This document shows positions 1 to 58,851 of a stretch of DNA of 58,851 bases, one piece after another (position 1 is the stretch's first letter; every line of letters starts with the position of its first letter). Both the position numbers and the translations under genes were made by a program. Under the pieces are notes generated by a model. The model saw only the letters and a list, made by a program, of their open reading frames with translations, did no database searches and had not been told where the DNA came from. The stretch lies in the NCBI GenBank assembly GCA_002787695.1, contig PCXL01000011.1, positions 1 through 58,851 on the forward strand, given 5' to 3'. The DNA is from Candidatus Zambryskibacteria bacterium CG10_big_fil_rev_8_21_14_0_10_42_12. GTDB taxonomy: Bacteria; Patescibacteriota; Minisyncoccia; Phycocordibacterales; 1-14-0-10-42-12.

Positions 1-1304
<1,304 letters not shown>

Positions 1305-1390
1305 GAGATGTGTTCATTAAATTGAACTTATCCGGTCGATTGTTCACCTTTGGTGAATACAGATGTGATATATCATCTTTAAAAAATATT

Positions 1391-1478
1391 TGACTGCGGG
1401 AAAGACCGCCCCTCGTTCGGTCGCAAGATCGAGCCGGGTAAGAAGGCAAAGCGGAACAAGACACAGTAGAGAAGTCAG
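1391..1478 (+). ncRNA. Unassigned structured segment in the 16S trailer
   Basis: TGACT...AGTCA closing stem; GCGG-gaaaga-CCGC and TTCGGTC-GCAA-GATCGAG hairpins; no family recognised. Confidence 0.25.
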
Positions 1479-1492
1479 TATATGTATATTTT

Positions 1493-1530
1493 AACGCAAA
1501 TGAACCCGCCTAGGCGGGTTCATTTGCGTT
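1493..1530. terminator. Perfect 38-bp palindrome, probable terminator of the 16S transcript
   Basis: AACGCAAATGAACCCGCC-TA-GGCGGGTTCATTTGCGTT followed by T-rich sequence. Confidence 0.7.
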
Positions 1531-1595
1531 TCATGTAGTTTTATGATATAATAAAAATCAGAGAGATGTGCGCAACCCGCACAAGAGGAGGAACC

Positions 1596-1817
1596 ATGGT
1601 TGATCATGGTTTTGACATTCGCAAGCCCCGAGAATTCCGGCCAAAGTTCTGGATTTATGGAGCGGGGATTGCGGTGTTCGGATTGAGCGCTGCAAGTGAA
1701 GGCAATGATGATTGGCACTGGGCCGCGTTGGTTCTGCTGATCTGGACTGCATGCTTCCCTCTATGCTGGGGGCTAGGGCGGAGTATTGCGAACTGGTATC
1801 GCACTGGACATTGGTAA
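1596..1817 (+). CDS. Small membrane protein, 73 aa, unknown function
   Basis: ATG 1596 preceded by GAGGAGG; two hydrophobic Trp-rich segments; TGaTATAAT promoter at 1544-1552. The ORF track starts at 1566. Confidence 0.55.
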   Translation: MVDHGFDIRKPREFRPKFWIYGAGIAVFGLSAASEGNDDWHWAALVLLIWTACFPLCWGLGRSIANWYRTGHW

Positions 1818-1899
1818 GTCCTGCGATGTCGAAAATCGGCCAGGGTGCTCCCGCACACCCAGGCCGTTTTTGTTTTAAAATAGAGACAGGAGGTCCTGT

Positions 1900-2094
1900 A
1901 TGAGAGATTTTTGTTGGAGCACATCGGGAGATTGTTGGGTACCTTGGAAATTCATTATTCTTATGGTTTTTGTGGTGTTCTTTAGTTTTTACCCAGTAAT
2001 GTTCGGTGTAATTTTGTTGTGCGTGTCAGGTTCTGGTCTTTTTGTCGAAATTATATTCTTAATTTCGACAAAACGAAGTCGGTTGAACCGATAG
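1900..2094 (+). CDS. Possible small hydrophobic protein
   Basis: 64-aa ORF with upstream AGGAGG; low-complexity hydrophobic composition, could be spurious. Confidence 0.25.
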   Translation: MRDFCWSTSGDCWVPWKFIILMVFVVFFSFYPVMFGVILLCVSGSGLFVEIIFLISTKRSRLNR

Positions 2095-2195
2095 AGGGCG
2101 TACTAATGGTTACATGGTGCGCTCTTTCTTAATATCTTGTTTTTAGCCTATTTTTTTGATAGTTTAGTGAAGCTAAATTAGTTTCTCTCCAGTGT

Positions 2196-2269
2196 GCGCG
2201 ATTAGCTCAGGTGGTTAGAGCGCGTCACTGATAATGACGAGGTCCCAGGTTCGAGTCCTGGATCGCGCA
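2196..2269 (+). tRNA. tRNA-Ile(GAT)
   Basis: Acceptor GCGCGAT/ATCGCGC; anticodon arm CGTCA-CTGATAA-TGACG; T arm CCAGG-TTCGAGT-CCTGG; CCA not encoded. Confidence 0.96.
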
Positions 2270-2296
2270 CACTGAGGAGGAACGTTTTTATTTTTC

Positions 2297-3709
2297 ATGT
2301 TTACAAAACACACCAAAATTGTAGCGACGATTGGTCCTGCGACAGAAAGCAAAGAAATGCTAGAAAAACTCGTTCTTGCGGGGCTTAATGTCATGCGCCT
2401 CAATTTTTCTCATGGTGATTTTGCTGAGCATCAAGCTCGTGTTGATAACTTGCGTGCAGTCTCAAAAAAACTCGATAGACCAGTTGCAATTCTCCAAGAT
2501 CTCTCTGGTCCTAAAATTCGTATTGGTGAATTTGATACAGAGCGGGTTGACCTTGAGGCGGGAAAGAAAATTTCATTAGTAACCGGCAAAAAATTTATAG
2601 GAAACGAAACGCGCGTATGGGTAAACTATCCAACACTCCATAAAGAACTTCATAAAGGAAGTATAGTATTCGTTGATGATGGAAAGAAAAAACTAATCGT
2701 GGAATCAATCAAAAAAAACGAGATCGCTTGTAAAGTTATCGTTGGAGGAAATACAAAAGGACGTCGTGGAGTAAATCTTCCAGGTGCATACCTCAAGACT
2801 AGTTCACTTACAAAAAAAGACAGAGAGGATTTACAATTTGGTATCAAAAATGATGTAGACTTTTTCGCACTTTCTTTTGTGCGCCAAGCGAAAGATGTTG
2901 TAGAGCTCCGCGATATTTTGCAGCAAGCAAAGTCTGATGCACAGATTATTGCAAAGATTGAAACAGAAGAGGCGATAGAAAATCTAGAAGACATAATTGC
3001 AGTTGCAGACGGTATCATGATCGCGCGCGGAGACTTGGCTATTGAGGTACCAGCAGAAAAGGTTCCGCTCTATCAAAAACGAATGATTGAACTGTGTAGG
3101 CAAGCAAATAAACCAGTGATCACGGCAACACAGATGCTTGAAAGTATGATTAATTCTCCGGTACCGACTCGTGCAGAAGTGTCTGATGTGGCAAACGCTA
3201 TTTTCGACGGAACAGATGCGGTGATGCTCTCAGAAGAAACAACACTTGGTTCTTATCCGGTTGAAGCGGTGTCTGTTATGGCACGTGTTGCAAATGAAGT
3301 AGAGACACATGGGAGAGCTCATTTTAAAAACGGTCACGAAAACAAAATGCTCTATGATGAATTGGCGCAGTCAGCACTTCGTATCGCTGGGGCGGTAGAT
3401 GCAAAAGCCATCGTAGCTATTACAGAATCGGGAAGTACTGCACGAGCCCTTGCGTCCAGAAGGCCTACGCAGCCTATTATCGCAGCTACAGGAGATTTTA
3501 AGACAGAGACACGTCTTACACTTTCTTTTGGTTGTTTTCCGCTCCATACGACAGACAAGGGTTCATTTGAGTCTGTGATGAAGCAGGTATCTCTTTTTGT
3601 AAAGACAAATAAGCTAGCTAAAAGGGGTGACAATATTGTAGTTATTTTTGGTGAACCAGTTGGCAAAAAAGGAACAACAGCAAATGCGGTTTCAGTGCAA
3701 TGTATTTAA
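2297..3709 (+). CDS. pyk: Pyruvate kinase
   Basis: TKIVATIGPA, RLNFSHG, DLSGPKIR (Lys variant typical of K+-independent enzymes), ARGDL, TQMLESM, RAEVSD, DAVMLS. Confidence 0.97.
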   Translation: MFTKHTKIVATIGPATESKEMLEKLVLAGLNVMRLNFSHGDFAEHQARVDNLRAVSKKLDRPVAILQDLSGPKIRIGEFDTERVDLEAGKKISLVTGKKFIGNETRVWVNYPTLHKELHKGSIVFVDDGKKKLIVESIKKNEIACKVIVGGNTKGRRGVNLPGAYLKTSSLTKKDREDLQFGIKNDVDFFALSFVRQAKDVVELRDILQQAKSDAQIIAKIETEEAIENLEDIIAVADGIMIARGDLAIEVPAEKVPLYQKRMIELCRQANKPVITATQMLESMINSPVPTRAEVSDVANAIFDGTDAVMLSEETTLGSYPVEAVSVMARVANEVETHGRAHFKNGHENKMLYDELAQSALRIAGAVDAKAIVAITESGSTARALASRRPTQPIIAATGDFKTETRLTLSFGCFPLHTTDKGSFESVMKQVSLFVKTNKLAKRGDNIVVIFGEPVGKKGTTANAVSVQCI

Positions 3710-3730
3710 TATCAGTAATACGTGATGTTA

Positions 3731-3759
3731 TTGACAAAAATATTTTCGTGTGATAGTGT
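3731..3759 (+). promoter_or_regulatory. Sigma70-type promoter of the GC-rich ORFan
   Basis: TTGACA-17 nt-TAGTGT with extended -10 TG. Confidence 0.6.
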
Positions 3760-3820
3760 TTCTCGCTAGAAGTTCGGACCCTCTCTTGCTTGGGTCTATT
3801 TTCAATTAGAGGTATAGGCC

Positions 3821-4828
3821 ATGATGAAAGCCATCTCCGAGGCGCTCAATCGTCTCATTCAGGCGGGCACACTCCGCCTTCTCCGATCTATCTCGGGGGC
3901 TATCAAACAGTCTCCAGAGGTCACTACGGCACTTCAGTGCCAAATTGAGGTCTTGGTTTCGGTCAACGATACCAAGACGTTCCGGTGGGATCTGACCCGT
4001 CTGCTCCGTCTCCAGTTCGCCCAGCATGGCAGGTTGGTTCCGGTGGAACTCATGCAGATCGTTTCCGGCGAGAATCAAGAGCAACAGTCGACGCCACAAG
4101 TGGCGGGGAACAAGCTGGTGCCCCCCATCGAGAAGCCGCTGGCCAAGAAGAAACCGCTGGTCGACAAGGTGTTTGACAGGTGGTGCACACTGCTTGCCTC
4201 CGCGGCGGCGGGCGAACGTACGCCCTTCGAGGAGCTAAAGGAGCTCACGTGGCACTTTCTTTTCGAGGCGCCGCGTGATCTCACGAGCGAGATCTGGAGC
4301 GACTTGGTCGGAGCGATATTCTTCATTGATACGCATCGGCGGGCACTCTTCGCGTCCAAAGATGGTGCACGGAATATCTTCCGTCGGATGCCGGTCGGCA
4401 TTTTGCGGGAGGCGATCTTCGGGCAGGATGGTTTCTTGGTTCGGACCAACATCATGTTGGACGAGATCAAAAAGGATTCGGCTGACGTGCCACCGTGGGT
4501 TGTCGCCAAGACCTACTTTTTCCTGAATGCTCTCGAAGCACTCATGGAGAGGAAGGTGCTCGATGAAATGGAAACCGGTTTGGTCGAGCAGTTAATCGAT
4601 TCGCTGATCAAACAGGTGCGGATCCAAAATTTGCTCGACGAAGCCGAGCGGGTGGAAGGCATTCGCCCAAAAGCCAAAGCAGTCGGTGAACGTCGAATAG
4701 GCTGGGTCGACCCCGAGGCCGACAAACTTCGGAAGGAGGGCAAGCCGGTCAATTCGATCATGGCCGAAGCGCTTGTGGGTGTCCAGGCGGCTTTCAAGCC
4801 GAACGGCTCGCCGGCGAATCACACCTAA
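3821..4828 (+). CDS. Hypothetical protein, 335 aa, GC-rich, predicted helical
   Basis: Long ORF with own promoter and terminator; C/G-ending codons; no motif recognised. Confidence 0.8.
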   Translation: MMKAISEALNRLIQAGTLRLLRSISGAIKQSPEVTTALQCQIEVLVSVNDTKTFRWDLTRLLRLQFAQHGRLVPVELMQIVSGENQEQQSTPQVAGNKLVPPIEKPLAKKKPLVDKVFDRWCTLLASAAAGERTPFEELKELTWHFLFEAPRDLTSEIWSDLVGAIFFIDTHRRALFASKDGARNIFRRMPVGILREAIFGQDGFLVRTNIMLDEIKKDSADVPPWVVAKTYFFLNALEALMERKVLDEMETGLVEQLIDSLIKQVRIQNLLDEAERVEGIRPKAKAVGERRIGWVDPEADKLRKEGKPVNSIMAEALVGVQAAFKPNGSPANHT

Positions 4829-4844
4829 CCTAATCAGAACCACT

Positions 4845-4889
4845 GCGGTGGCGAGATGTACAAATGTACTATTCTCGCCACCGCGGTTT
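4845..4889. terminator. Bidirectional terminator between convergent genes
   Basis: GCGGTGGCGAGA (4845-4856) / TCTCGCCACCGC (4873-4884) followed by GTTTTGTTTT. Confidence 0.7.
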
Positions 4890-4893
4890 TGTT

Positions 4894-5904
4894 TTACATA
4901 ATAATATTCGGTTCAATTTCTAACATAATGTTGTATTTTTCTTTGATAGCATTTTGTATTTTTGTGACAAGAGTTGTGAGATCGTGAAAATTGCCTCCTC
5001 TATTAATCACGACTAACGCATTGTGCTCATATGTCCCAACAGGTCCAGGAAATCCTTTGAAACCAGTCTGCTCCAAAAGCCAGCCAGCAGGAATTTTATA
5101 GAGACCATCTGGTTCAATAAAATAGGGTGCCTTAGGAAACTGTTGGATAAACCGCACTCCTGCTTCTTTTGAGAGTCTCGGATTTTTGAAAAAAGAACCA
5201 CTATTTGGAATGAGTTTTGGATCGGGAAGTTTTGTTTTTCTAATTTCAATAATTGTATTTCTGATATCTGAGAGGGACGGTGTCTCGATTCCTTTTTCTG
5301 AAAGTTTTTCTGTAACTCCTTTGTAGGAGGGAATGGGCGTCTGATCGGTAGGATTCATTTTTTTGAGTGTGAGCGTAATGCTTGTGACGACAAATCTTCC
5401 GGGTATATGTTTAAACAAGCTGTCTCTGTAACCGAAAGAACAGTCTTTGTTTTGAATATCTGTAAACTCTTTTTTATCTCTATCGTAGACATGAACGTGC
5501 ACCAACACATCTCTGATCTCGCTTCCGTAGGCGCCAACATTTTGGATGGGTGTTGCGCCGACACTTCCCGGTATGGCAGAAAGCGCTTCAATGCCTTGGT
5601 AGCCGTGTCTTACTGCGTGTGCGACCAATTGGTCCCACGAAACACCTGTACCTATCTCTAAAGTAATAGTATCTGTATTCTCATGAACTGTATTGATGCC
5701 TGGGATATCAATTTTACCAATGGTTAGATCGTGATGGATATCGCTGAAAAGAGTATTGCTGCCACCGCCTAAAATAAATAATGTGTCGCCATAAGACTCA
5801 AGTAGACGTATAAGATCTTCTTTTTGTTGGATATGCTCTATCTTATTTACAGTCCCTCCTATATGCATAGTGAGATATGGACGAATTGACGCTGGGGATG
5901 ACAT
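4894..5904 (-). CDS. murB: UDP-N-acetylmuramate dehydrogenase
   Basis: LTMHIGG, LGGGSNTL, IPGSVGATPIQNVGAYG, FGYRDSLFK, NSGSFFKNP, GWLLEQ, EHNALV, LEIEP. Start uncertain (ORF track 5934; ATG 5904 preferred). Confidence 0.95.
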   Translation of the reverse strand: MSSPASIRPYLTMHIGGTVNKIEHIQQKEDLIRLLESYGDTLFILGGGSNTLFSDIHHDLTIGKIDIPGINTVHENTDTITLEIGTGVSWDQLVAHAVRHGYQGIEALSAIPGSVGATPIQNVGAYGSEIRDVLVHVHVYDRDKKEFTDIQNKDCSFGYRDSLFKHIPGRFVVTSITLTLKKMNPTDQTPIPSYKGVTEKLSEKGIETPSLSDIRNTIIEIRKTKLPDPKLIPNSGSFFKNPRLSKEAGVRFIQQFPKAPYFIEPDGLYKIPAGWLLEQTGFKGFPGPVGTYEHNALVVINRGGNFHDLTTLVTKIQNAIKEKYNIMLEIEPNIIM

Positions 5905-5959
5905 ATATATCATATATGATATATTAAATTTCATTAAAAAACTTCACCCTGCCTGTGAA

Positions 5960-6056
5960 AAACATATCTTAGTTACGAGATACTCGTCTCGACCTCATGA
6001 TAGCTTCGGCTATCCTTCGGTCTCCGACTCGATCTCTCACTGACAGATATGTGTTT
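5960..6056. repeat. Long imperfect hairpin in the murB/murA divergent spacer
   Basis: ACATATCT/AGATATGT outer stem, nested GAGAT/ATCTC and GACC/GGTC stems, apical GATAGC-TTCG-GCTATC. Confidence 0.55.
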
Positions 6057-6096
6057 CTCGGCTTGGGGACCTAACTTTTTTAATGAAATTATCCTT

Positions 6097-7608
6097 ATGA
6101 CGAATCAAGAACAAATAGCGTATTTTATTAGGTCTCTCAGGGAACAGAGGGGGCTCACACAACAAGAATTTGCAAAACGACTCGGCACTTCGCAAAGTGC
6201 AGTAGCTCGTATGGAAGCCGGAAAGCAAAATTTTACCGCCAAAGAATTATCAAAAATAAGTGATGCGCTTGAACATAAAATAATTTCTCTTGATGATTCT
6301 ATCGATTTTCGCATTACGGGTGGTAAGAAACTTTCGGGTTCAATTGAAACAAATACCTCTAAGAATGGAGCACTCGGCCTTATGTGTGCCGCACTGGTAA
6401 ACAAGGGTAAAACAACACTTCATGGTATTCCTCGTATCGAGGAGGTTAATCGGCTCATAGAAATATTTGAAAGTATAGGAATCTCTGTTATTTGGGTTGA
6501 TGAACGATCTCTTGAAATAAAACCTCCAAAGAAATTTTTATTACAAAATTTAGACGAGAAAGCTGCGAGCCGTATTCGTTCAGTACTTATGATGATAGGA
6601 CCCCTCCTGCATCATGTGGGGCACTTTACGATCCCACATGCGGGAGGTTGCAAGATGGGCAATAGAACTATTGAAGCACATAGGCACGGGCTCCAGGCGC
6701 TTGGTGCAAAGATTGTCACGAAGAGTACCCATTATGATGTTTCCGTAAAAAAAATGAAGCCAGCGGAGATCGTCATGTATGAAGCGAGCGATACCGCTAC
6801 GGAAAATATTTTGATGGCGGCCGCACTCGTTCCTGGTAAAACAGTTATTGAATTTGCACCACCAAACTATCAGGTGCAAGATGTCTGTTTCTTTTTAGAG
6901 AAACTAGGGGTAACAATTGAAGGAATCGGCAGTACGACACTCACTGTTCATGGTCTCTCTGACATTAATCAGAGTGTTGAATATACAAACAGTGAAGACC
7001 CTATTGAAGCCATGATGTTTATTTCTGCTGCGATTACAACTGGTTCAGAGCTTACGATTACTCGGGCGCCTATAGATTTTCTAAAGTTAGAGCTTTTAAA
7101 ACTTCAGAAAATGGGACTTACATACAAAATAGAAAAAGAATATTTTTCACACAATGGACGTACAAAACTGGTTGATATCATTGTGTACCCGTCAAAACTT
7201 AAGGCTGTGGGCGACAAAATCCACGCACTTCCATATCCGGGGATCAATACAGACAATCTTCCGTTTTTTGTACCGATTGCAACTCAGGCACAGGGGACAA
7301 CCATGATCCATGATTGGATGTGGGAAAATAGGGCAATTTATTTTACAGAGCTTAATCGACTTGGCGCTTCGGTTGTTCTCGCTGACCCGCATCGTGTATT
7401 TATTCAAGGGCCCACGAAACTTAAGAGCGCACAGGTTGTCTGTCCTCCTGCACTTCGTCCTGCAGTTATTATCTTGATCGGCATGCTTGCTGCAGAGGGC
7501 GTTTCGATGTTGCGCAATGTTTATTCGATCAGTCGTGGATATGAGGATATTGCAAAGCGATTAAATAGTATTGGGGCTCAAATAGAGGTGGTGCACGGAC
7601 ATATGTAA
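6097..7608 (+). CDS. murA: XRE-HTH / UDP-N-acetylglucosamine 1-carboxyvinyltransferase fusion
   Basis: N-terminal IRSLREQRGLTQQEFAKRLGTSQSAVARMEAG (XRE HTH); then SKNGAL, GGCKMGNR (catalytic Cys), PYPG, ENRAIY, LRPA, SRGYED. ATG 6097 preferred to 6049. Confidence 0.93.
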   Translation: MTNQEQIAYFIRSLREQRGLTQQEFAKRLGTSQSAVARMEAGKQNFTAKELSKISDALEHKIISLDDSIDFRITGGKKLSGSIETNTSKNGALGLMCAALVNKGKTTLHGIPRIEEVNRLIEIFESIGISVIWVDERSLEIKPPKKFLLQNLDEKAASRIRSVLMMIGPLLHHVGHFTIPHAGGCKMGNRTIEAHRHGLQALGAKIVTKSTHYDVSVKKMKPAEIVMYEASDTATENILMAAALVPGKTVIEFAPPNYQVQDVCFFLEKLGVTIEGIGSTTLTVHGLSDINQSVEYTNSEDPIEAMMFISAAITTGSELTITRAPIDFLKLELLKLQKMGLTYKIEKEYFSHNGRTKLVDIIVYPSKLKAVGDKIHALPYPGINTDNLPFFVPIATQAQGTTMIHDWMWENRAIYFTELNRLGASVVLADPHRVFIQGPTKLKSAQVVCPPALRPAVIILIGMLAAEGVSMLRNVYSISRGYEDIAKRLNSIGAQIEVVHGHM

Positions 7609-7622
7609 AAAGGAAGAGCCGG

Positions 7623-8441
7623 CTACCTTGTGTTGCCGGCCCCGTTTTGAACGAGTACAAGATTTCTCCTGTTGCTTCGTTCGGTCTTATGATCGCGATG
7701 TTGACTGTAAAGAAAGCCATCACCACAGGCAATCGTGCAGATTTTATTGCATGCTACACGATTGGTATCTCCTCCCGCTTCAGCGAAGAGTTGTCTGATG
7801 AGCGAATAGAGAGCGACGGACTTAAAGTTGTCAGTGCCCTCATACTTTGTCAGAAACCTCCTCAATTCGGGATGCGTTTTCTCTTGCAATTCATACGGCA
7901 AGTTGTGGGCACCGGCCGTAATGAAGGCCTGAAGTGTCGCAGGATCTGCTCCCAGCGCATTGATGAGATTGTCTACAACTCCTCGTGCAAGTGACAAGAG
8001 ACCGCAGTGGACAACACCGAGTCGTTTGCGGCTTGGGTCCCACACGAGTAATGTGGGACAGTCTGCTGAGCTAAGAGCGAAGGTCTGTCCTCTTTCAAGG
8101 ATGAGCCCGTCTGCCATAACTGGCGGATTGCCTCTCCACAGTCTGAATGGGTGATCTTCATGCAAACGGTATCCCTTGGTAAGCAGGGATTGGTTTGGTG
8201 TTACGAGCCCGTTAAACGTTGAGGGATTTGGAGCAAAGGCATCGGTGATGCCTCGTTCTGACGCGAGTCTCGAGAGGTGCCATAAACGTTGCGCGCAAAT
8301 TCCGGGATCACCGTGGGGACTGATCGCTTTGAAACTCCAGTCCAAATTCTCCTTATCTTGAAGGGCGCGAGGCCCAAAGAGTGAAGTGGTTACACCGCCA
8401 AAGAGTCGAAGCTCTTCGACAGGTGTGTATTGTTTGTGCAT
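7623..8441 (-). CDS. pgeF: YfiH/PgeF (laccase-domain) family protein, divergent
   Basis: ADGLIL, SADCPTLL, VHCG (HAG variant), CTIAC...YSQHR, RNL. The ORF-track TTG at 8480 coincides with the -35 box, so ATG 8441 is preferred. Confidence 0.75.
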   Translation of the reverse strand: MHKQYTPVEELRLFGGVTTSLFGPRALQDKENLDWSFKAISPHGDPGICAQRLWHLSRLASERGITDAFAPNPSTFNGLVTPNQSLLTKGYRLHEDHPFRLWRGNPPVMADGLILERGQTFALSSADCPTLLVWDPSRKRLGVVHCGLLSLARGVVDNLINALGADPATLQAFITAGAHNLPYELQEKTHPELRRFLTKYEGTDNFKSVALYSLIRQLFAEAGGDTNRVACNKICTIACGDGFLYSQHRDHKTERSNRRNLVLVQNGAGNTR

Positions 8442-8451
8442 TCCGTCAAAT

Positions 8452-8480
8452 ACGGTAATACAAATAATTAATACTGTCAA
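8452..8480 (-). promoter_or_regulatory. Sigma70-type promoter of pgeF
   Basis: TTGACA (8480-8475)-17 nt-TACCGT (8457-8452), 10 nt before ATG 8441. Confidence 0.55.
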
Positions 8481-9239
8481 TCAAAAGAGTCTTTTATCTT
8501 CTTTAAAACGATCAATATTGTCTACCACATGGTGCTCATCGTTGCGGCTTATGGTGCGCAGGTGTTTTATGTCTGTATTCCAGATATTACCGTCCCAAAA
8601 TTCAAGTGAATCAAAATTAGTTTTATACAACGCCTTGTCGCCATATACAGTACCGATGTAATAGTGTGTCTTGCCGGCTGACTGTGCTTCACGTATGCAG
8701 TCGAGCATAATCCAAAGCCCTAATGATTCATACGCATATATTAAATCGTAAAATGAGTACCAATAGTGTGACATGATTCCATCATCAATTTCTAGTGCAT
8801 AACCAACGATGTTCTGTGTATCTTTGTGCGTATAGGTGATCACAAAAATTGGGAAACCAGATGCAAGAATCGTCGAGAATCTTTCTTTAGGCATAACGTG
8901 TGGCCCGTGTCGTTTTGCAAAATATTCAATACAGAAAGAAATAAATTGATTGTTTGTATAATCAAAATCTGCAAGTGGAGTTTTGGAGCGTACAAGTTGT
9001 CCATCAAATTTTTTGGCGACACGCCGATTTTCACTATTTGGCGAAAATTTTTCTAAATTAACTCGTGCACTCCTCGCCATATAAAGTGTTTGTTTGATAT
9101 CAGAAGATCCGGTGTATGGTAAAAAACCTTGTTGGTATATATCTGACAAATTATCTCCATCTTCATAGATTGCATAATCACAGTAACCAAATGAGTATGA
9201 TGTATATGAATGAACAAATTCACTTTTAAAAATCTTCAT
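8481..9239 (-). CDS. Arginyl-tRNA-protein transferase / Bpt-like (ATE_N + ATE_C, GNAT fold) protein
   Basis: YSFYD...SLGLWIML..I..A...G...YYIG.......YK..F..LE matches the ATE_C/Bpt pattern; QQGF...RV....F.P...NRR..KK matches ATE_N. ATG 9239 overlaps the upstream ligase end. Confidence 0.7.
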   Translation of the reverse strand: MKIFKSEFVHSYTSYSFGYCDYAIYEDGDNLSDIYQQGFLPYTGSSDIKQTLYMARSARVNLEKFSPNSENRRVAKKFDGQLVRSKTPLADFDYTNNQFISFCIEYFAKRHGPHVMPKERFSTILASGFPIFVITYTHKDTQNIVGYALEIDDGIMSHYWYSFYDLIYAYESLGLWIMLDCIREAQSAGKTHYYIGTVYGDKALYKTNFDSLEFWDGNIWNTDIKHLRTISRNDEHHVVDNIDRFKEDKRLF

Positions 9240-10647
9240 GATGTTTAGGATAATTATGTTCAATAAAATCAGGAAGCAGACCAATGAGTCCTCCAAGGTT
9301 GCCTGATGTGACAAGGACAATCAGATCGTCCGGGTGTACCAATTCTTTTATTTTGTCGAGCGCTTCAGTTGATGAGTGAACAGCAAAAACTTTCGTGTTG
9401 TGTTGCTGTATGCGCGCAATGATTTCATCCAATGTTAGCTGGTCATGTGTGTCAGCGCCCTGGGTTGATGGTTCGTATACCAGGACAGTATCACTCGTAT
9501 CAAATACGTCGTCATAGTTGTGGATGTACGCTCTGTTACGCCAGCTGAATGTATGTGGCTCAAAGATGGTGAGTATTCTTCTTTGAGGGAAGTGGGTGTG
9601 GAGAGCAGCAAATGCAGTCTTGGCTTTCTCATACGATGAACCAAATGTCTCATATACTGATATAGAAGAATTCTGCGTTAATAATTCGAGTCTCCTCTTT
9701 ACTCCTTTAAACGTTGAAACTGCATGTTGAAATACTTCAGGCGAGATAATATTTTTTGGAAGCAGACATGCCGCTGCTGCTAGGATATTTTCAACATTGT
9801 GTTTACCTAAAAGTGTTGTGTCTATATCAATAATAGGTTGCTTTTTGTGCATCAGCGTAAAGGTGGTTGTTGTGCCAAATGAAATGGCCGTTGCGGACCA
9901 GTCGGCTTCTTCTGAAAAACCGTACGACGTTTTGTGTCCCGCAAAATTTTTACTGATGTCTGTTGCGTATTTTTCGTCAGCGTGGATTAAGGTGCCATTC
10001 TGTGGAATTGATTGCACTAATAACTTGAATGGTTCTAAGTATGATTCGTGCGTAGGAAAAATATTGATATGGTCGTGGATGGCACTTGTTAATACGACGT
10101 GGTCAGGCTTGTAATACAAAAATTTAGATGTGTTATCCCAGTTTGCTGACGGATACTCATCGCCTTCTAAAATAAAAAAATGGCCACTGCCGATATGACC
10201 ATGCATTGGAAAGTCATGAGTTACTTCACCGATGAAATAGCTAGGGTCTTGGTTAGCATCTGTCAGGCACCACGCGATAAGAGCAGTAAGCGTAGATTTT
10301 CCATATGAGCCGGCAACAACTATTCGTTCTTTATTTTTAGAAATTTCTTGAAGAATTTCTGGAAATGATTGTGTTGGTATATTGCGTCTTTTTGCTTCTG
10401 CTACTTCTGGATTTAATTCCGGAGTTAGACGTGCATTTTTTCCTATAATCACCACATCGACGTCATCCGGAATGTTGTCGGCGGCATAGTTTTTATTGTA
10501 TAGAATGCCGTATTGGTCGAGATATGTGCTCACAGGTGGATATGCACCTTCGTCAGATCCTGTGACCTCCCAACCGAGCTGTTTTAGCATAAGCGCAACA
10601 GCACTCATGCCCTTGCCGGCAATCCCTATAAAGTGAACTTTTTTCAT
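9226..10647 (-). CDS. mpl: Mur ligase, Mpl-like (UDP-MurNAc:tripeptide ligase) or divergent MurC
   Basis: HFIGIAGKGMS, GSD..AYPP, AGSYGKST, EGDEY, SKFLYYKP, DH.NIF, FKGVKRR, FEPHTFS. YPP and SKF.hY.P resemble Mpl more than MurC. Confidence 0.75.
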   Translation of the reverse strand: MKKVHFIGIAGKGMSAVALMLKQLGWEVTGSDEGAYPPVSTYLDQYGILYNKNYAADNIPDDVDVVIIGKNARLTPELNPEVAEAKRRNIPTQSFPEILQEISKNKERIVVAGSYGKSTLTALIAWCLTDANQDPSYFIGEVTHDFPMHGHIGSGHFFILEGDEYPSANWDNTSKFLYYKPDHVVLTSAIHDHINIFPTHESYLEPFKLLVQSIPQNGTLIHADEKYATDISKNFAGHKTSYGFSEEADWSATAISFGTTTTFTLMHKKQPIIDIDTTLLGKHNVENILAAAACLLPKNIISPEVFQHAVSTFKGVKRRLELLTQNSSISVYETFGSSYEKAKTAFAALHTHFPQRRILTIFEPHTFSWRNRAYIHNYDDVFDTSDTVLVYEPSTQGADTHDQLTLDEIIARIQQHNTKVFAVHSSTEALDKIKELVHPDDLIVLVTSGNLGGLIGLLPDFIEHNYPKHHEDF

Positions 10648-10722
10648 TATTGAGCATCATACCACGCTCAATATTGACTGTTAATTTGGAGAACAGGGGC
10701 AATTTCCTTTATAATCATGTAC

Positions 10723-11250
10723 ATGATTACTAAAACACGACTTCAATTCCTCGCCGCATTATTTCTAGTAGCACTTCCATTTTTAGGTATACCAGCATGG
10801 CTTGATACGATTCTTGTTTCGGCAAGCGGTCTTTTTATTGCGTTCACTACATTTTTGACTGCACGTGAAAGAAGGTTGCGAAGAAGAACTGCAAACATGA
10901 TTGATGCCCCAAAAGAGGTAGATGTTGCTGTTGCATTTGAAAAAAGACCGGCTGAAGCAGTGATAGCTAAACCAAAACGAACACGTAAAAAAAGTGTGAA
11001 GGAAGTCGTACAGCAAGACACAGCTCCCGTTGAACCAGTTTTAACACCGACTCCTGAAGTCGTTGAAGTGCATACACCTGAAGTACAACCAGAACCAGAA
11101 GTAGTACAACCAGAACCGGAACCAGAAGAGAATACATATGGCAATGAGCCGGTGCCATCTCCGATAGACCCACATACGATGATAAAGAAAGTTTCTCGAA
11201 GAAGAGTTAAAACTCCTGTTCTTGTTAATGACACAGAAGATACGGAATAA
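10723..11250 (+). CDS. Membrane protein with two N-terminal TM helices and a Pro/Glu-rich tail
   Basis: Hydrophobic N-terminus, then EP/VQPEPE low-complexity region; ATG 10723 lies 7 nt after TATAAT. Confidence 0.8.
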   Translation: MITKTRLQFLAALFLVALPFLGIPAWLDTILVSASGLFIAFTTFLTARERRLRRRTANMIDAPKEVDVAVAFEKRPAEAVIAKPKRTRKKSVKEVVQQDTAPVEPVLTPTPEVVEVHTPEVQPEPEVVQPEPEPEENTYGNEPVPSPIDPHTMIKKVSRRRVKTPVLVNDTEDTE

Positions 11251-11252
11251 AC

Positions 11253-12551
11253 ATGGCGCGTAAACCTCTATCTCGTACAGGTGTTTTTGTGATAAGCACC
11301 TTTGGGGTTTTACTTATTGCATTTGTAATTTACACAGTTCCCAAGTTATCTCAATTTACCTACGAATCAATTGATGTTGCGGGACTAGAGGAAGAAATGG
11401 TCTCAGAAGTAGATGTAATAAAAAAGAATGTATATAAAGCAAAACATCTAAAAACCCCCGATGCGGTGAAGGCAATTTATATGACAAGTTGGATTGCGGG
11501 CACGCCGTCTTTGCGGCAATCTCGTGTTATTGATGTGATTGATACAACAGAGATCAACAGTGTGGTAATTGATATTAAAGATGATACGGGTAAAATTTCA
11601 TTTATTACGGATGACCCGATGATTGAAGAACTTGGTTGGTCCGAGAATCGTGTGGCAGACATGAAAGATCTTATTGAAATGCTTCATGAGAAAGATATTT
11701 ACGTGATCGGACGACTGGCTGTGTTCCAAGATCCCTATATGACAAAAACGCGACCGGATCTTGCAGCAAAGTTTGCAAGTGATCCAACGAAAGTTTGGAC
11801 AGACAGAAAGGGGCTTTCGTGGATTGATCCGGGCGCTAAGGAATATTGGGATATGATTGCACGCATCGCGTTTGCTGCGCATCGCATAGGCTTTGATGAA
11901 ATAAATTTTGATTACATACGGTTTCCGTCAGACGGTAATGTGGACGATATTTATTATCCGTTTAGTGGCAATCGTATACTTGCATCCTCTTTTCATATGG
12001 AGAAGGCGAGAATTATCCAAGAGTTTTGGAAATATTTGTATGACGAAGTGCGGAATGGAAAAGACCCTATTACGGGAGACAAGTTTGAAGGGAAAATTTC
12101 AGCCGATATTTTTGGCATGACCACGACTGCGAGTGATGATATGCGGATTGGGCAAGTGTTTGAATATGCACTTCCGTATTTTGATTATATTGCACCGATG
12201 GTGTATCCGTCACATTATCCGACAGGCTTTTACGGAATTACTAATGTAAACGCTGTTCCCGGCACAGTGATATCTATTTCAATGGGTGAGGCGGTGCGTA
12301 GAGTGGAAGCGACAAGTACGATTCATTTGTTACCAGGCGAATCACAGATTGCATCTTCTACTTTGTTTACTAAAAAGTCATATGACAGAAACAAGCTACG
12401 TCCATGGCTGCAGGACAATGATTATCCGGTTCATTACACAGCCGAGATGGTCCGTGCACAGATAGATGCAAGCGAAGCACTTGGACTGAACTCTTGGATG
12501 CTCTGGGATCCTGCAAATACATATACAATTTCTGCGTTATTACCAGAATAG
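11253..12551 (+). CDS. Putative glycoside hydrolase, DUF4015 family, membrane-anchored
   Basis: KAIYMT, VIDIKDDTG, GFDEINFDYIRFP, SADIFG, PMVYPSHY, LRPWLQD, WMLWDPANTY. Confidence 0.85.
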   Translation: MARKPLSRTGVFVISTFGVLLIAFVIYTVPKLSQFTYESIDVAGLEEEMVSEVDVIKKNVYKAKHLKTPDAVKAIYMTSWIAGTPSLRQSRVIDVIDTTEINSVVIDIKDDTGKISFITDDPMIEELGWSENRVADMKDLIEMLHEKDIYVIGRLAVFQDPYMTKTRPDLAAKFASDPTKVWTDRKGLSWIDPGAKEYWDMIARIAFAAHRIGFDEINFDYIRFPSDGNVDDIYYPFSGNRILASSFHMEKARIIQEFWKYLYDEVRNGKDPITGDKFEGKISADIFGMTTTASDDMRIGQVFEYALPYFDYIAPMVYPSHYPTGFYGITNVNAVPGTVISISMGEAVRRVEATSTIHLLPGESQIASSTLFTKKSYDRNKLRPWLQDNDYPVHYTAEMVRAQIDASEALGLNSWMLWDPANTYTISALLPE

Positions 12552-12588
12552 ATCAAAATAATTTTGCTATACTTTAAGCAAGATTCTC

Positions 12589-14379
12589 ATGGATAACCAA
12601 GAGCAGATCACATATTTTGCGGAGACAGATGCACGTGGTAAACGTGTACCTTTTGGTATAAAAGCAAAAGATAGAACAAAGCACATGTATGTGATCGGCA
12701 AAACTGGTATGGGTAAGTCAACACTACTTGAGAATTTGGCAATCCAAGATATTAAAAACGGAAACGGGCTTTGCTTTATGGATCCGCACGGAAAGACTGC
12801 AGAATTACTCCTTGAGTACATTCCAAAGGAGCGCATGGATGATGTATTGTATTTTGCACCATTTGACCTCGATAACCCTATTTCGTTTAACATTATGGAA
12901 GATGTCGGATATGACAAGCGCCATTTGGTTGTGTCTGGACTCATGTCTGCCTTTAAGAAAATTTGGCTAGATGCATGGAGTGCTCGTATGGAGTATATTC
13001 TCACGAATACACTTCTGGCACTTCTTGAATACCCGGATGCGACACTGCTGTCGGTTAATCGTATGTATACGGACAAGGCGTATCGTAAAAAAGTAGTTGA
13101 AAATGTGACAGATGCGACGGTAAAAGCTTTTTGGACAGAAGAGTTTGCAAACTATACGGACAGATTTACACAAGATGCAACCCCGGCTATTCAAAACAAA
13201 GTTGGACAATTCACCTCGAACCCGGTTATCCGCAACATCATTGGACAACCGAAATCTTCTTTCGATCTTCGTGAAATCATGGATCAGAAAAAGATTTTAA
13301 TCGTGAACCTTTCCAAGGGGCGCGTAGGGGAAACAAATGCGAATCTGCTCGGTAGTATGCTCATCACCAAGATCTATCTGGCCGCTATGAGCAGAGCAGA
13401 TGCGGGAGATCAAGCGATTTCCAAAATGCCAAATTTCTACCTGTATGTGGACGAATTTCAGTCTTTTGCCAATGAATCGTTTGCAGATATTCTCTCAGAG
13501 GCACGTAAATATAAGCTTAACCTCACGATGGCGCACCAGTATATCGAACAAATGGCGGAAGAAGTGCGTTCGGCAGTCTTTGGAAACGTAGGAACGATGA
13601 TCACGTTTCGTGTGGGTGCCTATGATGCTGAAGTTTTAGAAAAAGAATTTGCACCCGTGTTTACCGCAGAAGATTTAGTGAATCTAGGGTTTACACAGAT
13701 TTATCTCAAACTCATGATTGATGGGGTATCGAGTCAGCCGTTTTCTGCAACAACTCTTCCTCCCTTACCTCATCCGGAAGATTCTCTTGTAGAAAATCTC
13801 ATAAAATCCTCTAAAGAGAAATTTGGTAAACCACGTGCTGAAGTTGAACAGGCTATACATGAATGGTATCAGGATGGCGCAAAACCTGCTCAAAATGAGC
13901 AAAAAAAAGATACAAAAGATGTGTCTGCGAAAAAAGATATTGGCACACATGATAGTCGTTCACATAAACCAATTTCAGATAAACCAAGAGACAAGAAACC
14001 TCATGTGCACGAGGTGCCCAAGATGGACGGCGCGACATCTATTAAAGAAGCAATGGAAAAAGCTCTCGATAGGACAGATGACAAAGGAAATTCTGAAAAA
14101 AATGAATCATTGCCACTTTCAACGCTTTTAAGTGACAAACAAAAGAAAGCTAACCCATCACCAGAGAAGGTGTCTTCTCTCAAGGATGCACTCTCTGAAC
14201 TCATGAAAAAGCATCCTCAGAACAATAGTCAAAAACAAAAAAGAAATGATGTTCCTCCTAAAAAAGTGGAGAGACGGGAAGCACAAAAAAGTGATCAACA
14301 GGTGACCGCCAATGAAAGTTCTCACAAAGAACAGGCAGGAGTTTCCCCTGATGAGCTCAAGAAAATTTTTGCAGATTAG
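12589..14379 (+). CDS. Type IV secretion coupling-protein-like ATPase (VirD4/TrwB family) with charged C-terminal tail
   Basis: Walker A GKTGMGKS, MDPHG, Walker B LYVDEFQ, SEARKY, AHQY..Q, FGNVGT. Confidence 0.88.
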   Translation: MDNQEQITYFAETDARGKRVPFGIKAKDRTKHMYVIGKTGMGKSTLLENLAIQDIKNGNGLCFMDPHGKTAELLLEYIPKERMDDVLYFAPFDLDNPISFNIMEDVGYDKRHLVVSGLMSAFKKIWLDAWSARMEYILTNTLLALLEYPDATLLSVNRMYTDKAYRKKVVENVTDATVKAFWTEEFANYTDRFTQDATPAIQNKVGQFTSNPVIRNIIGQPKSSFDLREIMDQKKILIVNLSKGRVGETNANLLGSMLITKIYLAAMSRADAGDQAISKMPNFYLYVDEFQSFANESFADILSEARKYKLNLTMAHQYIEQMAEEVRSAVFGNVGTMITFRVGAYDAEVLEKEFAPVFTAEDLVNLGFTQIYLKLMIDGVSSQPFSATTLPPLPHPEDSLVENLIKSSKEKFGKPRAEVEQAIHEWYQDGAKPAQNEQKKDTKDVSAKKDIGTHDSRSHKPISDKPRDKKPHVHEVPKMDGATSIKEAMEKALDRTDDKGNSEKNESLPLSTLLSDKQKKANPSPEKVSSLKDALSELMKKHPQNNSQKQKRNDVPPKKVERREAQKSDQQVTANESSHKEQAGVSPDELKKIFAD

Positions 14380-14853
14380 CATATACAAATAATATTTTTA
14401 CGAATCTACAAATGACTACAAATCGGAATGTGTCTAAAGAAATGGAAAAAGTCATTTACCCGCAATTATCCTATTCTCTTACAGGTATATTGTTTAAAGT
14501 TCATAATGAATTGGGACAGTATGCACGAGAAAAACAATATGGCGATTTGCTGGAGTCTTATTTAAAAGAGGCATGTATATCTTATAAACGAGAATTGAAC
14601 CTAGGAGATAGTGGTAATATTCTTGATTTTGTTATAGATAATAAAATTATCTTAGAATTGAAAGCGGTACGAGTGATCACGGGGGAGTCTTTTAGGCAGG
14701 TACAAAATTACCTACAGCAAAGTCACTTGAAGTTGGGTATATTGGTGAATTTTCGGGCAAAATATTTAAAACCTGCTCGAGTACTTCGAATTGATGGCCT
14801 GCATCATTTGTAGCCATTCGTTATAATTCGCATTATTTGTAGATTTGTATATG
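14380..14853. mobile_element. Stem-bracketed single-gene cassette carrying the GxxExxY gene
   Basis: Inverted repeats CATATACAAAT (14380-14390)/ATTTGTATATG (14843-14853) and CTACAAATG (14406-14414)/CATTTGTAG (14805-14813). Mobility is inferred, not shown. Confidence 0.5.
14412..14813 (+). CDS. GxxExxY protein (PD-(D/E)XK nuclease fold)
   Basis: VHNELG.YAREKQY (variant motif), DFVIDNKIILELKAV, QVQNYL, LGILVNF. Start could be 14442. Confidence 0.88.
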   Translation: MTTNRNVSKEMEKVIYPQLSYSLTGILFKVHNELGQYAREKQYGDLLESYLKEACISYKRELNLGDSGNILDFVIDNKIILELKAVRVITGESFRQVQNYLQQSHLKLGILVNFRAKYLKPARVLRIDGLHHL

Positions 14854-15993
14854 AAAAAAGTACTCATTTGTGCAACTGATTACCTTCCTCATGTTGGCGG
14901 GGCAGAACTTGCTGTATCTGAAATCGCAAAACGTTTGGCATCACAGGGATATATTTTTGATCTTATAACAGCACGGTTAGATACGAAACTTCCACGGTAT
15001 GAATATATCGATGGTGTCCATGTATTTCGTGTAGGCTTTGGTTTTTGGTTTGATAAGTTTCTACTTCCATGTCTGGGCCTTATGCGATATGTGTCGCTCA
15101 GCAGAAGACCGTATGACGTTGTCTGGTCATTGATGGCGAGTCAAGGTTCTGTGTTGGCGTCATGCATTTCGATCATCTCTAAAACTCCTCTCTTACTCAC
15201 TCTGCAAGAAGGAGATGAAGAAGAACATCTCGCGCGCTATGCCTTGGGCAGTCGCTTGTTATACCGATTGTTCATTAGACCTTGGCATGCACTTGTTTTT
15301 AAGAGGGCAAAACGCATCACGGCAATCAGTGAACACTTGAAGGTGCGGGCTGAACAACGTTCTCGTGCTCCTGTTGATATTGTGCCAAACGGTGTGAATC
15401 TTACTCATTTTAGCCAAGTCGATGATCAGCTGGTTGAACGTATTAAACAAACATATAACTTGGTTGGTAAAAAAGTTGTCGTATCGGTTTCTCGGTTGGT
15501 TAAGAAAAATAATATAGCAATGCTTGTTCGAGCATTCACACACGTGCTGGAAGATACGATGTTGTTTGTGGTAGGTGAAGGAGATCAAAAAAAATCGCTG
15601 GAATTACTGGTGGGTGCGCGTACCCTCTCCCACAGAGTCGTGTTTGTAGGTAGTGTTGATCCAAAAGAGGTTCCAGCATATGTGCATGCAGGAGATGTCT
15701 TTGCGAGAGTTTCTCTGTCTGAAGGATTTGGCAGTGCGTTTCTAGAGGCGTTTGCGGCCGGCGTACCAGTTGTTGCATCTCCGGTCGGTGGGATTGTCGA
15801 TATTGTAAAAGACGGTGAAACTGGTTTGCTTGTATCACCTGATGATGAACATGCTATTGCTCAAGCCATTGAAAGACTGTTTGCAGATGAACATCTTCGG
15901 CAAACACTTATCGATAATAGTAAAGTGATGGCACAAAAATACAGCTGGGATACTGTCGCAGATCTTATGAGACAATCATTTGACCAAATGTAA
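14851..15993 (+). CDS. Glycosyltransferase family 4
   Basis: YLPHVGGAE, IVPNGV, SRLVKK, EGFGSAFLEAFAAGVPVV. Confidence 0.92.
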   Translation: MKKVLICATDYLPHVGGAELAVSEIAKRLASQGYIFDLITARLDTKLPRYEYIDGVHVFRVGFGFWFDKFLLPCLGLMRYVSLSRRPYDVVWSLMASQGSVLASCISIISKTPLLLTLQEGDEEEHLARYALGSRLLYRLFIRPWHALVFKRAKRITAISEHLKVRAEQRSRAPVDIVPNGVNLTHFSQVDDQLVERIKQTYNLVGKKVVVSVSRLVKKNNIAMLVRAFTHVLEDTMLFVVGEGDQKKSLELLVGARTLSHRVVFVGSVDPKEVPAYVHAGDVFARVSLSEGFGSAFLEAFAAGVPVVASPVGGIVDIVKDGETGLLVSPDDEHAIAQAIERLFADEHLRQTLIDNSKVMAQKYSWDTVADLMRQSFDQM

Positions 15994-16014
15994 TCTAAAG
16001 CGCAGTATACCTCT

Positions 16015-17049
16015 ATGAACTCAAAAACTCAGAAGGTGTTATTGATCTCGGGAATCGTTTTCCCTGAGATAGGTGGACCTGCTACGTATGTACATAATTT
16101 ACAAAAGGAATTACGCCGTAAAGGGTTTACAGTTGATCTGATTTCGTATAATGCTTTTACTCGAAAACTACCAATCGGAATCAGACATCTTGCGCTCTGG
16201 CTCCAACTGCTTGTAAAAGGTTTGTTTTACGATCAGATGTGGGCTTTTGATGTTTTTTCAGCGGGCGTTCCTGCATATTTTGCTGCAAAGATTTTGAAAA
16301 AAAATTTTTTGGTACGGATTGGTGGCGACTCGCTCTGGGAGGCATACATTGCTCGTACAGAGGAAATGATCTTGCTTTCAGATTTTTATAAAGAAAAAAG
16401 ACAGTATACATTAAAAGAAAAGTTAATGTCTTGGTCAATACGACAAGTTGTCTCGGGTGCTGATGCGGTGGTCTTTAGCACACAATGGATGTATGACATT
16501 TGGAAACAACCATATCAGATTTGTAAAGATTCTGTGTATATTATTGAAAATGCCTACGTACCGTATGACCTACGTAACGAAAATAATAATCAGGTAGTAG
16601 AAGGTCAAAAGATTTTTGTGTGCCCAACCAGGGAAACGTTCTTTAAAAATAAAAAAATGCTTATAGAAGTATTCGAGCAATTGAGTAAACCTAACGATGA
16701 TATTGCACTTGATACAAAACCGCTCTCACATAAAGAGCATATAAGACGCATTAAGGCATCATATGCAGTTGTGATCCCGTCTCTTTCCGAAGTTAGCCCC
16801 AACCTATTACTTGATGCAATGTCAGTCGGTATACCATATATTATGACCAAAGATTCGGGATACGCTTATAGGTTTCCTGGTTGTGGCATATTGGTTGATC
16901 CGAGATCGCGAGAAGATCTTAAACATGCAATGACAAAAATATTAGATCCGCAAATATACATATCACTGAAAGAGCGGGCAAAGCATGTGCGTATCAACAG
17001 AACATATGCTGATGTTACGCTTGATTTTGAGCATAATTTTTTAAAGTAA
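16015..17049 (+). CDS. Glycosyltransferase family 4
   Basis: FPEIGGPATY, PSLSEVSPNLLLDAMSVGIP. Confidence 0.88.
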   Translation: MNSKTQKVLLISGIVFPEIGGPATYVHNLQKELRRKGFTVDLISYNAFTRKLPIGIRHLALWLQLLVKGLFYDQMWAFDVFSAGVPAYFAAKILKKNFLVRIGGDSLWEAYIARTEEMILLSDFYKEKRQYTLKEKLMSWSIRQVVSGADAVVFSTQWMYDIWKQPYQICKDSVYIIENAYVPYDLRNENNNQVVEGQKIFVCPTRETFFKNKKMLIEVFEQLSKPNDDIALDTKPLSHKEHIRRIKASYAVVIPSLSEVSPNLLLDAMSVGIPYIMTKDSGYAYRFPGCGILVDPRSREDLKHAMTKILDPQIYISLKERAKHVRINRTYADVTLDFEHNFLK

Positions 17050-17051
17050 AT

Positions 17052-18164
17052 ATGGAACGTATAACTGTACTTTCAATCGGTTCAGATAGAATGATGGCGG
17101 ATGTTAATAGTCGTGTTGCAGAGAGAGCACGGTTGTACGGAAAGGCATTTCATAAGATGTACACTATTGTTTTTTCGTTGAAACAACACCATACTCCGCA
17201 ACAGGTATCTTTAGGCAAAAATATAGAACTATTTTTTACAAATTCTAATCATCGTTCGTCTTATATTTTTGATGCTCTTCATATTGCAAAAAAAATAATA
17301 CAACAATCACAAAACAATACGTTAGTGATTTCGACGCAAGATCCATTTGAAGCTGGATTGGTGGGACTACTCCTTTCAAAAAAATTTAATATTCCTTTGC
17401 ATGTACAAATACATACAGATATTGGCAGTACTTTTTTTCGTACCCAGTCTATTCTCAACAGAGTAAGATTGTTTATAGCGCGTTTTGTATTGAAACAGGC
17501 AAAGGGTGTGCGAGTAGTCTCACCAGGTATCAAAAAATATCTTGTTGAGACATATGGTATGTCTGAATCCCAGATAACCGTGTTGCCTATTACTGGCAAT
17601 TTTCAGCCCATGCCTCGCCATGAGCCAACGGAGTATTACGTTTTAATGGTGTCTCGTTTGGAAAAAGAAAAACGTATTGATCGAGCACTTCAGATTTTTA
17701 AAGAAGTTCTCGTAAAGAAACCAGACCTCATACTTAAAATTGCTGGCAAGGGCAGGGAGGAGAAAAAACTCAAACAATTAGTGAAGAAGATTGGAATTGA
17801 AAATAATGTGCAGTTTCTTGGTGACGTACAAGATGTAGCGTTGCTGTATGCGCAGGCATCTTGTTTATTACATGCGGCAGCCTATGAGGGATTTGGTATG
17901 GTGCTGTATGAAGCAATGCAGACAGGGTGCCCTATTGTAACCACGCGGGTTGGTATTGCGTCGGATCTCCAAGAGAAACATTACGACATTACTGTTTGTG
18001 ATCTTAAGGATACAGATAAAATGTCACGGGCGATCGAATTTTATGCGAGTGAATTTAAGAAAAGTCATCCAGTCAATCTTGAATTTGTGGCTTCGGATAA
18101 GGATATATACATTAAGCACTATGTACAGTCTATCTGCCAAGCTTTAGGTACCAAGCTGGTATAA
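17052..18164 (+). CDS. Glycosyltransferase family 4
   Basis: SRLEKEK, AGKG, YEGFGMVLYEAMQTGCPIVTT. Confidence 0.9.
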   Translation: MERITVLSIGSDRMMADVNSRVAERARLYGKAFHKMYTIVFSLKQHHTPQQVSLGKNIELFFTNSNHRSSYIFDALHIAKKIIQQSQNNTLVISTQDPFEAGLVGLLLSKKFNIPLHVQIHTDIGSTFFRTQSILNRVRLFIARFVLKQAKGVRVVSPGIKKYLVETYGMSESQITVLPITGNFQPMPRHEPTEYYVLMVSRLEKEKRIDRALQIFKEVLVKKPDLILKIAGKGREEKKLKQLVKKIGIENNVQFLGDVQDVALLYAQASCLLHAAAYEGFGMVLYEAMQTGCPIVTTRVGIASDLQEKHYDITVCDLKDTDKMSRAIEFYASEFKKSHPVNLEFVASDKDIYIKHYVQSICQALGTKLV

Positions 18165-18173
18165 TTAACAAAT

Positions 18174-18590
18174 ATGTATTGGATTATTAAAGACGTTATT
18201 AAAAACCCTCATATTGCTGTGAGATATTTGCTTGCGGGTACAGTGGGGGCTTTTTCAAATGTTTTTTCATTCTATCTGTTTACACACTATCTCGATATTT
18301 GGTATGTATTGGCGGCTGTGATGGCAGCGTTTGTAGGTTATGTGACCGCTTTTTGCCTTCAAAAGTACTGGACATTTGGGGACTACAATCATCAAAAGTT
18401 TACTCGTCAGGCTCTCGCATACTTGGCGGTTACGTGTCTTAATATGCTTGGAGGAATTGCGATCCTTACGTTTCTGGTTGAGGTTGTATTATGGGGGCAC
18501 GTTGTGTCACAAACAATTGCTGTGTGCACGATGTCGATTACCAGTTTTGTAATAAATCGACATGTGACGTTTAATCACGACATTATCTGA
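18174..18590 (+). CDS. GtrA-family flippase-like protein
   Basis: 138 aa, four TM segments, RYLLAG...QKYWTF...INRHVTF. Confidence 0.88.
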   Translation: MYWIIKDVIKNPHIAVRYLLAGTVGAFSNVFSFYLFTHYLDIWYVLAAVMAAFVGYVTAFCLQKYWTFGDYNHQKFTRQALAYLAVTCLNMLGGIAILTFLVEVVLWGHVVSQTIAVCTMSITSFVINRHVTFNHDII

Positions 18591-18591
18591 T

Positions 18592-19617
18592 ATGCGATTG
18601 TTGATCCTCACGCAAGTGGTAGATAGAAATGATCCGGTTCTGGGTTTTTTTCATGAGTGGATTAATGCGTTCGCACTACATTTTGAATCAATTACGGTTA
18701 TTTGTCTCAAAAAAGGTGTATATAATTTACCTCACAATGTCCGTGTATTTTCTTTAGGAAAAGAAGAGGGGAAGAATAGATTTACGTACGTTCTGCGCTT
18801 TTTCACATGCATAATCTCATTACGCAACGAGTATGATAGCGTATTTGTTCATATGAACCAAGAGTATGTTTTACTCGGTGGCATTATATGGAAAATATTT
18901 CGGAAAAGAGTCTCTATGTGGAGAAATCACCATGCGGGAAGTTTTCTAACAGATATAGCTAGTTTTTTTTGTGATCAGGTTTTCTGCACATCTAAATATT
19001 CATATACGGCAAAATATAAAAAAATTATCTTTATGCCAGTTGGTATTGATGCGGATGTTTTTTATCCAAGGGATGTTACGAGAAAGAATAATACATTATT
19101 ATTCATTGCACGCATTGCACCTCCCAAAAATCTGCACCTGATTATCGATGCGCTCATTATCTTGAAACACAAAGGGTTAGATTTGGAATTAGACGTCTAT
19201 GGCGCGCCACTACCTAAAGATGAAGCATATTTTGAGAACATTAAACAATCTGTAAAAACACATAGGCTCCAGGTTATATTTCATGGTCCCATTAAAAACA
19301 CTGAGACTCCGTCTATATATACAAGCCACGATATATGTATCAACATGAGTTCAAGTGGTATGTATGACAAAACTATATTTGAGGCTATGGCGTGTGGCTG
19401 TCTTTCAATAGCCTCAAATAAGAATCTTGTTGGCTTAGTAAAGGATATATTTATTGTGAATCAAGATGATGCTCATGATCTCGCGCAAAAATTAGAGACG
19501 ATTGTAGGACTTGATTTAGAGCAAAAAAACGCTTATCGTTCCGAGCTAAGAAACATTGTGGTTATGCATCACAGTCTCCGGTCTTTAGCAGAAAAAATTC
19601 ATACCGTACTTTTATGA
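18592..19617 (+). CDS. Glycosyltransferase family 4
   Basis: LTQVVDRNDPVLGFFHEW, ARIAPPK, DKTIFEAMACG. Confidence 0.88.
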   Translation: MRLLILTQVVDRNDPVLGFFHEWINAFALHFESITVICLKKGVYNLPHNVRVFSLGKEEGKNRFTYVLRFFTCIISLRNEYDSVFVHMNQEYVLLGGIIWKIFRKRVSMWRNHHAGSFLTDIASFFCDQVFCTSKYSYTAKYKKIIFMPVGIDADVFYPRDVTRKNNTLLFIARIAPPKNLHLIIDALIILKHKGLDLELDVYGAPLPKDEAYFENIKQSVKTHRLQVIFHGPIKNTETPSIYTSHDICINMSSSGMYDKTIFEAMACGCLSIASNKNLVGLVKDIFIVNQDDAHDLAQKLETIVGLDLEQKNAYRSELRNIVVMHHSLRSLAEKIHTVLL

Positions 19618-20657
19618 GGATTTGTTATTTTGGTATTTACGAGCCCACTTTTGGTAGAAATAAGACATATATAGAGGCCTTAAGATCTCGTGGTCATCAT
19701 GTAATAGAGTGTAGGGATGATTCGCCAGGGATCAAAAAATTTTTTAATCTTTGGAATAAACACAAGCATATTGAGGATATGTATGATGTGCTTGTTGTTG
19801 GGTATCCCGGTCATGTTGTGGTGCCGTTTGCGCGTCTGATATCTTCTAAAAAAATTATCGTAGATGCACTCGGATCTTTATATGATGCTGAAGTTAATTC
19901 TCATTATCCTTCCTTATGGAAAAAAATAAAAAGTTATCTGATTGATTGGTTAATGATTATGTTTGCTCATAAGGTTATGTTGGAGACATACGAGCAAAAA
20001 AAATTCTTTGCTCATAAATTTGGTTTTGCTCATAAATATGAAGTCATATATACAGGTGCTGACTCAAAATTTTCAGGGGCATATAGGCATGATACGTATG
20101 ATAAAACGTTCCAAGTGTTATTTAGAGGCAAGCTGACGCCCGAATCTGGCATCATGTATATTTTGGAAGCTGCGAATTTATTAAAAGATTATGAGCACAT
20201 TCATTTTAAAATTATTGGAAATGGATACTTTTCACAGGATGTCATGGCGTACATAGAAAAACATAAACTTCGCAACATCACGATAGATTCTCGATTTTTA
20301 TCTGATAATGAATTAGTTTCTTCTATCTACAATTCAGATGTGATGCTTGGCCAGTTTGAAAATAATCCACGACTTAACCGCACAATTCCACATAAAGCAT
20401 TTGAGGCATTTGCACTTGGTATACCGTATGTCACAGGTGATGCACCTGCTATCAAGGAGGTCAATTCAGATAAACAGGCGGCCTTTTTTGTGCCACTTTC
20501 GAGTCCTCATGCTTTGGCGGAAAAAATCAAAATACTCTCATACAGACCCCATATTTTGAAAGAAGTTGCAGAAAATGGACATCGTGTCTATCTAGAAAAG
20601 TTCTCTAGTAATGTGATCGGTCAAAAAATTGAGCAACTTATGGAGGATATTACATAA
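19614..20657 (+). CDS. Glycosyltransferase family 4
   Basis: FRGKLTPESG, IPHKAFEAFALGIP. Confidence 0.87.
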   Translation: MRICYFGIYEPTFGRNKTYIEALRSRGHHVIECRDDSPGIKKFFNLWNKHKHIEDMYDVLVVGYPGHVVVPFARLISSKKIIVDALGSLYDAEVNSHYPSLWKKIKSYLIDWLMIMFAHKVMLETYEQKKFFAHKFGFAHKYEVIYTGADSKFSGAYRHDTYDKTFQVLFRGKLTPESGIMYILEAANLLKDYEHIHFKIIGNGYFSQDVMAYIEKHKLRNITIDSRFLSDNELVSSIYNSDVMLGQFENNPRLNRTIPHKAFEAFALGIPYVTGDAPAIKEVNSDKQAAFFVPLSSPHALAEKIKILSYRPHILKEVAENGHRVYLEKFSSNVIGQKIEQLMEDIT

Positions 20658-20774
20658 CGCACGTGTATGTACAGAGATAGTTGGAAACATCGATGTTGTC
20701 ATTTGAAGTTTAGTATATGTGGTTCTAAGGAATATAATGTCAGACAGGATTGCAGTTATGTGCACATGTTTGTA

Positions 20775-21470
20775 TTAATTATCTTTAACGAATATAGAAT
20801 CTTCAAAAAGAATCTCGCCGTCTTTTGCTACTTTTTGATGAAGTGCACCACGATAGGTAAAACCGATCTTGTATAAGGATTCATAAATATCTGGAAAGAG
20901 TTTTTGACCTTCATACAATGGTACAAAAGAATTTTCTACAATAAGGGCTTTTGCTTGAGAGATGGTGTTTATTCCGCCGGCGATAACTTTATCTTCAAAT
21001 CCTTGAGTATCAATTTTAATCAAGACACGTTTAACAAGTTCGATATCTTTACAGATATCATCCATGCGCGTGACAGTTATTTCTTCTGGTGTTGAGTCTT
21101 TTGTGTGTGGGAATGATGTTTTGTGTTTTTCTGACATCGATAACATAGATGAGCTTAATGTATATGAACTTTTATGAATAACATCTTTTTTGTTTGAGTC
21201 ACCAAGTGCCATATGATACGCGGTAAATTTACTATCTTGTTCCTCTCGTTTTTTAAGTTCATTGAAACACTCTGCTAACGGTTCGAAAGAATAGATGTGT
21301 GCTTCTTTGAAAAAAGATCGTATTTCGTGTGCGAATTGACCAGTATTCGCTCCAACATCAATTATGGTTTTGATATCAAACTTAGTGAGCCAGTTTAGTT
21401 TTTGTGGTACGTGACGATATCGATGGATATCAAGACCAAATTTTTGAACAATTTTGCGTAGAGGGTTCAT
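20775..21470 (-). CDS. FkbM-family methyltransferase
   Basis: IIDVGANTGQF, YSFEPL, LIKIDTQGFE. Confidence 0.92.
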   Translation of the reverse strand: MNPLRKIVQKFGLDIHRYRHVPQKLNWLTKFDIKTIIDVGANTGQFAHEIRSFFKEAHIYSFEPLAECFNELKKREEQDSKFTAYHMALGDSNKKDVIHKSSYTLSSSMLSMSEKHKTSFPHTKDSTPEEITVTRMDDICKDIELVKRVLIKIDTQGFEDKVIAGGINTISQAKALIVENSFVPLYEGQKLFPDIYESLYKIGFTYRGALHQKVAKDGEILFEDSIFVKDN

Positions 21471-21473
21471 GTC

Positions 21474-23729
21474 CTAAGATTTAGTAGAACCATAATATAT
21501 CGAAATTGCTTTCTTGGGTAATCTTTTTAAGCGTGAAAAAAAATTTTTTAAATAATTACTGTACATTTTGACAACAATCTCTACTTTTGTCCTTATAGGA
21601 AAAGAAGATTTTAACAATGTTCGTAATTGATCATACCTGTTTTTATAAAGATGTTTTAAAAGTATAAATCGTCTTTTTATATCTTTCTGGGAAGCAAGGT
21701 GTTTGTTTTCTGTATGGTAAGCCGATTCGTTGTGTTTTCTGTATTTTCGCAATGTGCGTGGAAGGGATACAATCTCTCCTTTATTTGCTACTCGACTAAG
21801 AAATGGTACTTCTGATGCTCGCACAAGTTTCTTGGGCCACGGCATCTGAGAATATATAGTGACAATAGTATCTTTTCTCATGAGGCCATATATCGACAGA
21901 GCAACATGTTGTCTTAAGTCACGATAAAATTCATAGCATCGTAAGTTCCAAGGAATATTTTCTCTAATTTTATCTAACACAGCAGTGTACATATGATTAC
22001 CGCGTTCATCAATGATCTCAAAATCGGATGTCACTAAGATACATTTTGGGTTTTGTAGTAAGTATGTGAATGATTCATATAAAAAGTCATTCATGAGTAA
22101 ATCGTCTTGAGAAAGAAATGTTATAAAATCTGCCTGTGCTTTCTTTAATAAAAAATTATTATTCCAAAAACCGCCACGATTAATGTCATGTCTAATATAC
22201 CGTATACGATAATCTTTCTGTGCATACCCCAAACATATTTCCTGTGTTTTATCAGTTGAACCATCATCAGATATGATTAGCTCAAAGTTCTTATAACTTT
22301 GATCCAACACAGAAGTGATAGCTTCTCTAATATATTTTTCACCGTTGTATGCAGCGAGGCAAACACTAATCAGTGGTTGATCTTCAGATTGTTTTTGGTT
22401 ACCATCCATTAATGAACTTAATTGTGATAAGTGTATATCATGAGGAAAAAAATTATGATAGTTATGGATTGTGCCTTTAGTTTTTGATTGCCAAGATACT
22501 AATTGTCCAAGATTGTATATTGTCTCGGTGTTTAAAGTATTATGAGGGTTTTCAATGTATTTTTGGAAAGGTTTGCCGTATTCACCTTGTGATTCCAAAA
22601 AGATATCAAAAGCCGAAAAATTAGAATTTTCTGCCATGCCCCACTGTTTAGTTGTGGAGGGTAAAGACAGCACATGTTTAAAAACATCTGTCCAACTTGA
22701 AACCATTGTATTAATCGAAAAATGATGCGAAGCGTATTGCTTTGCATTTGCAGAAAGTTGTAGTCGGAGGTTCTTATCAAGATATAGTTTGTGTATTGCT
22801 GCAATATATTCGTCTGAATTTTTTGCAACTATACCCGTTATTCCATTTCTGACCATGGATTTTTCCATAGGATTTTCCAACACAACAGGAACAACTCCTG
22901 CGGCCATACTTTCAGCCAATGCTTGATCGCAGGTTCCATAATGTGTTGGTGATAATGGGTATCCAAACACATCAAATATCGATAGATATTGTGTGATATC
23001 AGACACTATTCCGGTAAATGTTATCTTTTTATCGAGCCCTAATTTTATAGCTTCTTCTCGTATCTTTTTCTCCGATGATCCTCCGCATACTATAAAATGA
23101 ACATTTGGTATATCTATTTTTGCGCAAAGATGTAAGAAATTTTTACTAATTTTTGCATAATCGACTGTGCCAATGTAGCCTATATTAAATCCGGTGTGGT
23201 TCTCATGTATTATCCGACTGAATTTCTCTATATTTCTTGTTGACCAGATCGTGTATAGATGCTGTTTTCTTTTTGCAGTAGTTTTTTGTACGGCTTTATG
23301 CTGTAGGCTAATGGGTGTTGTAAAGACAAAAATATTCGGGTATGCGATTATTTTTTCAGTTAAAACTTGTGGAGGATGAAAACCTGCTATATGACTCCAA
23401 ATTATAACGCGACTTCTTGGCAGTTTGTTGCGTACTAAAAAATCATACATCAGTGGATGATTCCACCAGTGTATTAATACAATGTCGCTCTGTTCAATCG
23501 CATCTAATATGTCTTGATGTCTATGTGCCATATGATCCTTGTATGCAATAGACATATTATGTAAAACATTGGTAACGTGATCATCGGTATATCCTAGAGA
23601 AATAACAGAATGAATGAAGTCTCTATCACTTCGTGCTTCATTCAAATAATCTATAAGAACGGATCCGACTCCGCCTCCAAGATGTGTTGTTATATGCAAT
23701 ATTTTTTTGGGTGTACTATAAGCTTGCAT
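21474..23729 (-). CDS. Fused GT4 + GT2 glycosyltransferase
   Basis: N-terminal HLGGGVG...ESMAAGVVPV (GT4); C-terminal PLISVCLAAYNGEKYI, SDDGSTD, SQDD (GT2). Confidence 0.88.
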   Translation of the reverse strand: MQAYSTPKKILHITTHLGGGVGSVLIDYLNEARSDRDFIHSVISLGYTDDHVTNVLHNMSIAYKDHMAHRHQDILDAIEQSDIVLIHWWNHPLMYDFLVRNKLPRSRVIIWSHIAGFHPPQVLTEKIIAYPNIFVFTTPISLQHKAVQKTTAKRKQHLYTIWSTRNIEKFSRIIHENHTGFNIGYIGTVDYAKISKNFLHLCAKIDIPNVHFIVCGGSSEKKIREEAIKLGLDKKITFTGIVSDITQYLSIFDVFGYPLSPTHYGTCDQALAESMAAGVVPVVLENPMEKSMVRNGITGIVAKNSDEYIAAIHKLYLDKNLRLQLSANAKQYASHHFSINTMVSSWTDVFKHVLSLPSTTKQWGMAENSNFSAFDIFLESQGEYGKPFQKYIENPHNTLNTETIYNLGQLVSWQSKTKGTIHNYHNFFPHDIHLSQLSSLMDGNQKQSEDQPLISVCLAAYNGEKYIREAITSVLDQSYKNFELIISDDGSTDKTQEICLGYAQKDYRIRYIRHDINRGGFWNNNFLLKKAQADFITFLSQDDLLMNDFLYESFTYLLQNPKCILVTSDFEIIDERGNHMYTAVLDKIRENIPWNLRCYEFYRDLRQHVALSIYGLMRKDTIVTIYSQMPWPKKLVRASEVPFLSRVANKGEIVSLPRTLRKYRKHNESAYHTENKHLASQKDIKRRFILLKHLYKNRYDQLRTLLKSSFPIRTKVEIVVKMYSNYLKNFFSRLKRLPKKAISIYYGSTKS

Positions 23730-24420
23730 GTACGTCTAGCCAACCTAGTGCTAATTCTCTATTATCTTTTTTTTTCAATTCTTTATAATGGATATATTGT
23801 GTTAAAGCGTCATCAAACGTTAGCCATTTGTCTTTTGGTAAATCGTTACCAAAAAAACCTGATGAATGTTCTGTAAATTTATATACACCTTCTCTCCTAG
23901 GGTGGTTTAATTGATTGACCAGCTGAAATTTTTTATAACCTGCTACATAAAGCCAAGAAAATAATGCGTGATATGTTTGTTTAGATGTTTCAAATGATAC
24001 AAATTTTGGTTTTTCTTTAAGAGAGAATAATTCTTCTGCAACCATTGTATCACAACCCTCAACATCAACTTTTACGTAAAAAGGGGTGCCATAATCTGAG
24101 CATAATTTACTTAAAGAAACCGGGTGTACTGTTACGATTTTGGCTTTAGATCCATCTATTTCGGCTAATCTCTTATTGCAACTGCTCCAGTCAGATCGAT
24201 TTTGATTGATATAAAATTTAATTGGTTTATTGCCGGTATGCACAGCTTTGTTAAGTAGGGTGAGTTGGTTCTTTTGTATGTATGTTTTGAATCTATCGTT
24301 GCCGTTATGAACAAGTGTTGGATTTGCTTCAATGGCTACAACAGAGAAACCTTTGTGAAGGTAAAAATCTGTATCATCACCATTATGGAACCCTAAATCA
24401 AATATAAGTTTTTTATTCAT
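23716..24420 (-). CDS. FkbM-family methyltransferase
   Basis: IFDLGFHNGDD, AIEANP, VKVDVEG. Confidence 0.88.
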   Translation of the reverse strand: MNKKLIFDLGFHNGDDTDFYLHKGFSVVAIEANPTLVHNGNDRFKTYIQKNQLTLLNKAVHTGNKPIKFYINQNRSDWSSCNKRLAEIDGSKAKIVTVHPVSLSKLCSDYGTPFYVKVDVEGCDTMVAEELFSLKEKPKFVSFETSKQTYHALFSWLYVAGYKKFQLVNQLNHPRREGVYKFTEHSSGFFGNDLPKDKWLTFDDALTQYIHYKELKKKDNRELALGWLDVHASL

Positions 24421-24429
24421 ATTTTGTAA

Positions 24430-25575
24430 TTATTTTTTTATGCGCTCCCTTGGAACTGCATACAGTACTGCACCGGTTCCTGCCCATGTGTGCATCCGTA
24501 TATAGTATGTGTAATCTTTTAGTGTCTGCATTAACAATAAGGGTATTTTCCAGATACCATCAGCATTGTGATAAATAGTGATGGCAAGAATAGGTCGATA
24601 TTTTAAAATAGTTTTTATCGCACCTTTTAGTGTATTAAACTCGGCGCCTTCTAAATGCAGTTTTATAAATGTCGGTGCTAGATTTAGAACATCTATTTTT
24701 TTAGTGGGTACAAGGATATTTCCTTTTTTGTGTAGCTGTGAAGAAAAATTGAATCCCGAAAAAAAACGTTGGCGACTATTGCGATTAGAAAAAGCGCATG
24801 AGAATAGTGTAACCCTTGGTAGTTTACTTATTGATTTTGAAAGTGCCTTAAAGTTTTGAGGATCTGGTTCAATGGCATATATGTGTGAATATGAGTATTG
24901 AGTAATTTCGGCAAACTTTCTCGAAACATCACCTGTATGCGCGCCGCCATCAATGAAAATTTCTTGGTTATGTAATATGTTTGTGATTTCAGGGATGAAG
25001 AAGCGATGGGTATTATTTACGGTAAAATTTTTTAAAGACAGTTCTCTTTTTGAAATTCTCCATGCAAGGAATTGCGCATAATGTTCTTTAGAGTTGGTAT
25101 CCTCCAGAAAAGAAAAAACCTTTCTGATGTTTTCTTTATCCTTTTTTGTTAATTGTCCTTCCCAGACCCACCCGTTATTGAGAGGATATATTTTATTATA
25201 TGCTTGACTCACATTGTAAAAGAATTCTACATCTTCCCATCCTTCCTTCAATAATTTCTCTTTGAGGGGTGACAAAGGTGTTGTGACAATACACACGATG
25301 AGTAAACTATTTTTTTTATCGTAATCGGGTACTAAATCAGGGTGTATGACCTTCGTATGTTTCCATGTTTGATTTTTGGAATATTTGTCTGCATAGATAT
25401 CCACCGTATAAAGAAACGGTATGTGCAAATGGTTAAAAAAATCGTGAGCCATCTTACCCAAACTTCCTGCACCATAAAGAATGATCGACTTATCAATCAT
25501 TCTTGGTTTCCAATTTCGTTTGGATGCAAAAATATTGTCAAGTATTTTACTTGATATAGACGAAGATGATCTCAT
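24430..25575 (-). CDS. FkbM-family methyltransferase with N-terminal extension
   Basis: FIDGGAHTGD, AIEPD, FIKLHLEGAE, RPILAITIYH. Confidence 0.85.
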   Translation of the reverse strand: MRSSSSISSKILDNIFASKRNWKPRMIDKSIILYGAGSLGKMAHDFFNHLHIPFLYTVDIYADKYSKNQTWKHTKVIHPDLVPDYDKKNSLLIVCIVTTPLSPLKEKLLKEGWEDVEFFYNVSQAYNKIYPLNNGWVWEGQLTKKDKENIRKVFSFLEDTNSKEHYAQFLAWRISKRELSLKNFTVNNTHRFFIPEITNILHNQEIFIDGGAHTGDVSRKFAEITQYSYSHIYAIEPDPQNFKALSKSISKLPRVTLFSCAFSNRNSRQRFFSGFNFSSQLHKKGNILVPTKKIDVLNLAPTFIKLHLEGAEFNTLKGAIKTILKYRPILAITIYHNADGIWKIPLLLMQTLKDYTYYIRMHTWAGTGAVLYAVPRERIKK

Positions 25576-25629
25576 GAATTAATGGATGTTCATAGGTTAT
25601 CAGAGAGTATTATAAAAGGGAAGGCGGCA

Positions 25630-26664
25630 CTAAGGTGCCGCCGTTTGGATCTGTACGAGTTTCGCGAGTAGCTCCTCTCGATACGGATCTATATTATCAG
25701 GAGAGCCGTGGGTAAGTTGCCCGCAACTGCCACAGAGAGGACTGTTCTTCCTCTCTCCCCGAAGCATCATCTCCTGCCAGGCACGAAGCTGAGCTCCGTG
25801 CCAGATATCCACGACGCTTTCGGTCTTTGTGTCGCCGATTCGTCGTTGCCTGTCCCAGTCGAGAAAGCATGTGCTCGCCGTGCCGTCCGAGTTGATCGAG
25901 AACGAGTAGAAGACATAAGGGCAGACGAGCACTTCGCTGGGAAGTGTTTGGCCGTAAATCCCGACCGTTTGGTTGACCTCGACGCCGTGGGCGTCGTAGT
26001 CGAACCCAGACCAGCACGACATCACGTGTTCGTCGTTGATTTCGTGACAGATGTCGCCAAAGCTCTGATAGAACTTATCTCGAGTGGCACCAGGTACAAC
26101 GTCGCTGTTGATCTTGATGTTGATCACCAACTTGTCTCCGCCGTTCTCGTAGAGGTAGCGGATGTTTCTGACCAGCTCGTCAAACCTTACTTTCCTACCA
26201 GAGAATTCAACGTACTGGTCGGTACTCATCCCGTAGATGGAGATATTCATCCTGTCGAGGCCGGCCTCGATGATGTCATCAGTCATCTTTCGGGTGAGAA
26301 GTATTGCGTTGGTGGTTGTGTCGATTGCCTCCGAGCAGTTCTTTTCCTTGGCGTAGCGGACCATGTCGGCGAAGCGCGGGTTTGAGAGTGGCTCGCCGTC
26401 CTTGTAAAGGCGCAGAACCTTGACGGGCCGCTCGAAGTGGCAGATGTCATCGACCACCTTCTTGAAGAGGTCGAACTTCATTGGTCCGTGGTTCCTCCCC
26501 TCGGTAACCCGCATAAGATCGTGGTCGCCGGTCGGACAGAACTTGCATTGCAAGTTACACCTGTCCGACGGGTCTACGTTAATGATGAACGGGACATCCA
26601 ATGGGATGCGTTGTTCAAGTTGCGGCCTTTGAAGCCGGATTCGAGGATGGATCTTTGCTTGCAT
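25630..26664 (-). CDS. Radical SAM protein with SPASM/Twitch domain, GC-rich
   Basis: CNLQCKFC (CX3CX2C), GEPL, TTNA, CPYVF...DG....C...W...IG, CGSC. Confidence 0.93.
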   Translation of the reverse strand: MQAKIHPRIRLQRPQLEQRIPLDVPFIINVDPSDRCNLQCKFCPTGDHDLMRVTEGRNHGPMKFDLFKKVVDDICHFERPVKVLRLYKDGEPLSNPRFADMVRYAKEKNCSEAIDTTTNAILLTRKMTDDIIEAGLDRMNISIYGMSTDQYVEFSGRKVRFDELVRNIRYLYENGGDKLVINIKINSDVVPGATRDKFYQSFGDICHEINDEHVMSCWSGFDYDAHGVEVNQTVGIYGQTLPSEVLVCPYVFYSFSINSDGTASTCFLDWDRQRRIGDTKTESVVDIWHGAQLRAWQEMMLRGERKNSPLCGSCGQLTHGSPDNIDPYREELLAKLVQIQTAAP

Positions 26665-26731
26665 TGAAGAACCTCTATAAAATATAATAAATTATTTTTT
26701 AATATTAGTCAACAAATTGTAGATATAAATT

Positions 26732-28021
26732 CTAGTCTACACGTTCTTTAAATTGTGTTTCCCAGTGTAAAAGTGGTCGAATGATCCCAGGAATTTTGCC
26801 AGTGTATTCGCCACGCGCACTTGTGCCGTCAAACGAATCAATAATATTAAATGCAACTGCATCGCGCTCTTCAAAGTGAACCGTAAATGGGGAGAGTGTG
26901 CTCATAGCTATCCAAACAGTATACCTGCCTTCTGATAGTAAATTACCTGGTATGGTTGCTGTGGTTGTATACATTCCTTTAGGACGTACTTTACCGCGCC
27001 ATGTTTTTTCATAATCACCTGCAACAAAAACGCAAATATTATTGTCATTATACAGGTGGTAATTTGGATATAATACATGTCCAGCCTCTTTGACTTCATA
27101 TGCAGCTTCAATGTCGATAGGGTGTCTAATATCAATCGAATCTGTTACTTTTTGATTCTGTTTAATCTTTACGGAGCGTAATGAAACAATGTTATCTCTA
27201 GACACTCTGTCAGCCCATTTCTTTGAGGCACGCGGACCAATATGAGAGTTCATGTAGAGATCAATTACGTCCTGAGTGTTTCCGAACATAACCACTTCTC
27301 CCTTGTTGAGTAGAATTGTCTTTTGGCAAAGTTGTCGAATGGCTCCCATATTATGACTCACGAACAAGATTGTGCGTCCTTGTTCTTGGGTCACTTCTTC
27401 CATTTTGCCGAGGCATTTCTTCTGGAACTCTGCATCACCAACGGCGAGTACTTCATCGACAAGTAAAATATCTGGTTCCATGTGGGCTGCAACAGAGAAG
27501 GCAAGACGTACATACATACCGGACGAATAACGTTTTACGGGAGTATCAAGGAATTTTTCAATGCCGGCAAATTTTACGATAGCATCAAAATTCTTTTCGA
27601 TTTCTGATTTTGTCATACCCAAGATGGCACCATTGAGAAAAATATTTTCTCTTCCTGTTAGTTCAGGATGGAAGCCGGTCCCCACTTCAAGCAAAGATGA
27701 AACTCTGCCGCGCATGATAACTTCTCCTTCTGTAGGTGGTGTAATACCAGTAAGTATTTTGAGTAGCGTTGATTTGCCCGCGCCGTTTGCACCAATAATA
27801 CCAATGACCTCTCCTTTTTCTATAGAGAGGCTAATATCTTTAAGTGCCCAGAATTCTTCTTTTTTAGAAAGGCCAATGGCGTCCTTTACCTTATGTGTGG
27901 CAAATCGAAATGGATTTTTAAATACATGAGCAAGCACATCACGAAGTGCGACATAACCCCCGCGCATATGCTGTATGTCGTATTTTTTTCCAAGATTTTT
28001 TATTTCGATAATCGGTTTCAT
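26732..28021 (-). CDS. wzt: Polysaccharide ABC transporter ATP-binding protein with Wzt C-terminal domain
   Basis: GANGAGKST, YSSGMYVRLAF, LLVDEVL. True start ATG 28021; the ORF-track extension to 28186 overlaps another gene. Confidence 0.94.
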   Translation of the reverse strand: MKPIIEIKNLGKKYDIQHMRGGYVALRDVLAHVFKNPFRFATHKVKDAIGLSKKEEFWALKDISLSIEKGEVIGIIGANGAGKSTLLKILTGITPPTEGEVIMRGRVSSLLEVGTGFHPELTGRENIFLNGAILGMTKSEIEKNFDAIVKFAGIEKFLDTPVKRYSSGMYVRLAFSVAAHMEPDILLVDEVLAVGDAEFQKKCLGKMEEVTQEQGRTILFVSHNMGAIRQLCQKTILLNKGEVVMFGNTQDVIDLYMNSHIGPRASKKWADRVSRDNIVSLRSVKIKQNQKVTDSIDIRHPIDIEAAYEVKEAGHVLYPNYHLYNDNNICVFVAGDYEKTWRGKVRPKGMYTTTATIPGNLLSEGRYTVWIAMSTLSPFTVHFEERDAVAFNIIDSFDGTSARGEYTGKIPGIIRPLLHWETQFKERVD

Positions 28022-28026
28022 ATAAG

Positions 28027-28445
28027 TAGTTTGTAAAGCCGAAAGTTCATAAAGTCTATAAAGTTTTGATAAATCCAGAAAGCATTTTTGATATCTCAAC
28101 TGATGCACCGTATGTCTTAACAAACTCTTTTTTTGAAATGTATTGTAATTCAATAGCCATATAGAGCATTGAGCGCACCTCTCCACAGGATCCTTTTGCT
28201 ATAAACAAAAAATATTTTAGTTCTTTGTTACTTTTTCTCTCGAAACCTTCGGCTATATTATTCATAATCGAAATTGAGGCTCGTTGAATCTGGTCTTTGA
28301 AACCAATATCTTTATGTTTCTCAAAAAGAGTATATACCAAAAGAGTCAGTTCTTTCGCTTTTTGCCATGCCATAATATCTTCAAATTTTTCTATTTTCAT
28401 ACTCGATGTTTACTTTTCACTTTATGAACTTTCTACTTTCAACTA
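28027..28445. mobile_element. Stem-bracketed single-gene cassette carrying the four-helix-bundle gene
   Basis: Perfect 15-bp IR GAAAGTTCATAAAGT (28041-28055)/ACTTTATGAACTTTC (28419-28433), imperfectly extended to 28027 and 28445. Mobility is inferred. Confidence 0.5.
28056..28400 (-). CDS. Four-helix-bundle protein (23S rRNA IVS protein / TIGR02436-like)
   Basis: FEDIMAWQKA, DQIQRASISIMNNIAEG, FLFIAKGSCGE, KML.GFIK.L. Confidence 0.93.
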   Translation of the reverse strand: MKIEKFEDIMAWQKAKELTLLVYTLFEKHKDIGFKDQIQRASISIMNNIAEGFERKSNKELKYFLFIAKGSCGEVRSMLYMAIELQYISKKEFVKTYGASVEISKMLSGFIKTL

Positions 28446-29267
28446 AATGATGTCTGCAAAATAACTTTCCACTTTTTTAAAATATGCGATACCGATAATC
28501 ATGATGACTATACAGACAGTAGAAGAGAGAAGTAAAAGAGCCCAATTGATTGGTGTGGTGTGTAGAAGTCCTGCACGAGCCGTCTGTACGACCCCCATCA
28601 TGGGGTTCAGTGCTAAAATCCAAGAATATTTCCCTGCGATACTTGCAGGGTAAATAACTGGTGTTACGAATAAAAGTAGTTGGATGAAAAAGGGGAGTGC
28701 GTAGCGTACATCACGATATTTTACATTGACTGCAGATAAGAATAAACCGGCTCCAACAGCGACGAAAAAAGTAATAAGAAGGAGCACTGGTAGGATAAGG
28801 ATTCCGGTAAGACTCGGAACATAGTGATAGTAGAACATCATGCCGACTAAAATAATACTTGCGAGTATAAAATCGACAAATTTCGTGATAACTGCCGAAA
28901 CCGGCAAAATCAAACGAGGAAAATAGACTTTGGTTACAATAGATTGATTGGCGATAAGTGCCATTGAAGTATCAGAGAGAGCTGATGAAAAGAACTGCCA
29001 AAAGAGGAGTCCTACATACACAAAAATAGGATATGGTACGCCGTCTGAAGGAATGCCTGCGAGTTTTCCAAAAAATATAGTAAAGATAACCATGGTGACA
29101 AAGGGTTGTAAGATCGCCCAAAGACCTCCGATAGCCGTTTGTTTATATCGCACTTTAATATCGCGCCACGATAAAAAATATAAGAGACCACGATAATCCC
29201 ACAGCTCTTTTATATCTCGTAAGCTAAATGTTTTCTTAGGGCGAATGACAGTAACATTCGTTCGCAT
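28443..29267 (-). CDS. wzm: Polysaccharide ABC transporter permease
   Basis: RDIKVRYKQTAIG..W, KVYFPR, KYRDV, TPVIYP, NPM.GVV. Confidence 0.94.
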   Translation of the reverse strand: MRTNVTVIRPKKTFSLRDIKELWDYRGLLYFLSWRDIKVRYKQTAIGGLWAILQPFVTMVIFTIFFGKLAGIPSDGVPYPIFVYVGLLFWQFFSSALSDTSMALIANQSIVTKVYFPRLILPVSAVITKFVDFILASIILVGMMFYYHYVPSLTGILILPVLLLITFFVAVGAGLFLSAVNVKYRDVRYALPFFIQLLLFVTPVIYPASIAGKYSWILALNPMMGVVQTARAGLLHTTPINWALLLLSSTVCIVIMIIGIAYFKKVESYFADII

Positions 29268-29349
29268 AGCGCCCACTATAGCAGAATTACGACTTTTTTT
29301 GAATGTCAGATATCTGTATTGTTACCTATATATATGTATACTAAAAGAC

Positions 29350-30444
29350 ATGAAAAAAGTATTTGTATCCGGTTGTTATGATGTGCTACATGCAGGACAT
29401 GTAACTTTTTTTCAAGCTGCAAAAGCATTAGGGGATCATTTAATTGTTTGTTTTGCAAATGATGAAGTTCTAAGACTCGCCAAAAACCGTAAACCTTCAA
29501 TGCGTCAGGATTATAAAAAAATTTTAATTTCGTCTCTTCAGGTTGTTGACCAAGTTGTATCAAGTTCAAATATTGATCCTGTTTTTGACTTTATTGACCA
29601 TCTTCATGCGCTGAAACCTGATGTATGGGTTGTGACTGATGATGATCAACACATAGAAAAAAAGGAACAAGTAAGTAAGGACTTTGGTATTGAATTTGTC
29701 GTTTTATCAAAAAGGGAAATTGGTATTGATGATATTTCAACCACAAAAATCTTGGCACATATAAAAAATGTGATTGAAGTTCCTTTGCGTGTCGACTTTG
29801 CAGGTGGGTGGCTTGATGTCCCGCGCCATGCTCAGGAAGGAACATATATAGTAAATTGCACGATAACGCCACACGTTTCTTTAAGTAATTGGCCATACAA
29901 GAAAGGCGCAGGTCTTGGTGGCTCCGCAGCGTACTCTTTGTTGCAAACAAAAAGTGGATTGGATACAGAATTAAAGATGGGGGTGGGATGGCAGGATCCA
30001 GCGGTTATTGAAGAAACCGGATTGTGTGTCTGGCGATCAGGAGCAGAGCCAGTATTAGATTTTAAGGTAAATCCTGACTGGCTCTCTGGTCTTATGATGA
30101 TTGTGTGGACTGGAACACATCATGTGACGCCGAATCTGGCTGATCTTCCGAGAGATTATGACAAAATTGCAGCTGCTGGAAATGTCGCACGAGACGCGGT
30201 CCTCTCAAAAGATGTGCGCAAATTATGTGAGGCAGTAAACCTTAGTTATAATGTGCAATGCGAAGAAGGAATGGATACACTCCCAGAAATTGTAGGAGCG
30301 CGCGCTAAAAAATATATGGGTGGTGGTCATGGTGGATACGCGCTCTATATATTTGATTCACTCCACAGCCGTATGGAGGCGTTAGAATCTACAAAGGATG
30401 CTATGGCGATAGAACCGTATATAAGAACAAGCACAAAAATTTGA
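29350..30444 (+). CDS. Cytidylyltransferase-family nucleotidyltransferase fused to a GHMP sugar kinase
   Basis: SGCYDVLHAGH (HxGH); then PLRVDFAGGWLD, GAGLGGSAA, GWQDP, GGGHGGY. Confidence 0.8.
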   Translation: MKKVFVSGCYDVLHAGHVTFFQAAKALGDHLIVCFANDEVLRLAKNRKPSMRQDYKKILISSLQVVDQVVSSSNIDPVFDFIDHLHALKPDVWVVTDDDQHIEKKEQVSKDFGIEFVVLSKREIGIDDISTTKILAHIKNVIEVPLRVDFAGGWLDVPRHAQEGTYIVNCTITPHVSLSNWPYKKGAGLGGSAAYSLLQTKSGLDTELKMGVGWQDPAVIEETGLCVWRSGAEPVLDFKVNPDWLSGLMMIVWTGTHHVTPNLADLPRDYDKIAAAGNVARDAVLSKDVRKLCEAVNLSYNVQCEEGMDTLPEIVGARAKKYMGGGHGGYALYIFDSLHSRMEALESTKDAMAIEPYIRTSTKI

Positions 30445-30448
30445 TGTT

Positions 30449-31102
30449 ATGACAAACACGTTAGAATCCATATATCGCGAACATCATCAACAGCGCAGAG
30501 GGTCTGGTTTTGCAATTTTGAAAGATGCTCGTGGCAATTTTATAAAATCTGCAATCGGGACAGGTAAACATGTTTTGGATATAGGTTGTCGCGATGGTGC
30601 GCTGACGAGCCTGTTTGTAGATGATAATGTGGTAACAGGTGTTGATATAGACAAAGTTGCATTAGATATGGCTGAACGAACGTATGGGATTAAGACAATA
30701 CAACTGAATCTGAACGACACGTGGCCTTTTGTTGAAAAAAGCTTTGATGCTGCTGTGGCTGCTGAAGTTTTAGAACATGTGTATTATCCAGACCAAATTG
30801 TTCAAAAAATAGCATACGTACTTAAGCCATCAGGCGTATTTGCAGGTTCAGTACCAAATGCATATAGTTTGATAAACCGTTTACGATATCTTAAGGGGCA
30901 AAAAAGACATACTCCTTTATCTGATCCTACACACATTAATCATTTTTCATATACAGAGTTGCGAGATATGCTGAGCAAGCATTTTAAAGAGGTGAAAATC
31001 GTGCCCTTGGGAAGATTTGCATTTCTCGATAAATTTATTCCAGGTTTTTTTGCATTTGATTTTATGTTTCAAGCATCTCATGTGCGTCACATTGCATCAT
31101 AA
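30449..31102 (+). CDS. Class I SAM-dependent methyltransferase
   Basis: VLDIGCRDG, GVDID, FDAAVAAEVLEH. Confidence 0.9.
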   Translation: MTNTLESIYREHHQQRRGSGFAILKDARGNFIKSAIGTGKHVLDIGCRDGALTSLFVDDNVVTGVDIDKVALDMAERTYGIKTIQLNLNDTWPFVEKSFDAAVAAEVLEHVYYPDQIVQKIAYVLKPSGVFAGSVPNAYSLINRLRYLKGQKRHTPLSDPTHINHFSYTELRDMLSKHFKEVKIVPLGRFAFLDKFIPGFFAFDFMFQASHVRHIAS

Positions 31103-31127
31103 AGTTCAAGTGCTATAGTTATCCTCG

Positions 31128-33284
31128 ATGAATAGCATGCTTAGATGGGTTGTTATAGGAGGACTGTTTTTGCTCCCGTTTTCTGTGCTTGTTGTAGCAG
31201 ACTCACTCTTCTTTCCATTTATTACCGGTAAAGCGTTTTTTTATAGAATTGTCGTAGAAATTATTTTTGGTGCCTGGATTTTGCTTGCACTCAAGCATAC
31301 TGACCTGCGTCCCTATAAACAAAAGATCTATTATGTACTGTTTGCACTCCTAGGATTGCTTTTTATCTCAAATATGTTGAGCGCATTTCCATACAAGGCA
31401 TTTTGGAGTAATTTTGAACGCATGGATGGATTTATCGCGCTTATCCATCATACAATGTTTTTTGTTGTTATAAGTAGTGTATTTACGACATACAAGTTGT
31501 GGCAGAAATTCTGGAACGTGTCGCTTGGAGTGTCAGTCATCGTGTGTTTCTACGGACTTTTGCAGAGACTCGGTGTTATGGAAGCTATACAAGGAGGCGG
31601 AGCGCGAGTAGATGGCACATTTGGTAATGCGGCATATCTGGCAGTCTACAATCTCTTCCATGTCTTTTTAGCAGCGTGGCTCTTGTATAAAAGTAGAAGT
31701 AAGGGAGCGCGTATTCTCTATGGTGTGATCGGTCTCTTTAACCTCATGAATCTTTATTGGACCGCGACCCGTGGCGTGTTTGTTGGTTTTGTTGCCGGCA
31801 TCTTTGTTTCGCTCGTCATTGTCTTAGTGAAGGACAAAGAACATAAAAGACTGCGACAGATTGCTGGTGGCGCCCTGCTTCTAGTTGCTCTGTTAGTTGG
31901 ATCAATTTTTGCACTAAAAAATACCGAGTTTGTTTCAACCAACCCTACACTTGCGCGTTTATCAACAATATCTCTTTCTGAAGGACAAACACGTTTTACA
32001 GTCTGGCAGATGGCCATTAAGGGGGTGGCTGAAAAACCAATTATTGGGTGGGGCCAAGAAGGATTTTCATCTGTATTTGCCAAGTATTATGAGCCGAGTA
32101 TGTATAACCAAGAGCCGTGGTTTGATCGCGCACACAATATTGTGATTGATTGGCTTATAGCTGGCGGTGTCATTGGTCTCTTGCTCTATCTTAGTCTGCT
32201 TGGTTTCGGCGTTCGTTATATATGGAAATCGGAATGGTTCGATACCTTCGAGAAGGCGCTCTTTACCGGTTTATATGTTGGATATTTTGTACAAAACATT
32301 TTTGTGTTTGATAATGTGGGAAGCTATTTGTTGTTTTTCGCAACCCTTGCGTTCTTTACGGTTGGTGCAAGAGGTGATTCAGAACCTTGGTTTGCAAACA
32401 AAACTATATCATCATCTACTATACGTCTAGCACAACCAGCATTGGTAGTTCTACTTATCCTCGTTGTATATACAGCAAACATTAAACCGCTTCGTGCTGG
32501 ACAAGAATTTATTACTGCATATATTCCAAACCAAACACCAGAGCATATTGTCGGGGCATTTGAACAGGCACTTTCGAAAGATACATTCGCCGATTATGAG
32601 ATTACAGAACAAATGATGGTGCAGGGACCCGATTTTTTGCGGAGTCAAAATATATCAGAAGAATTAAAGCAACGATATTTTGCAATCCTTCAAGATTCAC
32701 TGGTTGAGGTAGAAAAACGTAACACCCAAAATGCAAGATTCAACTATGCGGCCGGTGTGTTCTATAACAATATTGGCCAGTCTGATAAAGCACGAGAGTA
32801 TTTGCTCAAAGCGCATGAACTTTCTCCAACAAAACAAATTATTTCTTTTGAACTCGCGTTTGCATATATCAATACAGGTGAACCAGAGATAGGTATGACC
32901 TTACTGAAGGAAACATATGAATTGGCTCCTGAATTTGATGAAGCGCGAAAAATGTATGCGCTCGGAGCGATTTATACGAGCAACCGTATGCTTGAAAATG
33001 AATTACTTCAATCGTTACCAGAAGATGTGATTGCTACAGATCAACGTTTTGTTCAGGCGTATGCGAATACAGGGCGGATTAATGATGTGATTGCATTGTT
33101 GGAAACACGGTTGGCACATAATCGTACTAATATTCAAAATTTCGTTTCACTTGCGGCTGCATATGTGGAGTCGGGTGATCGAACGCAGGCAATTAATATC
33201 TTACAACAAGCGATAGATATTGAACCTGGTTTTAAAGAACAAGGAGAGCAATATATTGCTGATATCCAAGCCGGTCGTCTATAA
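31128..33284 (+). CDS. O-antigen ligase (Wzy_C) family membrane protein with C-terminal TPRs
   Basis: Multiple TM segments, GTFGNAAYLA, TATRG, KPIIGWG, AHNIVIDW; C-terminal TPR-like helices. Confidence 0.88.
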   Translation: MNSMLRWVVIGGLFLLPFSVLVVADSLFFPFITGKAFFYRIVVEIIFGAWILLALKHTDLRPYKQKIYYVLFALLGLLFISNMLSAFPYKAFWSNFERMDGFIALIHHTMFFVVISSVFTTYKLWQKFWNVSLGVSVIVCFYGLLQRLGVMEAIQGGGARVDGTFGNAAYLAVYNLFHVFLAAWLLYKSRSKGARILYGVIGLFNLMNLYWTATRGVFVGFVAGIFVSLVIVLVKDKEHKRLRQIAGGALLLVALLVGSIFALKNTEFVSTNPTLARLSTISLSEGQTRFTVWQMAIKGVAEKPIIGWGQEGFSSVFAKYYEPSMYNQEPWFDRAHNIVIDWLIAGGVIGLLLYLSLLGFGVRYIWKSEWFDTFEKALFTGLYVGYFVQNIFVFDNVGSYLLFFATLAFFTVGARGDSEPWFANKTISSSTIRLAQPALVVLLILVVYTANIKPLRAGQEFITAYIPNQTPEHIVGAFEQALSKDTFADYEITEQMMVQGPDFLRSQNISEELKQRYFAILQDSLVEVEKRNTQNARFNYAAGVFYNNIGQSDKAREYLLKAHELSPTKQIISFELAFAYINTGEPEIGMTLLKETYELAPEFDEARKMYALGAIYTSNRMLENELLQSLPEDVIATDQRFVQAYANTGRINDVIALLETRLAHNRTNIQNFVSLAAAYVESGDRTQAINILQQAIDIEPGFKEQGEQYIADIQAGRL

Positions 33285-33504
33285 ACAGAAACTCGCCGCG
33301 CACGTACGTTGCTATTATTGCACGTGTTTTTAAGTGCTTTATCGCAAAATCCGGCTGGAGTGGTAAACCCCTTTTCATTACTATCATCAGATGTGCAACA
33401 AAACACAATGGCAAAGTATGTGCACGGCTTGCAATTTTCTAAAGAATATGCAATAATAGGCTACGTGAGTGCAGACGTGCAATACTCTGTACAATCAAAT
33501 GTCT

Positions 33505-33536
33505 AAGTAAGGTCCCGCTCCGGCGGGATTTTACTT
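33505..33536 (+). terminator. Intrinsic terminator
   Basis: AAGTAAGGTCCCGC-TCCG-GCGGGATTTTACTT followed by T-tract. Confidence 0.6.
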
Positions 33537-33565
33537 TTGTATTTTTTTGGTTACCATAGAGATAG

Positions 33566-33687
33566 GATTCTTTTCAGACATGACTAACGGCTCGCACTCA
33601 CAAAAGACATTTGTATGGAGCTAGCCGCCGTTAGTCGTGTGTGAACGGAATCAAAAAAGTTGCAACATCTGTTGCAACTTTTTTGAT
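33566..33687 (+). ncRNA. Candidate rod-shaped small RNA or repeat element followed by an 18-bp inverted repeat
   Basis: Nested stems GATTC/GAATC, TTCA/TGAA, GACTAACGGC (33582-33591)/GCCGTTAGTC (33627-33636), ACAAA/TTTGT; IR 33650-33667/33670-33687; TACCAT just upstream. Confidence 0.35.
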
Positions 33688-33905
33688 GGAAAACATCAGT
33701 ATAGAAAATAGAATGATAAAATTTTTTGCAAAAATTTTTAATTTTATTTTTTTAAAATAAAAAAGTTATCCACAAAATTATTTTTATTTTCATTGTTACA
33801 AATTTTTTTTACGCGATAATTAACATAGGTCGAATATATAAAAAAGTTTTAAATTTTTTATACAGATCTCTTCATTACTAAAGTAATTTGTGCGTGTAAA
33901 TAAAT

Positions 33906-34073
33906 ATGCCAGTAAAAAAGCGAAAAGCTTCAACAAAGAAAAAGGCAGCTCCTAAGAAGAAAGCAGCAAAGAAGACAGCAAAGCGAAAGACAACAAAGAA
34001 AAAGGCAGCTCCTAAGAAGAAAGCAGCAAAGAAGACAGCAAAGCGAAAGACAACAAAGAAAAAGAAGCGATAG
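33906..34073 (+). CDS. Histone-H1-like Lys/Ala-rich basic protein, 55 aa (absent from ORF track)
   Basis: MPVKKRKAS-TKKKAAPKKKAAKKTAKRKT-TKKKAAPKKKAAKKTAKRKT-TKKKKR; 27 Lys, 4 Arg, no acidic residues; exact 60-bp tandem repeat 33931-34064; terminator follows. Confidence 0.85.
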   Translation: MPVKKRKASTKKKAAPKKKAAKKTAKRKTTKKKAAPKKKAAKKTAKRKTTKKKKR

Positions 34074-34077
34074 TCTT

Positions 34078-34112
34078 AAACAAAAATCCCACATAATGTG
34101 GGGTTTTTGTTT
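34078..34112 (+). terminator. Intrinsic terminator of the H1-like gene
   Basis: AAACAAAAATCCCACA-TAA-TGTGGGGTTTTTGTTT. Confidence 0.75.
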
Positions 34113-34162
34113 TATTTTAAAAATTAGAAAAAACCCTATTTTATGCTAAAATAAAGCGCCAT

Positions 34163-36652
34163 ATGGGTTTTTTAACTAATATTTTTAAGGGATCGGGGCT
34201 TAAACGCCACTTTAATATAGTTACTGAGATCAACAAACTCGAACCAGTGTTCGAAGCTTTTTCGGATGAACAAATAAAACAAAAAACTCAAGAACTTAAG
34301 CAGGCTATCCAAGACGGAAAGACGCCCGATGAAATGTTGCCACAAGCATTTGCTCTTGTGCGGGAAGCGTCAAAGCGAACACTTGGCTTGCGTCATTTTG
34401 ATGTGCAGCTGGTTGGAGGTATCGTACTTCACGAGCGCGGCATTGCTGAAATGAAAACTGGTGAAGGTAAAACACTTGTCGCAACATTGCCTGCCTATTT
34501 GAATGCATTGTCTGGAAAAGGCGTGCACATTGTAACGGTTAATGATTATCTTTCTCGTCGCGATGCAGTGTGGATGGGGCAGATTTATGATGCGCTTGGT
34601 CTTACGGTGAGTGTCATTAATCATATGGAGTCGTTTATGTACGATCCGACTCATGTAGAAAAGGATGAAGAGCGCGATGAGGAGGGTTCATACAAAGTGG
34701 TGCATGAATTTTTGCGACCCGTGAGTCGCGGTGATGCATACAAGGCAGATATTACGTACGGTACAAACCAAGAATTTGGATTTGATTATTTGAGAGATAA
34801 TCTTGAATACAATCCGGAACACATTCGTCAGAAATATCATCATTACGCAATCGTCGACGAAGTTGATTCTATTTTAATTGATGAGGCACGAACCCCTTTG
34901 ATTATTTCTGCGCCAACACGCAGATCAGAAGATCTATACGTTCAATTTGCAGAGATTGCGAGCAAGCTAAAAGAAGGTGAGCATTACGAAGTTGATGAAA
35001 AACATCGTGCTATCAAGCTGTCTGACAGTGGTATCAGTGCTGCAGAGAAAGCCCTTAATATGGAGAATATTTATTCTGAAGGAGGTATTAAATATGTTCA
35101 CCATCTGGAAACCGCTGTGAAAGCGCAGGCGTTATACAAAAATGATAGAGAGTATGTAGTTCGAGATGGAGAAGTTGTCATAGTTGATACATTTACCGGT
35201 AGATTGCAACCGGGTAGACGATGGTCAGAAGGTCTTCATCAGGCCATTGAAGCGAAGGAGGGTGTAGCGGTCAAGGAGGAATCGCGAACATACGCATCAA
35301 TAACATATCAAAACTATTTCCGTATGTATGACAAACTTGCCGGTATGACAGGTACAGCGCTTACATCAAAAGAGGAGTTCTTTAAGGTATACAAATTAGA
35401 TACGATTGAAATACCAACAAATAAACCGATTACGAGAATTGATAATGATGACTTTATCTTTCAGACAGAGCAAGGTAAATGGAAGGCGATTGCGCGTGAA
35501 GTTAAAGAGCGTAACAAAAAGGGTCAGCCGGTACTTATTGGAACCGTGTCGATTGAAAAGAATGAGTTACTTGCAGATTTTTTGAAGAAAGAGGGTGTAA
35601 AGCATGAAGTTTTAAATGCTAAAAACCATGAGAGAGAAGGAGAGATTGTGGCACTTGCAGGTAAACAAGGTGCGGTGACTATTGCAACCAACATGGCGGG
35701 TCGCGGTGTTGATATTAAGCTCGGCGGACCACAAGCAACAGCGGAAGAAGCGAATGCAGTGAAAGAGCTCGGTGGTTTGTTTGTTTTGGGAACTGAACGT
35801 CATGAGGCACGCAGAATTGATAACCAGCTTCGTGGTCGTTCGGGCCGACAAGGAGATCCTGGCGAGACACAGTTTTTTGTATCGCTCGAAGATTCGCTTA
35901 TGAGGATTTTTGCAGGAGATAGAGTGAAAGCGATGATGGGTCGGTTTAACATTCCTGAGGATGAGCCAATTCGAAATAAACTGATTACTCGTTCACTTGA
36001 AAGTGCGCAACAAAAAATAGAAGGATTTAATTTTGATGCGCGAAAACATGTGTTGCAGTTTGACGATATTTTGAATCATCAACGTCGGATAGTGTATGGG
36101 CGCAGGCGTACTATGCTTGAAGGAAGTGATGAGGATGTAACTACATATATCGACGGATTATTTGTAAATGAGACAGAAGAGAATAAACAAGCACTTGCAA
36201 AGCACAAAGAAGAACTTGGAGAACGATTTGTAGATGTGGCACGACGGGCAATTCTTGAAACCAACGATCTCTTTTGGGTCGATCATTTGGAAATGATGGA
36301 TTACTTGCGGTCCAGTGTAAATCTGCGCGCATATGGTGGAAGAGACCCTCTTGTGGAATATAAAAAGGAAGGATTGCGTTTGTTTAAGGCTATGGAAGAG
36401 TCTATTGAAGATCAGTTGCGCACAGTGTTGCCAAAGGTTGGCGCTGGTATATTGGCGCGTGAGGAGACAGAAATGGCAGAAGCGAGAAAACAGGCAGAAC
36501 GTATCCTTGCAGAATCACAGGGAAGCTCCATTAGTGAACCAAAGGTTGGACGCAATGAAAAAGTAATGGTTGAGAGAAATGGTGAGAAGAAGGAAATTAA
36601 ATTCAAAAAACTTGATGAGCATATAAGAGACGGTTGGGTGCGTATAGACTAA
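34163..36652 (+). CDS. secA: Preprotein translocase ATPase SecA
   Basis: RHFDVQL, MKTGEGKT, VTVNDYL, DEVDSILIDEARTPLIIS, GMTGTA, QLRGRSGRQGDPG. Confidence 0.98.
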   Translation: MGFLTNIFKGSGLKRHFNIVTEINKLEPVFEAFSDEQIKQKTQELKQAIQDGKTPDEMLPQAFALVREASKRTLGLRHFDVQLVGGIVLHERGIAEMKTGEGKTLVATLPAYLNALSGKGVHIVTVNDYLSRRDAVWMGQIYDALGLTVSVINHMESFMYDPTHVEKDEERDEEGSYKVVHEFLRPVSRGDAYKADITYGTNQEFGFDYLRDNLEYNPEHIRQKYHHYAIVDEVDSILIDEARTPLIISAPTRRSEDLYVQFAEIASKLKEGEHYEVDEKHRAIKLSDSGISAAEKALNMENIYSEGGIKYVHHLETAVKAQALYKNDREYVVRDGEVVIVDTFTGRLQPGRRWSEGLHQAIEAKEGVAVKEESRTYASITYQNYFRMYDKLAGMTGTALTSKEEFFKVYKLDTIEIPTNKPITRIDNDDFIFQTEQGKWKAIAREVKERNKKGQPVLIGTVSIEKNELLADFLKKEGVKHEVLNAKNHEREGEIVALAGKQGAVTIATNMAGRGVDIKLGGPQATAEEANAVKELGGLFVLGTERHEARRIDNQLRGRSGRQGDPGETQFFVSLEDSLMRIFAGDRVKAMMGRFNIPEDEPIRNKLITRSLESAQQKIEGFNFDARKHVLQFDDILNHQRRIVYGRRRTMLEGSDEDVTTYIDGLFVNETEENKQALAKHKEELGERFVDVARRAILETNDLFWVDHLEMMDYLRSSVNLRAYGGRDPLVEYKKEGLRLFKAMEESIEDQLRTVLPKVGAGILAREETEMAEARKQAERILAESQGSSISEPKVGRNEKVMVERNGEKKEIKFKKLDEHIRDGWVRID

Positions 36653-36659
36653 ACGATTC

Positions 36660-37316
36660 ATGTTGGAATCAATTCTTCACTTTCTTACAGAAACTGTCTT
36701 ACCTCTCGGCCCCTTCGGTGTTTTTGTAGCTTCTCTTATAGAAGAAATAATCGCGCCGATACCATCGGCACTCGTGATGCTCGGAAGCGGATTCTTATTT
36801 GTTGATGGCTCCGTTGCCTTGCAGAGTATTCTTAGACTTGTCACGCATGTTGCGATACCGGTGGCACTTGGCGTGGCTATCGGATCTTTAGTCGTATATT
36901 CAATCGCTCGATATGCTGGGACAGCACTGTTACTTAAATGGGGAACAATATTTGGCATATCTGAGTCAGACGTTGAAAAAGCGCATGCGTATTTTAAAGA
37001 CAGCAAAAGAGATGATGTTGCTGTGTTTGTAGCACGAGTGATTCCGGTGGTTCCGGCAGTAGTGATTGCAGTTGGTGCGGGACTTATTGAAATGCCTGTT
37101 GTGCGGTACCTCGTAATTTCTGTTTTAGGTACGTTTATCCGCGCTCTTATTTTGGGTGCGATAGGATGGCAAGTTGGTTCTGTATACACAGAATATGCGA
37201 TGGTAATAGCTAGGTGGGAGAAGGTTATATGGGTTATGATAGGTGCTATTCTTATATACGGAATTGTGCGTTTGTATCAGAGAAAACAAAAGAATCAATC
37301 ATATGGAAACATTTAA
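36660..37316 (+). CDS. DedA/VTT-domain membrane protein
   Basis: EEIIAPIPS, G...Y.IARY.G, ARVIPVV, G.FIRA. Confidence 0.88.
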   Translation: MLESILHFLTETVLPLGPFGVFVASLIEEIIAPIPSALVMLGSGFLFVDGSVALQSILRLVTHVAIPVALGVAIGSLVVYSIARYAGTALLLKWGTIFGISESDVEKAHAYFKDSKRDDVAVFVARVIPVVPAVVIAVGAGLIEMPVVRYLVISVLGTFIRALILGAIGWQVGSVYTEYAMVIARWEKVIWVMIGAILIYGIVRLYQRKQKNQSYGNI

Positions 37317-37815
37317 TATTGTCGCTAGTATAGGCACCATCCTTTTATGTATTGCTACTGCTGTAATTCTCTTGGGTCAAAAACAGACTGATATTAAGCG
37401 CATGATTTCAGAAAAAGGTTTACTTATTGCCTTCTGTATTGCGTTTATCACAACACTAGGGTCACTTGCGTATTCTACCCTATGGAACTTGCCACCATGT
37501 CCTCTCTGTTGGTATCAGCGCATCTTTATGTTTCCACTACCAATTTTATTGTTTGTTGCCCTGATATCTAGAGATGATCGTGTGTGGAAGTACGTCACCC
37601 CGTTAGCTCTTATTGGACTCATTATCAGTGCGTATCAATCACTGTTGCAGACTGGCATATTTGGACAGTCACTTTTTTGTGAACCGGGGAGCATTGAATC
37701 ATGTAGTATTCCAGAAATTCAAGTGTTCGGATTTGTCACGCTCCCCCTCATGGCTTTTGTTTCTTTTCTTTCGATCTCAGTGATTTCTTTTCTTTCACAG
37801 CGTAAAACAAAATAA
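37303..37815 (+). CDS. dsbB: Disulfide bond formation protein B (DsbB/BdbC-like)
   Basis: PCPLCWYQRIF plus second Cys pair C.PGS..SC; four TM segments. Confidence 0.9.
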   Translation: METFNIVASIGTILLCIATAVILLGQKQTDIKRMISEKGLLIAFCIAFITTLGSLAYSTLWNLPPCPLCWYQRIFMFPLPILLFVALISRDDRVWKYVTPLALIGLIISAYQSLLQTGIFGQSLFCEPGSIESCSIPEIQVFGFVTLPLMAFVSFLSISVISFLSQRKTK

Positions 37816-37869
37816 TTAGTTCACAGCTTTGAGATACATATTCATCTGTAGATTGCTACTATATAGGTA

Positions 37870-38940
37870 ATGACATCAGAAAAACATCTGCGTCTTTTTT
37901 GGGTTATTCTTATTTTGCTCATAGGAATTATTCTGGCTTTTTTTGTATTTAAACCTTTTTTGGCTGAAATATTTTTGGCGATAGTGCTTGCTATTGTTGC
38001 GCATCCTCTCTATACGTATGTAAGAAAAGTTATTCCGAGTGCTGGCTTGGCCTCTTTTGCGACAACCATTCTAGTTTTGTTAGTAATCATAATCCCTGTA
38101 TCACTCCTGGGTGTCGCCCTTGTAAAAGAAACGGTTAGTTTTGCGACAAATATCACAAACTCGGGAGAGAGTCTTGCAGGACTTGTACAAAATATCGACA
38201 ATTTTTTTGCTCGTGTAATTCCGTACTATAAAATCGATACATTATCTATTGAATCAGCTTCTACATATATTGAGGATGGTGTATTGTGGTTTGTTCAAAA
38301 TCTACAAGGTATATTTTCAAATATTTTTGAGTGGCTTGTGAGCACCGCTATCATGCTTGTGGCTCTGTATTATCTGTTTAAAGATGGCAGCAAATTATAT
38401 GAAGGCGTTTTGTACATAAGTCCACTCGATGATGCTGTAGATAAGAAGATTGGTCATGAAATAGCAACAATAATGAGGGCAGTTATTTTGGGAAGAATTT
38501 TTGTAGGAGTTATTCAAGGACTCGCTGCATATGTTGGTTTTCTCTTTTTTGGCATCGAGAACCCTCTTCTTCTGACAGCATTGGTTATCATCGTAGCTAT
38601 TTTACCACTTATCGGCACCTTGTTCGTACTTGCTCCTGTGGCACTGTATCAATTTGCTATTGGCGCTACCTTGCCTGCTGTCGGTATATTACTGTGGGGT
38701 ATATTTATTGTTGGTCTTGTTGATAATGTTGTTGGTCCTATCTTTATACACGGCAAAACAAGGTTACATCCTTTTGCAATCCTCGTCTCTATTCTGGGAG
38801 GTATTCACATGTTTGGTCTCGTAGGTTTTGTTGCTGGCCCTGTCTTGCTCGGTGTGGTCTACGCTCTATTTAAGATGCTGCCACTTGTCTACGGCGAGAT
38901 TAAACCGAAGAAGAGGGTACGATCAAAGAAAACGGCATAA
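37870..38940 (+). CDS. AI-2E family transporter
   Basis: Multi-TM; YYLFKDG, ILPLIGT, DNVVGP, LHP..IL.SILGG..FG..G...GP. Confidence 0.9.
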   Translation: MTSEKHLRLFWVILILLIGIILAFFVFKPFLAEIFLAIVLAIVAHPLYTYVRKVIPSAGLASFATTILVLLVIIIPVSLLGVALVKETVSFATNITNSGESLAGLVQNIDNFFARVIPYYKIDTLSIESASTYIEDGVLWFVQNLQGIFSNIFEWLVSTAIMLVALYYLFKDGSKLYEGVLYISPLDDAVDKKIGHEIATIMRAVILGRIFVGVIQGLAAYVGFLFFGIENPLLLTALVIIVAILPLIGTLFVLAPVALYQFAIGATLPAVGILLWGIFIVGLVDNVVGPIFIHGKTRLHPFAILVSILGGIHMFGLVGFVAGPVLLGVVYALFKMLPLVYGEIKPKKRVRSKKTA

Positions 38941-38984
38941 GCAGATACTTGAGTATATATGTGTCTCATGAGAGGATGGTGCCA

Positions 38985-39893
38985 ATGACGAAAAAGACCC
39001 TAGTAACCCATAATGGGACTTTTCATGCGGATGATATTTTTGCAGTTGCAACACTCATGCTTCTTCATGATGATCAAATTTCTATTGTACGAACAAGAGA
39101 TGAGTCGGTCGTTGATAAGGCGGATATGGTCGTCGATGTGGGTATGGAATATGACCCGAGTCGACAGAGGTTTGATCACCATCAGGAAGGTGGAGCAGGT
39201 GCGAGAGTAAACGGAATCCCTTATTCATCATTCGGACTTGTGTGGAAGGAATACGGAGAAGAAATTTGTGGTGACAGAGCGGTCGCGGCCGATATTGAAG
39301 AGCGCCTTGTTGCTTCCATTGACGCTCTTGATAATGGTGTTGATACAACCAGTCGGGTAAAAGATGGCTACCCATTTAGGTACTCAATTTCTGATGTTAT
39401 GTGGTTGTACCGACCAACATGGGAGGAAGCAAGCGAAGAAACGTTATACGCAGGATTCCTTAAGGCTGTTTCTTTAGCTAAATTTATTATTTCTCGTGAA
39501 ATAGACAAACTAAAGAGTGATTTTAAGGCACAGGAATATATTCGTTCTGTATACGAAATGTCTCAAGATAAAAGGATATTAATCCTTGATTCGTGTGCAC
39601 CTTGGGAAAAAGTAGTAAGTGCATTTCCAGAAACTCTTTTTGTTGTACATCCAAGTTTGGCAAGTGATGTGAATTGGTCTGCAGAAGTTGTGCGTGATGA
39701 CTCGACTACATTTTCAAGTAACCGCATTTCTTTTCCTGAAAGTTGGGCCGGTAAACGAGAAGATGAACTCAGGGCTATCACGGGAATAGATGGCGCTATT
39801 TTTGCGCATAGAGCTCGTTTTAAGGTTGTGGCAGACAGTAAACAGGCAGTACTGGCACTTGTAAATATAGCTCTCAAAGAGGCTGGCAGATAA
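38985..39893 (+). CDS. MYG1-family (DHH) exonuclease-like protein
   Basis: VTHNGTFHADD, VDVG..YD, FDHHQ, SSFGLVW, IDALDNG. Confidence 0.9.
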   Translation: MTKKTLVTHNGTFHADDIFAVATLMLLHDDQISIVRTRDESVVDKADMVVDVGMEYDPSRQRFDHHQEGGAGARVNGIPYSSFGLVWKEYGEEICGDRAVAADIEERLVASIDALDNGVDTTSRVKDGYPFRYSISDVMWLYRPTWEEASEETLYAGFLKAVSLAKFIISREIDKLKSDFKAQEYIRSVYEMSQDKRILILDSCAPWEKVVSAFPETLFVVHPSLASDVNWSAEVVRDDSTTFSSNRISFPESWAGKREDELRAITGIDGAIFAHRARFKVVADSKQAVLALVNIALKEAGR

Positions 39894-39945
39894 GCTGGTA
39901 TACACTGGAAAAATGGTGTATTTCCTGTAAAATGGGGCTTATTCT

Positions 39946-41367
39946 ATGAAATATACGCCGACGATCGGACTTGAAATACATGCAGAGCTCAAAACCAGAA
40001 CAAAAATGTTCTGCAATTCTAAGAATGATACGGAAGAAAAACGGCCTAATGTAAATATCTGTCCGGTGTGCATGGGACATCCCGGAACCTTGCCTGTTAT
40101 CAATAAGGAAGCGGTAAAACATGTGGTTTCAATCGGGTTAGCAGTAGGCGGCACTATTGCCGATTTTACGGAATTTGACCGTAAAAACTATTTTTACCCT
40201 GATATTCCAAAAGGATATCAGATTAGTCAGTTTGCATACCCACTCGTCAGAGGTGGGTCTATAAGCGGTGTGGAACTCACACGTATTCATCTTGAAGAAG
40301 ACACGGCAAAATCATCTCACGATAAGGGTGATTATTCACTAGTTGATTTCAATCGTGCTGGCGTACCGCTTATGGAGTTGGTTACGGAACCTGTTATTCA
40401 TGATGCAAAAACTGCTGGAGACTTTGCACGTGAGTTACAACTACTCCTCCAGTATCTAGGTATTGGGGACGCTAATATGGAGAAAGGAGAAATGCGTGTT
40501 GAAGCGAACATTTCTATTAGTGATGATCTAAACAAACTTGGTACTAAGGTTGAAGTAAAAAATTTAAACTCTTTTAAATCAGTAGAGAAGGCGATTGAAT
40601 ATGAAATCAAGCGACACGCAGAAATTTTAGATGCGGGTGGCACCATTACACAAGAGACTCGTGGATGGGACGAAGGGAAGCAGGAAACATTTTCGCAGAG
40701 AGCAAAAGAGGAGTCTCACGACTATAGATATTTTCCAGACCCAGATCTACCCAAGCTTAAACTTTCTCTACTGGATGAATTCGATCTTGAGAAGGGTAAG
40801 AGTGCATTGCCTGAATTGCCGTGGCACAAACGGGAGCGTATGGTTGGTGACTATGGTATCAAGACAGAACACGCAGAATTCTATGTGCGCAACCGAGGGT
40901 GGGGGGCATATTTTGAAACTGTAGCATCCCAGGTCTCTGACAAGGAATATGTGCAACTTGCGTCAAATTATATCGTATCTGATATAACAGGATTGGTCTC
41001 AGATGAACACATTTCTGAAGAGTCAGTTGGCAAGTTGACACCAGACGCGCTCGTCGCAGTCGTACAAATGATTGCTTCGGGAGAACTTTCATCACGTGGT
41101 GCAAAAGATACGATCGCAATTTTATTTAAAGAGGGAGGTGATGCAAAAGAAGTTGCAGAAAAAAATAATTTAATACAAAAAAATGATCCAGAATTTTTGA
41201 AAAAAATTGTTCATGAGGTGATCAAAGAAAACCAAACTGTTGTAGATGAATACAAGAGTGGTAAAGAACAATCACTACAATTTTTAGTTGGGCAGGTTAT
41301 GAAAAAATCCCAAGGTAGTGCAAACCCGGGATTGGCAAAAGAGTCGTTACTAGCTGCAATTCAATAG
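39946..41367 (+). CDS. gatB: Asp-tRNA(Asn)/Glu-tRNA(Gln) amidotransferase subunit B
   Basis: IGLEIHAEL, RKNYFYPD, RIHLEED, NRAGVPLMELVTEP, EVKNLNS, YRYFPDPDL. Confidence 0.98.
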   Translation: MKYTPTIGLEIHAELKTRTKMFCNSKNDTEEKRPNVNICPVCMGHPGTLPVINKEAVKHVVSIGLAVGGTIADFTEFDRKNYFYPDIPKGYQISQFAYPLVRGGSISGVELTRIHLEEDTAKSSHDKGDYSLVDFNRAGVPLMELVTEPVIHDAKTAGDFARELQLLLQYLGIGDANMEKGEMRVEANISISDDLNKLGTKVEVKNLNSFKSVEKAIEYEIKRHAEILDAGGTITQETRGWDEGKQETFSQRAKEESHDYRYFPDPDLPKLKLSLLDEFDLEKGKSALPELPWHKRERMVGDYGIKTEHAEFYVRNRGWGAYFETVASQVSDKEYVQLASNYIVSDITGLVSDEHISEESVGKLTPDALVAVVQMIASGELSSRGAKDTIAILFKEGGDAKEVAEKNNLIQKNDPEFLKKIVHEVIKENQTVVDEYKSGKEQSLQFLVGQVMKKSQGSANPGLAKESLLAAIQ

Positions 41368-41371
41368 GCTC

Positions 41372-41617
41372 TCAATTTTCGTAGTCGAGGTGGCGTATAG
41401 GCAACTTGCGCGCCTCGTTTCTTTTATTGGTAGTGTTCTTGTTAAATTCAAGATCCTCAGCAATCTTCATGAGGTCAGAAACTTTGTAGACCCTGTAGTT
41501 ATTCATCGGGTGTCTTGTGGTCGGGAACTTACCAGATTTGTCCCAATTGCGAAGGGTAAGTGGGGTTACGCCGAGGATCTCTGCTGCTTTTTTTATTGTC
41601 ACAAATTGCTCATTCAT
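41372..41617 (-). CDS. MerR/excisionase-type HTH protein, 81 aa
   Basis: VTIKKAAEILGVTPLTLRNWDKSG...R...NNYRVY. Confidence 0.88.
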   Translation of the reverse strand: MNEQFVTIKKAAEILGVTPLTLRNWDKSGKFPTTRHPMNNYRVYKVSDLMKIAEDLEFNKNTTNKRNEARKLPIRHLDYEN

Positions 41618-41627
41618 AATATATAAA

Positions 41628-41708
41628 CCTATATAAACATTACTATTATCATACCAAAACATTGATATTAAACATGTGTATAAGTATATAGGATTAGTAA
41701 TGTTTATA
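41628..41708. promoter_or_regulatory. Inverted-repeat operator-like array upstream of the MerR-HTH gene
   Basis: TATAAACATTACTA (41632-41645)/TAGTAATGTTTATA (41695-41708); CCTATATA (41628-41635)/TATATAGG (41685-41692). Confidence 0.45.
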
Positions 41709-41954
41709 CATACATATGTGTTATCATCTCACGTTACATACCCTCTGCATGTTACTATTGTTCGTGTGTCACATGTTCATTTTAGATTAGGTATGAGAGT
41801 GGACCTTTAAAGATATGCAGGTGGAATGGCTTATTTTGTGCGTATATATTTTTGAACAATTTAGTTACGAATACTCTATGGAAAAACAAAGTACATGATT
41901 GAAGGTGAGATTCAGCGTACCCATATTGACCGCTAATAAAAGAAGAATAAATCT

Positions 41955-41972
41955 TACAAGGGTGCCCCTTGT
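41955..41972 (+). repeat. REP-like palindrome, copy A
   Basis: TACAAGGGTGCCCCTTGT, identical to the first 18 nt of the copies beside the RAYT gene. Confidence 0.8.
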
Positions 41973-42156
41973 TCTGGCTCTAAAATTTTACCAAGCGCTG
42001 GTAAGTGGTTAATTTATTTGTTATTTGTACAGTTTGTCCCTTGTATTACCCGAGACGAGATGTCTTTAATTATCCACATGTATTTGTATACCACTGTTCT
42101 TGCACGAGCGTATACTTATATACAAGTGGTTACTAACATGTGGAGACCTGCTAGTG

Positions 42157-45100
42157 ATGTCTGAACAATCTTTTGATCTAAATAATAAATTCATAACCTC
42201 GAGAGAAGCGGCACAACATGCCGGCTATTCAAACGACTACATTGGTCAGTTGTGTCGTGAAGGAAGAGTGGATGCAAAAAAAGTTGGTAAGATTTGGTCT
42301 GTATCTAAAAGCTCACTTGATGAGTATCTTGATTCAGAGAGAAGTAAAGTTCTGGAATCTAAAACAACTCTGACTGGTTCCCGAGATGTTGCCATACATA
42401 ATGACATCTCGGATGCCGAGATATCCAACAAGTCATTTTCATACAGGTCTGTCTCTCATGCGAACATACCAATTTTGAATGATCAGCGAGATGCGTATCG
42501 TGATCAATATAAGAGGGATGACTTAGAGAAACATACTAATAATACGAATACTTCATTTTTTGCTTCTCGTGTCGCTCCTGTTATTTTAGGAATTACATTT
42601 GTAAGTGCTGGACTGGCTTATGCGTACGACATGAAAGGTTGGGGATCTGTCATCAGTTTCCTAGGAGAGGCAGGAAGTGATCGAATCGTGTATGACGCTG
42701 TGTCACTTAAAACTATTGAGCCGAAAAGTGTATTAACGCGAGTTTCTGAGAAAGTATCACGGATGGATGATTATGTGTATCAACGATTTGATGACGGGAA
42801 GACATCTTTATTGTTGGCACAGGCAAACATGGACTCAAATGTATTTGATACATTTGCACAATATGTCTATCGTTCTATAAACAGTGTCGTATGTCTTTTT
42901 TGGTGTGACCGAGAACATGAACAGGAGAATGTTATTGTTGAGGATGATCGAAAAGATGAGGCGCTCGTACGTGAGCCTCTTAATATTTCAAACCAACATG
43001 GTGTAGTATCGATTCAGACGGTGGTTCAGTCGGAGAGAGTGATCGAGCGCGTGACCGAACCCGTATTTATATCGCAGGGCACCATTACGCGCGAAGAGTT
43101 TGAGGCACGACTCGGCGCTCTGCAGTCAGAGGTCAAAACAATCCCGCGATATGCAGATTCTCCAACAGGTAGTAGTGGCGGTGGCTCTGTTGTCTATCGT
43201 GATGCAGGTGCAAATAATTATGGCTTGAATGGCGATCAAATCACTATTCCCGGAAATCTTTATGCAAACGGTAATTCATATTTTGATACCGATACACTCG
43301 TAGTAGATGATACAAATAGAAAAGTGGGTATCGGGACGACTAGTCCGTTTGCGAAGTTTAGTATTGCAGGTGATTTGGTCTTGACTGGTAAATTCTACGA
43401 TGCCAATAGTTCAGCAGGTACTAATGGCTTTGTACTCCGGACAACAGGTACAACAACAGAATGGGTTGCAGTCGGAGATCTCGGTATTTCGCAAACATTT
43501 ACAGGCCTTACTGACACGCTCTCGTCTTTGACGGCTAGTCGAATTATTTATACGAGTGCGGATGGAACAACTCTCACCGACTCTGCAAACTTTGTCTTTG
43601 ACGGAACCAATCTGGGAGTTGGTACAACAACACCAGGATACAGGGTTGGCATCGGTGGCACACTTGGCGTAACGGGTACAACCAACCTTGCAACCACAAC
43701 CATTACAGGACTCCTCACTGTAAACGGCAACACCAACATCACCGAAGGTGGCGAACTCACTGTGGGAGACAAAGTGATTTCCGAAGGCGAGATCGGTGCC
43801 GGCACCTCAACGCCGGCTGCAAAGCTCGCGGTGCAAAATACACTGACCGACCAAACTGCGTCACTTATCTATGGTGCAGTTGGCCAAACGGCGCCTCTCT
43901 TTGATGTCTTTGATAATCCAACAATTAATGCAAATCTATTTCGTATAACGGCTGATGGTAAAGTGGGCGTTGGTACGACGAGTCCGTTTGCTAAATTTGC
44001 GATCAGAGGAGATGGTACGAGTACTGGATTGAATTTTCAAACAACAAATGTGAATCATACGCCTTTGTTTACTATTTTGGATAACGGAAGAGTTGGTATA
44101 AATAATAGTAGCCCTGCGTATCCACTTGATGTAACTGGGGAAATTAGGACTACTGACGATATTCAATTTACCGGTGCGGCTGGTGTGGGTATGAAATATT
44201 TTAATGCAAGCATTACATTTAGTAATTCAAATGGGTCTATAACATTAAATCCTCATCTGGGTAATACACTGTTTAGTGCAGGTAATGTGGGTATCGGTAC
44301 TACCTCTCCATACGCAAAACTTTCTGTTGTGGGGGATATTGTAGGTTCTTATTTTAATGCCACTTCCTCTACAGGTTATCAATTGGGTGGTTCAACCATT
44401 TTAACCGCATCAACGTCGAATAATTCTCTATTCATAGGTTCTAATGCTGGATTAAATATGCTTTCTACAGGAACTGGTAATATTGGTATTGGTTTAAATG
44501 CCTTGTATACAAATACTACTGGTGATTATTCTGTTGCAATCGGAAATAGTGCATTGCGGTTGGCACTGACTGCACAAAGAAATGTGGCTATTGGGTATGA
44601 GGCAATGGAATCAACAACAGGGAGTAGTAATACGGCGGTTGGTTATAATGTACTAAAAGCAAATACAACTGGAAGCGAAAATGTTGCTATAGGAGAGAAT
44701 GCTATGTCTCTTAGTACTGCATCACAAAATACAGCAGTCGGTTATCAGTCCCTCATTCAGTCTGCAAATTCTGGTAATAGTGCCTTTGGTCATAGTACAT
44801 TATTTAGTAATACAAGTGGACAACAAAATATAGCAATTGGTTTTCAAGCAGGTTATGGTGTTAGTACGGGCAATAGGAACATTCTAGTTGGTTATCAGGC
44901 AGGGGTAACGGGTGGAAGTCTTACAACAGGTTCTAATAATATTTTGATTGGTCACCAAGCCGGTGCAACATCTAGTACTATGACAAATGGTTTAAATATT
45001 GGAAATTTAATTTATGGAACAGGGTTGGGCGGGACAGGTACCACACTATCTACAGGTAATATCGGCATTGGCACCACCTCACCTGGATATAAATTACATG

Positions 45101-46104
45101 TATACGTTGGCACAGACACCGATGTCGCAGGCTTCACTGATAGTAATGGCACCTGTACGATTAATCCGACAAGTACTGCGCTCTCTTGCTCATCAGACAG
45201 AACTCTTAAAAAGGATATTTCATCTCTTGATCCAGTTACGATGCTCCAGAATGTCGTAGCACTCAATGCGGTTAATTATCACTGGAAGACAGAAGACTCT
45301 GGCAATCCGCTCCGTCTCGGCTTTATTGCACAAGAAGTTGAAAAAGTATTTCCAGAGTTCGTCACTATCGGACCAAACGGTAAAAAAGCAGTCTCTTACG
45401 GTTCTTTCACTCCGGTGCTTGCAAGTGCTATTCAAGCTATCTATAAGGATATTTATGAGATGGAGCCTGTTAATACAAAAGGTCAGTCGACATTACTCGG
45501 AAGACTGTTGCAGTACTTTGAAAATGCTGGCGTGAAAATTGCTAATGGTCTTACGACAATTAAGGATTTGGTAGCACACAAACTTACCGTCGGTACGAGT
45601 GATAAGCCAACGGGCATCACCTTGTATGATGAAGTGTCTGGTAATCCGTACTGTCTTGTTATAAGAAGTGGACAACCGACTACATATGCTGGCGAATGTG
45701 GAACAGGAGCGCAAACTGTTGCTGTTGCAAACTCTGGCAGTAGTCCTGCGGCGAGTGATGCTGGTACTGAGAATAGCACTGGTGAAGAAATTATTGATGT
45801 AGAACAGCAGGGAGATATGGCTACAAGTACAGAAGATATTGTTGAAGAAGCAACTGAAGAAAATAATAATGAAGCGGTGACTGATGGCACACAAACCGTA
45901 GTGGAAGAATCATCAGACGAAGAGGTAAGTGAGCCAGATGTGCAACAAGAAGCAGTTGTAGCTCCTGCAGAACCAGAAGAGTCAGTAGAGGAGACCTCTC
46001 CACCAGAGCCAGAAAATACTGAGCCAAACGTTGAGGAACCACAACAATCAGCATCTTCTAGCGAAGATTCAACTTCTGAACCGTTTGTAGGTGACGCTTC
46101 ATAA
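42157..46104 (+). CDS. Large membrane-anchored fibre/adhesin-like protein: HTH - TM - beta-repeats - peptidase S74 chaperone - acidic tail
   Basis: FITSREAAQHAGYSNDYIGQLCREG..DAKKVGKIWSV (excisionase-like HTH); TM VAPVILGITFVSAGLAYAY; seven xGxGTTSP-type repeats; about 11 NxAxGxxA repeats; SSDRTLKKDI...LGFIAQEVEKVFPEFV (S74). ATG 42157 preferred to 42100. Confidence 0.88.
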   Translation: MSEQSFDLNNKFITSREAAQHAGYSNDYIGQLCREGRVDAKKVGKIWSVSKSSLDEYLDSERSKVLESKTTLTGSRDVAIHNDISDAEISNKSFSYRSVSHANIPILNDQRDAYRDQYKRDDLEKHTNNTNTSFFASRVAPVILGITFVSAGLAYAYDMKGWGSVISFLGEAGSDRIVYDAVSLKTIEPKSVLTRVSEKVSRMDDYVYQRFDDGKTSLLLAQANMDSNVFDTFAQYVYRSINSVVCLFWCDREHEQENVIVEDDRKDEALVREPLNISNQHGVVSIQTVVQSERVIERVTEPVFISQGTITREEFEARLGALQSEVKTIPRYADSPTGSSGGGSVVYRDAGANNYGLNGDQITIPGNLYANGNSYFDTDTLVVDDTNRKVGIGTTSPFAKFSIAGDLVLTGKFYDANSSAGTNGFVLRTTGTTTEWVAVGDLGISQTFTGLTDTLSSLTASRIIYTSADGTTLTDSANFVFDGTNLGVGTTTPGYRVGIGGTLGVTGTTNLATTTITGLLTVNGNTNITEGGELTVGDKVISEGEIGAGTSTPAAKLAVQNTLTDQTASLIYGAVGQTAPLFDVFDNPTINANLFRITADGKVGVGTTSPFAKFAIRGDGTSTGLNFQTTNVNHTPLFTILDNGRVGINNSSPAYPLDVTGEIRTTDDIQFTGAAGVGMKYFNASITFSNSNGSITLNPHLGNTLFSAGNVGIGTTSPYAKLSVVGDIVGSYFNATSSTGYQLGGSTILTASTSNNSLFIGSNAGLNMLSTGTGNIGIGLNALYTNTTGDYSVAIGNSALRLALTAQRNVAIGYEAMESTTGSSNTAVGYNVLKANTTGSENVAIGENAMSLSTASQNTAVGYQSLIQSANSGNSAFGHSTLFSNTSGQQNIAIGFQAGYGVSTGNRNILVGYQAGVTGGSLTTGSNNILIGHQAGATSSTMTNGLNIGNLIYGTGLGGTGTTLSTGNIGIGTTSPGYKLHVYVGTDTDVAGFTDSNGTCTINPTSTALSCSSDRTLKKDISSLDPVTMLQNVVALNAVNYHWKTEDSGNPLRLGFIAQEVEKVFPEFVTIGPNGKKAVSYGSFTPVLASAIQAIYKDIYEMEPVNTKGQSTLLGRLLQYFENAGVKIANGLTTIKDLVAHKLTVGTSDKPTGITLYDEVSGNPYCLVIRSGQPTTYAGECGTGAQTVAVANSGSSPAASDAGTENSTGEEIIDVEQQGDMATSTEDIVEEATEENNNEAVTDGTQTVVEESSDEEVSEPDVQQEAVVAPAEPEESVEETSPPEPENTEPNVEEPQQSASSSEDSTSEPFVGDAS

Positions 46105-46142
46105 AACAAAAAAGAACACTCGTGCAAGTTTGCCTATAAACC

Positions 46143-46205
46143 TACAAGGGGCACCCTTGTAATTTTGTAAACCTTTATATTACCCCTACAAGGGTGCCCC
46201 TTGTA
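46143..46205. repeat. REP doublet (REPIN-like): two inverted copies
   Basis: TACAAGGGGCACCCTTGTA (46143-46161) is the reverse complement of TACAAGGGTGCCCCTTGTA (46187-46205). Confidence 0.85.
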
Positions 46206-46237
46206 GGGCTTTTATCTCATGATATGATTTGAATATT

Positions 46238-46885
46238 ATGCATGCGCGTGATTATAAGCAGTTTGCACCAAACGAGTTTTACCATATTTACAATCGCGGT
46301 GTTGGTAAAATGAATATTTTTCTAGACGATGAGGATTACAATTTTTTTCTTACTCGACTCAAAGAGAACTTGTTTCCTAGTAGCATAAGTATGTCTAATA
46401 AAATAAGGAGAAAACTTTTGCCGGCAGGCTCATTTGATTTGGTTTGTTATTGTTTGATGCCAAATCATTTTCATCTTTTGTTTTTTCAAAAGACAGAGGT
46501 GTCAATTAGTGCGTTAATGTTGAAAGTTATGACGGGGTATGTGATCTATTTCAATAAAAAATATGATCGCGTCGGCTCGCTATTTCAAGATCAATTCAAA
46601 GCGGTATGTGTAAAATCTGACGAACAACTTTTATGGCTTTCTGCATATATTCACACAAATCCATCAGTTGCGCAGCTAGTATCTGATGATATGCAATATG
46701 CGTGGAGTAGTCTGAGGGAGTATATAACAAAAGATAGGGGTATGTGTGTGACAGATCATATACTGCAGTCATATCGTTCTCCGGCATACTACAAAAAACT
46801 GATGATGGAGGCAAAGAAGGTTATTTATGGAAATAAGAAAGATAAGGCGAGCACATCAGCTTTAGGGGCAGTGTTTGATCTGTAA
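46238..46885 (+). CDS. REP-associated tyrosine transposase (RAYT, IS200/IS605 Y1 HUH family)
   Basis: FYHIYNRGV, IFLDDEDY, YCLMPNHFHLL (HUH), YFNKKY.R.G.LFQ, YIHTNP (catalytic Tyr), YAWSS..EY; flanked by REP palindromes. Confidence 0.92.
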   Translation: MHARDYKQFAPNEFYHIYNRGVGKMNIFLDDEDYNFFLTRLKENLFPSSISMSNKIRRKLLPAGSFDLVCYCLMPNHFHLLFFQKTEVSISALMLKVMTGYVIYFNKKYDRVGSLFQDQFKAVCVKSDEQLLWLSAYIHTNPSVAQLVSDDMQYAWSSLREYITKDRGMCVTDHILQSYRSPAYYKKLMMEAKKVIYGNKKDKASTSALGAVFDL

Positions 46886-46905
46886 CTTTGAGAGATATAC
46901 CAATT

Positions 46906-46924
46906 TACAAGGGTGCCCCTTGTA
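46906..46924 (+). repeat. REP-like palindrome downstream of RAYT
   Basis: TACAAGGGTGCCCCTTGTA followed by short TGTAAA repeats. Confidence 0.85.
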
Positions 46925-46984
46925 AACTTGTAAAGTGTAAAACAATATCAAAAAGACACCGCGTATACAGTGTCTTTTTGATAT

Positions 46985-47410
46985 TGTTGCTTGTAAGCCG
47001 AATTCTGTACCCAGCACCACTTTTGTATTCGAGCACACTTAACTCGATGTATACTCAACTTACAAAAGTGGTGCTGGGCGATAGTCATATATCTGGTCCC
47101 TCAATTGCTTTCGGGATCAAGCGGCTCTCTCCAAAAATGGAGCACGGCCTTGCACTCGGGTAAGGATTTTGCCGTTTCACTCCCTCACATGCGCGCATGT
47201 GAGGGGCTACGCCATCATTAAACGCGTGGCGTCCTAATTTATTTCTAAATCAGGCGTCTCTGCTCGCACCTCTTCGCCACACTTTCAAAAAGTGTGGCGA
47301 GACGGGTGTTACCCGCTACCTGTACCCAGCACCACTCTGTGACAGAGTGGTGCTGGGTAGAGTGTTCGGACTTTCCTCCCAGCTGTAAGGCTGGGCGACT
47401 ATCCAGCTAT
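46985..47410 (-). ncRNA. rnpB: RNase P RNA with palindromic expansions
   Basis: On the minus strand: GGATAGTCGCC, GAGGAAAGTCC (P4), GGGTAACACCC, GTGAAACGGC, GAGTGCAAGG, AGATATATGACT, ACAGAATTCGGCTTA. Ends approximate. Confidence 0.93.
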
Positions 47411-47544
47411 ATAATTATAACATGATATTTATATATAGCAATTTTCCCTATGCACGGCTTTAATAAAGAGAAATTAACATGAGGGATAATTACAATGAGG
47501 TAGTATAATAGCAAGGTTATAAAAACGAGATACGTGATTTTGTC

Positions 47545-49212
47545 ATGGTAGAAAGAATAGGAAAATTATTTGCAAGCAAGGTTAGCAGTCTGCATACAGC
47601 GGCGTATATCATGGGTGCCTTTACCATCGTATCTTCTCTGTTGGCACTTGTTCGCGATAGGCTACTCGCATCTTCATTTGGTGCGGGTTCAGAGCTTGAT
47701 ATGTACTATGCTGCATTTCGTATTCCCGATCTATTGTTTGTATCTGTTGGGTCATTAGTTTCTGTCTCAGTCTTGATCCCGCTATTGGCAAAACGAGAAA
47801 AGGAAGCGGTAGACGGGGGGGAAGCTTTTGAACTTTCTAAGGCGACTACATTTTTCGCAGTGATTATCAGTGTGTCATCAGTACTACTATTTGTTGTGTT
47901 GCCATATGTTGTTCCAGTTGTTTTTATCGGTTTTGATATGGAACTACAAGGTGAAGTAGTCCGTCTCTCCCGATGGCTACTGCTTTCTCCGATTATCCTC
48001 GGTTTCTCAAATGTCTTCGGATCTGTTACTCAATTGCAAAATAGATTTGTGTTGTATGCGTTGAGTCCGGTGCTATACAATGTTGGAATAATTATCGGTA
48101 TCATTTTTCTTGCACCACTTTCCGGTATTACCGGAGTAGTGTACGGAGTAATTATCGGTGCACTGCTACACCTGTTACCGCAAGCTCTATATGTCTACAA
48201 AGTAAAATTGTGGCCTCGAATCGTGCGTATTTCATGGGTATATGCAAAATCACTTGCTGCTCTTTCTGCGTCACGCACCATTGCACTTTCTCTATCTCAT
48301 CTTGTCTTACTGCTACTTGTTGCGATCGCGAGTTCTTTAGCGGCTGGGACGATTGCCGTCTTTACATTTTCATATAATTTACAGTCTGTATTTGTGGGCG
48401 TTATTGGTGTGAGCTATTCACTCGCTGCTTTTTCAGCACTCTCTAAATTGGTAGCCGATAACGATTGGGATGAATACAAAAGAGAATTAACATCCTCCTT
48501 TAGGCAGTTGCTTTTTTGGTCAATTCCAGCAGCCGTACTCTTGATCATCCTTCGAGCTCAGATTGTCCGTACAGTTCTTGGTGGAGGAATGTTTAGTTGG
48601 GCAGACACTCGTTTGACTGCAGCAGCGCTTGCTATATTTGCAATTGCAACTATTTTCCAAAGCGCGAGCCTCCTTTTTACCAGAGCGTTTTATGCGCAGG
48701 GCGAAACAAAAAAACCGTTGATCGCTCATGTCACAGGTTCTGGTATTGCCATTATTCTCGGTGTCTTGTTTTTACGTATGAGTCCAGAGGGTTTTTTGGA
48801 GACAATGTCATATCTACTAAAGATAACTGATCTCGATCCGCACGTGTTACTTCTGCCAACTGCATTTGCTATTGGCTCATTGGTAACCGTGATATTGCTT
48901 GCTATCCCACTTTTTGTAAAAAAACTTGTTGGTGTATCCCTCCGTTTTGTAGCAGAAGTTGTGGGTGGCAGTCTTACCATGGGTGCAGTTGCATATATTG
49001 GTCTTATAATTTTTGAACCACTACTCGGAACCGATACGCTTGTTGGTATTTTCTCACAAGGGCTTTTTGCAGGACTATTGGGAATAATGAGTGGTATAGG
49101 TTTTCTGTGGGTGATTGGCAATACAGATGTTCGAGATGCAATATTCTTCCTAACACCAAAACGAGAAAAAGTAGACTTGCCAGCAACTGATGTGAGCGAG
49201 ATGGCGCCTTAG
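47545..49212 (+). CDS. murJ: Lipid II flippase MurJ (MviN)
   Basis: LALVRDRLLAS.FGAG..LD.Y.AAFRIPD, TRAFYA....KKP; multi-TM. Confidence 0.93.
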   Translation: MVERIGKLFASKVSSLHTAAYIMGAFTIVSSLLALVRDRLLASSFGAGSELDMYYAAFRIPDLLFVSVGSLVSVSVLIPLLAKREKEAVDGGEAFELSKATTFFAVIISVSSVLLFVVLPYVVPVVFIGFDMELQGEVVRLSRWLLLSPIILGFSNVFGSVTQLQNRFVLYALSPVLYNVGIIIGIIFLAPLSGITGVVYGVIIGALLHLLPQALYVYKVKLWPRIVRISWVYAKSLAALSASRTIALSLSHLVLLLLVAIASSLAAGTIAVFTFSYNLQSVFVGVIGVSYSLAAFSALSKLVADNDWDEYKRELTSSFRQLLFWSIPAAVLLIILRAQIVRTVLGGGMFSWADTRLTAAALAIFAIATIFQSASLLFTRAFYAQGETKKPLIAHVTGSGIAIILGVLFLRMSPEGFLETMSYLLKITDLDPHVLLLPTAFAIGSLVTVILLAIPLFVKKLVGVSLRFVAEVVGGSLTMGAVAYIGLIIFEPLLGTDTLVGIFSQGLFAGLLGIMSGIGFLWVIGNTDVRDAIFFLTPKREKVDLPATDVSEMAP

Positions 49213-49247
49213 TGCCTACGCCTATTTTGTGCTAGATTAGTGCCTGT

Positions 49248-51038
49248 ATGTCGAATAGACTTAACAATATACGGAATTTTTCCATTATCGCTCACATAGA
49301 CCACGGGAAGTCGACACTTGCCGATCGTATGCTTGAGGTGACGCATACGATTGAGAAGCGAAAGATGAAAGATCAGGTTCTCGACAATATGGAGCTTGAG
49401 CGCGAGAGAGGTATTACTATAAAAATGCGTCCAGTCCGCATGAATCTTACGCGTGGGGATGAGACATTTGTGCTCAATCTGATTGATACGCCAGGTCATA
49501 TTGATTTTTCATATGAAGTATCACGTGCACTCACTGCTGTTGAGGGTGCAATTCTCTTGGTTGATGCCACTCAGGGTGTACAGGCTCAAACGCTTACTAC
49601 GCTTAAGACGGCACAGGAATTAGGTCTTGTTATCATTCCTGTTGTATCAAAAATTGATTCTCCGCTCGCACGTGTTGATGAGGTATCGGAAGAATTGGCA
49701 AAACTTCTTGCTGTATCCAAGGATACAGTTCTCAGGGTATCTGGAAAAACAGGAGAAGGTGTTCTTGAACTTTTAGAAAAACTTGTTGATCGTGTCCCTC
49801 CACCTCAAATCGAAATTCAGAATAATTTTCGATCACTCGTATTTGATTTTTCATACTCGAATCATAGGGGAGTTATTGTATTCATCCGTGTGACTGATGG
49901 GGAAGTTCGTAAAAACGACACGCTTGTATTTCGTGCATCAAACAGTTCTTTTGTTGCACACGAAGTTGGTATTTTTACGCCTGAAGAAAAATCGGTTGAT
50001 GTTCTGAAGGCGGGGGAGATCGGGTATATCGTAACTGGCATAAAAGAGCCGGGGGTTGCTGCTGTAGGAGATACTGTTTCTATCAAAGGAAGTCCTCTAC
50101 CGCCGCTTTCTGGATACATGGAGCCCCGACCAGTTGTGTGGGCATCAATTTACCCAGAAAGCCAAGATGATTTTGTTTTACTCCGCCAATCACTTGAGCG
50201 ACTCAGACTTTCGGACTCCTCTCTTTCATTTGAAGAAGAAGTCTCTGGTGTGATTGGGCGGGGGTTCCGCTGTGGTTTTTTGGGTATGCTCCATATGGAA
50301 ATTATTACTGAGCGACTCCGACGTGAATTTACTTTAGAAATTATCGTGACCGCACCATCCATAACCTATGAAGTAATTCTCAAAAATAATAAAAGAGAAA
50401 TTGTTTATTCCCCACATCTTTTTCCAGATGAAGGAAATATTTTAGAAATCCATGAGCCGTGGGTGTTGGTCAAAATCATCACACCTTCAGATTATATGGG
50501 TGAACTTTCTCAGCTACTTTATAACCATGAAGCAGAACTTGTTGATACGGACAATTTTAGCGAAGATCGCATTTCACTTGTCTTCCATATGCCACTTCGA
50601 GAACTTATGCGCAATTTCTTTGATGAAGTAAAAAGTGTGACATCTGGTTACGCATCACTCTCATATGAAATAGGGGAATTACGTGTGGCAGATGTGACGA
50701 AACTTGAGATCTTGGTGGCAGATGAGCCGGTACCTGCCTTTACTCGTATTGTTGCTCGACGTTTGGCACAAGAAGAATCAGAAAAGCTGGTTGAGAAGCT
50801 TTACACAGTTTTGCCGCGTCAACAGTTTATAACGAAAATCCAAGGTAAGGCACTTGGTAGAATTCTCTCGTCTAAAACACTTTCAGCGCTTAAAAAAGAT
50901 GTTACGGGACATCTCTACGGAGGAGACATTACTCGAAAGCGTAAACTCTGGGAGAAGCAGAAAAAAGGAAAGAAGAAACTGAAGGAGCAAGGAAAGGTCA
51001 ATATTCCTCACGATGTGTTTCTAAAGATGATCAAATAG
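49248..51038 (+). CDS. lepA: Elongation factor 4
   Basis: IRNFSIIAHIDHGKSTLADR, ERERGITIK, DTPGH, GFRCGFLGMLH, KDVT..LYGGDITRKRKL.EKQK.GKK. Confidence 0.98.
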   Translation: MSNRLNNIRNFSIIAHIDHGKSTLADRMLEVTHTIEKRKMKDQVLDNMELERERGITIKMRPVRMNLTRGDETFVLNLIDTPGHIDFSYEVSRALTAVEGAILLVDATQGVQAQTLTTLKTAQELGLVIIPVVSKIDSPLARVDEVSEELAKLLAVSKDTVLRVSGKTGEGVLELLEKLVDRVPPPQIEIQNNFRSLVFDFSYSNHRGVIVFIRVTDGEVRKNDTLVFRASNSSFVAHEVGIFTPEEKSVDVLKAGEIGYIVTGIKEPGVAAVGDTVSIKGSPLPPLSGYMEPRPVVWASIYPESQDDFVLLRQSLERLRLSDSSLSFEEEVSGVIGRGFRCGFLGMLHMEIITERLRREFTLEIIVTAPSITYEVILKNNKREIVYSPHLFPDEGNILEIHEPWVLVKIITPSDYMGELSQLLYNHEAELVDTDNFSEDRISLVFHMPLRELMRNFFDEVKSVTSGYASLSYEIGELRVADVTKLEILVADEPVPAFTRIVARRLAQEESEKLVEKLYTVLPRQQFITKIQGKALGRILSSKTLSALKKDVTGHLYGGDITRKRKLWEKQKKGKKKLKEQGKVNIPHDVFLKMIK

Positions 51039-51146
51039 TTAGAACAGGGGTGCTACGAGTAGCAGGATCATGCTGAGCGCCACTAAGACACCTAAAATAG
51101 TGAATAGTATGTGTGCGATCTTGCGGCCTCGTTTTGAGAACATCAT
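51039..51146 (-). CDS. Small single-TM protein, 35 aa
   Basis: MMFSKRGRKIAHILFTILGVLVALSMILLLVAPLF; ATG 7 nt after a TATACT box. Confidence 0.6.
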   Translation of the reverse strand: MMFSKRGRKIAHILFTILGVLVALSMILLLVAPLF

Positions 51147-51190
51147 GCTCCACAGTATACTGTAAAACAAGTTATTTATGTATATCTTGT

Positions 51191-51574
51191 ATGGATACGT
51201 TGCGTAGACGAAAATCTTCTCGTTCAATAGGAAAAAAAATAATATCGGTAATATTGTTTCTCGTTTTACTATTGCTTATGAATGCTACATGGAAAATGTA
51301 TCGATCGTATAAAGAGAGTGTTGAGCGAAAAGAGACAGTATCGGATGAGTTTGGGGAGATTGAGGGTCGTATTCAGGCTGTGGAGACAAAGGTCGCAAGC
51401 CTCCAAACAATTGAAGGTAGGGAAGCTGAAATCAGGAGTTCATTTAATGTGGTAAAGCCGGGAGAGCAGGTTGCGATAGTGGTGCCAACTGAAGAAACGG
51501 TCCAAAAGAAAGTGGAAAAACGTCCGTGGTACACGTGGTTGTGGAGGGGAAATTTGATTGGAGTTGAAAACTAG
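51191..51574 (+). CDS. Septum formation initiator (FtsB/DivIC-like)
   Basis: Basic N-terminus, one TM, coiled coil, EAEIR..FNVVKPGE. Confidence 0.8.
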   Translation: MDTLRRRKSSRSIGKKIISVILFLVLLLLMNATWKMYRSYKESVERKETVSDEFGEIEGRIQAVETKVASLQTIEGREAEIRSSFNVVKPGEQVAIVVPTEETVQKKVEKRPWYTWLWRGNLIGVEN

Positions 51575-51579
51575 TTTGG

Positions 51580-51743
51580 TGTCAGGAGGCAGGCTCGGTC
51601 ACAACTCTCCTGTTTCGATAAACCGAGCACTTACAATGTAAGTGCTCGGTAAATCTTCACAACGGAGGTCGCGACCCCACCTCGCGCACCTCTCGACAAG
51701 CTCGAGGGCTTCGCGCGCTCCGGCTTTCGAACCTTTTCCTGAC
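51580..51743 (-). ncRNA. tRNA-3'-mimic three-way-junction element downstream of tRNA-Phe
   Basis: Closed by GTCAGGA..GGTTCG / CGAGC.TGCCTCCTGACA (copy of tRNA-Phe 3' end); shares three motifs with 52471-52628. Confidence 0.55.
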
Positions 51744-51793
51744 GTGAAATAAAAGTCGCGGAGCACTTTCGTACTCCGTTCCTTTATTTCATG

Positions 51794-51866
51794 TGTCAGG
51801 AGGCGGGCTCGAACCGCCGACCCTTCGCTCTTCAGGCGAATGCTCTACCAACTGAGCTATCCTGAC
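51794..51866 (-). tRNA. tRNA-Phe(GAA)
   Basis: Acceptor GTCAGGA/TCCTGAC; anticodon arm TTCGC-CTGAAGA-GCGAA; T arm GGCGG-TTCGAGC-CCGCC. Confidence 0.96.
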
Positions 51867-51885
51867 ATATTTATTTCTTAAGAAA

Positions 51886-51953
51886 CTCTACCAACTGACC
51901 CGCCTGCCATCGCCTGCGGCTTCAGCCAATGGCGGGCAGGGCTATCCTGACAT
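51886..51953 (-). pseudogene. Duplicated 5' fragment (nt 1-24) of tRNA-Phe interrupted by a 42-bp hairpin
   Basis: CTCTACCAACTGA (51886-51898) and GCTATCCTGACAT (51941-51953) match the tRNA exactly; GC-rich palindrome at 51899-51940 between them. Confidence 0.75.
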
Positions 51954-52238
51954 TTATTCTTCACTCTTGAAGAAATCTAAGAAATTTTGAAGATTACCTT
52001 GAAACTCCTCGTCTACTGCTGTGAATCGTGCATCTACATCGTTATAGAATTGCTGTGCGCCCTCAATATATGGTTGGATAAAATAATATGCTCCAATCGC
52101 TGCCCCCGCCAAGATGAGCCAGTAGACCACACGCATAATATTAGCAATGCGCTGGCTACGGCGCATTTTGTGAAGCATCGTGTTGTTTTCTCGTGTCAGA
52201 GAAAGCAGTTCTTGCACTTTTCTATCCATCGGATCCAC
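51954..52238 (-). CDS. Small single-TM hypothetical protein
   Basis: 94 aa; GTG start 7 nt after TGcTACATT; TM VVYWLILAGAAIGAYYFI. Confidence 0.8.
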   Translation of the reverse strand: MDPMDRKVQELLSLTRENNTMLHKMRRSQRIANIMRVVYWLILAGAAIGAYYFIQPYIEGAQQFYNDVDARFTAVDEEFQGNLQNFLDFFKSEE

Positions 52239-52383
52239 GACTTCAAATGTAGCAAAAATGGGGTCTTTTTACAATATTCGTGATAGAGTATTTTCGTCCG
52301 GCGCCCTTGCATGAGAATTCCCATGCAAGGTAAGCCATTCGGACATAATACAGAAATAAATTACTGTATTATGATCCTCATTT

Positions 52384-52455
52384 GCCCTTGTAGTTCAATG
52401 GATAGAACAGCGCACTCCTAACGCGCCGATTCAGGTTCGACTCCTGACGAGGGCA
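52384..52455 (+). tRNA. tRNA-Arg(CCT)
   Basis: Acceptor GCCCTTG/CGAGGGC; D arm GTTC/GAAC; anticodon loop CTCCTAA (A-C mismatch at the stem base); T arm TCAGG-TTCGACT-CCTGA. Confidence 0.93.
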
Positions 52456-52470
52456 CACTTAAACTACTTT

Positions 52471-52628
52471 TTAAGTGTGCCCTCGTAAAAACTGTATTGA
52501 TACAGTTTTGTCAGGAGTCGAAAGACGGAACTGTGTTTTGTGAGCACACAAAACAGTCGAGTCGGGGTCGAGAAATTTTATGAGTGACGACGAGTAAAAT
52601 ATTCGTGATCGATTCCTGGCAAGGGCAC
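52471..52628 (+). ncRNA. tRNA-3'-mimic three-way-junction element downstream of tRNA-Arg
   Basis: Inverted copy of the tRNA 3' end (52471-52486, 52510-52522) and direct copy TCGATTCCTGGCAAGGGCAC (52609-52628) enclose motifs shared with the tRNA-Phe element. Confidence 0.55.
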
Positions 52629-52636
52629 AGAAATTA

Positions 52637-52678
52637 AACCAAAAATTGTCTGGAATTAATTCCAGACAATTTTTGGTT
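52637..52678. terminator. Perfect 42-bp palindrome, bidirectional terminator
   Basis: AACCAAAAATTGTCTGGAATT/AATTCCAGACAATTTTTGGTT, abutting the hsp20 stop. Confidence 0.7.
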
Positions 52679-53204
52679 ACGCACTTCCTCTTACCTTGAG
52701 TTTTGTTTGCCTATTTTTATCTATCTTTGGAAGTTTAATAACAAGCAGTCCATGCTTTTCAATAGCTTCTGCTGCCTCAACATCTATTTCGGCAGGGAGG
52801 GAGATGGTGCGTGAAAAAGCACCCCAATAAAGTTCTTTATATATATGGTGATTATCTTCCGCAGTTCGTTCATGCTCACGTTTACCTTTGATAGTTACAC
52901 TATCTCGGGTAATGGCAACATCTAAATCTTCTGGTTTTACACCGGCAACCATTGTCTTGATGATAAGGTCGTCCCCAGCGTCATGCATGTCAACTGCGAG
53001 TTCACCTTCAGATTCGAGTTCTTCTTCTGCTGGTGTAGCTGCCCAGTCGTCATCAGTATTAACTGCCAAATGTTTACTACGACCACGTCGTGGTTTTTCT
53101 TCTACGACTTCGACTTCGTCCTCTTCAGGATCCTCATACTCGTAGTCGTCTACTTTGACAGCGCCTGTTAATCTTTCAAAAAATGATCTGCGATCTCGGA
53201 ACAT
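52677..53204 (-). CDS. Hsp20/alpha-crystallin small heat shock protein
   Basis: GELAVDM, VAGVKPEDLDV, VTIKGKR, ELYWGAFSRTISLP, A.EKHGLL.IKLPK. Confidence 0.94.
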   Translation of the reverse strand: MFRDRRSFFERLTGAVKVDDYEYEDPEEDEVEVVEEKPRRGRSKHLAVNTDDDWAATPAEEELESEGELAVDMHDAGDDLIIKTMVAGVKPEDLDVAITRDSVTIKGKREHERTAEDNHHIYKELYWGAFSRTISLPAEIDVEAAEAIEKHGLLVIKLPKIDKNRQTKLKVRGSA

Positions 53205-53206
53205 AT

Positions 53207-53917
53207 TTATAGTTTAATCTCTTCTGACAAAGGAGAGAGCTTTTTAATCCGTTCAATAATTGCAATAAAGGCGACGATGAAGATCCAGACAGATATAAAA
53301 GCGATGGTGGTATGCCTTAGAGCACCTTCAATTATAAGCAGATTAAAGACTGCATGCAATGCAATAGCTGTCAGTAATCCACAGAATGCATATAATTTTC
53401 GGACTTTTGGAGTTTTATAAAAGCCGAAAGCAATGAAAGATCCGAGCACAACAGATGATAGAAAATGAAGCATTGAAGCCCCTACAAAGCGGAAATTGGA
53501 AACGACAATGCTTTCGAGCAAGCTACTGCCATTAAGTGAATTTAAGATGTAGAGGGTGTTTTCAAAAGCAGCGAATCCGAGTGCGGTTGTCAGCATATAA
53601 ATGATGGCATCTATCGGTTCGTTGTAAGAGCTTTTCATAAAACCGCCAAGAAGGGCTCCCCAGTATTTAAAAACTTCTTCAATCACTGACCAAACAAGAA
53701 TGATGAGAAATAAATTATTTTTCAGATACGGTAGTGCGAATCTCTCAGCAACAACAGAAAAGAAAACGGCAACACCTCCGAGCAAAAAGCAAGAAATGAT
53801 GACGCGCAATGGTTCTGGATGTTTCTTGTCTTCACGCAGCCAAAAAAGCAACCAGATTGCAGCTGGGATAGTTCCTAGGGTCAAAGCCCATAGCAATGTG
53901 TCTGGTTGTGCGTTCAT
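53207..53917 (-). CDS. PrsW-family intramembrane metalloprotease
   Basis: D..HPEP, IEEVFK, ALGFAAFEN, H motifs (MLH, ALHAVFN). Confidence 0.92.
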   Translation of the reverse strand: MNAQPDTLLWALTLGTIPAAIWLLFWLREDKKHPEPLRVIISCFLLGGVAVFFSVVAERFALPYLKNNLFLIILVWSVIEEVFKYWGALLGGFMKSSYNEPIDAIIYMLTTALGFAAFENTLYILNSLNGSSLLESIVVSNFRFVGASMLHFLSSVVLGSFIAFGFYKTPKVRKLYAFCGLLTAIALHAVFNLLIIEGALRHTTIAFISVWIFIVAFIAIIERIKKLSPLSEEIKL

Positions 53918-56203
53918 CTACTTCGAAAGGGGCCAGCGCGTTACAATGAGATCGCGATCGTCCTCTCTCTTTATATCTTGCCAGATTTCTTCGGTGATGA
54001 AAGGCATAAATGGATGGAGAAGAATGAGGGAAGTACGAAGTATATGGCGAAGCGTGTATCGTGCTGAAGTTTTTTCAGTCTCGTTTCCTTCAGAGAGAAT
54101 CTTTTTTTCCTGCTCTAAAATAATATCGGCAAATGTGTGCCATACGTAGTGGTAGAGATTGTCGCTTGCGAAATGGTATTTAAATTCTTTTATTTGATTA
54201 GTAACGTTCGCAGTGAGTGTCTCAAGTTCTTGTATATACGCCGTATCTGTTTCGGATAAGTTATCAGGTTTTGTATCGTCAGTTTCCTCTGTTTGTTCGA
54301 GAACAAAGCGAGTGATATTCCAGAGTTTGTTAGCAAATTTACGGTATGCGCGGATTTTATCTTCGGAAAGATTCAGGTCGTTTCCTGGACCATTACCGAC
54401 GATAAATGACATGCGCAGTGCATCTGTGCCGTATGTTTCTATGAGATCAAGAGGATCAATAATATTGCCGAGCGACTTGCTCATCTTGCGTCCGTTTTTA
54501 TCTCGTACGAGACCGTGAAGGTATACGGTCTTGAAGGGAATAGTGCCGAGTGTATATGTGGTCATCAAGATCATGCGAGCAACCCAGAAGAACAAAATGT
54601 CATAGCCTGTTTCAAGTACGCTCGTTGGATGATAAATACCGAGGTCACTTTCTGGATTAATGGTGCCGTCTGGTTGCAATGTGGGTTTACCCCGAGCGTC
54701 GTCGAGGGGCCACCCGAGTGTAGAGAATGTCCAAAGTCCTGAAGAGAACCATGTGTCGAGCGTATCAGGATCTTGTTCCCAACCATTGCCCTCTGGAGGT
54801 TCTATACCAACATATGTTTCAACTCCTCGACTATCGCTCGGGGTACCGTTCTGCCTGCCGTGAGCGTTAGTCGAACGGTACCACACAGGTATTTGGTGTC
54901 CAAACCAGATTTGTCGGGAAATATTCCAATCGTGCAAATTATCTATCCAATGGAAGTATGTTTTTTCAAAGCGTTCGGGCAAAATCTCTGTGAGACCTTT
55001 TTCTACTACATGACGCATGAGTTGCTTGAGAGTCACGGTTGCACCACTTTTGATACCATCAAGATGTGATGTGCGTAATGTGAAAGGTGTATCAACCGCA
55101 ATGAACCACTGCTTCATTATCTGTGGCTCGATGATGCCTCCTGTGCGTTCTGCGGTTGCAATGTTATGAGTATAATCTTCTTCTTTAATGAATAAACCTT
55201 TTTCTTTTAGTTTTTCTAGAATTTTTTCACGTGCTTCGGTTATCTTGATGCCGGCAAACTCTTGCGCTACCGGAAGGAGTTTCCCGTACTGATCAATGAT
55301 CTGTTCTTTATCCAATTTATGTTTTTCAGCAATTTGAAAATCGACAGCGGAATGCCATGGGGTAATCGTCATGACGCCCGTACCAAATTCCATATCGATA
55401 CTCTCATCTTTGATGATAGTGGTCGTAATCGGACCATTGATCCACTCAATCTCTAATGTATCTCCGTGCTTGTATTTTTCATACCGTTTATCGTCTGGGT
55501 GCATGACTACATATTTGTCACCAAATTTTGTTTCTGGCCGCGCGGTACCAATAGTGAATGGTCCGTATTTCAAGTAGTAAAATTTTGTTTTCTCTTCTTG
55601 GTACACGATTTCGTCATCTGAAATTGTCGTCTGACCTTTCGGATCCCAGTTAACAATCTTTTCGCCTCTGTAAATCAAACCGTCTTCATACATCATTTTA
55701 AAAACCGTTCTCACCGCAACTGATCTTTGTTCATCGAGTGTGTATGCTTCGCGTGACCAATCAACAGATGCGCCCATCTTCTTTACTTGATTTACGATAG
55801 TGTCATGACTGTTTTGTGCAAACTCGCGTACTTTTTCAAGAAAAGCATCTCGTCCGAGGTCATGCTTGCGCACACCATCTTTCGCGAGTTCTTTTTCGAC
55901 TTTAGATTGAGTTGCGATAGCGGCATGGTCGGTACCAGGTAACCACAGAGTTTTGTTACCATTCATGCGATGAAAACGCACCATGATGTCTTCGATGGTG
56001 AGACCGAGTGCATGTCCTGTATGAAGGGTGCCGGTTACGTTTGGAGGAGGAAGGACAATCGAAAAAGAGGGGGTTTGTGTATCAGAATCTCCTGCAGCTA
56101 ATGTGTCGGGGTTAAAGTATCGTGAAGATTCCCATTTCCTATAAACAGTAGGCTCTGCTTGTGTGTGATCGTAGGGCTTCAAGTATTTTTCTGGAACTCG
56201 CAT
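53918..56203 (-). CDS. valS: Valine--tRNA ligase, short form without the C-terminal coiled coil
   Basis: PPPNVTGTLHTGH, PGTDHAAIATQ, WNISRQIWFGH, DTLDTWFSS, GYDILFFWVARM, KMSKS. Confidence 0.97.
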   Translation of the reverse strand: MRVPEKYLKPYDHTQAEPTVYRKWESSRYFNPDTLAAGDSDTQTPSFSIVLPPPNVTGTLHTGHALGLTIEDIMVRFHRMNGNKTLWLPGTDHAAIATQSKVEKELAKDGVRKHDLGRDAFLEKVREFAQNSHDTIVNQVKKMGASVDWSREAYTLDEQRSVAVRTVFKMMYEDGLIYRGEKIVNWDPKGQTTISDDEIVYQEEKTKFYYLKYGPFTIGTARPETKFGDKYVVMHPDDKRYEKYKHGDTLEIEWINGPITTTIIKDESIDMEFGTGVMTITPWHSAVDFQIAEKHKLDKEQIIDQYGKLLPVAQEFAGIKITEAREKILEKLKEKGLFIKEEDYTHNIATAERTGGIIEPQIMKQWFIAVDTPFTLRTSHLDGIKSGATVTLKQLMRHVVEKGLTEILPERFEKTYFHWIDNLHDWNISRQIWFGHQIPVWYRSTNAHGRQNGTPSDSRGVETYVGIEPPEGNGWEQDPDTLDTWFSSGLWTFSTLGWPLDDARGKPTLQPDGTINPESDLGIYHPTSVLETGYDILFFWVARMILMTTYTLGTIPFKTVYLHGLVRDKNGRKMSKSLGNIIDPLDLIETYGTDALRMSFIVGNGPGNDLNLSEDKIRAYRKFANKLWNITRFVLEQTEETDDTKPDNLSETDTAYIQELETLTANVTNQIKEFKYHFASDNLYHYVWHTFADIILEQEKKILSEGNETEKTSARYTLRHILRTSLILLHPFMPFITEEIWQDIKREDDRDLIVTRWPLSK
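54688..54874. repeat. Two in-frame palindromic-repeat insertions inside valS
   Basis: CCTCGACTATCGCTCGGGGTA (54825-54845) and its inverted relative TACCCCGAGCGTCGTCGAGG (54688-54707); 48-bp hairpin 54827-54874. Confidence 0.7.
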
Positions 56204-56428
56204 ATATTTTCTTTAAAAGTAAAAATATCATATCACAGGAGAAAATAAGACATGTTTTGTCTTATACGTATAAAGGACATTAATATAATAAAATGTCCTT
56301 TAAGTCAAAAAAGCGAGTCTTTTAGCGACATTAGGACATTCATAAAAGACAGTTTTTTGTAATAGACAAAAATTCGATTAAATGCCTATAAATAAGGGTA
56401 TTTTTAATGAGAACACATATTCAAAAAC

Positions 56429-56457
56429 TTGACAAATTAAACTTATAAGAGTATTAT
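56429..56457 (+). promoter_or_regulatory. Sigma70-type promoter of the surface-protein gene
   Basis: TTGACA-17 nt-TATTAT. Confidence 0.7.
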
Positions 56458-56541
56458 CACGGCATAAATTTTTTGGTAATGGTTCACCGAAATTTAACAG
56501 TGAAGTGATTAGCAGAGGATTGAGTTAAAGAACTTACAAAT

Positions 56542-58851
56542 ATGAAATTCAGAAATACATTCGCATCAGTCTTGATGATGACCGTGCTGTTTACACAGAG
56601 CGCAGTTTTTGCAGGTTTGCCGCAGATTGCGTTTGCAGAAGAAATTGTTTCTGCAGATGGAAGTGCAACTACGTCAGAGGATGCTGGAGAAAATACTTCT
56701 TCTGATGAAACAAATGAGTCTGTAGATGAACGTACTGATGCATCATCTGGTGAAGATTTGTCAGTCGACGAGTCTTCAGAAGAAGTTGTTGCTGATGCAA
56801 ACGAAACGGAAGAAGTTATAGAAGAGAACAAATCGTCTGAAGAAAAGGTGAACCAAACTGAAGATACATCTACACTCGTAGAAGAAACTCCTGTGTCTGA
56901 TGGAGAAGTCGTTAAGGAGAAAACAGAAGAGGTTATAGAAACAATGTCGTCTGAAAACACTGTTCAGACACAAAACACATATCAATTTCCCGGTTATAAC
57001 TTTGGAGGTAGTTATTCGTCAGGTGGACTTTCTGTATATAACTACACAAGCTCAAATACAAACACAAACTCAAGCACAGACTCAGAAAATCATGAAGTTG
57101 TATCATATACACTCAATAATTCATGTGACTTTAGTTGTCTAGCTGATATTAGTACTTCAGGAAATGGTGATATCCAGACAATCGGTGTGAGCTACAACAC
57201 AGCAGAAAAGGATCTTGAAGAAATTGCTGCGCAATTTGGTTATACAATCAACGCAAATCAGGATCAGCTACCTATTGAGCGCTGGAGACTTGAAACCGCT
57301 GAAGATTTTACCTTTGAGGTAACACTGCTTGCTCGTGAGGCTGCATACCGACACGAAATTGGTTACTACTCATGGTTTGATATAGGAACATACAAAGCAA
57401 TCGGTAAGACAGGAAATACGGTTGTGGGAAGTGCGCCATATATGACAGTCGGTGATCAGGTAAGTTTTACAATCGGTGACGGTAAGCAGTTTGGTTTTGC
57501 TATTAAATCTTATGACAATGGTGTGTATCGAGGTACACATGCAACAGAGAGAGCTGCAAACAGTGACGACATGACTGTCGATAATGCACTCGTATATAAG
57601 GTGAATGATGGTTACATAATTGGTTTTGAAGATCTTCCTGCAAATGGTCCTCGAGACAATGACTTTAATGATGTTGTATTGCTTGTTCGTCCAACAGATT
57701 GTGACGACAACAATGGTGGAGAAGATCCAAAAGGTATCGACCTTTCTGTTTCAAAGACAGCATCAGTTGCGACAACAACAGTAGGAACTTCGTTTACTTA
57801 CACAATTTCACTTACAAATAATGGTCCTGAACATGCGACAGACGTAACGGTATATGATGCAATGCCAACAGGACTTACTATTCTTAATAAGGATGCCACT
57901 GTGGGAACCTTTGACCAAAACACACTCGTGTGGACCGTGGGAGATTTGACCGCACAGGATACGCAGACACTTACGCTTACCGTGAGTGCAAACACAACAG
58001 GTACATATGTAAATACGGCGGTAGCAACTTCAACAAGTAGTAAGACTGATACAGATTTGGATAACAACAGTGATACGGTAACTGTCGTGGTTGGTGAGGA
58101 TAATAGTGGTGGAGAAAATATGTGTCTTGCCTACGTTACACCTTTTGGTAACGATAGCTCAATCTCTACAGGAGAAAGTTTCGAATCTACAGAAAAAACA
58201 TTGCAAGATATTCTTGATGAAAATGGATATGGATCAGTTGATGCTGATGCCGACCAAAAGCCTTATGAGAAATGGGGTATTGCAAACGACAAATCAGTTA
58301 CGTTTGAAGTAAGAGTACTCGGTAAACAGGCATACTACGAAGACATCTTTGGTGTATATAAGGCAGGAGACCTAGATAGTTTTGAAGCTCTTGGACGCAC
58401 AGGTGTTATTCCAGCACCGGCAACTACAACAGCACCTCTAACTCAAGTGGGTGAGGGTCAAGTATTTACCATGGAGGATGGTGATACCTTTGGTCTTGCT
58501 ATCAAAGCCTACGATCCAAATGGTCCATTCATTCAGACATTTGCGACAGAAAATGATCTCAACATCGATACTAATTCAGATCATGCAATTGTCTTTGAGG
58601 TAGCAGATGGATACATCGTTGCGTTTGAAGATATTCCAGCAGGATGGGTGCGTGACAATGACTACAATGATCTTGTGCTTCTCATCACGCCTATCAGTTG
58701 TTCAGATATACCAAGTAATGGAGACAAAGGTATCGACCTCTCTGTTTCAAAGACAGCTTCGGTTGCCACAACGACTGCAAACGCATCATTCACCTACACA
58801 ATTTCAGTAACAAACGCAGGTCCTGAAACTGCAACGGGTGTAGAAGTGACA
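56542..58851 (+). CDS. Secreted surface protein, 3'-partial, with tandem DUF4114-like + DUF11 modules (absent from ORF track because no stop)
   Basis: Open frame to the window end; signal peptide MKFRNTFAS...AFA-EE; acidic linker; GFEDL...DNDFNDVV and AFEDI...DNDYNDLV; DLSVSKTAS...FTYTIS.TN.GP..AT.V twice. Confidence 0.9.
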   Translation, partial: MKFRNTFASVLMMTVLFTQSAVFAGLPQIAFAEEIVSADGSATTSEDAGENTSSDETNESVDERTDASSGEDLSVDESSEEVVADANETEEVIEENKSSEEKVNQTEDTSTLVEETPVSDGEVVKEKTEEVIETMSSENTVQTQNTYQFPGYNFGGSYSSGGLSVYNYTSSNTNTNSSTDSENHEVVSYTLNNSCDFSCLADISTSGNGDIQTIGVSYNTAEKDLEEIAAQFGYTINANQDQLPIERWRLETAEDFTFEVTLLAREAAYRHEIGYYSWFDIGTYKAIGKTGNTVVGSAPYMTVGDQVSFTIGDGKQFGFAIKSYDNGVYRGTHATERAANSDDMTVDNALVYKVNDGYIIGFEDLPANGPRDNDFNDVVLLVRPTDCDDNNGGEDPKGIDLSVSKTASVATTTVGTSFTYTISLTNNGPEHATDVTVYDAMPTGLTILNKDATVGTFDQNTLVWTVGDLTAQDTQTLTLTVSANTTGTYVNTAVATSTSSKTDTDLDNNSDTVTVVVGEDNSGGENMCLAYVTPFGNDSSISTGESFESTEKTLQDILDENGYGSVDADADQKPYEKWGIANDKSVTFEVRVLGKQAYYEDIFGVYKAGDLDSFEALGRTGVIPAPATTTAPLTQVGEGQVFTMEDGDTFGLAIKAYDPNGPFIQTFATENDLNIDTNSDHAIVFEVADGYIVAFEDIPAGWVRDNDYNDLVLLITPISCSDIPSNGDKGIDLSVSKTASVATTTANASFTYTISVTNAGPETATGVEVT

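Follow-up and report, generated by a model that had tools for sequence, protein, structure and literature searches.

Two tRNA trailers of a Zambryskibacteria contig are probably copies of a gene-less integrative mini-element that targets the T-loop of tRNA genes

The islands and prophages that integrate at tRNA and tmRNA genes, including those with T-loop tyrosine integrases, the tycheposon-type islands and the integrase-less satellites, cross over inside the tRNA gene, carry a replacement for its 3′ part and leave the original 3′ part behind as a distal direct repeat. They also vary in presence between relatives and can be stacked at a single tRNA. The elements described here appear to share all of these properties but, unlike the islands, are only 110–215 nt long, contain neither an ORF nor an integrase of their own, and use one conserved core for every tRNA identity. 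Moreover, they bear two features that no att site needs, an antisense arm and a three-way junction that covaries, and at such a size a double-stranded circle is implausible. The present study suggests that the trailers of tRNA-Phe and tRNA-Arg in contig PCXL01000011.1 of Candidatus Zambryskibacteria bacterium CG10_big_fil_rev_8_21_14_0_10_42_12 (58,851 nt, called the window below) are probably copies of such a gene-less, site-specific integrative mini-element of the Patescibacteria (CPR). The family appears to be common in these ultra-small bacteria and absent from the literature searched: a full-text search returned no description of it, the nearest papers being those on tRNA islands, such as an ocean “novel integrative elements” preprint.

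As the original prediction had claimed, the same layout follows both tRNAs: a hairpin, an antisense arm (T′), a three-way-junction core of ~95 nt and a direct copy (T2) of nt 56–74 of the adjacent tRNA. The corresponding stretch inside each tRNA gene is termed T1. The features are as follows.

51793–51866, minus strand: tRNA-Phe(GAA) (ARAGORN and Rfam, 70.3 bits)
51793–51811, minus strand: T1 of the Phe copy, the last 19 nt of tRNA-Phe (nt 56–74), the proximal repeat that completes the gene (from the repeat boundaries)
51744–51792, minus strand: spacer hairpin of the Phe copy, terminator-like (from the fold; terminator-like site at 51759–51778)
51726–51743, minus strand: T′ of the Phe copy (GTCAGGAAAAGGTTCGAA), antisense to the tRNA 3′ end and partly decayed (from the sequence)
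51598–51730, minus strand: three-way-junction core of the Phe copy (from the fold; match to covariance model R1 at 51588–51738, 59.5 bits, E = 4.4e-15)
51579–51597, minus strand: T2 of the Phe copy, identical to tRNA-Phe nt 56–74 at 18/19 positions
52384–52456, plus strand: tRNA-Arg(CCT) (ARAGORN and Rfam, 61.9 bits)
52438–52456, plus strand: T1 of the Arg copy
52457–52477, plus strand: spacer hairpin of the Arg copy (from folds)
52478–52522, plus strand: T′ of the Arg copy, in two halves split by a side hairpin (from the sequence and a position test)
52478–52485, plus strand: acceptor half of the Arg T′, TGCCCTCG
52486–52509, plus strand: side hairpin inside the Arg T′
52510–52522, plus strand: T-arm half of the Arg T′, GTCAGGAGTCGAA
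52518–52609, plus strand: three-way-junction core of the Arg copy (R1 match at 52510–52619, 84 bits, E = 3.5e-22)
52610–52628, plus strand: T2 of the Arg copy, identical to tRNA-Arg nt 56–74 at 16/19 positions
52637–52678, unstranded: strong two-way terminator hairpin with a 19-bp stem, directly 3′ of the Arg T2

The Phe core opens with TCGAAAGCCGGAGC, continues with hairpin 1, GAGGTGGGGTCGCGA, and a long hairpin 2, and ends in GTGAC, and the CA directly after the Phe T2 (to position 51577) completes an encoded CCA (...ACA-CCA). In the Arg copy, T′ is a perfect complement of T1 and an imperfect one of T2, the T1:T′ stem is uninterrupted when the copy is folded as single-stranded DNA, and the acceptor strand of T2, CAAGGGC, pairs perfectly with the 5′ strand of the tRNA, GCCCTTG. 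There is no strong terminator ahead of the Arg core and a strong one past T2, the hairpin at 52637–52678, probably the terminator that originally served tRNA-Arg and the convergent Hsp20 gene. The statement that no integrase is present is true of the neighbourhood, where the genes encode MurJ, LepA, Hsp20, PrsW, and ValS; the closest recombinase-like gene, 5 kb away (46229–46885), encodes an IS200-like Y1 transposase.

Both trailers fold much better than shuffled versions of themselves (z = −11.0 and −5.7), as does the postulated unit of T1, hairpin, T′, and core, which as single-stranded DNA forms a long T1:T′ stem (z = −10.7 and −7.5); the short core motifs on their own have no significance within the window. 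The covariance model R1 was built from metagenome contigs found with a strict core pattern. Across 49 copies, 95.4% of the paired cells are complementary, compared with 72.5% in shuffles, and the covariation score is 0.614, compared with 0.181 in shuffles and at most 0.117 when partners are slid. The covariation claimed for the inner stem from two copies is borne out by the family, in which the central pair of G-N-C/G-N′-C takes all four Watson–Crick types. The core also contains motifs that are RNA-like, namely a GAAA junction, a tandem G·A internal loop, and an invariant G·U present in 49/49 copies, and its G·U/G·T wobble pairs are confined to the tRNA-sense strand. A match to a known Rfam family had been named beforehand as one of the results that would refute the prediction, and no family was found for the element: at the Rfam gathering score only tRNA and rRNA were returned, and a permissive search added just chance-level microRNA and snoRNA matches.

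The strict core pattern occurs in at least 120 metagenome contigs, and a same-strand tRNA or tmRNA ends less than 300 nt upstream in 102 of the 124 matches listed. The proposed covariance-model scan for further copies returned 155 with R1, 124 of which closely follow a tRNA or tmRNA, whatever its identity; those with no called tRNA are mostly at contig edges, or follow tmRNAs or intron-bearing tRNAs missed by ARAGORN. Across these copies the closing arms always match the adjacent tRNA, as had been predicted from the two copies of the window. In 80 valS-anchored CPR genome loci, which were picked independently of the element, 20/22 copies are behind tRNAs and ~18 of 181 tRNAs (~10%) are occupied. 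Copies behind different tRNAs within one genome have cores that are 81–92% identical, and truncated T2 sequences, stacked copies, and partial copies are frequent. Among viral contigs the strict pattern gave two chance matches, both in GC-rich coding DNA devoid of tRNAs, and the Arg copy had no blastn match in annotated phage and plasmid collections. The trailers therefore belong to a family that is neither chance nor a catalogued RNA, in support of the suggestion that they are tRNA-targeted non-autonomous elements.

The empty alleles that this suggestion calls for exist. In a comparison of the valS-linked tRNA-Phe and tRNA-Arg of ~27 CPR genomes, the syntenic tRNA-Phe(GAA) and tRNA-Arg(CCT) are vacant in ~20 relatives and occupied in a few, and T2 is seen at the orthologous tRNAs exclusively where the element is present; the element is therefore an insertion. 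Contigs of the 2017 DNA runs over the region contain mostly tRNAs of other organisms and break at repeats, and among these assembled contigs there was no usable empty-site joint, circle junction, or excision product; a search for RNA runs returned none.

The boundaries of the insertion are sharp. The direct repeat is 19 nt long (nt 56–74), or 21 nt where CCA is encoded: identity between T1 and T2 jumps from 0.00 at nt 54–55 to 1.00 at nt 56, never drops below 0.91 up to nt 73, is still 0.91 at nt 74, and falls to ~0.6 beyond. Complementarity of T′ to T1 is 0.00 at nt 53, 1.00 at nt 54–58, and at least 0.96 through nt 62. The repeat thus starts exactly at nt 56 and T′ pairing at nt 54, the joint always follows T54-T55, and in silico the T1:T′ stem begins at the joint, so that the folded duplex adjoins the crossover. 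Of the cases in which T1 and T2 differ, T′ sides with T1 in 42, with T2 in 1, and with neither in 7. Because T′ follows T1 rather than T2, the closing helix formed by T′ and T2 is not under selective maintenance; the two arms are shown to decay independently after insertion, without compensation. An encoded CCA follows T2 but not T1 in 8 copies, including the Phe copy of the window, and the reverse is found in 0. In tandem arrays, the repeated unit is T-spacer-T′-core.

One natural mis-insertion, at locus L088, is the single case of its kind. Here, a unit with Gly-type T1 and T′ lies inside a tRNA-Pro gene. Its core is 92% identical to that of a copy behind tRNA-Gly, its junction falls within 13 nt common to the Gly and Pro T-arms, and its T2 is the tRNA-Pro end (18/18), followed by the Pro flank. 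The flanking copies therefore differ, and the repeat is not a target duplication. This rules out a target-site-duplication model as well as one in which spacer, T′, core, and T2 were inserted after nt 74. A primer-binding-site or retroelement origin was likewise dropped, because T′ and T2 copy the gene rather than the mature tRNA: T′ runs on into the genomic flank and contains TGG solely where CCA is encoded. Collectively, the repeat boundaries, the independent decay, the CCA asymmetry, and the mis-insertion indicate that the moving unit is T1-hairpin-T′-core and that T2 is the displaced original end of the gene. The original prediction held that ordinary att-site duplication does not explain the arrangement. 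This does not stand for T2, which is what att-type recombination predicts, as the mis-insertion and the CCA asymmetry attest, but it does stand for the antisense arm and the folded core. New here are the start of the repeat at nt 56 and of T′ pairing at nt 54, the independent decay of T′ and T2, the 8:0 CCA asymmetry, and the mis-insertion.

These data show that the unit consists of T1 (a replacement for nt 56–74), a spacer hairpin, T′ (antisense to nt 54–74), and the ~95-nt core ending in GTGAC, and that it recombines with a tRNA or tmRNA gene in the T-loop, between nt 55 and 56. T1 then completes the gene, while the 3′ end that the gene had before, together with any CCA and terminator belonging to it, is shifted downstream of the core as T2. 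The model for the mobile form goes further. The mobile intermediate is most likely a single-stranded circle, DNA being likelier than RNA, because a double-stranded circle of ~150 bp is too stiff to act as a partner in recombination, T′ serves only to pair with T1, and the pairing of the core is strand-specific. Such a circle would take the form of a folded rod whose T1:T′ duplex imitates a double-stranded tRNA gene end beside the junction, and the exchange would be made by a recombinase supplied in trans. Sequence alone cannot separate single-stranded DNA from RNA. In many copies, a short, terminator-like spacer hairpin precedes T′; it would limit co-transcription but is indecisive about DNA. 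The rewriting of both T1 and T′ for a new tRNA is unexplained by the model, though cores with 81–92% identity serve different tRNAs.

A bolder version of the model, which we regard as rather unlikely, is that the elements are mobile nucleic acids of a new, minimal class, each a protein-gene-free single-stranded circle of ~130–200 nt with a folded attachment site of its own, T′ as a rewritable guide to the target gene end, and a core that recruits a universal host enzyme or is catalytic. Somewhat less likely still is that insertion is guide-programmed outright, T′ being a nucleic-acid guide comparable to those of IS110 bridge RNAs or to the guide sequences of IS608, though 19–21 nt long, that selects the target by pairing with the tRNA-sense strand and the junction an enzyme scaffold or a catalyst. 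The confinement of the structure to one strand, the position of T′ next to a conserved scaffold and its precise start at nt 54, 2 nt ahead of the joint, the service of a single scaffold with arms for all tRNA identities and tmRNA, and the near-identical cores with different arms within one genome would all fit a guide. However, the T′ of the mis-inserted Gly-type unit matched tRNA-Pro over only ~10–13 nt and was nonetheless inserted, with no rewriting, and full-length pairing is therefore not required. The T1 of the unit itself is an equally good pairing partner for T′, as the simpler reading of a folded attP already explains. No partner enzyme was found, and the architecture is unlike that of bridge RNAs and of any Rfam ribozyme. 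If the bolder version of the model were true, CPR bacteria would have a naturally programmable, nucleic-acid-specified insertion system.

A further alternative is that the mini-elements are scars, that is, attL plus attR deletion remnants of recombinase-encoding tRNA islands, either immobile or mobilisable only in cis. Among the loci examined, no recombinase was found to be linked to the family. The Y1 transposase gene of the window is flanked by its own TACAAGGGGCACCCTTGTA REP hairpins, which are unrelated to the element, and 1.84 Mb of element-bearing loci contain one homolog of it only, giving no support to a RAYT as the partner; the same loci contain no IS that shares the ends of the element. 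At one locus (L040), tRNA-Tyr is separated by 5.3 kb from a spacer-T′-core-T2 module whose T2 matches tRNA-Tyr at 18/18 positions; the intervening segment encodes a large serine recombinase together with a Schlafen/AlbA_2 ATPase. Homologs of this recombinase are always at tRNA 3′ ends, and a 245-nt module of the island also adjoins a mini-element at three other loci (L030, L038, and L045). These observations speak for deletion remnants, and they make the large serine recombinase family, tied to the core in L040 only, a candidate partner, which is only a lead. No R1 core lies near any of 7 further homologs (11 places inspected), and L040 is equally readable as the result of later insertions at the same hot spot. 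Moreover, there are ~150 short copies compared with 4 long ones, independent deletions would not be expected to yield a constant architecture with a covarying core, and the short form is itself mobile, as is seen from the mis-insertion and from the arrays of tandem units. We therefore consider an origin as scars improbable. A 3,073-bp contig (L112) with a 127-nt terminal overlap contains one copy of the element and a DUF3800 gene but no recombinase; the overlap may be a k-mer artefact.

The least probable alternative, a host-serving RNA that is co-transcribed with the tRNA as its 3′ trailer and acts in processing or quality control or as a tRNA mimic or sponge, would suit the strong, sense-strand-specific fold, the GAAA junction, tandem G·A loop and invariant G·U, the position of the strong terminator of the Arg copy after T2 and not before the core, and the tRNA-like acceptor/T-arm shape that T′ and T2 can form. 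However, most orthologous tRNAs have no element; in the unbiased loci, only ~10% of the tRNAs carry one; T′ and T2 show no compensatory changes; truncated, stacked, and partial copies are frequent; and an arm antisense to a functional tRNA end would harm rather than aid maturation. The presence of the element at some orthologous sites and its absence from others, arms that decay independently, stacking in tandem, and the truncation of copies likewise disfavour both a tRNA-mimic or processing RNA and a decoy attB, which had been offered as possible roles.

If the preferred reading of a gene-less integrative mini-element is correct, no smaller site-specific integrative element is known: without any gene of their own, the units strike exactly one phosphodiester within a class of essential genes and mend the gene upon insertion. 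The part of the bacterial tree in which they abound is vast and little understood. There are also practical effects: assemblies break at tRNA genes, false tRNA fragments arise, and the 3′ flanks of tRNAs are altered, for example, by loss of an encoded CCA or replacement of the terminator. The question posed is by what means a single conserved scaffold comes to have a matched sense and antisense copy for each new target, and which enzyme recognises the folded junction; the solution could open up a new way of programming DNA insertion by sequence.

Beyond the tRNA islands, the element invites comparison with several systems that rely on folded DNA or RNA. The proposed folded circle would resemble the attC site of an integron cassette or the attP(+) site of CTX phage. 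In these, as predicted for the element, a one-strand imperfect palindrome folds into a duplex site by a strand-specific fold, structure is conserved above sequence, and crossover takes place at the base of the hairpin. However, attC and attP(+) use IntI or XerCD on attI or dif, whereas the duplex of the element copies a tRNA gene end, and the single-stranded intermediate, unlike theirs, is inferred only. IS200/IS605 elements, their ORF-less derivatives, and REP/REPIN–RAYT systems, which the element may resemble, are small, folded single-stranded DNAs that insert beside a fixed short sequence, have cleavage sites read by pairing, and include non-autonomous copies mobilised in trans; their guides are, however, 4 nt long and involve no target copy, whereas the element carries one.

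The bridge (seek) RNAs of IS110/IS1111 elements share with the element a structured noncoding scaffold placed beside target-complementary sequence that is reprogrammed between targets. Bridge RNAs are located inside an IS encoding a DEDD recombinase and have two internal loops with short split guides; in contrast, the element is gene-free and combines a single continuous arm with a three-way junction. Finally, MITEs such as Correia/NEMIS, RUP, BOX, and the Rickettsia palindromic elements are, like the element, short, ORF-less, multicopy, and hairpin-forming, and lie in or beside genes. They end in inverted repeats and duplicate their target site as they insert, whereas the inverted repeat of the element, T1...T′, is on one side only, its core end has no partner, and its flanks can differ, as in the mis-inserted copy with a Gly-type T1 and a Pro-type T2. 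Unlike MITEs, the element is also specific for a class of genes.

The two trailers read as the original prediction had described them. They follow these genes:

51793-51866, minus strand, tRNA-Phe(GAA), called by ARAGORN and Rfam
52384-52456, plus strand, tRNA-Arg(CCT), called by ARAGORN and Rfam

Along each tRNA, both trailers run from a hairpin through an arm antisense to the tRNA 3′ end (T′) and a core of ~95 nt to T2, a displaced direct repeat of the final 19 nt of the tRNA; the proximal repeat, within the gene, is termed T1. In both copies the core opens after T′ with TCGAAAG-N-CGGA-R-C and hairpin 1, continues with GAG-NN-GGGGTCG-M-GA and hairpin 2, and ends with GTGA-Y-C. The same three-way junction is predicted for both trailers (z = -11.0 and -5.7 relative to shuffled sequence). 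A search of both against Rfam, up to E <= 10, matched no family, and the short core motifs alone, tested within the window, are not significant. No description of the element was found in Rfam, annotated phage and plasmid collections, or the literature searched. The Arg copy is one of many in which a side hairpin separates the acceptor half of T′ from the T-arm half; its T2 is followed by a strong two-way terminator.

The element belongs to a large family. A 21-base pattern taken from the core matches at least 120 stretches of metagenome contigs and, by chance, two places in viral contigs. Among the matches listed, 102 of 124 have a tRNA or tmRNA on the same strand ending <300 nt upstream, usually ~60 nt from the pattern, and the preceding tRNAs cover all amino-acid identities. 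GTGACCGA is nearly invariant among the copies although it lies outside the search pattern. In the consensus fold from 49 non-redundant copies, 16 of the 25 pairs show changes on both sides; 95.4% of cells are paired versus 72.5% when shuffled, and the covariation score of 0.614 exceeds both the shuffled value (0.181) and the maximum for slid partners (0.117). All four Watson-Crick forms occur at the middle pair of G-N-C/G-N′-C, and the third helix keeps one G.U in 49/49 copies. Because wobble pairs are common and A.C pairs rare, the tRNA-sense strand is the folding strand. R1, a covariance model built from the family, gives the window copies 84 and 59.5 bits and finds 153 copies in the listed metagenome loci; over these loci and the window together, a tRNA or tmRNA precedes 124 of 155 copies, most of the others being found at the edges of contigs or after tmRNAs or group I intron tRNAs missed by ARAGORN. 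In three loci (L075, L087 and L102), the tRNAs that precede R1 copies are split by a group I intron (Rfam Intron_gpI, 76-89 bits). Family-wide, a GAGCGAAGCGAA / GAGCGACGGCGA / GAGTGACGACGAG motif recurs at the tip of hairpin 2 and frequently also at that of hairpin 1, and a CTGC loop is frequent in the T′ side hairpin; GCGAAGC is an unusually stable DNA mini-hairpin. These tips and loops could be protein-binding or nucleation sites.

The element is an insertion at tRNA ends. Loci were chosen independently of its presence by searching a genome collection with ValS, encoded 1.3 kb from tRNA-Arg, and taking the best 80, all from Patescibacteria MAGs (closest ValS 67% identical, Paceibacteria/Parcubacteria). 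These contain 181 tRNA/tmRNA genes and 22 R1 copies, 20 of them behind tRNAs, with ~18 occupied tRNAs spread over 13 loci. Synteny is kept, with valS followed by tRNA-Phe(GAA) and tRNA-Arg(CCT). Across these loci and the window, an R1 copy lies behind the syntenic tRNA-Phe in the window and three loci (L126, L141 and L167); in two more (L124 and L170) a different small element does, and in ~20 others the site is empty. The syntenic tRNA-Arg(CCT) is occupied in the window, L128 and L167 (the last by eye, without an R1 match) and empty in all other loci compared. In this comparison, the distal copy of the tRNA end is confined to loci with an element. The trailers in L016, L021, L031, L124 and L170 hold other small structured elements with different cores (e.g. 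...GGTGTACTG-hairpin...); since these occupy the same post-tRNA position and likewise have a repeat of the tRNA end as their last part, there are several sister families with a common insertion logic that stack with the R1 family.

The boundaries are sharp. Where the distal copy is well preserved (58 copies), the direct repeat in most cases extends without a break from C56 over 19 nt, and over 21 nt in genes with an encoded CCA. Between T1 and T2, identity rises from 0.00 at nt 54-55 to 1.00 at nt 56, does not fall below 0.91 at any position up to nt 73, stands at 0.91 at nt 74 and drops to ~0.6 further on. Complementarity of T′ to the tRNA begins at nt 54 (0.00 at nt 53), so the "TCGAA" at the start of the core complements the universal T-loop TTCGA. 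T1, spacer and T′ make one long hairpin, since the spacer is a palindrome too.

The original prediction had also treated the closing helix between T′ and T2 as functional, a view that the arms do not sustain. Covariation in this outer helix comes from the target and is no evidence of selection. In 76 copies compared at nt 56-65, the cases of disagreement between T1 and T2 divide as follows: the complement of T′ matches T1 in 42, T2 in 1 and neither in 7; T′ and T2 have drifted from T1 to a similar extent, separately and without compensation, and the helix is thus not maintained after insertion. When CCA follows only one repeat copy, that copy is always T2 (8 versus 0), as in the Phe copy, where T1 reads ...ACA-CAT and T2 ...ACA-CCA.

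What moves is revealed by one metagenome locus, L088, which has a normal copy behind tRNA-Gly and a second inside tRNA-Pro; the two agree in spacer and in their Gly-type T′, and their cores are 92% identical. The joint, GATAGCCCGAG-TTCGATTCTC-CCATCCCGCAC, is tRNA-Pro as far as 13 nt common to both T-arms and tRNA-Gly thereafter, and 3′ of the core lies a tRNA-Pro end matching 18/18, with Pro flank. The moving unit is therefore T1-spacer-T′-core, T2 is the target's own end, and T′ is not copied from the target during insertion. The Gly-type T1 and Pro T2 of this locus show that the repeat is not a target-site duplication. Tandem arrays in L005, L013 and L110 repeat exactly T1-spacer-T′-core, and cores behind different tRNAs within one genome are 81-92% identical. 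Directly upstream of the broken tRNA-Pro is an intact one, presumably a rescue; at L088:1450-1835 the intact gene plus 85 nt precede the broken one, and the repeat begins at nt ~44 (GATAGCCCGAG...), which looks like a second, different att-type event rescuing the gene.

The window's only recombinase-like gene is

46229-46885 (region 46143-46925), IS200-like Y1 transposase, RAYT-like (Pfam Y1_Tnp)

and its own flanking REP hairpins, TACAAGGGGCACCCTTGTA, show no sequence relation to the tRNA elements. A candidate recombinase comes from the composite locus L040, where the T2 of a core matches 18/18 a tRNA-Tyr 5.3 kb upstream. The intervening segment encodes a 509-aa large serine recombinase and a Schlafen/AlbA_2 ATPase, and holds two copies of a 245-nt module in inverted orientation; this module adjoins spacer-T′-core in L030, L038 and L045 too. 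The 3′ end of the recombinase gene (region L040:4068-5832) extends into the tRNA end, and its last 150 nt are repeated upstream of the gene, inverted and perfect. Homologs number 2,541 at E <= 1e-20. In six of seven contexts examined the gene abuts, in antisense, the 3′ end of a tRNA gene (Tyr, Lys, Arg-TCT, Val-CAC, Leu-TAG, Pro); ARAGORN finds no tRNA in the seventh (L212/L213), and none of the seven has an R1 core nearby. In CPR metagenomes (L040, L203-L213) the family's proteins are ~510-540 aa. The closest subfamily has the same perfect inverted repeat (150-209 nt), the upstream copy being the gene's own C-terminal coding part and lying beside a conserved 245-nt module whose terminus is a pseudo tRNA end (GGTTCG...GCAC). 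This family shares the element's niche and may be its partner, the link being the one composite locus. Another contig, L112 (3200 nt), has ends that overlap exactly over 127 nt, so that it represents either a 3,073-bp circle or the product of a k-mer artefact; apart from small unknown ORFs it carries a DUF3800 protein and a single R1 copy, the arms of which have decayed, and it lacks both tRNA and recombinase.

Elsewhere in the window, a second copy of tRNA-Phe's first 24 nt, with similar upstream flank, lies just upstream of the gene (51886-51951, minus strand), 19 nt from it, and is split after nt 11 by a 42-nt GC-rich hairpin (51899-51940); in the source metagenome, contig depth is raised at this hairpin and indel variants occur there. 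The copy could be a 5′-side duplication or another element's scar. Far from any tRNA, positions 5974-6040 (minus strand) match R1 weakly and in part (15 bits, E = 0.028), through a hairpin with only the G-N-C / GGA...GAG / hairpin-1 module, inside a short inverted repeat AAACACATATCT...AGATATGTTT. A 94-nt tRNA-Met at 48338-48431, inside the reading frame of MurJ (47545-49212), is called by ARAGORN but not by Rfam and so is probably spurious.

The analysis shows site-specific recombination inside the T-loop, with the element bringing the replacement gene end; in some copies nt 57-61 are altered in T2 but not T1, which fits an exchange region spanning the T-loop. As to the mobile form, a double-stranded circle of the ~150-nt unit would not be reasonably workable, and T′ would have no role in a duplex att site. 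In a single strand, fold prediction gives a perfect T1:T′ stem, and the core appears to have evolved under strand-specific pairing constraints. Because the unit is ~150 nt, T′ would be useful only single-stranded and the core is strand-specific, we favour a folded single-stranded circle, in which the T1:T′ duplex would mimic a tRNA gene end beside the junction. The logic is that of tRNA-integrating islands, which also combine T-loop recombination with an element-borne replacement end, and the folded T1:T′ duplex would be used in the manner of integron attC and CTX attP(+).
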